Source of the DNA: Euprymna scolopes
Taxonomy: Eukaryota
Assembly: GCA_053919585.1 (NCBI GenBank)
Contig: CM132786.1
DNA: 64,000 nucleotides
Direction: 5' to 3' (one strand)
Below the pieces are notes generated by a model, which did no database searches, was not told the origin of the DNA, and saw nothing but the letters and a program-made list of their open reading frames with translations. The position numbers and the translations under genes were made by a program. Shown here piece after piece: positions 1 through 64,000 of the stretch (the stretch's first letter is position 1; every line of letters begins with the position of its first letter).

Positions 1-289
1 ATTTACGTTATCATAAGCAACTATTTGTGCATCAAAATTATCTTTGCTAAAGGTAGGAAATCAATTCCTGTAAAAATATCTTATACTAGATTTACACTAG
101 AACAAAGAAGCACTGTACTTTTCAGTATCTTTATTTAATTTTAGGGAGACATTAACCTGAAAAATGTAGTGTCGACATAAGTAAAGTTATTTGTTTTCAA
201 TAAAGTATAAGTATACCGACTGTCTTGTTTTAATGACTGTTACTTGACATAATATACTTACTCGGGATGTATTGTTGAACGAAATATTT

Positions 290-1273
290 ACAAGGATTTC
301 ACTAATGTAAATTATATTTTAATACATTTTTTGCGAGTAATACAATTCCTTTTCAATACGAATTGTTTCTGTTAAAACTTTTGGAGCCATACAAGGCGCA
401 CTTTGATGTAATAAGGATTGTGTTGACAAGAGTAGCATAGTGGTTTAATATATAATTCTGCGGCTCCATTCCAAAAATTGAGCATAAAACCGGGACGTTA
501 TTTCAAATTCTAATTCGAATGAAAAAAGCATTAGTGTAGCACGCCTTCCGGCATCAGGTTAATAAAGATATTTTGCTTGACAGGCTAGTCAGGTTTTATA
601 TGGAAATTCAACAAGCGTTACACGTTTCATAAGGAACCTTTCATTCATATCTTATTGAAATAATTACAATGATGTAATATTGCGGGGATAGGATAAGGTC
701 GGAATTTGGTTGATACTGCAAGATCCATAAAACGTTGCATTTTTTGGAATCTGGCTTGTATTAAGCGAATTGTATTAGATATACACGCCCATATATGTGC
801 AGCGGTAATCGATGCATTGAATAATGGTGTTCCGGAGATGTAGGACACCGCCATAGTATGAATAAGCTTCTAGGAAAATAGTGAACATATAGATTCGTGC
901 AGTAAGTGCGGTATTATCTTCAATGCATATTTTAAAAGAAATATTCACCGTTAATTTAAGATAAGAGGTGTGACCGAGAAGCTGTCAACCAGCGTATTGT
1001 TAATTATTGTTGTCGGTATTCAGAAACGTTTTTATTACGATTTTTAAAAGTAATAAGATTAGTATTGGCAGCACTCCACTACAGTTTGAACACAATTTGT
1101 TCACTGTTTCAGCCATAGCCTTCGATACATGCGGTTAGGTTTTCCCCCCTTGTATTTTATAATTAAATATGCCCATTTCCGGGACAAATAACAAGGGAGG
1201 TTTTTAATTTTATAAAATATGAAAAAGGTCTAATATCTGAAAATAGGTCTAATTACAGATATTCGAGGCTACC

Positions 1274-1278
<5 letters not shown>
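290..1278 (+). mobile_element. Highly decayed Tc1/mariner-type transposase remnant (tentative)
   Basis: Broken + strand translation fragments loosely resemble the FQQD (GGAAATTCAACAAGCG ~602) and WPxRSPDLxPxDFxxWGxxKxxV (TARSIKRCIFWNLACIKRIV, ~715-777) motifs. The region ends in ACCATGTA next to a (TA)n tract, similar to CACCCTGTA-type TIR ends. Many stops and frameshifts. Confidence 0.3.
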
Positions 1279-1341
<63 letters not shown>

Positions 1342-2675
1342 GTTTTTAATTTTAAGCGTTCAAGCATTATAAAACATTAGATGTATCTCGTCTGTTAGAT
1401 ATATCTAATTATATCAATATTGGTACAGTAATACAAGACGATGTAATATTCATGAGTAAACATAAGGGTGAAACTAGATCAAATATAGTCTATATAATCA
1501 AATGGTAGAGGTATAGACATGTCTGCTGTAACTGTTGATCGTATGTTTAAAGTTGACCATTTGCTTTCTTAAATCAATCTTATCGGTTGCTTAAAAGTTT
1601 AGTATGAACGTTATTTTTATATAGTGTTTGATATAATAATAGCTTAAATATTTTGGTAAATGAGTGAAGAGTAAAGAGGCGATATATAAATAGTGTTAAT
1701 ACGGAAGCACATTTCCATCAGTGAGCGTATATTTGGTAAGGCAATTGTTGTACATTTTTAGATAAAACGATATTTAATCCAATCAGTATATCATAAAACA
1801 AATAACCGGAATAGAATTGTGCCTACACGCCTCCAGTGGTGTACAGTTTTATATTACGACGAACAAAATATGATTTTCAGATCACCCAGAGTAGTCCCTT
1901 TCTTCAAAAAAAATAAAATGGCAGGGAATATCTTTCGGCATGTATTGCTGTTAGATAATGGGAAATCATTATGATAATACAAGGTTATACAACTTTCTGA
2001 AATCGCGAATTCTTAACATTAGCGACTCATCTTTGTGGATTCAATTGTAAATTTGCATATGTGTTTTCATATGACATTGAAAACATGTTACAGAGTTTTT
2101 AAATAAATTCTGAATATATTTTTACTTGGCATGTGCAACGTCAGAATTCTGCTTGTATATAATACACACACGTATATTGGGGAGCCTTAATACCAATCAT
2201 TTCTGCGAGGTTCTCAACCCATTATAGAATCCATAATTTCTGAAAAATGCGATTGTTTCTTCTTCGTTACAAATTATTTCTGACAATTGCCCGTTTCTCA
2301 TATGCCATCAATCAATTTTCTTTTAATTCTGCTTTCGCTGACATTGCAGTCAACCCCATAAGCCGTCAACGTCACCTAGGACCGGTCTTATTATTTTTAA
2401 TTTATTTATTAAAATCCAGCTTTTTTTCTAGAATATTCAGACTCTTCTATATATACTCCCATTGATATTAAGTCTACTCGAACATATATTATTTGTTTGA
2501 CGTATTTTATAATCACATAATACAATAATACATATTTATTAATACAACTAACACAAATGGCAATGTAATATACTTCATACTATACGAAATTATTCGGTTT
2601 TCGAAAGATGGTATAATACATACATTGGATATATTGCCTGGACTGATTAATTCATTAAAAACAAATGAATCAATT

Positions 2676-2860
2676 CTGGGTATTCTCATAGTATATATGT
2701 TTCACCTATCTTATCCACTCCCGGGTGACGCTGCATATTCTGCTAATATATATCATTCACCTATCTCATTCGATACCGGGCGACGCTGGGTAGTTTGCTA
2801 ATATATGCTTTCCATCTATCTCATTCAATACTGGGCGACGTTTTCTGATAGTATATATTG
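2676..2860 (+). repeat. ~55-bp tandem repeat, each unit ending in a Helitron-3'-terminus-like GC hairpin plus CTAG-like end
   Basis: Units CCGGGTGACGCTGCATATTCTGCTAA (2721), CCGGGCGACGCTGGGTAGTTTGCTAA (2776), CTGGGCGACG--TTTTCTGATAG (2831), each preceded by CACCTATCTCATTC-like spacer. Confidence 0.6.
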
Positions 2861-2874
2861 CACATCTCATTCAA

Positions 2875-3490
2875 TCTCGGGACTGACTTCATATAACCCT
2901 AACCCTCTGTTTAAAATATACATTACATAAAGTAATCTTTTAATCGTAAACTGCTCCCGGCATATCCGGGACTGACTTTATATCCACAACCGACTGCTAA
3001 ATATATACATGAAATAATGTAATGTCTAAATAGTAAACTGTGTCAGCCATTTCCCGGACCGACTTTATATTCCAAACCCACTGCTAAAATATATATGAAA
3101 TAATGTAGTGTCTAAATAGTAAACTGTTTCAGGAATTTCTGGAACTGACTTATAATCCTCTACCCACTGTTGAAAATATACATGAAATAAAGTAATGTAT
3201 GAATCGTAAACCTTTTCAGCCATTTCTGGGACCGACTTCTTATCTTTTATCCTACTGTTTAAAATATACATTAAATAAAGTAATGTCGAAAACGTAAATG
3301 GTTGCAGCCATTTCCGAAACCGACTTCATATTTCCCACCCAATGTTAAAAATATGCATTAAATGAAGTAATGTGTAATGCGTAAACGGTTTCAGCCATTT
3401 TCGGGACTGATTTCATATCCCCCACCCCACTGTTAAAAATATGCATGAAATAAAGTAATGTTTGAATCGTAAACGGTTTTAGCAGCTTTT
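2875..3490. repeat. ~88-bp minisatellite, ~7 diverged copies
   Basis: GAC(T/C)GACTT recurs at ~2881, 2970, 3058, 3144, 3230, 3318, 3405, with a shared AAAATATACATGAAATAAAGTAATGT...GTAAAC core. Confidence 0.9.
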
Positions 3491-4550
3491 CGACAGTAAT
3501 ACATAAAACATTAACCCGGTTATGGATTGATTCAACATGAATTTCTGAGTGTAGTGTAAGTTCAGCACTCCAGTTACTTAAATCCCCCTTTTTTTGGTTT
3601 TGGTTAATGAAGGAGAAATTGGTGGATATTTAAAACTGATTTAATGGCGATAAAGAAAGCAGGTTTTAAGCCAATGTGTTGTTGCGGACTTTCTTTTTGC
3701 CTCCTCAATTTGAAGTTGTTTTTTTTTTCACTTGACGTGAATACTAGAATATTTAAATTAAATGCCCAATATGAACGGGTAAAATAATGGAGGGATAAAA
3801 GGCGAATCAAACTGACATATAAGTTGTTTAAATATTTACAATAAATGTTGCTTAAATTTGCAGTTTTTGAAAAAAAAAAATACAAGTGCGAACTTTCTTT
3901 GCCGGCACTTTGACGAATGTACGACTAATGGAACTTTGGGAGTCGTTGTTTTCTCTTTGATCGACATCTTTTAATCTTAAACTTAAGCGTTTAGATATTA
4001 TTTAGAATATATACACAAGGTCGGTGTTAATTAAAGTTGTATTTTCTATACACAATTTAAGACTGAAATAATATCTTTATTTTCATAGAATATGTAAGAA
4101 GCTCTTATTTTACATGATCCGATTCATTAAAGTATTTACAGAAGCACACAGGCTCATAAAAGAAAATGGTTTATATTACATCTTTATTATTACTGATTAC
4201 CTAATTGCACGTGAGATGTATAATATTGGACTTAAATGTGCGCTAAGTATCTTGAAACAGAAAGATTCGTTGCACGCATGAACAACCGAATGACATAATA
4301 TTTTCCGGCAGGATCTTCCATCAAAAGCTTTAAACAGCGGATGAGAAAATATAAAAAAAATATAAGTGTTCATTTTGCAGAATTTTTTCCCTAAGTTTAT
4401 CTAAACAGACATANNNNNNNNNNNNNNNNNNNNNNNNNNNNNNNNNNNNNNNNNNNNNNNNNNNNNNNNNNNNNNNNNNNNNNNNNNNNNNNNNNNNNNN
4501 NNNNNNNNNNNNNNNNNNNNNNNNNNNNNNNNNNNNNNNNNNNNNNNNNN

Positions 4551-4872
4551 AAATACCTACAGACACTAGTGTTTCATCCTTTCGGGAATCTTCAGTGCAG
4601 GGTGTCATGATTAACATCAGTCGAACGATTCGAACTCAGCAACACGAGACATCTCTGCTTGATTAGCAAAGACCGTATCTATTCGGCTGCCATTAACCGC
4701 GTGAACTAACGTTGAATTTAAACATTTTAACTTTAAATGTTCTTTACGTCAGTCAGACAGTGATCTAATCGCTATACGATGATCTATGCATAAGAGCTAA
4801 TTTGACCGACTTTGATTTAACTGAAAGTGCTCAACGATAAGAAACGAATTTCTTTAAGGGGCTGTCACAATA

Positions 4873-4876
<4 letters not shown>
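4551..4876 (-). mobile_element. tRNA-headed hammerhead repeat, family A (SINE/retrozyme-like monomer)
   Basis: Minus strand reads a tRNA-Ser-like head (GCAGCCGAATAGATACGG...long variable arm...GAGTTCGAATC, ~4700-4617) followed by a hammerhead at 4602-4555. Homologous copies lie at 53749-54108. It abuts an N gap. Confidence 0.75.
4555..4602 (-). ncRNA. Type I hammerhead ribozyme (family A)
   Basis: Minus strand: CCTGCA-CTGAAGA-TTCC CGAAA GGAT-GAAA-CACTAGTG-TC^-TGTAGG. Stem I CCTGCA/TGTAGG pairs (one G.U). Core CUGANGA and GAAA are intact, the cleavage triplet is GUC, and stem III is the palindrome CACTAGTG. The base of stem II is a non-canonical U.U. Confidence 0.75.
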
Positions 4877-4932
<56 letters not shown>

Positions 4933-4940
4933 TATATAAA
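4877..4940. repeat. (TA)n microsatellite separating families A and B
   Basis: Directly visible. Confidence 0.95.
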
Positions 4941-5224
4941 TGTCTGTCGATGACAACAAATATTTTAAACCCCCCTCTTTGGGTAGAACACTGTGGTAAG
5001 TAATCTTACCCGCTACTGAATTGTGTGAAAAATGCGACGCTCGCCCTTTGTTTATGAACAAACCGGTTATATCACTGTACAAATGATGGGCGGGTGGTTG
5101 TTTAAATAGACATTTGGCGAGATTATTTACGGTCACCGCTGCCGTGGGTCGATCGGTAGAAAAGCTGACTATCCACATCATTGTTCTAGGTTCAATCCTC
5201 GGCTTCGGAGAGGTGCTAGTCTAG

Positions 5225-5268
5225 CGGCACTGATGAGTTTTGATACAAAGAAACAGGACTGTATGTCG
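5225..5268 (+). ncRNA. Type I hammerhead ribozyme (family B, copy 1)
   Basis: CGGCA-CTGATGA-GTTTTGATACAAA-GAAA-CAGGACTG-TA^-TGTCG. Stem I CGGCA/TGTCG. The four-copy consensus stem II is GTTG-TGATA-CAAC. Stem III is CAGG(A/C)CTG, a perfect palindrome in copy 2. Confidence 0.8.
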
Positions 5269-5460
5269 ATGACTACAAACATTTTAAGGCTTCCTCTTTG
5301 GTTAGAGCACTGTCGTATATAATCTCACCCGCTCCTTAATTGGCTTAAAAAAATCGACGGTGGTTCTTTGTTCATAAACAAAGCGGTTAGAGCAGTGTGC
5401 AAGTGGTGGGGGTGATATTTCTTTAAATATATATTTGGTAAGATTATTTACGGCCGCCAC

Positions 5461-5532
5461 TCCCGTGCGTCGGTCGGTAGAACTACTGACTTTCAACGCG
5501 ATGGTTCTAGGTTCAATCCTAGGGTTGGGAGA
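5461..5532 (+). promoter_or_regulatory. tRNA-derived internal Pol III promoter (A box/B box) of family B monomer; equivalents at ~5140-5211 and ~5778-5850
   Basis: A-box-like TGCGTCGGTCGG/TGGGTCGAGCGG, B box GGTTCAATCC, anticodon-loop-like CT-TTC-AA, and ends TCCC...GGGA like tRNA-Glu. Stems are degraded, so this is not a functional tRNA. Confidence 0.7.
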
Positions 5533-5545
5533 GGTGCTAGTATAG

Positions 5546-5589
5546 GGAGGCTGATGAGTTGTGATACACCGAAACAGGCCTGTATGTCG
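5546..5589 (+). ncRNA. Hammerhead ribozyme (family B, copy 2; stem I 5' arm mutated)
   Basis: CTGATGA-GTTGTGATACACC-GAAA-CAGGCCTG-TA-TGTCG. Confidence 0.65.
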
Positions 5590-5862
5590 AATACTACATA
5601 TATTTTAAGCTCCCTCTTTGTGTAGAGCACTGTCGTATGTAATCTCACCCGCTACTTAATTGGCTGAAAATGTGATGCTCGCTCTTTCTTTATAAACAAA
5701 GCGGTTAGAGCACTGTGCAAGTGGTGGACGGATGTTAGTTAAAATATACATTTGGCGAGATTATTTAAGGTCGATGCTCCCGTGGGTCGAGCGGTAGAAC
5801 TGCTGACTTTCAACGCGATGGTTATAGGTTCAATCGTCGGCTTGCGCGAGGTGCTAGTATAG

Positions 5863-5905
5863 CGGCACTGATGAAATGTGATACAACGAAACAGGGTTTA
5901 GGTCG
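5863..5905 (+). ncRNA. Degenerate hammerhead (family B, copy 3)
   Basis: CGGCA-CTGATGA-AATGTGATACAAC-GAAA-CAGGGTT-TA-GGTCG. Stems II and III are damaged. Confidence 0.55.
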
Positions 5906-5990
5906 ATGACTACAAATATTTTAAGCTTCTATATTTGGGTAGAGCACTGTCATAAGTAATCTAACCCCCTACTTTGTTGGCTGAAAATTT

Positions 5991-6032
5991 CGACTGACGA
6001 GTTGTGATACAACGAATCAGGACTGTATGCCG
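5991..6032 (+). ncRNA. Degenerate hammerhead (family B, copy 4)
   Basis: CTGACGA-GTTGTGATACAAC-GAAT-CAGGACTG-TA-TGCCG. Perfect stem II, but GAAA is mutated to GAAT. Confidence 0.55.
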
Positions 6033-6039
6033 ATTACTA

Positions 6040-6114
<75 letters not shown>

Positions 6115-6115
<1 letters not shown>

Positions 6116-8038
6116 TAGCCGATTTACCCGAGCTTTGCTACGGATATATTTGCATTACACAATACTAATTGGCATTCTTTTGATATTTATGTAATTACAG
6201 GTTCGAAATCATAACTTCTGGGTAAGCGACATTTCTTGTTTTTCTTTTATTAGCTAATGTGTTGATTGATTTTGAAGTTCCTGTTCTTAAAACTGCCACA
6301 TAAAACATGTCGTGACTGAAACATGGGTTTGTCAGATCAATTCCGATAACTTTTAATGTTTGCCCTTGACTCTTATTAATGCTCATAGCAAAGCAGGGCC
6401 TCACCGGAAACTGCAGCCTCCGAAAAGCAAAGGGCAACTCGCTATCACTTGGCATCAGTGGAATTCTCGGAATGAGTACAGTTTGACCCTTATAAGCCCC
6501 AAATGTAACCATTGCTTTAATCAAATTGCTATGCAATCTAGTTACAACACATCTTGTTCCATTAGTTTTTTTGGTGGTTCTAATGATCTTAAAATCATGA
6601 TAGGACAACCAACATTAACTTTTAGAAGATAGGAAGGCATTCCAGAAAGCTCAATTGAATTCAAGAACTCTGTAGGATATCACACAGCGTCATCTTCATC
6701 TACAGTAGTGCCAATAGATTTGTAAAGTTAAAGTTAGATTAAATAGGGGTACATTAGCAGTGATGATGTCAAAAATGTGAAAAAGATACCACTGGTAAAA
6801 TGTAAACGAAAGTTCTACATTAAGTAGAAAAAACTGTACAGGTCCGTTTTCAGTTTGTGTTGCTCCTAAAAATGGAAATTAGGCCTTTTGCGGATAAACT
6901 ATGCTTGGTTGTGTTTATAAAAAGTACCCTATTTTTTTATAAAGGAAGGACTTTCACATAAAAATTTAATAAACCTAAGATACGGCAAAAATTGAATTAC
7001 ACTTGTAAATCATATCTAAAAAAATAGCACGGTTCGTAAACTGCAGAAGTACTAAACAGATGAAAACACCCGCATTTTTTTTACTTCTGCAATTATTTTA
7101 CTTTGAGTGACGCTTAGACATAAAGCGACACCCTCTCCCCCCGAAAAAAACCTATAATTACGTCGAAACTCGCCCACACAAATATATATTATAAACTAAA
7201 TCAATTACCCAGACAGGAAAACATAAGATCTTTCTCAAAAGAAAATCGAAGAAAAAAAAGTGAAAAAATAACGCGTAGGAATATATCCGATATAAAAAAC
7301 ATTACTCTACCTATGTTTCTTTTTCAAAGTATTATGGAAACGATAATAAAATTCAGACAGTCAAGTGAATAGTTGAAAAATGATTTTAAAATCGTCCGTA
7401 GGAAATAAATGTTAACCTTTTGGTAAACGTGCTAACACCTTACAATGAATCGACATTTATAGCCGAGACTTTAATAGAGGGCTAACGATTTAAAATATTT
7501 CGTCGAAGAATAAAATCATCCTTAGCCTAATTATGTATTTTTTATCAATATGTGTAACTTTTACATTTATAGAAAATAAATAATTTAAAAAAATCATTTT
7601 ATCACCATATCTCTCGATTTGGTTAAACACTATATCCGTTCATAGCGGAAGTGAAATATCAGTGAAAATTACTTAAAATGTTCCAGTTTAGCAAATAGTA
7701 CAAAATAACTTGAATTAAAATAATATAAATAAATTAACTTTAAATAATACTCTTAAATAGAACAATTACATCAATTATATTACTATAATAAGTATTTTTA
7801 AACGAATCATTTAACACGATTTTATTTAATATAATATGCAAATTAGACCAGTTCTACTATGTACATTGCCTTCAATATAGTGTATATATATATATATATA
7901 TATTGATCGTTATGCTATTTATTTATATAGAAAATCTTATAGTAAATAAAATGTATATAGATAAATGTTTTCAGCCGCAAGTTTTGTATATATTAATCAA
8001 ATTGTGAACAAACAAACAAAAAACAGACATGATTACGG

Positions 8039-8050
<12 letters not shown>
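6115..8050 (-). mobile_element. Non-autonomous/internally deleted Helitron
   Basis: Minus-strand 3' end is CCGTAGCAAAGCTCGG hairpin + TAAATCGG + CTAG|T at 6115, directly in a (TA)n tract. It carries a PIF1 helicase C-terminus. The probable 5' end (TATATAAATCCGTAATCATGTCTGTTTTTTGTTTGTTTG) merges with the (TA)n at ~8041; the 5' boundary is approximate. Confidence 0.8.
6195..6724 (-). pseudogene. Helitron RepHel PIF1-family helicase C-terminal fragment (stop + frameshift)
   Basis: YKSIGTTVDEDDAV*YPTEFLNSIELSGMPSYLLKVNVGCPIMILRSLEPP/ NGTRCVV...VLIPRIPLMPSDSELPFAFRRLQFPVRPCFAMSINKSQGQTL...GIDL..PCFSHDMFYVAVLR, the canonical Helitron helicase motifs. Confidence 0.93.
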
Positions 8051-8108
<58 letters not shown>

Positions 8109-9654
8109 AGAGAGAGACAGGATTGTTTGTGCCCTCGTTTTTAGTATACGCAATTTAGAATTGATAACTATTACCTTTAATAGTTGATTAGGAAACCGCG
8201 GTCATTTTCGTTAGCTTTGCTTGACAATTCATCAAGAAATTGGCAATGTACAAAAAAATAAAAAAAATTTACACAAAATAAATGTAAAATATTTGATGAT
8301 CGATTTAATCGAATTAATTTATATTTTTCTCTATATGTGGATTTAACAGCTACGCTGCTAATGCAGATATAATAGAAAACTTTGAAGACAACAATCGATG
8401 CGTTGTTTCCGATACACACGCATTTAATACGTAAATTAGATACAATTGAAACTTTAAATTACCTAATATTCACACGAGTCTAATGCGTAAATATGGAGTG
8501 TTGACTATTTAATTACATATGTAACAAAATTTTGGAATAAATCGCAGATTTCTATAATAAAAATATTATGTTATTTATTTAATTTAAAATCGCTGCTTCT
8601 GAAACCCCTCTTCGTATGCAAGTCTGTATGTGCGTGTATGCGCTTCGCTGTTCGCCTATAATATAATAATAGATACCCATATCGAGAAGGTATCAGAAGA
8701 ATAATTCGGTATAGGAAATAAGTTCTAAGGAATATACAAATCGACCAAAGCAATATTCTAAAATTCGCATTTAGAAAATTTGATACGTAAGATATTACTT
8801 TTTTTTTCGTTTTTAAGGACATCGTTTTGCAAAGATATTCAAAGTTTATTCTTTTCAGATTTCTGCCTTCTAGGACAGGTCCAATCAAATAATGTATATG
8901 CATGCCCAGGAATAAGAAAGCATGGAACATTAAATGAAGCGAAAGGTCAGAGGGAGAAAAAATGAAGGAATCAAGGTTCTTTTAATAAACGTGTAGATTG
9001 GGTATCCTTGCAACTGACGCTGTCTTCGAAGTTGAAGGGCAAGGGACAAATATTTGATAAATGGGTCACCTCTTAAACATCTCGATGCACGGAAACTGAC
9101 ATTAAATCGGGCATCAAAATTTAGTCACAAATAGATCAAAGGCATACTTTTTACTGACATTGGAGCAACCCGTACATTTATGAGAAACGAGAGGTGGATT
9201 CAATTATTTAAAAAAAAATATTAATATAAAATTATTTTTACAGCATATATTAATCCGTTCATGATTTCAGAGTTTTCATGTTTTGTATATTATATCGTAT
9301 GCCAACCCATTTTGCAAAGATAAATAAGGACACGAAAAAAATAATTAGTCAAGTGATTATATACAGATGACGCCACAATAATGCGATGTAATCATTGATT
9401 TACCAAAAAATACCTATGTATTTGCAAGTCGATTAATGCGAATTTGCCAAATAGAAAGGTTTCGTAATATCTATTGCCAATCCCATTATTACCGCCATTC
9501 AAACTTATGATCTAGACTTAAAAATTGTTATTTTTTCTATGGATGCCCTTACATAAAATGAAATTATCCATATTTATTATTGAAAACTAATAAGATATAT
9601 TTAAAAAAATGCCTGTAATAAATTCTGGAAATATATTTGCACAAGTTTTCTTAA

Positions 9655-9968
9655 ATGGTGATGGCTTACATTCCGTTGCCTCCGTTCTGTCTCGAAAGAC
9701 AAAGGATACCCCCTGTAGGTGTAGCTGCGCGTGTAATTATGTAGCAAGAGTTGCGCAACCCCAATCACACCTCTCCTGAATCGACACTACTTGAGTTCAT
9801 TGGCAAGGAAATTCCAAAACCACTGGAAACAATGCAGCGATAAGGTGAGAGAATATATATCACCTAGAAGTCCCAAATGGCCGTCCATATGGTACTGGCT
9901 AGGCTCATCGTTGCTTAACTTTGGTTATCTGACAAGAACTGGTGTGTCAAAGGTGATTATGTCGTGTA
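9655..9968 (-). mobile_element. 5S rRNA-derived head (~9855-9968) plus ~200-bp GC-richer body: SINE3-like element or 5S pseudogene
   Basis: Minus strand ACGACATAATCACCTTTGACACACCAGTTCTTGTCAGATAACCAAAGTTAAGCAACGATGAGCCTAGCCAGTACCATATGGACGGCCATTTGGGACTTCTAGGTG aligns by eye along the length of metazoan 5S rRNA. It continues into non-5S sequence rather than an oligo-T terminator. Confidence 0.7.
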
Positions 9969-10070
9969 TATGATGGCTTACTTGAGAGTGAGTTAAAACA
10001 TAATAAACAGTTCACGGTTGGAATGTAAAGCAACAACGGCGCATCGGAACTTACATCAAAGCGGAGAACT

Positions 10071-10139
<69 letters not shown>

Positions 10140-10142
<3 letters not shown>

Positions 10143-12235
10143 AGAAAACAGTTCATAAAAAATGTAACAAGACACTTTGAAAAAAGAGTTAAAAAATATT
10201 TAATCTGAAAAGGAAACACTTGATAAGTGGATAGTTTTTAATCCGCGGACTTTCGAAGATATACTTTCCTTTTCATCAGAGGGTAAGAATGCGGGATCGG
10301 ATTCTGCATACAAAAGTATTTGCTGAAGCAACAAGAATCTTACTTGATAACAAAAAGTGACGAAGAGGGAATTTGGTGAAGAAAAGGTGATTACATGTAA
10401 ATGGATAGTCTGGCGAAAGATTAATAATCCAATGACAGTAAGATCCAAAAATATAACTTCCAGAAAGTTCATTGAATTTCCATTTGCACAGGTAAACGCC
10501 AATGAAATACCGTAATTGGAAGATGCCCCAAAATAATCCAAAGGCCGAAATCCATTGAATAATTCACAAATATGTACAAGCGAATAGGGCAAAAATTCCA
10601 ATAATATTAATAAAAAACAAAATAAGATATGCTTTACACACTGTTGCCAAGGTATAAATATAAGTAAGAAATATCAGTAAAGAAGAAGCGGAAAAATGAA
10701 ATGGTGATAGAATTAAATATAAAATAGAAAAACAAATGTCACAATGACCCAGACAGGAAAAGTTAAAAAGCGCGAAAAATATATAGGAGGAAATAATATA
10801 GGTAAACTGAAATGTACATGTTATTACTTAAGAAAATATCAGCAAGAGTTGTTAAAAGCCACTAAATGGAAATTAATAAATAAATAAATTACTAAATACA
10901 TAAACAGAAAATACATAAAAATATATAAATAAATTAAAAATACAAAATAAAATAAAAAATAAACGTGTTAAAGGGGAGAGGATGGCCGGTATCTGCCAAT
11001 TCATGAAAAATCAAGAAAGTAATTAAGTAAATGCAGATAGTAAAATATAAGTAAATATACATACATGATATAGAAGTGTGGGTAGATTGATATATTAGAG
11101 GAATATGAATATTTAAATACTAAAACAGAAATTGCAGATAAAAAACCGGCCAAGCAAAGTAAAGAAATAAAATAAAGGATTATTAAATTATAAAATATTA
11201 AGTAAGTGTGTAACAAAAACGATAAAGTTAAAGAAACATTATATACCTGTCTAAAAGGTAAAAGCAATAACTATTTAATTTCAAAATTGCCATCATTAAA
11301 TTTGGACCTATGTTTACAGAAAGAGATCAGTTCATTTTAAGAATGTATTATATTTTTACTTTGAGGGAAAGTAATTATAGTTATAGCTTCGGTTGTGCAG
11401 AGGCGACATGGCTTCGAGCCTGGAGTATAAGACTTAACTTTTTTATGATGGTCCATTTGATTGAGTAGCGGGTATTTTTAAAGTTAAGGTTTTTAATTAA
11501 AGTGGTTAGAGAAGTTCCTTGGTTATTATTAGAATTATGGTTGTAAAAAGAAGAAATATGGTTTGATATCCTTTTCTTAATTAATGTTGAAGTAACTACG
11601 ATATATGTATGTCCTTTTAATAAAAACTCGAGGTTTGGTATTAATATTTATTTGCTGCTTTGTATTAGTTAAATGGTTTGAATTTTGTTAATAGTGTTCA
11701 ACAAATAGTGGGACAATGTTTTTTTATGAGGACTATTAGGATTAAACCAAGTATTTTTCTTTCTCCTGATGCGACTGGGTGGTTTATAGGTATTGCGATG
11801 AGTATTTTGGGTTGGATTATATATGTGGACTAGTTCATTGTAATTGATACGGAAGATCTTGTTATTTGAACTGGTTTCTTACGAGTCATATTGTGGGTGA
11901 TTACAGATTTAAGGCCGCCTGTAGAAGGAGCATGATTGTTGTATTTTATCTTTTCGTTGTGTCCTGACTTCCATAAGGAATTATTGAAGAAAGTAGCATT
12001 TTGATTAAAAGTTAATTTTTTATCAGCAGAAAGAGTAAAAATTCTTCAAGAAAGGGATAGTACTATAGATTTTATAATTAAGTTGAGGTGGTTGGAAGAT
12101 TTATGGACGTATAAAAGCGTAAGATTAGGTTTATGTAGGTGTTATGAGTTTCGGTGTTAAGATTAAGTGTAACATCTAGAAAATTTTAATTTTTTTTGTT
12201 TGGTTATATAATTATAGAAAGATCCCAGGAAACTG
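10140..12235 (-). mobile_element. Decayed Penelope-like element (Naiad-like RT C-terminus/linker/GIY-YIG tail) with 3' non-coding region
   Basis: Minus-strand fragments FLDVTLNLNTETH..KPNLTLLYVHKSSNHLNLIIKSI (~12183-12065), RRKRKNTWFNP (~11768-11740), and a C-terminal EL.S.CKHRSKF (~11335-11300). There is a degenerate hammerhead at ~10243-10284. Boundaries are approximate. Confidence 0.75.
10243..10284 (-). ncRNA. Degenerate minimal PLE-type hammerhead
   Basis: Minus strand CCCT-CTGATGA-AAAGGAAAGTATATCTTC-GAAA-GTC-CGCGG. Core boxes are present and stem I is poor. It lies downstream of and on the same strand as the PLE ORF remnant. Confidence 0.5.
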
Positions 12236-15078
12236 TAGCTGTCATTTAAGAACATAACGCCGCTAATAATCGCAATTATCTGAATGAATGTATGGTATAT
12301 CTTCACCCCAACCGCATCTCAAAGTGACTTAGATTTCCTGAATATAAAAAAGCGGTAGTATATTTTCACATACTTTATTAAACTGTATGGCTTGGTATAC
12401 AAGCATTATTAACGCATTCCCCTGTAAGCGTGCAAACAATTGTCATCAAAATGATCATGGATAGCCGAGGTTCAGTTTACTCATAATAACAACTATTTCA
12501 TCTAAACAGTAGAAATATGAAAACCTCTTGTCAAGAGAAATACATCAATGATTGATTATCTTACTAAAACGTAACTTGTTTAATAGTATAAAGCCGTAGT
12601 TTCATAAATCTTCAACAAGACACAATACCTTTGTAAACAGTAAGTATAGTAGTTACTCTTGTCTTAAAATATTAGAGGGTAAAGAGAACATAAACATCTT
12701 ATCAAGTAAACGTAAATTACTTTCAATTATCCAGTAAAAAATATCGACATAATTTTATAATTTACATGGAATTTTCACATGTGGAAATATTATTCCATGA
12801 AAGTAAAAGTATAGTAATTTTTAAGGAATTCAAATCCATTATGAATGTAATTAGTGTTTTATGATATTATTCTGTTTGATCGATTAGTACTACTATGTAA
12901 CGTATTTATATATAAGTCTTTTATTAAACTCATAATGCGCGTTTCATTAATTTCCCCTCTATTTAAATAACTATTTCTTTTAAACTACAAAATGGTAATT
13001 GTACTATACATTTGATTAGTTCCGTTATTCCTTTAGGCATGTGTTTCTTATGAACTTTAAATTCAAAATGATATTATATATTTGTTAAAAGTATACAATG
13101 TAAATCATACTATGATGTTGATTATTATTTTATATTAACCAAGTTTTATACAATAAAATATCCTGTGCGTTTATTTATATTTTAATTAGTAACATAGTTC
13201 TTTAAAAATGTTATAACATTTAAATTAAATTATACTATGCGTTTGATTAGTAATTTATTATATTTACCCGATGTTTTTAAGCTATATTGGTTATATAAAA
13301 TTGTTATCACAATTATATAACTTATTTAAAAGTCATAAAGATTATAAGCGTGCATTTACTTTCAGTGTGTAAATCGGGATGCATTTTCAAGGAATATGCT
13401 CTGCAGCTTTGCAATGTTGTAATAAAAAAAACTCACATGATTTTTACCAATAGTAAATGTGAGCAAAATATGTTAGATATTACACGACTATTTTGATGTC
13501 TTTCGATATATTTATATTAAATATAAAAATCAATTGTAATCATCATAAATACATAAACGTATAAATAGATATTTTTTGTGGATTTAAAGTCGTGCAATCC
13601 CCTACTAAAACCCATTATCCGAAATTTCATTAGGCATGAGTCAATAAATAAACGGCCACAAAAATACATTTATTTTTTTATTTTTGTATAGAGTGGATTA
13701 GACGCCATTTTTCTCTACCTCCGATTTATTTTTATAAAAAAGGTTTTGATTATTATTAATACTGGCATTTCCATGCCCATTCGTCTATTTTGGAAATCTG
13801 AGCAGCTATAAACTGGTATAGATCGAACATGAAAATTTATTCGTATTTTCCGATTGGCTCCGACCTTTCCTCCCATGTATACAAAAAACGAGACAGTTTT
13901 CTATAAATAAAGTGATATATTGATGTAGTCATGTATATTTCATAGATTTCGTCTAAAGGACGCCATTAATGTTGTATTTATTCAACGCCAACATCAACAA
14001 AAGACGCGTGTGTTCTAACTTAATACATGGAAAATATCAGCTGTCGCTCTTAAAAATAAATAAAGTTTCGATTTTCTTAAGCCTGAGAAATTGAACTCTG
14101 GCCATACTTTCTGTATAAAATTAAACCAAATAATCGTATGTATATAATAGGACAGCCAATAGACTTTCGAGGAATTGATCTACAATATCACGGTACGTTC
14201 GTTAAATATGATTAACCGCGGGCAACAATGTATTTGCAATCCTGTCAAATTCCTTTATCTTGAATTTTACATTAAATCTAGTTTAAAGATAATACTTTCA
14301 TTCAAGCAACAATAACACTATATCATGCACTTTTCTCTACGGTATATAAACTAGACATATGCTTTTCGACAAATACATATTAAAATTATTATTATCCTTT
14401 TAGAGATGAACAATAAATAGCGTAAAGCCAATGGATAAGAGCCGTTTAACGTAAACGTAATGAGTAAGGTAGCAGGGTTTGGCCTATATAATACAAATAC
14501 TTATAGGTTTATACTTATAGATTGCCCTGATAAACTAGTTTTATGTTTATACTAGTTCATATTGCAGAGGTATTAGTTTTATAAAATAGATAAAGTAGTG
14601 CAAATTTGTCGAAAGGATACGATTATGAATCAGGGATAAATCTAAACAAAAATTAATTTCACGATTAACAAAATATAAGTTATTTCTTGAAAATAATTGG
14701 TCAACATCGATATTTATAACTTTCTGTATTTGTGTTATCTGGATCACAGTTATTATATACTAGAAGTAAACTTTGCAATAGTATTTTTATTTGACATCAT
14801 ATAAGAAAGTAATATGAATTAATGATGCATGTGCCTTTTTTATAATCTTTCTTATGTTTTTTTAGAAAAGCATTGTACATTATTACCACAATTTATTAGA
14901 GCGATCGACGTACAAGAATAGAAATAATGATGTGTAATAGAAGAATTGTAACTGATATAAATAATATATTTACATTCGTTCATGTGGAATCATTTTTTTT
15001 ATCTGAATCTATTTGGACATTAATTAAAAAACAAGAATAAATCATTAAATCGACATAATAATAGATGGGATTAATCTA

Positions 15079-15160
15079 TTAGGTTGTTGCAAAAATAATG
15101 TTGTTTTTTTTACATTCAACTACATATAAAAAAATACATTTTTTTTTTGTACCAACATAG
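15079..15160. mobile_element. ~82-bp mariner-derived MITE (MADE1-like)
   Basis: TA|TTAGGTTGTTGCAAAAATAATG ... CATTTTTTTTTTGTACCAACATAG|TA. The TIR resembles the mariner TTAGGTTGGTGCAAAAGTAAT, with TA flanks. Confidence 0.75.
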
Positions 15161-15430
15161 TATATTCTCTAAGGTGTCGGAAGCACCACATATAATCATG
15201 CGGGATGACTTCAGCAAGTATAAGTCGGAGCAGTCAGTACCCTCAGATAATTATATAAACTGATATAATAAACGGATCGGCATTCTGCAACTAACTAGGC
15301 TCAAACACGTATTACTTTAGTGGTCTTGCATTACCATATGTGAAACCGTAATTATACGGGCATAAACAGGAAATACTTATAATGCGCTTAAAATAAAATG
15401 GTAATCCTAAAATAGGTAAATGCTATAAAC

Positions 15431-15738
15431 CAGTTGTTCTCAACCTTTTTTTTACTCATGAACCCCTTTTGCCTTATGTTTATCTTGGTGGACACCTTCA
15501 TACCTATTGGTCGTGAGACAATGTTCTATTTTTCACTCATATAATTTTTGAGGTGTGAATAATAAAAGAAATATTATATAATTAAGGTTTATTTTTAAAT
15601 GAAAAGTAATTTAATGTCAATAAAGAATTCTACAACCACTATAACAATAATGATAAGTTTGTCATGCTTTGCCTGTTGAGCATCAGAAATATTCCATGGA
15701 GCCCTAGGGTCCATGTGGACTCTGGTTGAGAACCTCTG
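15431..15738. mobile_element. ~308-bp hAT (Charlie-like) MITE
   Basis: TIRs CAGTTGTTCTCAACC / GGTTGAGAACCTCTG. Candidate 8-bp TSD CTATAAAC / CTATATAT (6/8). Confidence 0.8.
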
Positions 15739-16558
15739 CTATATATAGTGTATGTGTTTTTTATACATATCGAGTATTTTAACGTGTGCTTATTATATTC
15801 AGATATCAGTATTGCCTTTAATGTATATATGTAAATATGGGGTTCCTCAGTAAATATTTGATAAATTAAATTATATTAGTAGCTCAACTTTAAAAATGCT
15901 CAAGTTAACAAAACATTTAAACGATGATAAGCATTTAAATGTTGATAAACATTTAGCTAATAAGCGTCTGATACTCGCTGAGATAGATGGACCGAACACA
16001 ACTGTTTGGAATAATTGTTTTCTTTACTTTTAAGTAAATATCATATTATATAACTAAGTTTGCATCAAAATCCCATGATAAAATTTAAAACAAATGTCTC
16101 AAATGCGTATGTAGTTAAAAGAAAGTAAGATTTCTGGAACTTTATTTCATAGGACTATTGTGAATTAAGAAACAATTTAATCACATACTAATACACTTGA
16201 ATCTTAAATCTAGGTTAACCGTCTGAAAATATAACCCCTACACATACATAAAACGTATCCATAAACATAGAAATATTACAGATATTTCATATTTTATGTG
16301 TTTCAAGTCTATTTAAGATTGCATGAACATAAGAATGTCTGAATTTGAGCAGACCTTTCACATACTCTAAATAAATCTAATAAGGAATATTGCATACAAC
16401 TTATTTCTTGATTGGTATCGGTTCGAGTTTTAATTCACCACACTCTAATAATTATATTTTAGTCAAAGGTCTGCAGAAATATACGTATACATGTGCGTAT
16501 ACATATATATACAAATATTTTATTTATGTGCAGATATATAATTACATACACATGTATA

Positions 16559-16641
<83 letters not shown>

Positions 16642-16643
<2 letters not shown>

Positions 16644-18491
16644 ACATTCCACTGATGAATTTACTACTCTTAAAATTCAGTTGGGCGAATTAAATCGGAG
16701 GTTTTCAGCCATAAACACTAAATTTAGCGATTTTGTTAGGCAGAAAAATCATTTTGAAGCGGCAAAATTAATTAGGTCTAATTCCGACATTTATCGTACT
16801 CGCCCAGATAAAGGATAACAAAACGGATTATATCTTCAAAATCTTGGAAATTTTGGACGATAAAAATAAATTTCTCCGGTTGGATGATTTAAGCCACGAT
16901 GACACTTTTCGAATGGAAATAAAAATCCAGAACAGATTTCTTCAACTTTATAAAAGTGGGTTTATTTCTAAGGAGATTTACGATAGAATCCGACTCATTG
17001 GCTCTCAAAGGCCTAGAATGTACGTTTTACCCAAGGTTCATAAACCAAACATTCCTTTGCCACCCATTTTATCTATGTTGGGTTCTGCACAATACGAACT
17101 TGGGAAATGGTTAGTTGATCTTCTTAAACCTTTGCTTTCTTTTTATTCGGTCCATTGTATCTCTGATTCTTTTCAATCTGTGTCTCATATACACAAATTA
17201 TCTTTATCTAAGAATACCGAGTTCTTGGCTTCCTTTGACATTAATAGTCTTTTTACTAATATACCTTTGGATGAAACCATTGGTATTTGTGCTGACTATC
17301 TATATCGTGGCCCCTCAAAATCTCCACAATTTCCTGAACGAATTTTCGTTGAACTGATGGAACTTGCCACTAAATCAGTTTCCTTCAGGGTGAACAGTAT
17401 TATGTACCGGCAAATTGATGATATATCTATGGGTAACCCTCTTGGTCCTTCGCTAGCCAACATTTTCGTTGGATTTTTGGAAAACGAATTATTTTCTAAA
17501 TTACTAAACCAACATTCTATACACGCTACGTTGATGACACTGTTGCATGCTTTCCCTCACGGAGTGAAGCTGAACAGTTTCTTCGTCTTCTTTGTAACTT
17601 GCATCCATCGTTACAATTTACTATGGAGGTCGAGGACTGTGGCTCTCTTCCATTCCTCGATGTTCGTGTTTCTAAAGTTGGTTCTACGCTTGAGACCTCT
17701 GTATACAGAAAACCTACATTTACAGGGCTCTATCGTAATTGGTTTCCTTTGCCCCTCAGTCTAGAAAAAAAAACCTCATGAGCGCTCTTACACATCGTGC
17801 ACTCATGATTTGTTCACCAAACTGTCTTGACGCGGAACTTGGTGAAATCACAAATATTTTTCTCAGCAATGGATACCCCATAAATATAATAAGAACTACT
17901 ATTGGACGTAAAATTGCTACATTTAATAGTGTTAAACGTATTGGTCCATCACGTTGTCCCATTTATTTAAAATTACCATTGTTAGGTCCTGTTGGCCTTC
18001 ATATTGTTAAAAGGATTTCTTCTGCTACTCAACGTTGTTTTACAGCTACTATGCTTAGAGTAGTTTACACAACTCGAACCTTTTTCTCTTCTTTTCATAA
18101 AGATATTTTGCCAACCATTCAAAAGAATTCTGTTGTTTATAAATTTGTTTGTCAGTGTGGAGCTGACTACATTGACAATACATCCCAAAGATTAGAAATT
18201 AAATATCCCAACACATCCCTCGGGATATTCGATTACACCAGGTTTCGGGAACATCTGGACACTCCCAAGCTCATGAGTCCGCCATCGGTAATCACCTGAT
18301 TAGTATAAATAGGTGTTCTGACCAATATTCCGATGGTTGGTTTTCTGTTTTATACAGTGCTAGGTCGAACTATCATCTCAATATCATTGAGGCGTTAGTC
18401 ATTAATAACTCTCGACTTAGCCTGTGTAGACAAAAGATTTTGAAACATCAGTTGGAAATATTTACTGATTTAAAACCACCTGACCAGTGAG

Positions 18492-18553
<62 letters not shown>

Positions 18554-18788
18554 TCTCACTGGTTTTCCAACTGAAAAAAATTTCCGTCTTTCCTCATTCG
18601 ATTCTTAGCTTTTAATTTATCATTCTGACGTCTCCTCTTAGAGGGTCAGACGATAAGACCTTAAGGAAATTTTAACAATTCCACCTGCCCGTGTTTTTTG
18701 TTTCTTTGATCTTTTTATTTTATTTTCCATAAATTAAATTATGTTCCCTCTGAAATTTCTCCTTTCATTATGCTGTGCCAAGAATTTA

Positions 18789-18790
<2 letters not shown>
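16642..18790 (+). mobile_element. 5'-truncated Penelope-like retroelement (Penelope/Poseidon-type)
   Basis: Carries an RT + GIY-YIG pseudo-ORF and is bounded by (CA)n(TA)n at left and (TA)n at right. Confidence 0.9.
16645..18490 (+). pseudogene. PLE reverse transcriptase + GIY-YIG endonuclease, disrupted by stop and ~3 frameshifts
   Basis: Motifs RPDKG, RPRMYVLPKVHKPNIPL.PILS, ASFDINSLFTNIP, QIDDISMGNPLGPSLANIFV, YTRYVDDT (17518-17541, shifted frame), LPFLDVRV, VYRKPTFTGLY, SVVYKFVCQCGADYI, HESAIGNHL, IIEALVI, SLCRQK. Track ORFs 16844-17764, 17599-17781 and 17739-18299 are pieces of it. Confidence 0.93.
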
Positions 18791-18841
<51 letters not shown>

Positions 18842-21818
18842 TCGAAATCAAATGTTTCTCTACATAACGAATGTGAAGTACAACATATCAAGTTAAAGAA
18901 GTGATGTTTAGAAAAAATGTATATTTGGGGATCTTGCATATTGTATAAGCTTTGGAGGAGTACCAGTTTTCCTGTTTATTTTAGATAATTATACTATTTT
19001 AAAAATGTTAGAATGAAAAATTCAGTAGTACTGAGAAATAGAGATTGAAATACGCATTAGGGAATAGTCATAATATATTATGAAATTTCATTGTTTAAAT
19101 ATGTAAGTACTATATCAATAAGGGTCTGATGAGTGTTACATGTTCAAATCCACACAAGAAACTGGAGAATATAAAAAATAAAAAATTAAATAATACGCAT
19201 GTTGATATAAAACATATAAAGTGGATAAACGTAAAATATTAGTAAATTAAATAAAAAAAAATCCAATGTGTATGCGAAAAGTTAAATGTAAAAAGGGATA
19301 CTAAATATTATTACAACGATGTTATATGGTAACGACATAAGCAAGCAGGTTAAATACAGGTGGGACATATTTTAATAAAGGCAGAATATAGGGGGCAGTG
19401 TAAAGGTATGAAAAATGTACAGGTTTAGAGTGGCATGGAAATAAATAAAAAAATAAAATTATTAGTAATAATAAATATTGCAATAGGCGTAGTAACATTC
19501 TTAATATGGATAAAAGCAAGAATTTGTAAAAATAAGATAAATAAATATGCAAATAAGACAGTAGTCGTATGTGTAAATATTAACAAATAAACTATTCGTC
19601 ACGTTACACTGAAATTAATAGAACATACTTATCGAACATCCAAGATAGTTTTAATGATTAATATGCTTGATTGTATGAATTACTTACGTGTCCGCGCATA
19701 TATGATTCCATTAAGACAATAATATACAACGTTTGACATCATTTGTTTTCAGAAATATGAACTCTATATGGATTTTATTATATTCAAACTCATTTTACAT
19801 CGAGCAGAAATGCAAACTCTTTAATTAGAGGCGTAGATAATAACATTTTCTTATTACAAGCAGATCTTGTTGTCAATCTTTTAAGACGATGAATCTTTAT
19901 GGACAATACTTACCTTTTACTCACGATGTAAGGCAAAATTCGAGGTAAACATATACATTTCTTAAAGAAATCGTGCACAGCTGGAGACAAATTCAAATTA
20001 TACGTTTTCTTATAAAAGTTTATTTGGACTTATGTCAAGTCTGTTTTTCTTTTCTTCTTTCACCTTTTAAAGTTATACGCAAATGTTGCTCGACATTCTG
20101 AAATTATAAAATATCAATAGTTTAGCATAACTTTAATAATTAATATTTTTCTTGAAACTATTATCTATGTTCCCTTTATAAATGTTATCCATAACTTCAA
20201 ATTCTATTTTCTCTAGGAAAATCTTCTGCTTTTTATCTAAATATTTTATCATAAAAAAACAGGAATTTAATAGCATTACATATCCGTGGACATACCTGTA
20301 ATTATTTTCTTCTTTATTCATTATTCGATTTGACAACCGACATATAGTTCAAACCAAAATTATAATATTGTGAATGTATGTGCGTTTGATTTATATTTGT
20401 TTTTTTAGAAGATTTCTTTTTACACATTTACTTAATTTAAAAAAAAAAAAGTGGAAGAAAATATAGCAACATAAAATAAAACTTGTTTAGGACAAAATAC
20501 AAAATGTATTAGCTAACATATAAATAATTATTGGATTTTGCGGAAACTAATTTAATTTTTCAAATTTTGCAATTGTCGAAAAGAAAGCTAAGATTTGTTT
20601 GTTGTGAATAAATGCCGGACATTCATCCAAACCTAGGACACAATTAAATAGATAAATTCATACTTTTCTTAGGGAACTCACGAACGACGCAGGAGGAAGT
20701 CTAAGTACACGATTAGATGCAAATACATGATGTGGTTATATAAATTTCCCGCTTTACTTTGTTCTTTCTTTTTTAACAAATACTTTACTATAGCTCGAAA
20801 CTCTGAATATGAATTGTTTTTTATGTTATCATTACTAATATGTTAAGCTCTCCTTTTATTTTATATATTATTCCCCCTAAGTAAATGACCCTTTCCTTAA
20901 ATAATTTCTTAGTCTCTTTAAAGAAATTATTTCTATTTAAATATAACGTTTTCTTTAAAAGAAATGAGAATTTATTGGCTGTGCACGTTGAATTGCATAT
21001 ATGGATAATACTTATTTTTTTAAATGTAATAATCGATTAGATAAACAAGTATTCATTTCAATAACATTTTAAATATGCAGTCTGACGAAAATACCATTTT
21101 GGGATAAATATCCGATATTAAAACGCATTTATGATATATCCGTATTCAATTTTTCCTTATAACTTTTTTTATTTTTCCTGATATAAATTTTATACTTAAA
21201 AATATCAAGTGCGTATATTTTAAGGATATGATAAATTAAATGCGGTCAGTTATCTTCCATCCTCAATAGCAAAATATCATCCACGTAGTATATTAAATTC
21301 TAGAGAATACACTTTCTTAACAATAGCAAAACAAATAAAACAGATTATTCACCATGCGTCCGTTTGAGGGCCAAACGGCACTTGCCAACTATCACAAATA
21401 TTAGGGCAAGTTTGTACTTTTTACATCGTAATCCGAAATCATATGACAGCAGAACTTAGTAGTATTTATTACGAGATTAATATAAGTTGCATTTAGAATA
21501 GTAAACATTACAGATAGGTTTAACAAAACGTTATAGGCTGTAATATGTTGCTTAACTATACAACAAAATGCAGCTGTTCTTGGAAAGCGGACGTTTGCTT
21601 CTGTCTCGCATTCTTTATTTCTATTTAAATTGCGATGAGAAAAGTCAGCACTTCTGCAATACTACGAGGTAATACCGTTTTGTGATTTCAATTTAGATAA
21701 TAGTATTCGAGGAACTTATTAATCTGATAATCAGACTGCAGCACTTTTATTACATACCAACTGTACTATTCATATTGGCAATAATTCATTAACATCCAAT
21801 AAATATATTATACATAAA

Positions 21819-21853
<35 letters not shown>

Positions 21854-24751
21854 AGATTGTAAATTCAATAGTGACGTAATGACTTAGGATATTCTAGATA
21901 TCATTAAAAATCTTTACAGCAGTGAATGTCTTTGAGAAGCGCAGTCTTGGTCATTAGATATGATGATGTTACTCTGATAAATTAGCATCTTTTGCAAGAG
22001 TTATATATCCATTGATTGTTATATTGATTGAAAACTAGCTCGTAGATTTAGCTGTAACATCCATTACAACCACCTGGGATACCACAACATGACTGTGTTG
22101 TCCCGTTATATTATTAAAATAAAATTTAAAATAAAAAAAACTCATTATCCACCTAACTGTGGAATCATCACACGCTTAGCAATAAAATCTTTGTAAACTT
22201 ATGTTCTGCAATCAATTATATTGACTGAAAATTTTAATTTCAAACCGTGTTACTTCCTCGCGTACTCTTTAATCCTTAATTACATTTCAGTTCAAGACTT
22301 TACAATCCCCAATAAAACAAATGTTTTCCATGTCTATAAATAAAGGGTAAAGACAAAGTCTCAAAGTTGTTAGATTTAATCTGAAGACATCTTTCTCTTC
22401 TAATGGCCAGTCATGTGTTGGTTACTTGCGCATTGCCAGTCAAGAAAAGACTCTACATTCAAACACTTGTTAGAGGTCGTATTGAAAGTGTTTTTTTATA
22501 TAAACACTCTTCAAAATGAATGATGTAGGTATATTTAAAAGCGTTTAGACGTGCACCGGTGTAAACATAATCTAATTTATTTAGTTAACAGAATAAATAA
22601 ATAATGTCATCAAATTATATATAGTACATTACATTATTGAAACAAAAATAAATTAACCAGTTTTCAAATATAAACAAGGCTATAAAACAATAGCTGCAAT
22701 TCTTACATCATATTTACATAAAGAACTAGAATATAAAATATTTAATTAGACCAGGCAATTAAGGCAATTGGCGAGAGTTCTATAAAATAAAGCGCACCTG
22801 CACCTACTCCTTCTAACCCATGATTGATGTGGAAAAAGAAGTTATCGTGAAAGTATGTTTCATTAAACCAATTCGATGTGTGAAGAAAGAATATTCAAAT
22901 ATATCAATAAAATCTGACAATGCCACACAATTCAGCTAGTAACAATAAAAATAATACTATGCTAATAAGAAAAAACAGTGATGATGGATCCCTTATGAAA
23001 TTCAGAAGTAAATCCCTCATAACATATGTTGTTATAGAACATGTAAAAGATGTTTATAAAAAACACAGAATCTTGTAAATGCTTTACATTCATTTACGTT
23101 TAAAGGACATGCCGATTAGCTTCGTTGCTGCACTATAACATTCACACGTAAATACTTCAGTTTATAGATTGAAAAATAACGCTATAGCGACGCTTGAAGA
23201 TGAGCCAGAGACTTGAAACTGTTCACCTATTCACATGAATGAATTTGAATCGGAAAACTTTTTTTCAAATTGTGCTGAATATAATAGTTACGAAAAAATG
23301 AAAACTTCAATATATAAACTCGGTTTATCATATTTTATAAAATAGCGACTATAAAGACGGCAAAATGCACTTGATATAAATAGATGAATACACTTCTATT
23401 TTAAATAATGCGAAAGTAGACCTATTACAAACTAGCCTTGCACTTTCCTTTTTTTTGTTTTGCGATGGCTTTCGTATTACAAAATCTCCCGGTGGTTCTA
23501 TTTGTAAATTTTATTGTATGTTGTTATTTATTTAATATTTTGTAGGGTTTTTTATTTGTATATTCTTTCTTCCAACATTTATTTTACTGATTTAGTAGGG
23601 AACCTATTTTCAACTCCTTGTTTATATTTAGATGTTTCAATCGTTCTTCCTCAATTCATGATAATTGTATATACACATTGTTCAAATTTTACGATATACT
23701 AGTTATTCTTTGCTTACCATGTTATTTCGATAAAAGGAACCGTAATTACAAGGTAGATTTTAAAAGTATTAATTAAAATGTATATTCATTCAATAGAGGT
23801 CATTCCAAAATATTAAATATTATAAATATCGTTTAAATTTGAATCATTATCCAAGTATTTCATTTTAATAATTTCTTTTTTTTTAATCAACCTTATCGGC
23901 AATATATTTACGTAACTATGGAGATAACTCAAATTAATTAATGTTCACTAATTTCCCAATTTATCGACATTCAAAACATTAATATCTTAATAGTTTACTT
24001 TATCTTAGTTTACTTTTATATTTATTGTTCTCATATAGTCTACTTCATAGAAATCTCAGTTTAATTCGTCACATTTTTTAAAACTTTCTATTTCAATTTA
24101 ATTTCTTTTAATCTATCTTCGTCGGTTAGTTTCAAGATCTTGCAATCAGTTATGCAAGATATTTAACAATTGTTGTTTTATTGAAATTACTGAAGTTGTT
24201 TGTAAGACACCATTAATATTATTAACATTTAAATTGCATCTGTTTCTCTTATTAAGGTTGTAATTAATATAGCTTCAATTTGTTAAGTGGATGTATCAAT
24301 AATTTATTTAATTAGTGCACTATTTGCAAATCTTACTATAAAATGTACACATGCTTTCCGGCACTTAGATTTCACATTTAAAATCTATTCTAAACTCTTC
24401 CTTTTTTAAATAATTTTTATCAGGGTTTCGGCGTGATTAAAGGAATTTACTTTTCTGAAAACATCTTTGTATAGAATCTTATTTTTTGTTTTAAATTTCC
24501 TCATAACAATTCATTAGGTTCTATGCCTAAATTAAAAGAAAAATCACATGTTTTTGATTACATATTTTTAGCTATTATGGAGCTTTTTCATTCAAAATTC
24601 CATTAGTTTTATATTATATTATACTTTTATAGTATCCAATTGAAATTACTATTCATATACAATTCCCGACATGAGGCAATTGCCCTCTAATGAACATTCA
24701 GTAATAATTCTACGGTACTATTTTCTCCCAATTTAGTTCATCTGATTAAAT

Positions 24752-24767
24752 CCTATTATTATTATTA

Positions 24768-24817
<50 letters not shown>

Positions 24818-24852
24818 GTTGTTGATGTTGTTATTGTTATAGTTATTATTAT
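24752..24852. repeat. (ATT)n/(GTT)n microsatellite
   Basis: Directly visible. Confidence 0.95.
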
Positions 24853-25769
24853 TTTGTTTATTTTACAATTATTCGAACCTATTGGATTACTAGTTAGATT
24901 GGCAGCGGATGAGGATGAAAGTTAAGCTACATTCTTATAGATTATGTTACTTAATCTATTTTCTTGGGAAAAGCTCTTATCTATTATTTTGTAAATTCTT
25001 TCGAAATATCATTTTATATATCATAGATGAAAAGAAGGACCAAACTAAATTTTTGTTTGCGTCTAATTCTCTTATTTTTCATAGACATAAAATTATTACA
25101 TGCTTATCATTATATCGTTATTCGTTCTTTTTAATCTCATTGTTATTTTTATATCTAGTTTTATTCTTTTTTTCTCGCTTTTATTTTTGTGCTGTATGCT
25201 ATCGCGTAGATTGTTCTGTTATTACTATTAAAACATGTTTATATCATTTGATTTTTACTAAATATCTTGATCTAATTTCGACTTTCTTATGATAATACTT
25301 ATGCTTATCGAATAGCTTCTCATTTTTTGGTAAGCTTGATATTTTTGGATATAAGATTTTCAATACTTTATAGAAGATTAGATTTTGTGTTTATAATTTA
25401 TATAAAACAGTGTGCAGTTTTGATGTAATGCGGTGTATTACTATTGTCATTAAGAATTAGATTTATCTCTAAAAATTCACTGATTTGCAATTGCAATCTA
25501 GTACTATTTCTACCTCATTTTCATTAAAAACTAGTTTAATTGCATTTTCTTTTATTTTATAATTTGATCGCTTTAATTAACTAGAATAGCGCTGGATATA
25601 TTAAAACAAAAACTATGAGTGTATTCATATATGTATAATTAGTGTATTTGCCGTCTGAAGAATAGTTATTTTGGAATATATTGAATAATATGATATTGAA
25701 CATTGTCCAAAACACTAATAATCAATTGTACAGCATGAGAAATATACACAATATTATATTCTCATTTTA

Positions 25770-27098
25770 TATTTTGTTTTCCATATTTTGCGATATTATG
25801 TATTAACATTTAATTTTTGCGTATTATATATTAACATTTATTTTCTGGGATATTATATATTAAAATATTTTTTTTTGATATTATATACTAACATTTACTT
25901 TTTGCGATATGGTATATAACCATTTAATTTTTGCGATATTATATATACACATTTAATGTTTGCAACATTATATATAACCATTTAATTTTTTGCGATATTA
26001 TATATTAATATTTAATTTCTGCGACATTATATATTAACATTTACATTTGGCGATATTATATATAACCATTTAATTTTTGCGATATTATATATAATCATTT
26101 AATTTTTGCGATATTATATATAATCATTTAATTTTTGCGATATTACATAAAAGCATTTCATTTTTGCGATATTATATAAAAACATTTCATTTTTGCGATA
26201 TTATGTATTAATATTTATTTTTAAATATTATATATTAGCATTTAATTTTTGCGATATTATATATTAACATTTATTTTTTGCGATATTATATATTAACATT
26301 TAATTTTTTGCGATATTATATATTAATATTTAATTTCTGCGACATTATATATTAACATTTAATTTTTGCGATATTATATATACTCATTTAATTTTTGCGA
26401 TATTATATATAATCATTTAATTTTTGCGATATTATATATAATCATTTAATTTTTGCGATATTACATATAAGCATTTCATTTTTGCGATATTATATAAAAA
26501 CATTTCATTTTTGCGATATTATGTATTAATATTTATTTTTAAATATTATATATTAGCATTTAATTTTTGCGATATTATATATTAACATTTATTTTTTGCG
26601 ATAATATAAATTAACATTTATTTTTTTCGATATTATATATTAATACTTATTGTTTCGATATTATATATTCATATTAAATTTTTCGATATTATATATTATC
26701 ATTACATGTTTTCGATATTATATATTCGCATTTAGTGTTTGCGATATTATATATTAACATTTATTTTTTGTGATATTATATATTTACATTTAGTGTTTGC
26801 GATATTATATAATAAGATTTAATTTTTGCTATATTATATATTATTTACATTGTATTTTTGCGATATTATATATTAATATTACATTTTTGCGATATTATAT
26901 ATTATATACCTTTAATTTTTGCGATACTATATATTAATATATAATTTTTTCGATATTATATATAATCGTTTAATTTTTGCGATATTATATATTAACATTT
27001 ATTTTTTTTCGATATTATATATTAACATTTAATTTTTGCGATATTATATATTAGCATGCACTGTTTGCGATATTATATATTAACATTTAATTTATTCG

Positions 27099-27154
<56 letters not shown>

Positions 27155-27694
27155 ATTTCATTTTTGAGATATTATATATTAACATTTTATTTGGGGGATA
27201 TTATATATTATTTAGATTGAATTTATCCGATATCATATATACACATTTCATTTTTTCGATATTATATATTACGATTTACATTTTACGATATTATATGTTA
27301 TGTACATTTGGTTTTTGCGATATTATATATTACTATTAAATTTTTGCGATATTATATATAATCATTTAATTTTAGCAGTATTATATATTAACATTTAATT
27401 TTTTCGCTATTATATATTAACATTTAATTTTTGCGATATAATATATAATCATTTTATTAGTTTGATATTATATATTTAGATGCAGTGGTGCGATATTATA
27501 TATTCAGACTTGGTTTTTTGATATTATATATAGACATATAATTTTGTCGATATTATATATTAACATTAAATTTTTGCGATATTATATATAGTCATGTATT
27601 TTTTTCGATATTATCTATAAACATTTAATTTTTGCGATATAATATATTAACATTTAGTGTTTGTGATATTATATATTAACATTGAATTTTTCGA
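25770..27694. repeat. ~29-bp AT-rich minisatellite, ~60+ copies
   Basis: Consensus GCGATATTATATATTAACATTTAATTTTT, interrupted by (TA)n at ~27100-27150. Confidence 0.95.
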
Positions 27695-27699
27695 CGAAT

Positions 27700-27772
27700 A
27701 TTGGCTGAAGAGAGCTTGATAAGGATACCTTAAACGGGCCTTATTATCGGGCTTGAAACCGATGGTACCAAT
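27700..27772 (+). ncRNA. Type I hammerhead ribozyme with long stem II
   Basis: ATTGG-CTGAAGA-GAGCTTGATAA GG...CC TTA TTATCGGGCTT-GAAA-CC GAT GG-TA^-CCAAT. Stem I ATTGG/CCAAT is perfect, the 11-bp stem II has G.U pairs, stem III is short, and the triplet is GUA. Confidence 0.85.
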
Positions 27773-27849
27773 GATCTGTCTCAACTAACAACTTTCTGTA
27801 CACAAAATATAAATACGCTCTTACAATTCGGATTTTCCTTTTAATTGAG

Positions 27850-27936
<87 letters not shown>

Positions 27937-28088
27937 GCATTTGAAACTAACAATTTATATCCACTTACTAAGTTGCTTTGTAGATTTGTTGGTGTCATTA
28001 TACTAGAACGTTTCTGATTATTTTAAGATCTGGGATTATTATGCGTATATTTGAACTTTATCATTCTTCTTTTCTCATGTGTTATTTT

Positions 28089-28125
28089 CACTACGTTTCG
28101 GCCGATGTCCGACAGTCTTCAGATG
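28089..28125 (-). ncRNA. Minimal PLE-type hammerhead, probably damaged
   Basis: Minus strand CAT-CTGAAGA-CTGTCGGACATCGGCC-GAAACGTA-GTG. Stem III is reduced to palindromic ACGT, and the 5' arm of stem II appears partly deleted. Confidence 0.6.
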
Positions 28126-28449
28126 TATTTAGCTGAACTCGTGAATGTTTCTGTCGAACTCGGGGATTTGTGAGAAAATTTGAGCGGAACACATTATTTA
28201 CTTAACAGGGGCCCATGTTTTTTTCTCGGTACGGCATATCTCCATAAAAAACCTAAGTAATTACCAATTGTACTTTTTAGTCGCCCATACTTAGATTTGA
28301 ATATTCACCTTTCAGGAGAATATTACTTTGCACTATTGTTGTTTCAATATACTTTAACAACTGCGCCTCAGGTTTTTTCGGGCAATCTAATACGGATTTT
28401 AGGAGCCTTCAAACTTTTTTTATTACTAGTTTGATAAATCTTAATTTAT

Positions 28450-28514
<65 letters not shown>

Positions 28515-28520
<6 letters not shown>

Positions 28521-28682
28521 TTTTATTTTGTATTACCGTATCTTTCTGTTAAGTTACATTGTTGTTTCGGCTACACGGCCGTTTTTTGCGGGGGGGGGGT
28601 CGTCTGTAGCGTCCTCCGCCGTGTAGCCGAAACAGCAATGGAACTTAACAGAAAGATACGGTTATAAAGAATATAACGCATA
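28515..28682. repeat. Foldback with ~65-bp arms and GC-rich loop
   Basis: ACCGTATCTTTCTGTTAAGTTACATTGTTGTTTCGGCTACACGGC versus GCCGTGTAGCCGAAACAGCAATGGAACTTAACAGAAAGATACGGT. Confidence 0.9.
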
Positions 28683-28736
28683 CTTGCTCTACAACAGTAT
28701 TGACCAATGTTTTCAGTTTTTATTAATTACCATCTC

Positions 28737-28790
<54 letters not shown>

Positions 28791-30019
28791 TTAATTATTA
28801 CTTGTATATAATATCTATTGTTTATAATTAACGGTTCCAATATCGAATTTAATTCTATGCGTGTAATTGCTTATCTCGCAGCATACATGTTTTTTTTTTT
28901 ATTTGTGGCGTCTTACTCTTTATTTTTCTTCACTATGTTTAATTTGTACTTCTGCCCATAATAGTAAGTTGTATCCGTTTTCCTTTAAAATATGGTCAGC
29001 TTAACAAAATGTTTAAATCTCTCCGCGAACTACCGATTTCAAATTTTATTTAATCGATTTTACGTAACGGAATGTGTAGCTTTTGTATAATTTGCGATAT
29101 TTACATAGGAGTACATATAAACAGTTTTTAGTTTGGATGTTTTTCAGTAGGGAAGATAAACTCTAACACACTGGTTCGGAAGAGTTGAATACCAAGAGAA
29201 TATTGTCCTGATGCAATACTAATTAAATATTCCTTGAAGTTTTTCAAACAAATCCTTCATATATTACATGAAAACGGCGTGTAATATCATAGTGGTGTCC
29301 TTTTTTCTGTCTGAGCTATTTTTTTAGCTGATGTCAAACTCTGTGTGTAGTACTTTTACTCAGTGTTATCAGAAAAAAGGTGACTCCTTTCTTTACATTA
29401 TATGTGTGGTGAGAGTTGAAGTTTATGTGAAAATGGTCTTTTGGTATACATATAAAAAACATGCGCCAGTGCGAGTTATCAGCATATCTAAGAACGATAA
29501 TTGTCGTCGTGTTCTTTTATCCATCGTGAATTGTATAGTCAGACAAAACTAATTTTTATAATCTAGCAGTATTTAAATGTAATTTGAACCATTATTCAGT
29601 CATGTCTGGCGGAAAAGAACATGTTGCGCCCGTTAACTGAATAAAGGGTGCCATTCGAAATCTAGTCCAAATTCCCCAGGTAAACAGATACGTTCTAGAG
29701 TTTGACAAGCTATACCTGAATATCGAAAAAGTGTTGTTGAAATAAAATACCAATTAGTACAGATAAGTTGTACTAATACTAATTATTTAGTAAACAATGT
29801 GTTTGCTTTTTTAGCGAGTTTTTCATGTTTTAATTTGTCAAGGAATACTGGGTAGGCATTTTAACATTTTTTTTTTTGCTGGCGGCCGTAGGTATTGTTT
29901 TGCAGGGTGGGGATGTTAAATCCTATTTAATACTTGGATATTTTTAGATTCTCATGAAAAAATGTTCATTTCGTTGGAAGGTTATTTTATTTTACGAACA
30001 GATTGATTCATCAAAAAAC

Positions 30020-30575
30020 TATTAGCTTTAGAAGACAGTTCATACGGAATTTTCAATCGATAAACACCTAAGGAAACAGATCGCAATATCAACGAATCTT
30101 TTGGCCCAATTACAACTACTAAATGTAAAGCACAATAGTGGTTTAAGAAATTTGGTTGCGGCGACGAGAGTCATGAACCTAATGAGCGGAGAGTCCTCAA
30201 TGTTAATGAAACAATCAACACAATGCGTTCGAGAACTTTGTTACAAATTACATATAAAGTATACGAGAAAGTTTTACCATTTTTGAGAAAGGAAAACTAA
30301 AAAAACTTGATAAATTGGTGCCTCACGAATTGCACGACTACCAAACGCACGCTGCCATGAAGTGTCATATTCCCTTCTCATACGAACAAAGAGCGACACG
30401 TTTCTCACCAGATTATGACTTTCGATGAAAACTGTTTTATTCATAATGCTCAGTATAGTGGTTAGACGTCGGCGAAGCTCTACGAAACTTCCTGAAATCA
30501 GAGTTGCATCAAAAGACGGTCATAGTAACTATTCGGCTGTCTGCTACCGGAGTCATCCATTACAATATTTTTCTC
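30020..30575 (+). mobile_element. Decayed mariner transposase (N-terminal two thirds)
   Basis: Fragments ETDRNINE, LVPHEL (WVPHEL motif, ~30315), FL..IMTFDENC (TxDEKW), HQKTVIVT...GVIHYNIF. Confidence 0.8.
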
Positions 30576-31449
30576 TCGTTACTTTCCGGCGCTTTTGCAT
30601 TTTCTATCGTTATTATTTTTTCTTCTGGTGTAAAAGTTGATGATAAAAATCCCAGCTTAATCTGCAAGCCATTTAACAGTTTCAGTTCTAATTTTACTAC
30701 TACGTATTTTTCTCTAGGTCCATCTACGTTTTTCATTTGATCTAGGTTTCCTGGCCGTTTCTATTATTCTTTTCGTTTTTGTAATACGCCGCTTTGAGGC
30801 CAATTTTTCATCAATAGTTACAAGTCTTATTTCATTTTAGTAGTCTGTTGCCCGAAGTTGTCTAACGCAAAGAACTCATGGGATTCGGGATAATATTTCT
30901 TCTTCTTCTTTTTCGAAAGGGACTAATATATTATCGAATGAACGAACATCTTTTTGACTTTCTTAAATTTTCCCGGGGAATTGATTTTTTTTTGCTTTGT
31001 ATTTAATTCTTTTAATATATAATACACAAGGCTCCTCGATATTTCTGGAGATACTTTAAACACTGATTGCCCGCTGGCAATCCTCGGACATTCTTTCAGC
31101 GTTCTTGCACATAAGATTTTCCCCTGTAATTATTTTTTATTGTAACTAACGATTTAATGTGTATGTATGTGCGCTCGTGTTTGTGTGTGGAAAAAGAACA
31201 GTGCATTGAAATAATATAGAATGACCAGAAATATTACCCTTTTTTACCGTTTTCGAATTACTGTTTTGTAGATTTCTGATTTTAATTTTCTCAAACAAGT
31301 CAACGTAAAAAAATCTGGCAGGTTCTCCTTTTAAATACCTTTTTGAAATGGTATATAGAACTGTGAGTTTTTCTCGTTTTACCTTCAGTTGTCATGATAA
31401 CACTGCGTTTTATTTTTGTTTGCAAGTTTTTATTGAAAAACTAGCATGT

Positions 31450-32750
31450 TTTAAATAACATTTACATGGAGATTTCTTACATTTTTGGTAGATCAGTTGA
31501 TAATGGACCACTGGCATATTTTAAATTCAGATTTCTAGTGTGGATTCTTAAATCGCAATCCGTCAGACCTATAGGTTAGAAAAATACCACAGTTGCAGAT
31601 ATAAGGTCGAACATTGTTTATAAACAGATTATATCAAAATTATCTCATTCACAAAATTTTCAAACTGCAGTAAAAGTTTTATCTTTTGGAGTTAGAACGA
31701 CTAAGGGAGCATTCTTTTGTGAAATATACTAATGACAATTTCCAAGTTCAACTGCAAGCCGTTAGATTATATAAGGTCATGTATGAACAGATAACTCACC
31801 AATACGCCAAAAATATTTAATAATGCCGATATATTTTTCAATTGCATATCGAGGGACTTCTTCGTTTACCTACATTTAAAGGAAAACATAGTTTAGTCAG
31901 ATACAATATATATGTATTTGTAAACTTATTAAAGAGGTTTAAAAAACAATTCTGAACATTGTGTACATATATCATCGTATTGGGCCAAATATTTCTGATT
32001 GGTTTAAAAATCAGATTCATCACTTTCATCAGTTTCAAGCAAAACATGGGTCAGTTAATGCATGTTTGTTCAGAGAGACGTTCATATTGAATTGTCTTTC
32101 CACTTTGGATTTGAATTGAATGTAATTACCAAGTCTTGTTTTCGTTTTCCATAATTGCTATCATAAATCATTGCATCTTATGTCCTTTCATGCAAACACC
32201 GTCGGATAACTGTGAAGCTGGAAGGTAAAATGCATGTCAGCGCTTTATATTTTCCTTGTCTATCGTTATATATATACGATCTTGGAGATGTATGTAAAAA
32301 TCTAACTTTAGCTTATTTTTATGATTCGCGATATATAAAATTATTTCTACTTAAACGTTTCAAACATATCCACCGCAAAGTGATGGAAGAGATATTGTAC
32401 TTCTGTGAAGATGATTCCCAGAATTATCTCTGATTATAAAATATTACGGACAAAATTCCACAAATAAAATAATTTTTTTCCAAACTGTGGAATCCAGGAA
32501 TGGTATCACTCGTATATGTATGCAAATATTAGCGAATACTGAAAGCTGCCATGTGCGTTCATATACATGTTTCAGCATTTAATCTCTTGAATGAACAGTT
32601 ATGTCTGTATTACCAAAATTTCATCAACTATAATATGAACTTGTTATGAAAAACTGTTATGGCCATGGGAGAGGAGTATGTCTTCCAATCTGAGAAAGTA
32701 GAACCCCCTCGAAGTTAATTGAAAAACTTACTTGATAATACCTTTGACAG
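31450..32750 (-). mobile_element. Decayed P-element/THAP9-like transposase (tentative)
   Basis: Minus-strand fragments in the expected order: IIVDEILV (~32625), LIFKPIRNIW (cf. HLxKxxRNNW), TKLCFPLNVGKR (cf. KxLxPxNxERQ), GPLSTDLP (cf. TDPLE). Confidence 0.45.
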
Positions 32751-33147
32751 ACCCACAGCACGCATATAGAAGATTCGTAGAAAAATGTACCCATTAAAAA
32801 ACGGATTATATATTTTTCTGCATCAATAGGGTGTGAGAAAAATGTTGCGATGCAAGTCAGACGGAGAAAGGAAATATCCTTAGCTGTAGCAAATATTTAA
32901 ATCGAGACAACTTTACTCCAGTTGAACAAATCACATATCATTCAAGCTTCGTTTGCATCTGATTGCAACTAAAAAACTTGATTGATTTATTGATAAAACG
33001 ATTAGTATTAGTTACGTTCTCATATGTTTTAAATAAATCAATGGGCAGTGTAATCTCCTTGATAATAAATAAAATGCCAAACCTTCGTGAATATAGAATG
33101 CATTTGAATGAAATTTGGCGAAATAATTAACCTCAAAGAACACTTTG

Positions 33148-33207
<60 letters not shown>

Positions 33208-33429
33208 GCGTGGGTGGGGGTGTATAATTATGTGTGTGAGGCTATTTACGTATGTATGCCTCTTTGCGCGATGTGTATATCTAGATCAGATAGATTTATA
33301 GCCCATAGTCAACTATTTCTCTATATAGACATGCATATTTTTTCTCATGGTCGGCCCTTACAAAGTATATCGCAACCTTGTTTAAGAAACGTCGATTTGG
33401 ATTATGTCTAGGAAAGATTATATGTAATT

Positions 33430-34680
33430 TGTTTTTATCAAATTTAAATTCCTTCACATCAGCCAGGGAATCAGGCAGTAGGAAGGCAATGTTAAAGTCT
33501 AGCTGTTCGCGGGAGGAAACTATGAGAAGGAAAGCTTTCTAGCAGTTACTGACACCAATAATGAAGAGCTTGATAACTTGTTGCTAAGCTTGTTTGTCAA
33601 GAATATGTACGTCGTGGGGTAGAAGTGAGACGACTTCATAAGACCACATTCCATTAAAACATATGTAAAACAAGGAAAGTGATGCAAGCTTGTGGCGATG
33701 GGACAGGGGCTTCTGTTTAGATGATGAAGTGGGATTGATTACATTGACAGCTCTTTTTTAGACCGTTTCAAAGAGGAATACGTTAGTCGTAGATGTAACA
33801 GCCCAGGTGTGACAATAGTCCTCCATGCATGGCCTTGTAGATGTACAGGGTACTTTAAGGTGTGAGAAATCTTCTAGCCATGCGATGGAACTCACCTTCC
33901 TTGCAGCAGCTTTTACCCTTTATGTATGTTTTTCCAAATCATAATGCCCGAGAATGAATTTAGAATTCTAAGGTAGGGTGCTATTTGTCATTATGTAGGC
34001 GGTTGAAGAGGTGTATTCTAATTGTTAAAAAAGAGCCGCTTAGTATTATTAGAGTTCAATATTACGACCAATTAGCGTCTATAATCTGGAGGTCATTTTC
34101 TTACGATCCTGATATTCTGTTGGATTTATGTACACCTCTTCTTTCCTCAATCATATTATAGAGCCCTGCAAAATCCGGATATATACCCATGTCGGGAACA
34201 ATATCATCAGGGAGGTCGTTTATGCATATCAGAAATTATAATAGTCCAAGAATCGATTCCTGGGACACTCCCGCATTAATGTTATGTTGCTTGGATTACC
34301 TCGTCAATGACAACATACATGCTTCTATTGTCTAAGAAAGATTAGATTATATGTAGTATATGTCCAGTTATACCGAACTATTTAATTTTCATTAGCAGCC
34401 CTTGTGGTAGACTTTTTTAAAGGACTTGAATATATTAAGCGCTACAGCCCTGGCTTCGCCCACCTAATCCAGTAATGGTAAATACGTTCAGAGATGATTG
34501 TTAAAATATCTGCAGTAGAACGTTATTGCCTGAATCCATACTATTTATCAGAGAGAACATTTGCTTTTGCAAGGTGATTTACTTGTTCTTGATTAATAAT
34601 GGTCTCAAAGAGGAGGAGCAGAGTAGTGAGGTGGTAATTGAGAGGGTGTGTTTCTTCACCAGAAATATTGTACAGAAGAC
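33430..34680 (-). mobile_element. CR1-group non-LTR retrotransposon RT/3' fragment, copy 1
   Basis: Minus fragments NYHLTTLL, DK*YGFRQ*RSTADILTIISER, AVALNIFKSF, NAGVSQESILGLL*FLICINDLPDDI, RPCMEDYCHTWA, LSHRH. Homologous to 37060-38095 and 57700-59440. Confidence 0.8.
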
Positions 34681-35992
34681 AATGACGTACGTTCACAAGT
34701 AGAGTAATAGTATCGGGTATATGAGCTGGTGAATTGACTTAGTCGGCTAACTTTCCGTAAGTATTTGATTATTCAGACACTAAACAAGATTTTCATGGTG
34801 AAAAATTACGGAATTCTTATGTATAACACTCGGTAGTTCTTAGACCAATATTCCTACGTTTTAACGGAAAATGGTTGAATAGTTAAAAGATGATATTTTA
34901 ACATTAAAGTAACACACATCGTTCTTCATTACTGTTTTATTTTGCATAATTATCTATATATTTCCATGCAGTTAGTTATGAATTAAGTCCCGCATCTTTG
35001 ATTTTTATTTATGTCTACTACAAGGTTCGTATTTGGTAGGGTTTACCCCTGCCATTATCTGACAAAGAAAAGATAATGTTTCACTTTCAATCGGCCGGAT
35101 CCATTCAAGCGGAATAGAAAAAATAGGACGTATTACTTTTTCAACGGACTTTTTCCACATTGCTTTTTATTATATTCCTTTTACAATTTCATTGTCATTT
35201 CTTGCCGGAATTGTTGGATTTCGGCGAGAAATCTGTCACATATAGCAGTCTTGTAGATAGTAAAAAACGAGATTGAATCACTGAACATTATTAGATGGAA
35301 GCGAGAAAACATCAAGTCGCTTTAAGCCTATCTCTTGCGTCGGAATATAATGTTCGATGAAAACGAGATTTTCGCAATGGCGCTCATAGCGGCCGGGGGG
35401 AAGAGCATGGGTTGAGAACAATGGGGCAGGTAACTGACAGTAATTTATGACGTCTGTCGGAACTGATCTTGTCAATTACCTTCTGATACTATTCTGGTCA
35501 GGAAAGATCTCATAAAAGAAAATCTCCTCCGGCTCATTCCTTTTTAGCTTTGCTAATTCTTTGGCATTTCACGAAAGTGCTATTAAGAAAAGCAGGACAC
35601 TCTATTTCCTACCGTAGATAGAGGTGAACGATAACCCGATATATCCACGAAATCGTTTTTCTTTTTTACTTTGCTTATATACCTTTAAAAGATATGACGG
35701 TGATCAGTCAAACAATACGTTAAGAAATGCATTTTATTCCAAAGATAAATCAAAAGACGAGATGCAATTTGGATATTAAAAATGAGCGCTTCTATCGGCA
35801 AAGTTTAATCTGGAGTAATGCGTATAAGAGTTTGATTTAAATTTTCGTAGTACGTAAACTATACTATGAGTAGGTAATGTCATGATAATCGTACTCTATA
35901 GTTAATATATGTGCGCGTTTATATTAATTTCTAATTATATATTTATTATTTTCATATATATATATATATATATATATATGTGCGTGTGTATG

Positions 35993-36027
<35 letters not shown>

Positions 36028-36029
36028 GA

Positions 36030-36371
36030 GAGAGAGAATATATGATAAAAAGTTATATTCAAAAATTAATGATGATGACCATCTTATAATTTACTCATTA
36101 ATTCAGTTAGCTTATAAAATACTTGACAGTATCTGGTTCGTAGCGCAAAATCAATCACTTAATTATTATATCAATCAGTGAATCTAGTATGCCTTTAACT
36201 AATGAGGGCATAATAGATTCACTGATTGATATAATAAGTAAGTGCTTGATTTTGCGCTATGAAACAGATACTGTCAGGAATTGTTTAAGTCAACTGAATT
36301 AAAGGAATGAATTATAACTTGATCAACATCATTGATTTTGGAACCTAAACTTTTGCCATTTATTCTCTATA
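36030..36371. repeat. ~340-bp imperfect palindrome (foldback MITE-like)
   Basis: TTATTATATCAATCAGTGAATCTA-TATGCC | GGCATA-TAGATTCACTGATTGATATAATAA, with pairing extending via GCGCAAAATCAA/TTGATTTTGCGC and TGACAGTATCTG/CAGATACTGTCA to the ends. Centre ~36200. Confidence 0.9.
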
Positions 36372-36582
36372 TTGCTCGGTAATTAGAGTGAGCTTAGTAT
36401 ATAAGGATTGATACATAATAAGAAAATATATTTCAACATTTATATATATATATATATATATGTGTGTGTTTGTTTTATGTACGTCAAATCATTTATGAAT
36501 TTGCGATAATTTATGCTTATTTCACAAGTATGCTGTAATCGCATTTATGCTTTTATTTTCTAAGTGTGTGTATATATATATA

Positions 36583-36621
<39 letters not shown>

Positions 36622-37059
36622 CATTATAGAAAAATACATTTTTGTATGTATAAGTTACTTTTCGAGTGACTAAAGAAGGGTTCTGCCGACTTTTAAGAAA
36701 GAATCAACACGAAAGTATTTGATGTGTATGGGAATGTATGGGCATTGGGTGTATGAGTATCAACAATCAGTAATTGAAAAAAAGTAGATGAAAGAATGGA
36801 AATAAATTTAACACTTTTAATTAAGAAGTGTTTTCACCGCACAAACAGAAATGTTCAACTAACATAATCAAGTGTAGATTATTGTATCTTCGAGAATTAT
36901 GTTTATCATTGGAGCACAATTTAAATACTGATTTTACATTTGATTTTAATTTCAGTTATTATGGAAAATAAAATAAAAATCATGAAAACAAACAATCGTT
37001 TATTTGATAAGATATTTCGAATTAATATCCTTTTAATTACATTTCCACGCCAAACAAGG

Positions 37060-38095
37060 CACATTGCCACTTTGATGTTAGGGGACTACTACCAGGGACT
37101 AAAGCATGAGGGGCACTGTGTAGGGAGTTGGGCAGCAAGATGTCGGTGCACGTTACACTCGAACTTCTGCATATCAGTACAGTTGGGGAAGCAGCAACCT
37201 GGAAGGGAATTCTAAATCTAGCGGTCTGGGGAAGAAACTACTTACATATAGGGATATCCAATGTGAACGGGTGGGATTAAGCATCTTGTCGGGTTTGTCA
37301 GGAGTATTAAAGTCGAGGGGACAGATGCTTGCAGTTCGTCAGAACATTCACCGTTAAAGTACTTGTAGAACAGGCAGAGGGGTGCACCATTTCGTTGATG
37401 GGACAGAGGATGAGACATAGATGACAGTTCAGAACCTATTAGTTTGGCGACTCTCTTTTGAACCTTGTCTAGGAGCGAAATACTAGTGGCAGATGCGCCA
37501 ACCCAAATATGACAACAATACTTCATAAATGGGCGAATGGGGGCCTTATACAGGTACTGTAGCACTGTAGAGAGAACCTACATTCTTCACAGCGCTCCTG
37601 GCAATACTCTCAATGTAATTGTTCCAGCTCATGTCTCATGGGAACGTTAGGCCGAGGAGATTAAAATATGCACTTTCAGATAAAGAGTCATTGACCATTG
37701 TTATTGGTGGTAGAGAAGGTTTCTTGTAATTATTGTAGGAAACAAGTTTAGTCTTGGCAGTATTGAATGTGACCATCCATTTTTTGTCCCCATTCCACTA
37801 TAGATCGGAGGTCATCCTCTAGTGTTTCTGTCATTTCTTTAGATATGTTTTCATTTGTATTCCTGTCGTGTCTGCTACAGAGCGTGGTGTCGTCAGCACA
37901 TACACTCATCTCACAGACAATTTTGTCAGGGAGGTCATTATTGAATATTAAGAATAATAGAGGTCCAAGGATAGACCCCTGAGACACTCCCGCATTAATA
38001 TCATATTGTTTCCATGTACGACCGTCGAGGACAACCAGGCTTTTTTTTTCATTTTCTAAGAAGGATTTAAGTATGTTATGTCTTCTCCCAGTGAA
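37060..38095 (-). mobile_element. CR1-group LINE RT/3' fragment, copy 2
   Basis: SQGSILGPLLFLIFNNDLPD...CADDTTL (RT core) and LYKAPIRPFMKYCCHIWVGA...LLDKVQKR...PLSHQRNGAPLCLFYKY. Confidence 0.9.
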
Positions 38096-39409
38096 TATTT
38101 CATTAAAGAGTACAACTTGACTATGATACGTAACTTTTGCATGTTACATTTAAATTAAAAAAAAAACATTATTAATATGTGATAGCTGAAAATTGTCTAT
38201 ATTTCAATATGTTGAACAATGTATGGTTGAATAGATTTCTAACGGGATTCATGTGTTGCTTCTTTTCGTTACACTACGGGAAGAAGATACGTAAAGAAGG
38301 ACATCAATTAATTTGATTAAACATTAAGCGAAGTTATATTTTCAAATGAAAATAAAAATATGGGAAGGTATAACACATGTTTCTTCAGATTCCGTCACTT
38401 ACAACGCTTGATGTTTCTGCTAGTATTCATGTATATTCAATACTACGGCATTATAACAGCAGCTATGGCCAGACCACTTTGGTAGTTCATCAATTTCTAA
38501 CCCCTGCTATATTTTTAGAGCCCGGAGGGAAATAGAGCCTGTATATTATGTAAAATATCGTACAAAAGAACTTGGTGAGTATGCACCCTCTGTACCTGTA
38601 ATAGCATGCTCCTACAAAATAGAAAGTTATGATATAAAGCTTAGGGGATCCTAATAATTCTGCTCATAGGATTGCACCAGTGACTGAGATAAGCAATGCT
38701 TCAAAAAAGGTGAAGAGAGTTATATAATCTGTGTAAATTACGTATTATTTAATATTCAATGAAACTAACATGCTAAATTCGAAGGAATACTTTGTGTTAA
38801 AGAAGGAATTTAACAATCTAAAGAAAGAATACAGGTTACATTCTCTTAAAAAAGACAAAACTTAACTAATCGTAGAGTAAGCACCTACATAATCCGACTT
38901 CTATTTCTTGCTAATTACAAAAGAGAATTCGATTATATAAAAAATGAGAAAAAAACACCCTAAAATAGAATTGTTGAATAGAAATGTACTTAGCTCCAAC
39001 GTCTGTAATTATGAAAGAATTTAAATATAGAAATATGAAAAGAGAATAACTTCACTAAAACGTTGGAAATTTTATAACAGAGATCGTCAGATGCATACTA
39101 CGTAGTGGTTTCGGAGATGTAAGAAAATGGACAAGTGGTTTACATGGTTACAAGTGGATAAAATAGTGAGAGATAGATAAAGGTAAATAGATAAATGAAT
39201 AAAATGTGCACATGAGATGTTTAATATACATAACAGCAGCCTAAAACAGTACTGTTGTAATATCATGTAATTTTAAGAAAAATTGTTAAAAGTTGAAGCT
39301 AAAATCACGGAGTCTAATCATTTGGATTCAAATGTGAAATAAAAGATTATAACTTCATAAGGGCATAAAAAATTCGCTTACAGCATGGCGTTGATACACA
39401 CAGCTACAC

Positions 39410-39478
39410 ATCCAGACACCCCCCACACCCACACCCACATAAATACCCCACATATACCCCCACACACATATATATATG

Positions 39479-39536
<58 letters not shown>

Positions 39537-39612
39537 TAGAGAGAGAGAGATAGAGAGAGAGAGCAAGGTGCATACACACATATACTAACGCACAAACATA
39601 CGCACATATTTG

Positions 39613-39648
<36 letters not shown>

Positions 39649-39694
39649 CTGTAAGTTATATATATATATGTAACATGTATATATGTATATATGC

Positions 39695-39731
<37 letters not shown>

Positions 39732-39819
39732 AGTATACATACATATATAATAAATGTAAACAAAAATATTCATTCAAAGATATGCTGCCTGCCATACTCT
39801 TGTAATTCAGGTGTAATAG

Positions 39820-39860
<41 letters not shown>
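39410..39860. repeat. Compound (TA)n/(GA)n/(GT)n microsatellite cluster
   Basis: Directly visible; source of several spurious ORFs. Confidence 0.95.
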
Positions 39861-40061
39861 AGTTTTGCATGTTATTCCATGTATACATCTTGCAAACTAT
39901 TTAGAACATTAATGGCTAGAAGAAGGTGTTCTTCTTATGTCTTAAATTTTATTAAACATTGATTTACGGGACTAATAAGAAGTTCTCATGATATATTAAT
40001 ATAAATATATGAAGAATCAAGGAAAAACTTTTAATTCAACTTACGAACCATATCATCTTAA

Positions 40062-40142
<81 letters not shown>

Positions 40143-40349
40143 GTATTCGAACGCTGGCAAATACAGTCTTTGTAGAGACTTATTTGTACATATTATTTTC
40201 TAAAGTGTTAGTAGCTTCAGAGTCTTTACATTTAACCGGTTATGTATTTTCTGGCCAGTCAATGATAGCAAATCTATATGTAATTGGTGGCCGGTCAAGC
40301 TTTGGAGGGAAATTATTTTATTTTTATTTGTAACCTGTGTTTCTGAGGA

Positions 40350-41740
40350 TGTCTTGCACACGGCGTACATAACCTTTGCAAATCTACTCCTTCATCTTGG
40401 AAATTTGTATGTTACTATTTTCGTCAAGGCAAATGTACTTATACGACTCGCGCTCATCTAGATTCTTGTTATCGCTGTCTTCATTTTGCAGGATTGTGCC
40501 TGCGTGTATCATCTTCCCAGCTATTAGTGTACTATTGGCAGATTTATCCAAGCCAAACTTTATTCGGATTCCATTGGAAAAGGCGTTTACTACCTCTGGA
40601 ACTGGTTCGGATCGGTGTCAGTTTAAGATCATCCATGAAGAACAGATGGTGTTCACTCTTGCGTGTATCTCGATGGTGTATCTGGCTAAAATTGTAGGTG
40701 CTCGGATTTTTATTCAGATTGCTTAGTGGGCCATTGCCACAGAAAGCGTAAAAGAGATAAGCTGTTCACCTTGGGATGTTTCCCTCTTGATCTTTTCTCC
40801 ATGGATGATCGTCTTTCCTCCATTGTGACTTAATTATATGGTGGTTTCCCACATCCAAAAGTGAAGTGCCAGTAATTGTTTAATTACCTGATAGATGATG
40901 TATAACTCAAGGAACTGAAGAAAACGTAAGTGTTGTACTATGTCAAATGCCTTCTGGTAATTGATCCATAATATGTTAGGTGTTTTGCCTCTTTTCCTAC
41001 AGGTGTTTGTTATTAATAGCTAGTCTTTGGTACCGGAATTTTTTCTCCAGCATTATGCTTTTTTAAGGTAGGTCCCAGAAGACTAGTGACCATATGTATG
41101 GTCCGCTATAAGACGAGTTAAAAATAGTAGGTGGTTGTTAGACAGCATATTACCCCGTATTTATTTGGGTATTGTGTCTCCTTAGTGTAAGGTATGAGAC
41201 TGGTATCCCTCTTAGTTAGCCAGAGTAGTGTTGCTTCTTTTACCTCTCATACCCCTCCTGAAGCAATCACTGTAGTGGCAATTGAGTGTAGTCAATTATT
41301 TCAGCCACAATTTTGAGGCATTGTCAATACCAAGTGTTTGTTGTTGGGGAATTTTGCCAGTTTTCTTATTACTGTACCAGGAGTTATAATTAGTTATGTC
41401 ATCTCGGGCTTATGTTTCGTAGAGTCTTATAATGTATTCAATCCACTTGACCTCTTAGTTTTATTTGCCTTCTGTTTCAAATAGAGGACTCCATTATTTT
41501 ATCGGTCTTTCTTTTCAGATGTCGTATCTACAGTAATTAATTCCCTTAAAAGCTGCATGTGAAAAGTCGTTTGATTGTTTTTAAACTGCCTGTTTTGAAT
41601 TTTGGAGTTGACATTGTTCTCCTGATTATGAACTCTCTGGGTAAGTGCTGGTATTTCCCCTCCAACTCACTAGCTGTATTATGTAACCCCCTAATGTTCT
41701 AATGGTGGTATTTGGTACAAATTATTTCTAATGGCGGCCT
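40350..41740 (-). mobile_element. Decayed R4/Dong-like non-LTR retrotransposon RT fragment
   Basis: Minus fragments GIDN..N.WLK, Y.VICCLTTTY, GTKD*LLI, WINYQKAFDIV, IKRETSQGEQL (cf. YRPITCL, GTKDQLLI, WIDYxKAFDSV, IKRGIFQGDSL). Boundaries are approximate. Confidence 0.7.
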
Positions 41741-41848
41741 TAAGTCAAACCTGTATCGAGGGATCTGCAATGTGGTCTGTCATTTTTGGTGACCCATAAA
41801 ACAAATGTTCGTGGAATAAACAAAGAAAAATGACGAGGATATGGAATC

Positions 41849-41900
<52 letters not shown>

Positions 41901-44251
41901 ATGTGTCTGTGTGTGTGTCTGTGCCTGTGTATCCGTGCATTTGTTTGTGTGTATGTGTGTGTTTGTAAATGTATGTGTATATGTATGTATTTGTAGACGN
42001 NNNNNNNNNNNNNNNNNNNNNNNNNNNNNNNNNNNNNNNNNNNNNNNNNNNNNNNNNNNNNNNNNNNNNNNNNNNNNNNNNNNNNNNNNNNNNNNNNNNN
42101 NNNNNNNNNNNNNNNNNNNNNNNNNNNNNNNNNNNNNNNNNNNNNNNNNNNNNNNNNNNNNNNNNNNNNNNNNCTTTCGACTATGTGTTAACTTCTACTA
42201 AATTAAATTTATGTGTGCAATATTAAAATTAATATATAGTTGATTCCGTTACGTTTTAATAGTGTGAGGTTTTACTCCAAATATTGTTTTCAATAGTATT
42301 TAGCGAGATTTATTTAGAATAGTGTAATGTTTCTAGCTTTGTGTATTTATTGTTTTATAAACTGGTTTCCTAACTTTCATTGTTGTTATTGTTTCATTAT
42401 ATTTCGTCTTACTCATCTGGCGGCTACCCTCAGGTGATTAACCATAACGGGATACAGAACGCTGGATATTGCATCTGTATTCCCAGTAATTATGACCTGC
42501 AATATTTGTTTTTTTTACGACGTTTTTACCAAATATAGAAGAAATAACTGAGGATACATTACAAAACTCAGCATTTTTATCCTGTCGTAATTAATTACAT
42601 GGGGGGTGCCAGAGAATTAATTGTCTTGAATGTTGTAAAAACGACAATGAAGATGAGGATAACAGTCTAAAGAAAATAATGCATAAATTATGAAGTTTGA
42701 TTCAAACAGTTTTCAAAACACAATAAAAATAATATAACATTCTCTTTTTCTCAAACGTAAAAAAATACATACTGTTCACTAAAATATTGTTCCAAGATTT
42801 TTACAAATGTAAAGTATCTTCTTTTTCACTTAAAATCTTAACAGGAAGGAAATCATAAAAAAACAGCTTGAGAATAATTTTCATAGTTTATGCTTGGGAA
42901 TAGTCGATGACTATTTACTAGCAAGGAATGATGTTCGTGCATGGCGGTTTCAAATGTAAAGAACTTTATTTAAAACTGAAAACCAAAAAGCTACGTAACC
43001 AAGATTTATAGAATGATAATGTTCGTTCTTAAGTACCCAGCACTTTATTTCTCTACATATCTACAATCATACTCAATAGACTTTTTTCAAGAATAAAATG
43101 ATCGATCATCTTTCGACGTATGCTCATGACAGAGATTACTTTCTAAATGACTCACATGTGATTATTTGAGTGCAATGAAAGATCTTTCCTACCATATATC
43201 TCATTATAATCATGCAATTTCCACTTCGATTTCGTTTCATTTAATGCATAATAGGTTATATTGAATGTCGTATATTATGCGTATTGTTTATTTTCGCCGT
43301 GTTTTTCACAGCGTTCCGTTGATATCGTGTGGCATATACCTGATTTCAATTACTACGTATAAATGTAGAGTTATCTACTGAGCACAGTACTGTTCTTTAA
43401 ATATATTATTAAAAGCTAGTGCTTGTAATGTAGTTTATGCTATATATAATCGAGATAGAAGATACCTTAATAATCATTCTTGATACATTGCACACATTAA
43501 TGTACATTGTTTTATAGAAATATCTAATATTTGATAGTGTGAATGCACAACAGTTGAGGCATACTAAGAGTGTGTACACGATACAGACCGTCTGTAAATT
43601 AGACATATTGATTGCACAGACGATATCATTAAGTTTCATTCACTAGCGTTTTCTGAATAAAAAAAACAATTGTGATATTTATATTCCAATTAAATGTCAA
43701 TTGTATTTTAATTACATTTAGAAGTGTCAAAGTCGGCGACAAATTGTAAAGTAAAACATAAAATAATAAAGTTTATTCGATACACTAATGACAATTCCGA
43801 AATGTGTAAAAAATATAATTCACTTAATACTTCTACGTACTGACTTTACAAAATCAGCGACACATATCTCGTAGTTACGACTCTCTGATGGCAATGCTCA
43901 TAAGAAATGTGCAATCGAATTGAGGAATAACACAATTACAAAAAAAAACTTACAAAACACAATCTTTACTTCAGTGTAAGAGATGTATGAGCATGGTGCC
44001 CATTATATAGTCTTTATATAATAATGGGTAATGTATTTGTATGGATTTTCTATCTTAGAAGTTGTCTTTTACGGAATTGGATTGTAAAATTAGTGTCATT
44101 TAGTATTTCGCACAATATTGGTTGCATTGCATGAGAACAATTTACAACTGCAAGTAAAAAGCAATACAACTAAAGTGATGCACATGCATATATATTATGT
44201 TTTAATAAACATCACCTCTGGCTTAAGTAAATTTAATCAAATAATCAACTA

Positions 44252-44268
44252 AATATTATTATTATTAG

Positions 44269-44317
<49 letters not shown>

Positions 44318-44318
44318 T
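44252..44318. repeat. (TAA)n microsatellite
   Basis: Directly visible. Confidence 0.95.
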
Positions 44319-44859
44319 TTACTCACATCATGAAAGATTGATCTTCAAGAACAACGTGGAGATCCCTGGAGTCCTACTGGCAACAAGTTCCCCCATATTC
44401 CAGTACTCTCCACCTCTTTCGATAACATTCGCAAATGAATTTGCCTTATCGCAACATCCGTTCGCCCTTGATTTCTTTTATTGCAGTCTCGAATCGCGTT
44501 GTAATTATGCTTTCCTGCTAACTTGGTGCGTTTTTTATTTTACTCACGCTTCTACGATCGAACTGACACTCCTGACGTTCATCTCGCGTAGACAACCCAC
44601 CGTTCTCGATATTTGAAAATATATTCGCTGAGAGACAACTTGCAGATCTTTACTACTGACTTTTATTCTCCAACTTTACAACATGACATGAAAGAACTAG
44701 AAGAACAAAAGAAACACACAAAATACTGAGGATGGAGTTCATACAAGCCGCCACTAATCAAGAGACAAATACAGACTTTACCCCCCCCCAAGAAATCAAA
44801 ACCGGTGTACTCAAACGGAACTTACTACATTTTTAAACAGTAATCCCACCAAAAACCGC

Positions 44860-47340
44860 CTGGCACAATTCACAGACCAGGCATAATATTCAAGGGCACT
44901 GCAATATTCCAGATATCAAAATCTTGCAAATATGGTTTCTCGGATTTAAAACAACAAACAAAAACTTGACAAACTGAGAAATCTGTAAGCAAGTTTAAAT
45001 GGCAAATTACCAAAACAAGAAGACCACGGAACCCCTATGACTTGTACATTGTCACTTGTACGGTTTCCGTAAATCTATGGGCAGAGAAACTTCGAGTAAC
45101 CAGTAGGCAATTTTTGCGGTTTAATTATCGTTCTATTTTTAAAACACAAATAAGAGGCATTGCTAGAAATCCAAATATGTTGTGGCCCTCTATGATGGAG
45201 TAAAATATATTCGCTCTTACAATTGTATAAAATTCACTAATAAATATTTTGAACTTTTATTAATAAACCATCGCATCAAACATGTAGCATTTGCTTATAA
45301 TTCAGTTCATAAAAACGACACTGCTGAAAGATCATGGTGGAAAGTTTTGAAAAAGCAAGATTTATTCTCATTGAATCGAAACACACCCAAACTTTCTGGG
45401 TGTATGCACTTGGGAAAAAATTACCAGAATGCATGTATTTGTTTCCATTATATCGCATTTATAGATAGTCAAAAAAAATTAAATATGAAAACCAGACGCA
45501 TTATATTCCGTGAGTACGATTAAAAAGCCCAGCCTACTTAGTATTTTACAGAGAAATAGAAAATAAAAGGAAACCCATGTGTAAAATTTAAGAACACCTT
45601 TAATTTAAAGAGTATTATCCAGCATATAAAAAGGATGGATTAATAGATAATCATATTAATCACATGAAGTTGCTATTTAAGAGAACAATAGTATTGATAA
45701 TATTGGCAGCGATTTTGCTGAGGTTAAATCCAAAATTCATCAGAACCTTACACTAAACTCAGAAGACGACCCGATGTTTTGTGGTCAAAGATTTTGGAGA
45801 TAAGTGCTAATCGACGCATAATTCTTCAAAAAAAGCTTGAACTAAACAATTAATTCAGAACTTTGTAAGCAATGGAAAATAGCAATAAAAAAGTAAATGG
45901 GTGTTTTAATAGTAAATAACATTCATACAGTGGTGCCCCTTTCAAATAATAGACATACAATTTTCTAAGGGCGGTGATTTACGAAAATACTAAAGCGTCA
46001 GGTGTTGAACAATACAAGGCTAGGTTTGTTGTGAAATGGATACTGTCAGATAGAATATTTACTTAGGTTTCGACTGACTACAAAACAAAAGACAATCAAA
46101 CTTTTATTGCAAACTGTTTCGCATTATAATCTTAATATTAATTAAAATTTTAATATTATAATCTTAATATTAATTATTATCTTAATATTAATTAAAATGA
46201 CGTAAAAGAATATTATAATCCCACAAAAGACTGTGAAATTTCGATTACCTTTCCCGACAGATGTATAAAAAAATAAAGTTTCGTGTGGTGATATCATTGG
46301 ACTGTCTAACACATATTCGTAGACGCTGGGATGAAGTATCTCATGATTATATGATTGAACAACAATTAAAAGAATGCCCATGGAATCCTTGTTTGTATAC
46401 CTTAAACAAGGAAAAAACGTGATTGCTTTTAGATTTGTAGGTTTTTAGGATTGCCATCACAGTAAATTGTTGCATAATATAAATCGATGTTAAAAACAGA
46501 TAAAAAAGTCATCCAAAATGATCGATCTTGACAAGATATAATTTCTTGGCATACACTTTACTCATGAAGAAAGAGTTATTAAAATGAATGAATTAAAATA
46601 CATTGAGAAACTCCTATTTAATTTTCAAATGCAAGAATGCAGAAAACTCTGTACACCGGTAAAAAATGATATACATTAAAATACAATCATGAAATCAAGA
46701 AAAATCGAGAAAAGATTAAATGAGTGTTACGAGGCCGAAATATGTTACGCAGTAACCACACTATCAGAAAAAAGTATAAGACTGGCAAGGAAGATTTATA
46801 ACAAACCATCCCTAGTCCTATGGAAAGTAAAAGGAGCATAGAATTAACATTTAGCATTTCGAAAATAAATAAGCCACCTTTAATTTAAACGAATTTTCAG
46901 ATAATTATTGGGGAAACAATAACAATCGAAAAAGATACCTGGATATTGGTTCAGACTATAAACAATTTGGCCTAGTATTTCATGGGAATCTTCAAAACAG
47001 GAGAAGGTACCTCCTTTAACGTTTGAGGCAGAACATATTGTAGTAACACATACTGCACAAAAAGAAATACACATTATAGCTATTTTAAAGATTGTTATAG
47101 AACAAGAATTAACTAAATCTCCCGTAGTAAATTATTGTGATAATCAAGCTAGCACATTCTTATCGCAGAGCACATTAATTCACTACGGATTTTAGTATAT
47201 AGATAGAAAACATAATTTCATAATAAATGAAGTAAAAGGGAAACCCACTATTGTGAATTACATAGAATCAGAAATATCTCCGCGATATATTTACAGAACC
47301 GGCAACAAATATAAAATGGAATGCTTTGCTTCTGAACCTG
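44860..47340 (+). mobile_element. Decayed Ty1/copia pol (integrase - RT - RNase H order)
   Basis: TEP..LVHC.L.G (~45025), KNDTAERSW (QNGxAER), KKL..K...IFREYD..PAYL, EQYKARFVVK (~46010), MIDL...FLGI, KYIEKLLFNFQMQEC..LCTP, TRP.ICYAV, SISWESSKQ..EAEHI, YCDNQA, DIFTEP. Confidence 0.88.
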
Positions 47341-47691
47341 TAAGATTTGACTTTGAATAGCCCTTCACGAGTCGAGATATATATTAAGAGCCAGACGTTA
47401 AACTGCATAAATGCTGTTTGCTTTAATATACGTAACATACTAATGCGTAACAAATGTATACCTTTTAAATAAAAAAATGTTCTTAAAGATATTTGGTTTT
47501 GTATTTTGTAAGTAATACTTTGTGCATGCTTAATTTAAACAGAGCCTTAATAAAATTGCTATTTTTACTTCTATTTTTTGCACAATGCACTCTCTAATTT
47601 TCCGAAAATTTTCTGTGTTCTCCTTCAGTTTTGTTTAATGTAATTTGCATACTACATACATGAAATAAAATAAATTATATATATATATATT

Positions 47692-47760
<69 letters not shown>

Positions 47761-47762
<2 letters not shown>

Positions 47763-48463
47763 GGGGTTGAAAGGTTTGGCTTATGTCCAGGTAACCTACA
47801 TCTAAAATTTTAAGTGTTTAGACCCAAACTTGGCAGAAGAGTTTGTTAGTGTATTAAATGGTGAGCTCTTTCAACTTCGATATATTGTTTCGCTTACAAT
47901 CTGATTAAAAACTTGCTGCGTGTCTAAATCCCCTTTATGTAAAATTTCAATGTTTAGACGCAAAATTACCTAAAGATTCTGCTCGACACTGCAAAGCCCA
48001 AAACGTTTGTATTTTGACCCATTGGCAACTGCATTTTCATCGTAAAAAAAAGAACGATTCAAAATCTTGCTCTATGTGTTATTACACTTTGTATGAAAGT
48101 TCACACGTTTGAACCAAAAATTGGTTAGGGTTTAAATTAAAAAAATGGCCCACAATTTGAACCCTTCACATTTATTGTTTTAGAAGCAAATCAAATTTTA
48201 ATTTTGATCGATGGCCATGTAACCTACGTCTCAAAAATCAAGTCATTAGACGCAGAATTGGCGACCGAGATTGATAGAGTTTTTAAAGGCAAATTCATTT
48301 GATTTTGAGCCTTGACAGCCATATTTATGGCCGAAAACCAATTAAAAAGATGTTCCCAAATCTCAGTATTCATTTGTCAAATTTCGTGATTGGAGACTAG
48401 AAAATCTACAGAGTAATTGTGTAGCGAAATATAAACAAATTGACAGACACACATATAATTGCA

Positions 48464-48470
<7 letters not shown>
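47761..48470 (-). mobile_element. Non-autonomous Helitron/DINE-like repeat with ~140-bp internal subrepeats (tentative)
   Basis: Sits between two (TA)n tracts. AAA(T)TTCAA..GTTTAGACGCAAA-like motif at ~47805, 47941, 48097, 48234. The right end resembles the end of the Helitron at ~8000-8045 (ACAAA..GACAGACA..TTATATAT). Confidence 0.4.
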
Positions 48471-48517
<47 letters not shown>

Positions 48518-51500
48518 TGTGTGGGTGCGTGTATTTATTTATATGTGTGTATCGTAAAATAGCAATGTTCATCCAAAATTAAAGATGACTTCACTTTTCA
48601 ATTCCAACCTATTCTTAGGTAAAAAAAACAAAAACATTTCTGTTTATGTTTTTACACACAAGTTTTTCTTTGACATTTCAAAATTAAATAAAAAGCTTCC
48701 ATTTTACATGCCAAATTGTAAGATACTAACCACTTATGTGTTTATATTCCGGTATTTGAATTTATAACTCCATATTTATTTGGGAACAAACATTAAAGTT
48801 CACGGAAGGATCGTTTTCGTTTTATAAAAGCGAGTTTCGGCAATACTTTTTCATAATTGTTTAGGGATATAGTTCTTCAAATTTGGGAGATTCTATTTAT
48901 AAACGCTGCTGATAGGAACTGAGGAATCAAATTGTTACACGTTCTGCTATCATCTAATCAGGAATCACTCTTGTTAAATAAAAATTAAATCTCTGAAGAT
49001 TCCAGTACACGTTTTATTCGTGCCACCACAAGAAGGGCCTTTTGCTTTGTCGCTAGAATTTATTAAGCCCAGCATCCGTAGAAACCCGCTGAGAAAATCC
49101 AAGTTTTAATGTAATCATTTTAAACCAAATAATTTTCCGCAATTGATGCGGCTTCCTCTTCAGGTAATATTGGCAAATATATCAATTAGCAAGTGGTTTG
49201 AGATGGATAACAATGTATTTCTGATTGTATATTTTACTTTCATTACGGCAGATAAATTAGTAACAATACATGCGAGGAAGTCTTAACATCCCAATCTTGT
49301 GATTATTTGCTAAAAATAATTCATGACAAAACAACTGCGTTTTTCTTATTGTTTATCTGTTGTTTATGACATTAAATACCTGCATCAAGGTTGATTATAT
49401 CCCAGAGGTTTTTACATTGCGCGAATTTCAAATCCAGCTTGTTTTTATCTGGTTCTGTAAAGTGCTGTGTTGCATTTATTTCCCTTTCCTCATTTGTGAT
49501 TATAACATTACGATGTATACTTATACGGCTTCATGGGTAACAACATTTTAATTTTTTATTATTATTGCGTAATGAAATTGTAGTGTGCAGAGGTATTAGC
49601 GATACCATGGCACAAACGGAACGTGGAAGTTTATCGAAAAATGGCCGGCGGCGGTTGAATTAGGGAAAGATAAATCACATTAACAGAAATGCATTAAATA
49701 TCTGAGCCCAATAATGCAGATTGCGTTCATTAGATGATGTATTACCCTTGAGTTCGTGGTAATTCACTCTATTTGTCATGCTTTCACAACGCGTAACCCT
49801 TCGATATAGAACGAGGCAATCGCAAATAAAATGGTACAGCACTGATTTTATTAATGAAAGTATCAAACCGATTGATATTTTAATGGTTTAAAATGCAGTT
49901 ATCAAGGTTTCTGTTACATAAATCAAAGTGATATATACTCACTAAATAAAGAATACCGTACGCCAAGACAATCTGATAAAGAAAATAATCTACGTTATTT
50001 ACATTTCTAGATATTTTCAAGCATGCCTTCTTACTCAATCAGCAGTGATTTATGTCTGTTTCGAAATCGAGTATTTATCTCTTATGTAAATACCATACGT
50101 GAATCTAAAGCTGCTTTTAAAGCTAAACAATAAGTCTAAAAAATAAACGATTTTGAAATGAACGTTGATGAATAATTTTGAATTTTACGTGTTTTAACAA
50201 AAAAAAAAGTTTTTTACAAAGATAGGTATCAGATACAAGATGATGTATTTTACAGATCAAGAAAAACATCAGCGTTTAATATATGAAGTAGAGGCTTGCC
50301 TTCTATTATAATCCAACTATGTACTTGATGATATGTAACACAGCGCCAACGAACTTATAAGCGCAGTAACAAAATGCACCGCATACAAATGACCAACCGT
50401 GACTGAGTTGATGTCACAGGGCTTGAGGAAAGAAAATAAAAGGGGTCAACCATATAAACGTGGCCAAGAATGGTATAATGTTGACTTTTTCTGTTGTTCC
50501 TGGCGTTCGGGTCGGGATCAAAGTGTAGTATCTGTCCTGCAGATGCTGCACTTAAGGTAACATGTACCAGTCAATTGAGGGGAAGCTCTTTATACTGGGA
50601 CAATTATTATTTTTGGTAACCAGAGTGCCCCCTTTTTGCCTACTTTTACGGGAGCTGTTTTTTGCCCCACATTAAAAACGGCCTTGTGCCTAATTTGCTT
50701 TGGTAGGGAAACAAATAAATACAATAAAAAGACGCGTTACACAGGTTTCTCGGAGGCCAAAGGGAAATAGGTGTCCAAAGCATAGCCGGAAAAATACACA
50801 GTATCACGCATTAAGCACAGGGGATTAATGCCAGAAAGAGCATATTACGAGAAGACTGTTGAACAATAAATAAGACTTTATATTTCAAGAATCTGTAAAT
50901 AAATGACAAATGTTCCAGCTCAAAAATGCGCCGAATGCCTTCTTATTCTCAGTTTCCTCTAGTCTCTCTACAAAGTGCGGGTGGGTCGCAAATGTTCCCC
51001 AATGCGTTTTCTAAAGTTTTTACTAAAATTTCAAAGAAAGTGTTAATCATACAAGTTATATACAAGGTTTTATCACAAAATAACATAATATATATGCAAT
51101 GCATTTGCTTTAATATAAGTGTAAACTGTGCAAAAAAAAATCGATAACTAGATAGAAATTTGCCAATAAATAGCAAACACGTTACAGTGAGAAAAGTCGT
51201 TCATGAAACAATGAAGAAATTAGTTATTAGAGAAAATATTAAAACACTTACAGAGTTACCAACGTGATAATCTTTTATATGTATAACGTAATAGACTCAA
51301 ATATAATAGATGCATTCGTATCCAGAATATGTAAAAGTGGTATTTTCAGGTGCAGATGTAATAGAGGCATATCATTCTTCCGACAATGAAATTCACACAT
51401 CAATATAATACAAATACTACACCAAAAACAGCGTATACCAACTATAAAATGTCGTGGAACAAAGTTATTAGGAACAAAGTTATTTGAACATGGTAACATT

Positions 51501-53748
51501 CTTTAATATATACTGCTCTATACAGTCTTTCCAACAAATCTGTGACTTTATTAGTATTATGTATATTATATACTTTTTCTGGTTACTTGAGTCCGACCAA
51601 CTGTTCCCTACTTTCGTTTAATCGGTGTTCTCATATTATTAGTTTTAATTCATTTTAATGTTTATAGTTTTATATTACTAAGTTGAGCATATCAATTTTC
51701 GTCATTTTATTCTCTGAAATTAGTTTGTAATATATATAATCAACACATTATATTTGTAGCAATGCTACAATTTTCTAGTAATGGATTTCAATGAAACTGC
51801 AATTAATGTAGTAATGGTTGTTCAATAAAACAAGTGAAAAATTGTTGGCAATATAAAAAATATGTAAAAATACAGCGCATTATATTTCAGCTTGAATGAA
51901 ACTTATCTCAAATTAATAAAAAAAGAAACAGTTCTTTACAGGGGAAAGCCTCCAAAATTAGATCCAATGTGGTGATGCATATAGTCTGTTTGGAAGTTTC
52001 AAAGCAGCTGAAGTAATGAAAGAGCGGTTTATCTCGAATCAGATGGGATCGAAGAACGAAAAGAAGAGAACAGCAACATAACATTCTTAATTAGTGATTT
52101 CAGACTAAATTTTAAATTATTAAGATTAGGCTAAAAAAAGACAAGCACGTGAAATTTTGTATTCATCTAACTGGATATTGTCTAGATAGAAAAAAAAACG
52201 ATTCTTTTTCTTAAAAATATTGCAATTCGATGTCACTATAAAACGGGTTGGGAGTTAGGAGTAGAAAGTTATAAGCGTGGCACAATCTTAGAGTTAAAGG
52301 AATTTTAAGGATGTCCAAAAACACATGATTTTTATTATGATGATGATAATGACGACAAAATAATAAAAATAAATATGATATGAATATAATTATAAAAAAA
52401 ATAATAGTATTATATATTAAAATAATATAATAACAACAATTATAAAAATAATAATATAATAATAATAATAATAAATGCAATGTAATGTTAATAATAGAAT
52501 TGTAAATAATCATGTGCAATAATAATAATAGTAATCATATTATCAGTAAAACCACTAGCAATCATTGCATTTTTAGTAATGACAGTATCAATTTTAGTAG
52601 AATGAATGGTAATAAAAATGGCAATAATNNNNNNNNNNNNNNNNNNNNNNNNNNNNNNNNNNNNNNNNNNNNNNNNNNNNNNNNNNNNNNNNNNNNNNNN
52701 NNNNNNNNNNNNNNNNNNNNNNNNNNNNNNNNNNNNNNNNNNNNNNNNNNNNNNNNNNCATAATAGCGGTAATATTCATAGTGATATCACGTGTTGATAT
52801 TATTTTATTGATCTTTATTCTAATTTTAGTTTGATTTTAATTACATATCCAACATGTTTTCACTTGTTCTTTTTTTGGATATTTATGACTACAATAAATT
52901 GCGATTTGACATAATGACATAACTTAAAAAATCGTGCATTGTTATGAATATAAGTTCCTGATTTCTCTCGGTCCTCTGATTAGAAAAATAGCAAGAATAT
53001 CATTATTATAAGGACTTTATGAATTGTTTTAGGAGTAGTCAGTCGAACAATAATTTTGTATCGAAAAATTCAACGTACACTTAATTTTCTTTCTCTCATA
53101 ATAAACTCCACTCTCTATTGCTTATTGAAGTTCTTTAATCGGTTGGGATTAAATTATCTGTATATAAATACTGGTATTTATATTAGATTTTAGTTTACCA
53201 TTGCGTATATCAGGTAAACACTACATACTTTTGAATTCATTACTTAAACGAAACGTAATGTTTAGTGTATTCGAACCCATGCGAAGTTATATATTTTGTT
53301 GAAGCCGCGGAAAACTGGTGCACAAAATTAAAGAAAAAGGATGGAACTTCAAAAGTGAAGATAGAACGACGGCATGACGAATATGCATGCGTAACGAAGT
53401 AGCTACGATTCAAGTATTAATTCATAGACTTGCAGCAAATATTCGGTGATTATCATCCGATCAAGCGATACGCCTGATACCCCTGCTAGTATAAAAACAA
53501 ATAAGAAATCTGCATTAATTAAAAAACACATTTAGGTGTATTTTCTGACCGGGCANNNNNNNNNNNNNNNNNNNNNNNNNNNNNNNNNNNNNNNNNNNNN
53601 NNNNNNNNNNNNNNNNNNNNNNNNNNNNNNNNNNNNNNNNNNNNNNNNNNNNNNNNNNNNNNNNNNNNNNNNNNNNNNNNNNNNNNNNNNNNNNNNNNNN
53701 NNNNNNNNNNNNNNNNNNNNNNNNNNNNNNNNNNNNNNNNNNNNNNNN

Positions 53749-54108
53749 CACCCACTGGTGTTTCATCTTTTCGGGAATTATCAGTGCTGGGTGTCAACGA
53801 TCATCACACGTCGATAGATTTGAACCTTGCAACGGAAGGAATATTATCTTTTAAATCTTGTTCATCTAATCATATGATGGTCTGCACATATCCGCTTAAT
53901 TGACTTACTTTTGTTTCAACTGAAAATGCACAACCATAAGAAACGAATTTCTTTAGGAGGCTGACATAATTATTTACTATTATAATTATTAAATACTTAC
54001 AGACACTAGTGATTCATCCTTTTGGGAATCATCTGTGCAGGGTGTCACGATTAACACCAGACGATAGATTCGAACTTGGCAACAGAAGCAAGCTCTTGCT
54101 TCGTTGGT
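53749..54108 (-). mobile_element. Two tandem degenerate copies of tRNA-headed hammerhead family A
   Basis: 53749-53990 and 53991-54108 match 4551-4876 (AGACACTAGTG.TTCATCCTTT.GGGAATC, GATTCGAAC, AAGAAACGAATTTCTTTA.G.GGCTG). Cores are mutated (CTGATAA/GGG; CAGATGA/GAATC). Abuts an N gap. Confidence 0.85.
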
Positions 54109-55968
54109 CTATGTTAGGTTATATGTATTTCTCCGGATTTTATATCAATTTTGGGGAAATTAATTTTTAAAACATTTTTCTTACATTTACGGTAAAGAAT
54201 ATTTCTGATATATGTCAATCTTTGTACGAAATATTCGCCAACAATTTATATGAGCTCCATAAGCTTTTCAGATGTTGTTATTACGTGGTAAATCGCTGAT
54301 CTCCATGATATTTGTAGACAAAAAAATCTTTATTACCATTTTTTCATCTAGTGGATAAAGATAATATTTTATATGTAATCGTCGTTAGCATCGCTGTGCA
54401 TAATTCAAAATGGTGCAATAATGGATACTACCGCATTATAATGAAAATTTATCATGACATTTATAACTACACTATATCAAAATTGTCATTTTTAGATAAT
54501 TTACCGGCTTTATTATGATATTCTTTATTACAAATAACTCTGACTATATATTAAAATGAACTCAGTATTCGAAACACAACTGAATTCCTGGCCTATCTAA
54601 TGCATAGTGCTCTTTTCAATGTGTGATTTTGCGTCTAGTAACAGCACTTGACCCAGCGACTTTATAACACCCGAGGCCTGTGTGAGTAGATCGGCCTACG
54701 CAGCCATTTGACGACCATCAGATGGCCAGTCTCAATCTCACCGACGGAAGAACAATCATATTCTTCTTGAATAATTGCCGATGAGGATGATGAATAACAG
54801 CACTAAGATTGAACTTCACCTATATTGATTGCTATTTTTTTTTCTTTTTTCAAACATAGAGATGAAGTAAAATAGTACTATGAGATAATTATCTGGGTTA
54901 ATTGACCGTCGTATTGATGTAATCACCTTTTTATAGATAAACATGACATCTCGTAAACAGGAGGCTATTCTTCCATCTCATAGAATATCAACACCAGAGA
55001 GGGACTCTCCAGTTTCATTTTGTCGGATATATGATTCAAGTAGATCAGGCTCTAAATAATAGTTTCTAGACTTATAATGCACAAAACTTAGTTGTTATCG
55101 TTATTTTCCTTTTGTAAAAATAATTATTCAATATTTTTCAATTCATAAAAGTAACAAAAATTATAACTTACATGTTCTGTTTCTCTGACAACAGCAAAAG
55201 AATCACACCATCCAGAAGCAATATGAATAATAATTATACATGTTATAAAGCGTTTTCAACCTATAAAGTGTATGTAAACAAAAAAACATTTTGTATAAAA
55301 TAACCGATGATTTTTCTGCCGGAAAACAAAACAGAAAAATATAATGAATAAGATGTAGTATTATATTCCATTTTAAATTTTCTTTACATGATGTAAAAGT
55401 AAACGAAAAAGACTTTACCGTTAAAATCGAAAAATGAAATAAATACTTCATTTTGCGTAGAATAGGGTCTTTCACTGTCTAGGTCCATGTTTAAATAGCG
55501 TCTATATTTTATTATATTTAATCATACCTTACATCCTCTAACTTAAAACTAAAACTAAAATGTATCTTTAATTTAAATATGTCGAAATAATTAAAGCGAT
55601 TAGTATTAGAAGTGCATTTACTTCCGTTTGACAACATTCCCAAAACAAAACCCGATTTTATTGTAAGTCTGGAAACAATGGCAACGGTTGAAATAGATGT
55701 GTTTGATATGTGCATGTTATTAGTCCCTTAAGAAATTTATAGTAACAATATTTTAAAATTAATTAAGTTGAGGTTAACAATTTTTATGAATTGAATTTAA
55801 TTAATTACTGTTACTATCGACGGACATATATAATATACAGAGAAAATGATACAGTAAAAATCAATAAAGATACTACATATTAGTTCTTATAAATTGTTAC
55901 AAAAACTGAATGAACATATTTGCATTTTGTATTGCAATTCATATTAATACAGATATATGGGTATATAT

Positions 55969-56025
<57 letters not shown>

Positions 56026-57699
56026 TGTGTGTGTCTGTGTGTGTGTTTGTGTGTGTAATTCCAGCATATTATCTTGAATATCTCATTAAGAAAAACGTAG
56101 ACTGTTTTTATTAAAATATATGAGAGTCAAATTTATAGAAAACATTAGCATTACTTTACTTATGTATGTGTATAAAGAGTATACTAAACGGGGGCTAAAG
56201 ATTTATTATATTATAGTATTTCCTATGTTTGATAGTGTTAGTAATTCGAAAGATAAATTAATCATTTCACACCATTCATAATTTATTTGGATGAAACTAA
56301 GAGGAAATTGTGAAAATGTCTCATGCTTGCATAAGTCGATAGACTTTGGTGCATGTCTGCTTCGATCAACTCTGAAGAGTCTACATCGCAATTACTTATA
56401 ATTCCTATGCGCGTGTCCTGCGGTGGCGTGTCATATTTGTTGTAGGTATTCCGGATGTGACATGCGAATTCCAAGCAAATACAACTAGTAATAAAAGAGC
56501 GGCAAGAAATAGAATTAAATCGAAACAAAGAGAGAGAGATAAGGAAAGAGAAATACAGTGATTTATTGGATAGGATTGAAGGCCTTGACCCGTACATTGA
56601 GATATATGACGTCAGTAGTTAGCGTCATTTCACGCAATGAAATTTACTAAATGTAGAACGCTCAACGAAATTGAAAAACAAATGTAATGGCAAGAACCAA
56701 GTGACCGCAATTGCGCTGCCGTGCAACACGTCAGATTGAATAAAAGTACATTAATCAGGGTTGTGCCACCGATTGTGACGGAGTAAAACAAAGATAAAAG
56801 TAAATAAAATTTAAGCAGAGTAAACACATTTTTCCTAGCATGTGTATTAAAGTTAATAATTCGTTGTAAATAATATTACCTTGGTTTTACAATTTTATGG
56901 TCTGATAATTGACGCACAAAGAATGAATGTTATTGCCAGACACGGCAAAACATTCTTTCGAATTACAAGTAAATATTATGCAAAATAATACACGTTTCAG
57001 GCCTTTTTTTTCTGTGTCTCCCATAAAAGCAAAATGAGCACAACATCAAGAAGCAATATAAAGTATTGTTTTGAGTATAACATTATGAGCTAATCCACTC
57101 ACTTGTTTTTGATATACCTCGTATTTTTCAGGAGCTTACTCGACTACTCATTGATTCATTTGTAAATATCTCTTAGACTTTTTTTTCTCACAACTTCTTC
57201 TAAAATGTGTAAAATATTTTTCCTTTCTGTACTGGTTTATTCTGACCACCAACTAATCTCAGTAAAAAAAAAATAAATAAACTATTATAATTCGCTAAAT
57301 ATACCGAAAAATCGTGCAGGGTAGCAATACACTTTGTAAATTGATTTTACATGAAATCATCGAGTACATGGGCGAAGAATTCTACCGCCTCAGTAGTTAT
57401 CTCAGTCGGGATTTATTATTCTACTGATTTAACTGACGAATCCATGATGTTCGTACATATTTTGACAGAATACAATTTGATATTTTCCAGATTTGGAAAC
57501 ATTAATTAACCCCTCGTTTACTTGTTTTTACACGTTTAACTATCTATTACACGACGACAGAAATAATGTATGGCTAATAGCTATCTGGATTTTTGAAGAT
57601 ATTTACTTGAATCACGATGATTCACTTCAGACATGACACTACCGAGATGAGCATAGATGCTCAATGCTTTCTGAAGACTGTAAACTCACTGGAATGAAC

Positions 57700-59440
57700 T
57701 CTTCTTTTAAAATAATTTTTCACCCCAAACAAGGCACGGTGCGAGTTTAAGTAATGGGCTTCTATCGGGGACATAAGTTGCAAGAGTATTCTGAAGGAAA
57801 ATGCATCTCTTCACATTATGTTAGAATTCTGCACGTCAGTACAGTTGGGAAAGCATAATCCCAGAAGGGAGTTCAAAAGTCCAGCATGGCTGGCATAGAA
57901 CTATTTGAGTAAAAGTATTTCTTAAATCTAGGGATCTCTACCGCGAAGGAGTGAGATTTAGCTTCTTGTCGAGTTTGTCGAGGTTATTCACGGCGAGGGG
58001 GTACAAGTGTTTGAAGTTCGTCCGAGCATTCACCATTAAAGTACTTTTAGAACAGGCAGAAGGAGCCACCATTTTTTCGATGGGACAGAGGCTGAAGTCT
58101 AAGAGGCAGTTCAGTTCCTTCCTGGTTGGGGACTGTTTTTGAACCCTGTGAAATAATGAGAGACAAGTAGCGAATACATCAGCCTAACTGTTGCAATAAT
58201 ACTCCACGCATGTCCGAATGGTGGCCTTATAGAGATACACGATACTTTCAGACTAATTAGATTTCTAGCACGGTAGAGAGAGAGCGCAAACCTTCTCTGT
58301 AGCAGCTTGGCAATTCTTTCAATGTATTCGTTCAAATTCATGTCCCCTGTTAACGTTGGACCGACGAGTATTTACGAAGAATTTTCGGGTAATGTGTTCT
58401 TGGGCATTGCTATGTATGGTAGGGAAGGTGTTTTTGTAAATATTGAAGAAAACAATCTAAGTCTTAGCAGCATTAAATGTGACGATCTATTTTTGTCTAC
58501 ATTGCTATACAGATTTGAGGTAATCTTCTAGTGTTTCTTCCATGGCATTAGTTATATGTTTTTTTTTGTTTTCCCCTGAAATTGTCATTGAGAGTGATAC
58601 CATCAGTAAATATACCCATCTCAGAAACAATTTCATCTGGGAAGTCATCTTTGAATGTCAAGAACAATAAAGGCCCAAGGATAGACCCCTGATGTAATTC
58701 CGCATTTATATCATATTTTTAGGTGTATGACCGTCTATGACAACCTGCATTTTTCTCTTACGTTAGGATTTAATTACATTATGTATTCTTCCAGTGATAC
58801 CATATGATCTAATTTTGCTTAGAAGAGCATCGTGCAATACCCTTTCAAAAACCTTAGATAAACCCTCGCATGTTTTGTCTAGTGTACGGTGTATACGTTC
58901 AGAAATTACAGTTAAGATAGCTGTTGGTGAACGGGTTTGGCTAAATCCATATTGATTGTGGGTTAGGACGAGAGCTTGATTAATAAAAGACAAAACTATT
59001 TTTGCGAAAAGCTCGAGACGGCTAATGGGGCGATAATTTAATGAGTCAGATCTTTCGCCAGAATACTTTAAAACTGGTACCATAGAAGAGAGTTTCCAGC
59101 AGTCAGGAAAGCAAGATTCGGTGAAGCATCTGTTGTAAAGTTTGGAGAGGACTGGAGCAACCTCAGCGGAGCAATTTTTAAATAGCACAGCCGGGATGTG
59201 ATCGGGTTCACATGCTTTTGAGGTGTCTAGGTTTTATATGATACCACGTACCTTAAAGGCGGTTATTTTCAAATCATCTAGTGCGGCATCTGTCCGCAAA
59301 GGAAAGTCAGGGAGGGAATCGTGTGCCGGATCCAATGTGGAGTTTGAGGCAAACTTACTGGCTAGAATGTTAGCCTTTTCGGTTTCCGTGTAAACAACCT
59401 TATGAGTGTTTGGTAGTGGGGAATCATTGACTAGCAATTA
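57700..59440 (-). mobile_element. CR1-group LINE RT/3' fragment, copy 3 (longest)
   Basis: KANILASKFASNSTL, SKACEPDHIP..LFKNCSAEVAPVLSKLYNRCF...FPDCWK...NYRPISRL...QYGF, HQGSILGPLLFL.FKDDFPD, IRPPFGHAWSI. Confidence 0.9.
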
Positions 59441-59819
59441 TTTACTACACTGTTGTAGACTAGAGAAATTACATACAAGCTAGAGAATATTTTCAGATAA
59501 TACTAAAAGTACTCATTGAGTTAATCATGCGCAATTCATCTAAAACGTCATGATTTACGAATGCGCGTCGTCAATAGTTGCCATGGTTGATCCCATTTGT
59601 TCAAACTGGGTCAAATGTTATATTTAGATGCCTACATTTCGTGGCTAATCATTGTAATTTTGTGTTGGATACTAAGGGTAGCCAATTGTAATCTACATGT
59701 ATCCCAGCATAATTAGGCTCCGTCCGTCAAATCAATAAAAAATCAAAAATGGTTGCCAATCAATTTTTACGGATGGCAGAATAACAATATAAAGGGTCCA
59801 ATCTTTCTTGATCTTAACC

Positions 59820-60560
59820 GGATAGATTATTATGTTGAGGCGCTGCCGGGTCTGATACCAATAACCGGTGTAATGCGAAAAGAGGTAAGGCAATAGAGAG
59901 AATTAGTGTGTATTTGAAGCTTTTGCAAAAGAAATGTGTAAAATCACTATACTCCAGGTTTATTACCCTGATTGAAGCTGCAATACACGCAAATATCTGT
60001 TATTTTGTGAAAATTTCATCGACAATTGTTTAGTATCCTTACTTGATGAAAGTAGTAACATTGCATATATGTTATTTCCTTTTTCTCTATTTTGTTAGAC
60101 CTGTAAAATATGTCTTGAATATGCTGTACGGGCTAAGATGGAGCAATGTTGCTTAACCTAAAAATTATCATATTGCTTGCCTACACAGAGTGTAAATCTG
60201 GCAAGTGACGGTATTTTCTCTTTTCCGATATCTAATTCTTACAGTAGAGCTTTTGCGTCTTCAACTATTCTTTCGTCATTTACACAGCAGGATATAGACT
60301 GCGTTTAAGCCTCTGCTCACCTCTATTAGGCATTTACTGCAATCAAACGGACTTCTCCAACCATTACCCGTGTTTGTCTCTTAATTTAAGATGTGTCTAA
60401 AAGCAAACTAATATTCTATTAGTCGAATTGCTTTTCCTAGACCTGGTCATCTATGACGCACAATGGCAAAGAAGTGCTTCCCAACTCCCTGCCAGATTTT
60501 GCTTCCCAGTCCAACGCAAACAAATTCTTAATTCGCACGTTTTCTAATATATTTTCACTC
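59820..60560 (-). mobile_element. Highly decayed DNA transposon protein of the 'EEAD...DTD...LHAxxGCD...LPPT' type (Chapaev/CMC-like; tentative)
   Basis: Minus fragments in the expected order: VGEVRLIAV (cf. EEADxR), IVEDAKALL (cf. xEDTDV), LPDLHSV (cf. LPxLHA), and SLLP...HRLLVS/YQ near 59860-59900. Confidence 0.3.
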
Positions 60561-63500
60561 CTATTGAATTTCACACATAACAAAAAGGGATGGTGTATAC
60601 TCACGGGACGCAATTTACTCTTATTTTCATGTGTTTATAATATAATGCAAATTTTCTCATAAAGTAAAATTGTAAAAAATGAAATTCTAACTTTTCCTGA
60701 CTTGGATTTAATGGTGTTTCTTATTGGTGCGGTATTCTATCTCGTTTAGTATATGCAAAGGATTTGAAAACGTTACTGGCTCAGAAATGTGATACGTTTT
60801 CTTACCATTCTTCTAATTTGATTGAGAAGTGAAAACTAAATGATGTATTTACCTCGCTAATAATATCAGGGGCAGGAATTATTATTGTTTTCAATATCAT
60901 GGCACTTAGTTACACATACTAAATATAAAACTTACACACTATCTCCTATGTGATTGAGATTCATCGTGTTTTTTGTGTTTTTGCATACGTGTTTAAGAAA
61001 TGCAAAACCAACAATAAATATAATTTTAAAATTGTAGACCGGTGTTATAGGCCAACATAATGCAGAAAACAGTGAATTGATAGCCAGAAGATACATTGAC
61101 ATATTTTTAGAAATTAAGTTTTTTTTTTAAATTTAATTAAACAATAGATACCTGGTGAAATTCTTGTAAGGCTATACTGTGTAAAGTCTAAAAAGGCAAT
61201 GATTCATTATCACTGATATAAGTCAATATATTGCAGGAAGAATATGAATGTTCCCTGCTTCTAAAACCAAGCAAGAGATCGTTCACTCATCGAGATGATT
61301 AAGTTACTCCAAGCTAAGAAAGGTATTGGGTAGATACAGAATGTGGAATCATGACCAGCGTATTATGACAGGTTTCTCCCACATATTCCTGTAGTACTCT
61401 AAAGTTTTATCATTTAGTCAATTTCTTTCTGATCAACTTACACTATGCAGCTTACTTAAGAGTTTACTACGAGTTCGTTGTTGAGTTCTGAAACAGAATT
61501 ATTTGTAGTTCATACGAACAAAGCATAAATATCTTCCAGTTAGTTTTGCTACTTTCAAGGAGAAATCGGCTTTGAAACTTACTCGTATTTTTATATGAAT
61601 TGACATAATCTCCGATAAGGTTCATACTTTTGATCCATCCGTCTTCATACTTGTGGTTAAGTCAGCTCGACCTATCGGTTTAAATTCTTTCTTTAAATAA
61701 AACATATTCTCCGTCTTTACAAAATAATTATTATACATTTTATTTACTATACTTCTGCAAAATATTATGTATTTTACTAAAAGTATAGTATGAGGACGGT
61801 TTTAATTTTTGTAGTAGTATCTATGAGGACCGTTTAAAAATTATTTTAATTGAGACAGTTAAAAAGCTAAGAAAACGAGGGGTAGAATAACAACGAACGA
61901 GTGTATGCCCCCAGCATGTATGCTATACATACTTACAGCCGTTCTACGTATACTTTTGCCAGTCGTGACCGATGACTGTAAATGTGTGTCTGCAGCAGCA
62001 CATTTTGCCATACAAAGACTCTCTCCTTTTTTTGCACAAAACACCTGAGGGCTACGAGGGCGCGAGTGATATAAGTAATGAAAAAATATATATTTTCTGC
62101 CAGGGAATGTATTTTTGCATAATGAAAACCATGCTCTATGCCAGGAGATCAATAATCTATATGTTTCAGACGCACAAAGAAGATAGGGTACTTTATAAGC
62201 GTCCAACACCGTTAGATTCTGCAACAGAGAGATAAAACTTCAGACTTTGGATGATTTAGGTAAATGACTATGAGATTTTAACTAATTATTTAAATACTTT
62301 TTTGATGAAAATGGTTTCTTATATAAATTCTACTTCATATAAGATAAATTATAAATTTTACACATTTCGGATGCATTGTTCTATCTTTATTTAGGGAATT
62401 GTTCGGGAAAAATAAATTATATGATGTTTCCTTAGCTGTATTTCCTTTCGATGATAAAACACCGTCTATATTGTGTAGACGTAGGAACACTATGCGTTAA
62501 GTCCCTACATTTAATATGTGTTACAGAGATGTCATTTTCCTCGAAGTTACAAGGATTTAATTCACTAAATAAAAATGTAGTATATGGATTTTAAGAATAC
62601 CTAGGAGGATAGAAACTAATATCTGGATTATCTTTTAAAACAGGTGTTTAACATTTAAAACAATATATTTGAAAAAAAATGTAATTCGCCTAGAAAACCA
62701 CCGAGAACCTAGAAAAACACGTATATGCTGAAGACAGAACATAGGTTCAATTATTCTCCTTTTAATATTGTATCTTTATTGTATTTTAATATTATATCTC
62801 TATTTTATTTTAATATAATATCTTTATTGTAAATGTCTCGAAAGAAAACTTTTACTCCTTCAATACTTATAAACAAATGAACCCGCTTGGCATTAAACGA
62901 ATGCATAACATATTGTTTTGTCCAATAAAAAATAACAATAACTCAAATTGTAATATCATTTAGTTTATAATAGTTTTACTAGTTGCGTTATATGTACAGA
63001 GTCATAATTTGAATTTAATCAGGAGTAATTTATATAAAATAATTTTAATTTCTTCTAATCGCAGCTTTTGAAACATACACGGATTTTAATTATGATAATT
63101 CTTAGTGTATTATATGTTTTAATCATTTCTTCATCATATACTCATTTATTATAAAACCTAGACCGTAAACTAATATGTTAGTACGCAGATCATAAAACAA
63201 CCAATTGACCAGGTTGTATTATTCAATATTTTACTCCCAATAAACATATATTAGATACATTTTGAATTAGCGCGACATATTATAAGACGTACGAGAGACG
63301 CTTAAAAGGTAGTGTTTCGTACGTTTTAATGTCCAGAATAAAGCATAATTGTTAGAAAATCGCATTGTTATGATGACAAGACTTATGAGATAATAGCATG
63401 AAAATGTCGACGTTGTGATTGTTTAAGTCATTGTCTTTCGTCAGAATGTGGAGGGTACCATATCTTTACGGTAAAATTTGCATTGAGAAAAGTTTCTGAC

Positions 63501-64000
63501 TATGTAGAAAAATAAATTCTGGTACATAAACTTGTACTTGTATCAATGCTACAACTCCCCTATTTGTAGCTTTTTGACATTTTCATTTCCAAATATAATA
63601 GCCTTTACTTTTGGAACGACTTTCGTATGATTCCAGACGCTTACGTTTGAAAAAATACATAGACAATAATTGTTACAATGCAGCAATTAAAAAAAATCTC
63701 AGAATAGAACTACCGCGTCCCTGTAACTGTTTAATTTAGTAAATTATAAAATATGAAGGCTTTACTTTTGAAACGGTCCTCGCAATACACAGAGAAAAAC
63801 ACATATCGCTGTTTTTGTGGATTTTGAAACGATAATATGATTAATAGCATATTCAATCTTGAATATCATGGAAAATAGTTTTTTTCTTAAAAAGTGGGCA
63901 ATATTTTGGGGCGTAAACAAATAAACACATACTATTTCATTATTATATATATAAAACAGTAGTCTACGTAAAGGGGGGTTTCAAGATCCTTCATTTCCTC

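What the first reader, a model, noticed from the sequence alone, without database searches (positions are those of the whole stretch)
4551..4876. Second, unrelated tRNA-headed hammerhead family (family A) with U.U at the base of stem II
Seen: on the minus strand, a tRNA-Ser-like head with a long variable arm and B box GAGTTCGAATC is followed by CCTGCA CTGAAGA TTCCCGAAAGGAT GAAA CACTAGTG TC^TGTAGG. Primary sequence is unlike family B, yet the layout is the same. All three copies in the window keep T...T at hammerhead positions 10.1/11.1, where a purine-pyrimidine pair (usually G-C) is standard, so it looks like a family trait rather than decay. Inference: the tRNA-head + hammerhead design arose at least twice from different tRNAs in this genome, and family A may carry a core-adjacent variant ribozyme.
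Basis: partly seen in the sequence, partly recalled or inferred. Interest (0 to 1): 0.8.

Follow-up and report, generated by a model that had tools for sequence, protein, structure and literature searches.

The report
Hammerhead repeat family with U·U pair
This is one old copy of a very abundant, non-coding mobile repeat of a large mollusc genome that carries a self-cutting "hammerhead" RNA motif whose usually invariant G-C pair next to the catalytic core is replaced by U·U in the whole family; both the element type and this rare U·U variant are already described, so it is a new example of a known kind.

Summary
The motif is real. On the minus strand, 4556-4601 holds a complete type I hammerhead. 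It is the only hit in the window to a strict descriptor, and 0 of 200 shuffles gave any hit.

T/T at positions 10.1/11.1 is also real. It is the dominant state across thousands of contigs from two differently labelled organisms.

The other two window copies (53749-54084) keep T..T but have dead cores. They add no independent support.

U10.1·U11.1 is not a new ribozyme variant. Perreault et al. 2011 reported natural hammerheads with this mismatch. They cite earlier mutagenesis in which U·U was the most active mispair.

The "tRNA-Ser head" is not confirmed:
- Rfam and ARAGORN find no tRNA.
- The B-box match in this copy is at chance level.
- No A box is found in the head.

The element behaves like an animal non-LTR retrozyme or an Sm-alpha-like SINE. 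Its unit is about 341 nt, it forms tandem junctions in DNA, it sits in (TA)n, and its 8-nt palindromic stem III predicts dimer-dependent cleavage. Cleavage, circles and Pol III transcription are not shown.

The scan had already noted this tRNA-Ser-like hammerhead family elsewhere in the genome.

Verdict: a new member of a known kind, of moderate interest.

The parts
4551..4876 (-). Family A copy 1: about one unit of the repeat. Its 5' end abuts (TA)n and its 3' end runs into a masked N run, which I did not examine.
   Evidence: One search shows many private substitutions against the family majority (for example 4608, 4617, 4689, 4706, 4772, 4818, 4855), so this is an old copy.
4556..4601 (-). 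Complete type I hammerhead motif. Stem I has 6 bp and the core is CUGAAGA. Stem II is U10.1·U11.1 plus 3 Watson-Crick pairs with loop CGAAA. Then come GAAA, a palindromic stem III (CACUAGUG) and a GUC site. The predicted cut is between 4562 and 4561.
   Evidence: One search gives the sequence. Rfam RF00163 at 20.3 bits; the only descriptor hit in the window, 0 of 200 shuffles; folding.
4576..4588 (-). Stem-loop II, flanked by T4588 (position 10.1) and T4576 (position 11.1).
   Evidence: One search lists no variant here in two organisms' DNA; 12 unrelated hammerheads with the same stem-loop II all have G-C.
4564..4571 (-). 8-nt palindrome forming stem III. It is too short to close as a hairpin and is predicted to pair between two copies (double hammerhead).
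   Evidence: the predicted dimer is -27.0 kcal/mol against -7.7 for a monomer. The monomer's lowest-energy fold is not the hammerhead fold, which scores -4.8.
4626..4637 (-). B-box-like motif (GAGTTCGAATCG). The family majority has G at 4636, giving GGTTCGAATC.
   Evidence: chance-level match in this copy; 4636 reads the other letter in 75-94% of depth.
4877..4945 (.). (TA)n microsatellite directly upstream of the unit. The family B array lies on its other side. This is the presumed insertion target.
53996..54084 (-). Family A copy 2: a 5'-truncated unit with part of the head and a hammerhead with a dead core (CAGAUGA, GAAU). T..T is kept. It is joined head-to-tail to copy 3.
53749..53995 (-). 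Family A copy 3: AT-rich linker plus a unit with an internal deletion. The hammerhead core is dead (CUGAUAA, and GG in place of UC). T..T is kept. It runs into a masked N run.

Best explanation
Window 4551-4876 (minus strand) is an old copy of a high-copy, non-coding, RNA-mobilised repeat. It is of the animal non-LTR retrozyme / Schistosoma Sm-alpha type.

Shown here:
- The unit is about 341 nt and occurs head-to-tail in the genome.
- It carries a type I hammerhead near its 3' end and sits in a (TA)n microsatellite.
- Across the family and in at least two organisms, the hammerhead keeps every core position, a 6-bp stem I, an 8-nt palindromic stem III and a U·U opposition at 10.1/11.1.

Inferred mechanism:
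1. Multimeric transcripts fold two neighbouring hammerheads into a double hammerhead through the palindromic stem III.
2. [quoted passage not shown]
3. A tRNA ligase can circularise these RNAs.
4. A Penelope-like reverse transcriptase/endonuclease, with its known preference for (TA)n, copies them back into DNA as tandem or 5'-truncated units.

The U·U pair is expected to weaken cleavage but not abolish it. It is a known, tolerated natural variant.

The upstream 'head' retains at most a B-box-like Pol III motif. Its tRNA ancestry is plausible but not demonstrated.
For: - The motif is beyond chance: it is the only descriptor hit in the window and 0 of 200 shuffles gave any hit. Rfam Hammerhead_1 aligns it over its full length.
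- Family size and conservation: thousands of contigs were laid on it from two organisms' DNA runs. Inside the hammerhead only N7 is listed as variable, and G at 10.1 or 11.1 is excluded at >=5%.
- Exact 31-mers of 4551-4680 occur in DNA runs under six organism labels.
- Tandem junctions (4871 to 4551, plus about 20 AT-rich letters) appear in both DNA contigs and RNA reads. A head-to-tail pair lies in the window.
- The dimer fold is strongly favoured over the monomer.
- (TA)n lies at the 5' flank, and a second hammerhead family is inserted in the same microsatellite.
- Literature: U10.1-U11.1 occurs naturally and is the most active mispair (PMC3088659). Canonical metazoan type I hammerheads have a 6-bp helix I, a 4-bp helix II and a short palindromic helix III that acts in dimers (PMC4209133). 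Animal retrozymes are 170-400-nt tandem repeats giving tRNA-ligase-made circles (PMC7229834). PLEs prefer (TA)n (PMC8557442). Retrozymes are related to PLE pLTRs (bioRxiv 10.64898/2026.07.22.740005). Sm-alpha is a tRNA-derived SINE with a hammerhead (PMC2770079).
Against: - There is no direct evidence of cleavage. In poly(A) RNA raw reads no pile-up of read ends occurs at 4562|4561 (table 6). Those reads largely come from read-through transcripts and show a 3-4:1 strand bias of unknown sense.
- The tandem joints also exist in DNA, so they do not show circles.
- The hammerhead scores below Rfam's gathering threshold (20.3 against 34).
- G10.1 contributes to a metal site, so U·U may reduce activity strongly in this context.
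- No tRNA is detectable in the head and the box matches are at chance level. Pol III transcription is therefore unsupported.
- No Penelope partner was identified here.
- 100 of the 140 variant places were not shown. Minor (5-10%) A-U or U-A variants at 10.1/11.1 in organism A cannot be excluded.
Confidence: 0.65

Rival explanations
1. The hammerhead-shaped tail no longer cuts, or cuts negligibly. On this reading it is conserved because it is the 3' recognition or priming module for the reverse transcriptase that copies the element, as with hammerhead-bearing pLTRs of Penelope-like elements. The U·U pair would then be tolerated because catalysis is not selected.
For: - There are no read ends at the predicted cut site in poly(A) RNA.
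- The hammerhead module is the most deeply covered part. It is also joined to at least one other head subfamily: loose ends at 4613 appear in 200 contigs. That fits a shared 3' module.
- PLE-associated hammerheads have low activity in vitro and an unclear role (PMC4209133; PMC8557442).
- G10.1-C11.1 is otherwise 'highly conserved'.
Against: - Every catalytic core position, the GUC site, stem I pairing and the palindromic stem III are kept family-wide, and the only listed polymorphism is the unconstrained N7. That is the pattern expected for selection on catalysis.
- U·U is the mispair that retains most activity.
- Poly(A) RNA-seq is a poor assay for cleaved, non-polyadenylated products.
Confidence: 0.25
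2. Family A is an independent invention in which a tRNA-Ser gene became fused to a hammerhead. It carries a previously unknown core-adjacent ribozyme variant.
For: - Families A and B are not alignable yet share the same layout. In both, the spacing from the B-box-like motif to the hammerhead is about 25 nt.
- The family majority restores GGTTCGAATC.
- Other first-stage notes on this genome also call the head tRNA-Ser(GCU)-like. These are unchecked AI notes.
Against: - The U·U variant is already published.
- No tRNA model recognises the head, even with majority letters. There is no A box, and the B box is at chance level in this copy.
- The hammerhead's stem-loop II (UCC-CGAAA-GGA) is the common natural one apart from the two U's. 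This suggests descent from an ordinary hammerhead module.
- The same tail is found on another head subfamily. That points to module exchange rather than separate invention.
Confidence: 0.15
3. A chance hammerhead-like string in a decayed, ordinary tRNA-derived SINE moved by a LINE.
For: - The Rfam score is below the gathering threshold.
- AT-rich genomes give many loose CTGANGA...GAAA matches: 32 found against 9.8 expected.
Against: - A strict descriptor gives 0 hits in 200 shuffles.
- The motif is conserved over thousands of copies and several organisms.
- Tandem junctions and a (TA)n target are not LINE/SINE hallmarks.
- No poly(A) tail is seen.
Confidence: 0.02

Closest known systems
Animal non-LTR retrozymes (Cervera & de la Peña 2020, PMC7229834), including the roughly 350-nt Mytilus elements
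   Same: - Non-coding, AT-rich tandem units of 170-400 nt.
- One type I hammerhead per unit.
- A short palindromic helix III, implying dimer action.
- Very high copy number, and a mollusc host.
   Different: - Circular or linear unit RNAs are not shown here.
- The 10.1/11.1 pair is U·U instead of G-C.
- A B-box-like motif lies upstream of the ribozyme.
- I found no published description in a cephalopod-like genome: two papers were listed (four hold both terms). I read PMC8557442 and it does not describe these elements; I did not open PMC11662667.
Schistosoma Sm-alpha / Sj-alpha SINE-like elements (Ferbeyre 1998; Laha 2000; PMC2770079)
   Same: - About 330-nt unit.
- A Pol III-type head followed by a type I hammerhead.
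- Stem-loop II is almost the same string: GUCC...GGAC there, UUCC...GGAU here (alignment).
- Tens of thousands of copies.
   Different: - tRNAscan-SE recognises the Sm-alpha head as tRNA-Gln. Here no tRNA finder recognises the head.
- Sm-alpha has G10.1-C11.1.
- The host phylum differs.
Natural hammerheads with a U10.1-U11.1 mismatch (Perreault et al. 2011, PMC3088659, Fig. 5)
   Same: The same non-canonical opposition at the first pair of stem II. It is described there as surprising but compatible with activity.
   Different: Those were presented as rare variants among thousands of sequences. Here the mismatch is fixed in a very large repeat family and shared between organisms. I could not retrieve which organisms carried the published examples.
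Penelope-like-element hammerheads (Cervera & de la Peña 2014, PMC4209133)
   Same: - Dimer-type hammerheads in retroelement termini.
- Palindromic positions in stem III.
- (TA)n targeting by PLE endonucleases.
   Different: - PLE minimal hammerheads lack helix III, have a long helix II and an extra unpaired base between positions 9 and 10.1, and keep G10.1-C11.1.
- Family A has the 'canonical metazoan' 6/4/short architecture, with an extra U on both sides, which amounts to a U·U pair.

Membership tests
Hammerhead ribozyme, type I (Rfam RF00163) | Conserved core: C3 U4 G5 A6 N7 G8 A9, G12 A13 A14, A15.1-U16.1, and H17 at the cut site | tested here: met
   All positions are present in copy 1. 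Copies 2 and 3 fail: U4>A with A15.1>U, and G8>A with UC>GG.
Hammerhead ribozyme, type I (Rfam RF00163) | Three helices around the core, with stem I open (type I topology) | tested here: met
   Stem I has 6 bp. Stem II has 3 Watson-Crick pairs plus U·U. Stem III is a short palindrome.
Hammerhead ribozyme, type I (Rfam RF00163) | G10.1-C11.1 pair closing stem II | tested here: not met
   The pair is U·U in this copy and in the family majority. It is a documented tolerated exception.
Hammerhead ribozyme, type I (Rfam RF00163) | Score at or above Rfam's gathering threshold | tested here: not met
   20.3 bits against 34. E = 0.021 in a 350-nt search. Not listed in the whole-window search.
Hammerhead ribozyme, type I (Rfam RF00163) | Site-specific self-cleavage | tested here: inconclusive
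   No pile-up of read ends at 4562|4561 in poly(A) RNA reads. That library is unsuited to cleaved non-polyadenylated RNA.
Animal non-LTR retrozyme | Head-to-tail genomic repeats of 170-400 bp, each with a type I hammerhead | tested here: met
   Joints 4871>4551 with about 20 letters between them occur in DNA contigs of two organisms. Copies 2 and 3 are in tandem in the window.
Animal non-LTR retrozyme | Unit-length linear and circular RNAs in vivo | tested here: inconclusive
   The same joints appear in RNA reads (41 reads, 24 start points). They also exist as DNA, so they do not prove circles.
Animal non-LTR retrozyme | Mobilisation by Penelope-like elements | not tested
   There is only indirect evidence: the (TA)n target and the literature. 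A weak RT-like ORF at 16844-18299 was not classified.
tRNA-derived SINE (Sm-alpha type) | Head recognisable as a tRNA or tRNA pseudogene | tested here: not met
   ARAGORN finds 0 genes. It finds none with majority letters at default or relaxed thresholds. Rfam gives no tRNA match at E<=10 in 126-, 350- and 382-nt searches.
tRNA-derived SINE (Sm-alpha type) | Internal Pol III promoter: A box TRGCNNAGTGG and B box GGTTCGANTCC | tested here: inconclusive
   The B box has 2 mismatches in this copy, which is chance level (20 found against 18.7 expected). The family majority has 1 mismatch. No A box with <=2 mismatches lies in the head.
tRNA-derived SINE (Sm-alpha type) | LINE-type 3' tail or poly(A) | tested here: not met
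   In the unmasked tandem copy the 3' side of the hammerhead is a short AT-rich linker leading into the next unit. The 3' side of copy 1 is masked and was not examined.

The most novel reading that the evidence does not exclude
Family A would be the first very large, cross-species animal hammerhead lineage in which U10.1·U11.1 replaces the G-C pair that helps bind the catalytic metal, while the ribozyme still cleaves efficiently as a double hammerhead. On this reading selection has tuned the cleavage/ligation balance or the metal dependence of a retrozyme. The family would then be a natural test bed for the role of G10.1.
Probability: 0.3. Interest if true: 0.5.

Novelty: new member of a known kind. 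Interest (0 to 1): 0.33.

Why it matters
It adds a mollusc lineage, probably a cephalopod according to earlier unchecked scan notes, to the hosts of hammerhead-bearing retrozyme/SINE elements.

It also shows that the rare U10.1·U11.1 variant can be fixed in a family of thousands of copies shared between organisms.

For ribozyme biochemistry this offers a natural sequence for measuring what the G10.1-C11.1 pair contributes in an extended, dimer-type hammerhead. For genome annotation it warns that Rfam's gathering threshold misses the whole family. It does not change the current picture of how such elements work.

Tried and rejected
- Rfam at gathering and at E<=10 on the whole window gave no hammerhead or tRNA hits. 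Only a narrow search recovered Hammerhead_1.
- A loose CTGANGA...GAAA...TH pattern was uninformative: 32 matches against 9.8 expected.
- tRNA detection in the head failed with ARAGORN and Rfam. It also failed after substituting nine family-majority letters. ARAGORN at an 80% threshold force-fitted a meaningless 'tRNA-Asp(atc)'.
- I looked for more copies in public contig collections. The family-specific pattern found nothing in metagenome contigs.
- A relaxed stem-loop II pattern found 12 unrelated hammerheads, all with G-C. They serve only as a control.
- Two papers were not held: Ferbeyre 1998 and Lünse 2017.
- The supplements of Perreault 2011 did not reveal which organisms carry the published U·U examples.
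[quoted passage not shown] I rejected this because it would leave an unmatched extra U before G12 as well. A U·U opposition is the simpler reading.

Full report
**What is there**

- Stem I is CCTGCA (4601-4596), pairing with TGTAGG (4561-4556).
- The core is CTGAAGA (4595-4589).
- T4588 is followed by TCC-CGAAA-GGA, then T4576, then GAAA (4575-4572).
- The palindrome CACTAGTG is at 4571-4564, followed by TC (4563-4562).
- The predicted cut lies between 4562 and 4561, at a canonical GUC site.

I wrote a strict descriptor for this motif. It requires stem I of at least 5 of 6 pairs, CTGANGA, a 3-bp stem II with any letters at 10.1/11.1, GAAA, a closed stem III and UH. It finds only this site in the 64-kb window and nothing in 200 dinucleotide shuffles.

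Rfam's type I hammerhead model aligns the site end to end at 20.3 bits. That is below the gathering score of 34. E = 0.021 in a 350-nt search. At whole-window scale the site is not listed.

**Other copies in the window**

BLAST of the element against the window finds two more copies in a head-to-tail pair, at about 53996-54084 and 53749-53995 on the minus strand. Both keep T..T around stem II, but both are dead.
- Copy 2 has CAGATGA and GAAT.
- Copy 3 has CTGATAA and GG in place of TC, plus an internal deletion.
- Neither scores as a hammerhead.

These copies show shared descent, not function.

**Is U·U a family trait?**

It also placed RNA contigs and poly(A) RNA raw reads.

This copy differs from the family majority at many places outside the ribozyme. 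Examples where the other letter holds 94-99.8% of depth are 4608, 4617, 4689, 4706, 4772, 4818 and 4855. It is therefore an old copy.

Inside the hammerhead the only listed variant is 4591. That is N7, the one unconstrained core position (A or U: 31% U in organism A, 92% in organism E).

Only 40 of 140 variant places were printed, so I used the per-run tallies of change types.
- All A>C places in the three contig runs are accounted for elsewhere. G at 10.1 or 11.1 is therefore below 5%.
- In organism E all A>T places are also accounted for. No Watson-Crick or wobble pair at 10.1/11.1 reaches 5% there.
- In organism A, minor A-U or U-A variants cannot be excluded.

Exact 31-mers of 4551-4680 occur in DNA runs under six organism labels.

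**Is the variant new?**

No. Perreault et al. [quoted passage not shown] They call this surprising, because it is the most conserved pair after A15.1-U16.1. [quoted passage not shown] 1990 (PMC3088659).

The variant is nonetheless rare. I scanned metagenome and viral contig collections for the same stem-loop II with free letters at N7, 10.1 and 11.1. All 12 hits had G-C. Cervera & de la Peña 2014 call G10.1-C11.1 'highly conserved'.

Apart from the two U's, stem-loop II is the ordinary metazoan one. Compare it with the Rfam consensus GUCC...GGAC.

**The 'tRNA-Ser head'**

This part is not confirmed.
- ARAGORN finds no tRNA in the window.
- Rfam finds no tRNA at E<=10 in searches of 126, 350 and 382 nt around the three heads.
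- ARAGORN still finds none, at default or relaxed thresholds, after nine family-majority letters are substituted.
- The B-box match of this copy has two mismatches. Such matches occur at chance frequency in the window: 20 found against 18.7 expected.
- No A box with up to two mismatches lies in the head.

In favour of a Pol III-type origin, the family majority restores GGTTCGAATC (4636). A second head subfamily joined to the same tail at 4613 has GGGTTCGAATC (loose ends in 200 contigs). A decayed tRNA-derived promoter is therefore plausible, but it is an inference.

Families A and B are not alignable. The local alignment score is 21 against a null of 18.6 ± 2.3, and 57 of 300 shuffles score at least as high. 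That does not establish independent origin. The shared tail on different heads points to exchange of modules.

**What kind of element is it?**

Joints from 4871 back to 4551, with about 20 AT-rich letters between them, occur in DNA contigs of both organisms and in RNA reads. This gives a tandem unit of about 341 nt.

The window's second locus is a 5'-truncated unit followed by another unit. Copy 1 abuts a (TA)n tract, and a family B hammerhead array lies on the other side of that tract.

These features fit animal non-LTR retrozymes and Sm-alpha-type elements:
- tandem units,
- 5' truncation,
- a (TA)n target,
- no coding capacity,
- a type I hammerhead with a 6-bp helix I, a 4-position helix II and a short palindromic helix III.

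The supporting literature is PMC7229834, PMC4209133 and PMC2770079. Penelope-like elements are known to prefer (TA)n (PMC8557442). Retrozymes have been linked to PLE pLTRs (bioRxiv 10.64898/2026.07.22.740005).

Folding supports dimer action. The monomer's lowest-energy fold (-7.7 kcal/mol) is not the hammerhead fold (-4.8 kcal/mol). Two copies together form a 10-bp intermolecular helix III with trans stems I at -27.0 kcal/mol.

**What is not shown**

- *Cleavage.* The poly(A) RNA reads show no pile-up of ends at the predicted site. That library is unsuitable for cleaved products. Many reads come from one read-through locus, and the 3-4:1 strand bias cannot be oriented without knowing the library chemistry.
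- *Circles.* The joints also exist as DNA.
- *Pol III transcription and the identity of the mobilising enzyme.* Neither was tested.

A credible rival (about 0.25) is that the tail is kept as a recognition module for the reverse transcriptase rather than for catalysis. Against it, every catalytic position is kept family-wide and only N7 varies.

**Verdict**

Both the element type and the variant are already described. The tRNA-Ser origin is unproven.

Earlier notes of this scan (s1-244825 and others) had already recorded a tRNA-Ser-like hammerhead family with a roughly 347-bp unit elsewhere in this genome. They filed it as a new example of a known kind, and I reach the same class independently. 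None of the notes shown mentions the U·U pair.

Noticed in passing
window 9852-9969 (-): A 5S rRNA-like sequence scores above Rfam's gathering threshold (44.5 bits against 38) but has many mispairs. It lies just downstream of a (TA)n tract (10071-10141). It may be a 5S pseudogene or a 5S-derived SINE inserted in the microsatellite. No hammerhead follows it.
   Followed up: partly
window 4941-6044 (+): A family B hammerhead array of about 3.3 units of roughly 320 bp, with a palindromic stem III (CAGGCCTG). It is inserted on the other side of the same (TA)n tract as family A copy 1. The microsatellite seems to be a repeated insertion target. Unit 2 keeps G10.1-C11.1.
   Followed up: partly
window 4613 (loose ends): In 200 DNA contigs of organism A and 162 of organism E, the same hammerhead tail continues upstream of 4613 into a different, more canonical T-arm-like head containing GGGTTCGAATC. 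This is either a second head subfamily or a head swap.
   Followed up: no
window 4551-4876, run X23: Poly(A) RNA reads on the family show a 3-4:1 strand bias. One specific flank accounts for 68 reads at 4553 with 0.83 agreement. Much of the signal therefore comes from read-through of one expressed locus.
   Followed up: no
window 16844-18299 (+): Two adjacent ORFs of 306 and 186 aa. The first has a weak reverse-transcriptase match (RVT_1, 17.4 bits, below the cut-off). It is probably a decayed retroelement. I did not classify it as Penelope-like or LINE.
   Followed up: partly
window 4414-4550 and 53556-53748: Masked N runs begin immediately 3' of two of the three family A copies. The other two N runs in the window (42000-42173 and 52629-52758) are not next to such elements.
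   Followed up: no
L003, L004, L008 (metagenome contigs): Three contigs carry canonical metazoan-style type I hammerheads with GUCC-CGAAA-GGAC, a palindromic AGCU stem III and a GUC site. They are probably eukaryotic DNA in metagenomes.
   Followed up: no

What the first reader, a model, noticed from the sequence alone, without database searches (positions are those of the whole stretch)
4941..6044. Tandem tRNA-promoter + hammerhead ribozyme array: candidate new retrozyme/SINE family (family B)
Seen: head-to-tail ~319-bp monomers, each ordered spacer - TATA-like AAATATATATTTGG ~30 nt upstream - tRNA-Glu-like A/B-box head - ~20 nt - type I hammerhead (consensus CGGCA CTGATGA GTTG-TGATA-CAAC GAAA CAGGCCTG TA^TGTCG). 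No single copy is perfect, but the mutations differ between copies, so the consensus is an intact ribozyme. Known: tandem 150-400-nt repeats with type I hammerheads are the hallmark of metazoan non-LTR retrozymes (newt satellite 2, schistosome SMalpha, the latter also tRNA-promoter-bearing). These are transcribed, self-cleaved into monomers, can circularise, and are thought to borrow PLE RT. Inference: this is a self-transcribing, self-processing, non-coding retroelement, probably undescribed in this lineage, that may produce ~319-nt linear or circular RNAs.
Basis: partly seen in the sequence, partly recalled or inferred. Interest (0 to 1): 0.9.

Follow-up and report, generated by a model that had tools for sequence, protein, structure and literature searches.

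The report
Decayed hammerhead-ribozyme retroelement array
This is an old, mutated 3.3-unit insertion of a roughly 20,000-copy mobile element of a large mollusc genome that carries a self-cutting hammerhead RNA motif next to a tRNA-like promoter; it is a new example of a known kind of element, and this copy is dead.

Summary
Window 4941-6044 is a 3.3-unit head-to-tail array (period 317, 80% match) lying between two (TA)n microsatellites. Each unit has a TATA-like box, a tRNA-like A/B-box segment and a type I hammerhead (HHR), and every HHR here is mutated.

Genome-wide the family is dispersed, not a satellite. The HHR core occurs 20,300 times within 2 mismatches, and 2,378 full 44-nt HHRs are perfect.

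In 58 sampled insertions the 3' end is fixed about 12-19 nt past the cleavage site. The 5' end varies from 0.2 to 2.4 units. 81% abut (TA)n, against a 7% background. These are Penelope-like (PLE) footprints, and intact (TA)n-associated PLEs exist in this genome.

A sister family with 16,214 copies differs in the HHR by two compensatory pairs and two loop bases only, which argues that the fold is selected.

Not shown: Pol III transcription, cleavage, or RNA circles. PolyA RNA-seq shows only low, two-stranded, read-through signal. Rfam and ARAGORN call neither the HHR nor the tRNA.

The closest known elements are schistosome Sm-alpha and metazoan retrozymes, so this is a new member of a known kind. 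The scan has flagged such elements 36 times in this genome.

The parts
4877..4938 (.). (TA)31 microsatellite on the 5' side of the array. The family A element sits on its other side, on the minus strand.
   Evidence: TRF; sequence
4941..6047 (+). The whole insertion: three full units plus one internally deleted unit, ending in the family's standard tail, which runs into (AT)n.
   Evidence: TRF; BLAST to natural genomic units
4945..5263 (+). Unit 1, measured cleavage site to cleavage site (319 nt); 89% identical to the subfamily majority.
5264..5584 (+). Unit 2 (321 nt); 87% identical to the subfamily majority.
5585..5900 (+). Unit 3 (316 nt); 90% identical to the subfamily majority.
5901..6027 (+). 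Unit 4. Unit positions 1-95 are joined directly to the HHR (from about position 286), so the tRNA-like part is deleted.
   Evidence: BLAST; sequence
5225..5268 (+). HHR 1. Core and helix I are intact. Helix II has two broken pairs (G to T and C to A).
   Evidence: sequence; fold
5546..5589 (+). HHR 2. The helix I 5' strand is mutated (GGAGG in place of CGGCA) and one helix II pair is broken. This is the only copy with the palindromic stem III CAGGCCTG.
   Evidence: sequence
5863..5905 (+). HHR 3. G10.1 is mutated, and helix III and the GUA cleavage triplet are destroyed.
   Evidence: sequence
5994..6032 (+). HHR 4. It has CTGACGA and good helices II and III, but GAAT replaces GAAA, and the helix I 5' strand is missing because of the deletion.
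   Evidence: sequence
5139..5212 (+). tRNA-like segment of unit 1 (A-box-like, B-box GGTTCAATCC, acceptor-like ends).
   Evidence: sequence; family majority; not called by ARAGORN or Rfam
5461..5533 (+). tRNA-like segment of unit 2.
   Evidence: same as for unit 1
5778..5850 (+). tRNA-like segment of unit 3.
   Evidence: same as for unit 1
5100..5116 (+). TATA-like box about 30 nt upstream of the tRNA-like start. The matching boxes of units 2 and 3 lie at about 5421-5437 and 5738-5754. The box is identical in the two subfamily majorities.
5282..5285 (+). T4 run 19 nt after the cleavage site; it could act as a Pol III terminator. Others lie at 4963-4966, 5603-5606 and 5919-5922. It is the only T4 run in a natural unit.
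6044..6114 (.). (AT)35 microsatellite into which the 3' tail runs.
   Evidence: TRF
4551..4876 (-). Neighbouring element of another family (A) in the same (TA)n site. It has the same layout (B-box-like, then HHR, then tail) and is cut off by the N gap.
   Evidence: sequence; 19,344 genomic HHR matches

Best explanation
The array is one old, multi-unit insertion of a high-copy, non-coding retroelement: a hybrid of a SINE and a retrozyme. It has been decaying neutrally ever since. The family unit is about 317 nt. Counted from the ribozyme cleavage site, its order is: a 19-nt tail ending in AAATAT and a T4 run; a conserved body; a TATA-like box; a tRNA-derived A/B-box segment; a roughly 10-nt linker; and a type I hammerhead.

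Shown: the element is dispersed in about 20,000 copies. The HHR consensus is canonical and its helices co-vary with those of a sister family. Copies have a fixed 3' end, a variable 5' end and partial upstream units. They sit in (TA)n, less often in (CA)n or (GA)n, with microhomology at the junctions.

Inferred: reverse transcription is primed from a nicked microsatellite on the AU-rich tail of an RNA that runs across the cleavage site. That RNA would be either an uncleaved multimer or a religated circle. Copying then continues for less or more than one unit, which gives the 0.2- to 2.4-unit copies and arrays such as this one. The enzyme is probably that of a Penelope-like element that targets (TA)n.

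Also inferred: the tRNA-like segment together with the upstream TATA-like box drives Pol III transcription. Only copies that carry a promoter upstream of a full unit (dimers or arrays) can make a complete monomer between two ribozymes. The short, near-palindromic helix III suggests that cleavage works best when two ribozymes pair, as in multimers.
For: Array and its decay. Copy number: 20,300 HHR cores within 2 mismatches and 0 in the reversed control; 2,378 perfect 44-nt HHRs.

Insertion anatomy in 58 copies: the 3' end lies 12-19 nt past the cleavage site, and the 5' ends are spread over the unit. (TA)>=4 follows the tail in 47 of 58 copies and precedes the 5' boundary in 31 of 58, against a background of 7.3%. 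Junctions with (CA)n fall at ACA, which indicates microhomology.

No PLE coding sequence lies within 1.5 kb of the 57 family loci.

The canonical fold in natural copies has helix I of 5 bp, helix II of 5 bp and helix III of 3 bp, and 54 of 90 HHR sites in the loci pass a strict type I descriptor.

Selection on the fold: the two subfamily majorities are 41/42 identical in the HHR but only 79% identical in body positions 101-189. The sister family C (16,214 copies; sequence) differs from family B at six HHR positions. Four of these form two compensatory pairs: G-C to C-G in helix I and U-A to C-G in helix II. The other two are loop bases.

The promoter-like parts (TATA-like box, B box, acceptor 3' strand) are identical between the subfamilies.

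PLE partners exist: 14,709 GIY-YIG candidates and open frames of up to 870 aa; the sampled reading frame (the last 611 aa lie inside the locus) carries RVT_1 followed by a C-terminal GIY-YIG domain, and its 3' ends run into (TA)n.

Literature: a (TA)n bias, pseudo-LTRs and tails are described for PLEs (PMC8557442); animal retrozymes are proposed to be non-autonomous PLEs (bioRxiv 10.64898/2026.07.22.740005).
Against: Rfam Hammerhead_1 never matched. This holds even for perfect copies at E<=1, or E<=10 on 481 nt. The only hit was Hammerhead_3 at 19.9 bits, E=0.12.

The canonical fold scores -3.9 kcal/mol against an alternative MFE of -10.7, and the z-scores are about 0.

No copy is called a tRNA by ARAGORN at default settings (0 of 57 loci) or by Rfam. 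ARAGORN finds a cloverleaf only at -ps80.

PolyA RNA-seq gave a few hundred reads per run, on both strands. About 70% of what was laid runs on into unlike flanks, and no ends pile up at the cleavage site. That pattern looks like passive read-through transcription.

No HHR core was found in six sampled PLE copies: it was sought over about 750 nt of 3' UTR in the main family and over the remaining downstream locus sequence in the others. No tail similarity to family B was seen in the main family or in the window's PLE remnant.

The 5' ends do not pile up at the predicted Pol III start. The T4 run just after the ribozyme should also stop Pol III before the body is transcribed.
Confidence: 0.72

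Rival explanations
1. It is an ordinary tRNA-derived SINE. The hammerhead-shaped 3' module is conserved only as the recognition site for the partner reverse transcriptase, or as a relic of a PLE terminal repeat. It does not cleave in vivo, and no circular RNA is involved.
For: No ends pile up at the cleavage site in RNA-seq. The canonical fold is not thermodynamically favoured. Every integrated copy contains sequence from both sides of the cleavage site, so the copied RNA was uncut there. Metazoan PLE hammerheads cleave poorly in vitro (PMC4209133).
Against: The compensatory changes in helices I and II between families B and C keep the ribozyme fold, not merely a sequence. All 11 core nucleotides and the GUA triplet are invariant across families A, B, C and the orphan, while their helices differ. 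The only RNA data available, polyA libraries, cannot see cleaved or circular non-polyadenylated RNA.
Confidence: 0.15
2. It is a retrozyme transcribed passively, by host read-through or Pol II. The tRNA-like segment is a fossil of the element's origin and not a working Pol III promoter.
For: Reads come from both strands and about 70% of what was laid continues into flanking sequence. The tRNA-like region is the second least conserved part between subfamilies, at 85%, and fails the tRNA detectors. The 5' ends of copies do not cluster at the predicted start. The T4 run lies directly after the ribozyme.
Against: The B box, the acceptor 3' strand and the TATA-like box 30 nt upstream are identical between subfamilies that otherwise differ by 20%. 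Unrelated families (A, and those noted elsewhere in the scan) also place a B-box-like motif shortly upstream of their HHR. Sm-alpha offers a precedent (PMC2770079).
Confidence: 0.2
3. It is the terminal repeat (pLTR) of an autonomous Penelope-like element, seen here without its coding part.
For: It shows partial tandem structure, a tail and a (TA)n target, as PLEs do (PMC8557442).
Against: No RT/EN coding sequence lies within 1.5 kb of any of the 57 loci. The sampled PLE 3' regions contain neither this HHR nor any CTGANGA...GAAA core. The 317-nt unit has no long open frame: at most 60 aa stop-free in a trimer.
Confidence: 0.04
4. It is a plain minisatellite whose hammerhead and tRNA resemblances are chance.
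For: The window copies are all defective, and Rfam and ARAGORN report nothing.
Against: There are 20,300 dispersed copies with a fixed 3' end and none in the reversed control. 2,378 HHRs are perfect. The helices co-vary with those of family C. The differences between array units are mostly private, so there has been no homogenisation.
Confidence: 0.02

Closest known systems
Sm-alpha / Sj-alpha SINE-like retroposons of schistosomes (Ferbeyre et al. 1998; Laha et al. 2000, as cited in PMC2770079 and PMC8490949)
   Same: A unit of about 335 bp, tRNA-derived Pol III promoter boxes and a type I hammerhead in one short non-coding unit. There are more than 10,000 copies, found both dispersed and in tandem.
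   Different: The host is in a different phylum (a mollusc rather than a flatworm). In Sm-alpha the tRNA part is recognised as tRNA-Gln by tRNAscan (PMC2770079), whereas here no detector calls a tRNA. The strong (TA)n targeting with PLE-style variable 5' partial units has not, to my knowledge, been described for Sm-alpha.
Metazoan non-LTR retrozymes (Cervera and de la Pena 2020, PMC7229834)
   Same: Non-coding units of 150-400 nt with a type I HHR, which occur as tandem copies. They are proposed to give unit-length circular RNA after double self-cleavage and ligation by a tRNA ligase, and to be mobilised by PLE enzymes. A mollusc (mussel) carries about 5,000 such copies.
   Different: Most copies here are solitary insertions of 0.2-2.4 units rather than arrays. 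The unit carries its own tRNA-like promoter and TATA-like box; tRNA appears in that paper only in connection with tRNA ligases and tRNA processing, not as a promoter. GC content, at 45.7%, sits at the upper edge of the stated <45%. Expression as circles was not tested here.
Pseudo-LTRs and min-HHRs of Penelope-like elements (PMC4209133, PMC8557442)
   Same: The HHR lies near the 3' end. Other shared features are partial head-to-tail tandems with a variably truncated upstream copy, a short tail beyond the repeat, insertion into (TA)n, and a short helix III that suggests action as a dimer.
   Different: The unit is not attached to an RT/EN gene. The sampled (TA)n-associated PLEs of this genome show no HHR core in their 3' regions. 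The HHR here has all three helices, so it is not a min-HHR.
Ceph-SINEs and SepiaSINE2 of squids and cuttlefish (Akasaki et al. 2010, as cited in PMC5786205 and PMC4824008)
   Same: They are tRNA-related short retroposons of cephalopods.
   Different: Those have the classical order of tRNA head at the 5' end, then a CORE/RTE-derived body, then a LINE-type tail. The papers read here report no ribozyme in them. The diagnostic RTE-like 23-mer quoted in PMC5786205 is absent from this unit, which shares only an 8-mer with it.

Membership tests
Hammerhead ribozyme, type I | Conserved core CUGANGA ... GAAA and a cleavable NUH triplet | tested here: met
   Met at family level: 2,378 perfect 44-nt copies with CUGAUGA, GAAA and GUA. 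Three of the four window copies (units 1, 2 and 4) keep CUGANGA and the GUA triplet, but unit 4 reads GAAT instead of GAAA and unit 3 has lost the triplet. All four are damaged in the core or in a helix.
Hammerhead ribozyme, type I | Three helices around the core with helix I open (type I topology) | tested here: met
   Natural copies have helix I of 5 bp (plus an internal loop and 4 further bp by inspection), helix II of 5 bp and helix III of 3 bp. 54 of 90 family sites in the 57 loci pass a strict descriptor.
Hammerhead ribozyme, type I | Helices supported by covariation | tested here: met
   Family B and family C (16,214 copies) differ at six positions. Four of them form two compensatory pairs, in helices I and II; the other two are in loops. 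Family A and the orphan HHR keep the core with different helices. This was done by inspection. No R-scape-type statistic was run.
Hammerhead ribozyme, type I | Match to the Rfam covariance model RF00163 at its gathering score | tested here: not met
   No Hammerhead_1 hit in the window or on perfect natural copies. The best clan hit was Hammerhead_3 at 19.9 bits against a gathering score of 48.5.
Hammerhead ribozyme, type I | Mg2+-dependent self-cleavage at the predicted site | not testable with these tools
   PolyA RNA-seq shows no pile-up of ends at the site, but such libraries are uninformative for cleaved, non-polyadenylated RNA.
Metazoan non-LTR retrozyme | Non-coding tandem units of about 150-400 nt, each with a type I HHR | tested here: met
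   The window holds a 3.3-unit array. Some loci hold 2-2.4-unit copies, and pairs of perfect HHRs occur 317-328 nt apart. No long ORF is present. Most copies, however, are shorter than 1.5 units.
Metazoan non-LTR retrozyme | Expressed as unit-length circular RNA | tested here: inconclusive
   Only polyA libraries and assembled contigs were available. Reads do cross the cleavage site into the next unit, and one contig shows a 316-nt back-joint. Genomic tandems explain both observations.
tRNA-derived SINE | A recognisable tRNA-derived head with A and B boxes | tested here: inconclusive
   A B box, an A-box-like motif, a 6/7-bp acceptor stem and a T arm are visible in the majority sequence. ARAGORN at default settings finds nothing in 57 loci, Rfam's tRNA model finds nothing at E<=10, and ARAGORN finds a cloverleaf only at -ps80.
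tRNA-derived SINE | The head lies at the 5' end of the integrated copy and 5' ends cluster at the Pol III start | tested here: not met
   The 5' ends are spread over the whole unit, with clusters at unit positions 273-284 and around the cleavage site, not at about 190.
tRNA-derived SINE | A 3' tail shared with a partner LINE, and target-site duplications | not tested
   No LINE library was available. Duplications cannot be read because the targets are microsatellites.
Penelope-like element terminal repeat | The repeat flanks an RT plus GIY-YIG gene | tested here: not met
   tblastn with the genome's PLE protein finds nothing within 1.5 kb of the 57 family loci.

The most novel reading that the evidence does not exclude
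Families A, B, C and others would together form a distinct class of Pol III-promoted ribozyme SINEs. In this reading they are the overlooked short retroposons of decapodiform cephalopods, whose genomes are reported to have almost no SINEs. They would be copied from circular or multimeric RNA by (TA)n-specific Penelope-like enzymes that lack a ribozyme of their own. Their insertions would seed or extend much of the genome's abundant (TA)n microsatellite.
Probability: 0.25. Interest if true: 0.7.

Novelty: new member of a known kind. Interest (0 to 1): 0.48.

Why it matters
Three families alone give more than 55,000 hammerhead motifs in one mollusc genome. The standard detectors, Rfam and ARAGORN, see none of those tested here. 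A published cephalopod annotation lists only 235 hammerheads (PMC6962438), and a cuttlefish genome paper reports almost no SINEs and 40% uncharacterised repeats (PMC13218726). If the elements are transcribed and processed as their anatomy suggests, they could be a large natural source of small circular or tRNA-like RNAs. They would also offer a clean system for asking how Penelope-type enzymes choose templates and microsatellite targets. The locus in this window is itself a dead copy with no expected activity.

Tried and rejected
- **Rfam searches.** I ran gathering and E-value scans on the window, on perfect natural copies and on a 481-nt stretch. No Hammerhead_1 or tRNA hit appeared.
- **ARAGORN.** Nothing in the window or in the 57 loci.
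- **Thermodynamic folding of HHR domains and whole units, linear and circular.** The canonical fold is not the MFE, and z-scores run from about 0 to -1.2. Folding therefore neither supports nor refutes the ribozyme.
- **RNA-seq on a natural 1.3-unit copy.** The signal was low, came from both strands and mostly ran into flanking sequence. There was no cleavage signature.
- **Search for the autonomous partner.** PLEs are abundant and intact. The sampled ones have neither this HHR nor any HHR core in their 3' regions.
- **Ferbeyre et al. 1998.** The paper is not held in the library, so Sm-alpha was compared only through later papers.
- **Internal repeats of the unit.** Only short motifs turned up, such as GGTTAGAGCACTGT twice 85 nt apart, plus a 16-nt long-range complementarity. 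I did not pursue these.
- **Ceph-SINE identity.** Rejected on architecture and on the absence of the quoted RTE-like motif.
Full report
**1. What is in the window**

Tandem Repeats Finder reports 4941-5988 as 3.3 copies of a 317-bp unit at 80% match. (TA)31 lies at 4877-4938 and (AT)35 at 6044-6114. Reading the sequence and locating motifs by script gives four hammerhead cores: CTGANGA at 5230, 5551, 5868 and 5994. B-box-like GGTTCAA sits at 5189, 5510 and 5827. A TATA-like box lies about 30 nt upstream of each tRNA-like segment. A T4 run lies 19 nt after each cleavage site. Unit 4 jumps from unit position ~95 straight to the ribozyme, so it has lost its tRNA-like part.

Every ribozyme here is damaged, in helix I, II or III or in the core. 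Rfam finds no hammerhead even at E<=10, and ARAGORN finds no tRNA.

Against the majority of the nearest subfamily, the three full units are 87-90% identical. They carry 31, 35 and 28 private differences, with only 8 shared by two units and 1 shared by all three. The array was therefore formed at one time from a near-consensus source and has decayed without homogenisation. It is not a maintained satellite.

**2. The family**

The window lies in a 5.9-Gb assembly. RNA runs holding the sequence are labelled with one coded organism and with mollusc metagenomes. The size and chromosome number fit a decapodiform cephalopod, but that is inference.

- The 39-nt ribozyme core occurs 20,300 times within two mismatches, with no hit in the reversed control.
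- The full 44-nt ribozyme, including both strands of helix I, is perfect 2,378 times.
- Two subfamilies about 80% identical were sampled, from 29 loci found with a window unit and 30 found with the perfect core.

In 58 insertions the 3' end is fixed: the ribozyme, the cleavage site, then 12-19 nt of tail that runs into a microsatellite. The 5' end falls anywhere in the unit, so copies span 0.2 to 2.4 units, often as a full unit preceded by a partial one.

(TA)>=4 follows the tail in 47 of 58 copies and precedes the 5' boundary in 31 of 58, against 7.3% of random flank windows. Where the target is (CA)n, the junction falls at ACA within the tail. This indicates priming by microhomology.

No RT/EN coding sequence lies within 1.5 kb of any locus. 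A trimer of a natural unit has no stop-free stretch above 60 aa.

**3. Is the ribozyme real?**

In natural copies the canonical fold has helix I of 5 bp, helix II of 5 bp and helix III of 3 bp. By inspection, helix I continues as an internal loop and four more pairs, AGUC/GACU. 54 of 90 family sites in the loci pass a strict type I descriptor.

Between the two subfamily majorities the ribozyme is 41/42 identical, while body positions 101-189 are 79% identical.

The strongest evidence is comparative. A sister family C was found by chance in the flanks. It has a 284-bp spacing and 16,214 copies. Its ribozyme differs from family B's at six positions. Four of these form two compensatory pairs: G-C to C-G in helix I and U-A to C-G in helix II. 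The other two are in loops, and none touches the core. Family A (next to the array on the minus strand, 19,344 copies) and the orphan ribozyme at 27705-27767 keep the same core with entirely different helices.

Against this:
- The Rfam type I model never matched, even on perfect copies.
- The canonical fold scores -3.9 kcal/mol against an alternative at -10.7.
- Shuffled controls fold equally well.

Short helices I and III are usual for metazoan type I hammerheads, which are thought to act as dimers (PMC4209133). Here the genome-wide stem III, CAGGACUG, is only near-palindromic. The perfect palindrome is a mutation of unit 2.

**4. The tRNA-like part**

The majority sequences show an acceptor stem of 6/7 pairs, an A-box-like motif, a B box and T arm, and GTC (Asp-like) at the anticodon-equivalent site. 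The TTC read as Glu is specific to this array. The D and anticodon arms are poor. ARAGORN finds a cloverleaf only at a relaxed threshold, finds nothing at default in 57 loci, and Rfam's tRNA model finds nothing.

Three parts are identical between subfamilies that otherwise differ by 20%: the B box, the acceptor 3' strand, and the TATA-like box about 30 nt upstream. That favours a working Pol III promoter.

The only T4 run of the unit lies at positions 21-24, just after the ribozyme. A Pol III transcript would therefore be about 150 nt (tRNA-like part, ribozyme, tail) unless termination leaks.

**5. RNA evidence**

Three polyA RNA-seq runs and one set of contigs were laid on a natural 1.3-unit copy with flanks.
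- A few hundred reads per run matched, on both strands.
- About 70% of what was laid continued into unrelated sequence.
- Depth was highest over the ribozyme.
- No pile-up of ends appeared at the cleavage site.
- Reads crossing the site continued either into (TA)n or into the next unit.

This is what passive transcription of dispersed copies gives. It says nothing about non-polyadenylated, cleaved or circular RNA.

**6. The likely enzyme**

The genome holds 14,709 GIY-YIG candidates with open frames of up to 870 aa. In the sampled copy, only the last 611 aa of the frame lie inside the locus. That frame carries RVT_1 followed by a C-terminal GIY-YIG domain, which is a canonical endonuclease-positive Penelope-like element. 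Its 3' end runs into (TA)n, as does a second PLE remnant in the window at 16.8-18.5 kb.

A (TA)n bias, partial tandems and short tails are described for PLEs (PMC8557442). Animal retrozymes have been proposed to be non-autonomous PLEs (bioRxiv 10.64898/2026.07.22.740005).

No hammerhead core was found in six sampled PLE copies. It was sought over about 750 nt of 3' UTR in the main family and over the remaining downstream locus sequence in the others. No tail similarity to family B was seen in the main family or in the window's remnant. The partner therefore remains unidentified. Further genome fetches were not possible.

**7. Mechanism**

Shown: a dispersed, non-coding, microsatellite-associated retroelement with a selected hammerhead fold and conserved promoter-like boxes.

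Inferred:
- A microsatellite nick primes reverse transcription on the AU-rich tail of an RNA that spans the cleavage site.
- That RNA is either an uncleaved multimer or a religated circle. Copying stops after a variable distance, which explains the sub-unit copies, the 1.x-unit copies and arrays like this one.
- Only copies with a promoter upstream of a complete unit can yield a full monomer bounded by two ribozymes.
- Whether the template is a circle, whether Pol III drives it, and whether cleavage occurs are all untested.

**8. Comparison and verdict**

The architecture matches schistosome Sm-alpha/Sj-alpha: a tRNA-derived SINE-like unit of about 335 bp with a type I hammerhead and more than 10,000 copies (PMC2770079, PMC8490949). 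It also matches metazoan retrozymes (PMC7229834).

It is not a Ceph-SINE (PMC5786205) and not a PLE terminal repeat.

In the held literature, cephalopod hammerheads appear only as 235 Rfam hits in the giant squid (PMC6962438). No paper linking retrozymes or such elements to cephalopods was found.

This is a new member of a known kind. The family is of moderate interest. This particular copy is a fossil.

The scan's first readers have noted tRNA-plus-hammerhead elements 36 times in this genome. Those notes are leads only. Three of their readings were checked here: the Asp-like head, the multi-family system, and the coincidence of the array ends with the cleavage site and the T4 run. All three hold.

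Noticed in passing
window 4551-4876 (minus strand): A family A element with the same layout (B-box-like GAGTTCGAATC, then about 35 nt, then an HHR with CUGAAGA, U.U at the base of helix II and palindromic stem III ACACUAGUGU, cleaving after GUC). It is inserted head-to-head with the array in the same (TA)n site and is cut off by the N gap. Its HHR occurs 19,344 times within 2 mismatches.
   Followed up: partly
L009 about 1295-1345 (minus strand); L051 1925-2010; genome-wide: A sister family C with a unit spacing of 284-285 bp and 16,214 HHR matches. Many perfect copies stand in tandem. Its HHR differs from family B's by two compensatory pairs and two loop bases. The L051 copy has a deletion inside helix II.
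   Followed up: partly
window 27705-27767 (+): A well-formed type I HHR: helix I of 6 bp, helix II of 11 bp, helix III of 3 bp, cleaving after GUA. It lies at the end of the 1.9-kb 29/318-bp minisatellite (25786-27691) and is followed by (CT)n(TA)n. It is the only site in the window that passes the strict descriptor.
   Followed up: partly
L014 ~2450, L019 ~1224, L021 ~421 and ~1390, L042 ~1288, L030 ~1306: Two further HHR families turned up by chance in about 170 kb of flanks. One has helix I AAGC/GCUU and a long stem III and appeared five times. The other has an 8-bp helix I. HHR-bearing repeats are therefore very dense in this genome.
   Followed up: no
window 16823-18490 (+) and 18553 onward: A remnant of a Penelope-like RT, about 30% identical to the genome's main PLE, with a weak RVT_1 hit. 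Its 3' end ...CCAGTGAGAAT runs into (TA)n. The reverse complement of that end sits on the other side of the microsatellite, which is the inverted arrangement typical of PLEs.
   Followed up: partly
window 9852-9969 (minus strand); L010 1817-1943: 5S rRNA-like sequences at 44.5 and 41.1 bits, both above the Rfam gathering score. They are probably 5S-derived SINE copies. The one in L010 abuts a family B insertion at a short (TA)n.
   Followed up: no
whole window: About 30 (TA)n/(AT)n microsatellites of 40-140 bp lie in 64 kb. Family A, family B and the PLE remnant in this window all end in them, which suggests a link between these retroelements and the microsatellite load.
   Followed up: no
L051 1535-1851 and window 5314-5329 / 5437-5452: A 16-nt stretch in the body is 88% complementary to a stretch just upstream of the tRNA-like part, 107 nt away. 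GGTTAGAGCACTGT occurs twice, 85 nt apart, inside the unit. Body positions 25-100 are as conserved between subfamilies (97%) as the ribozyme, and this is unexplained.
   Followed up: no
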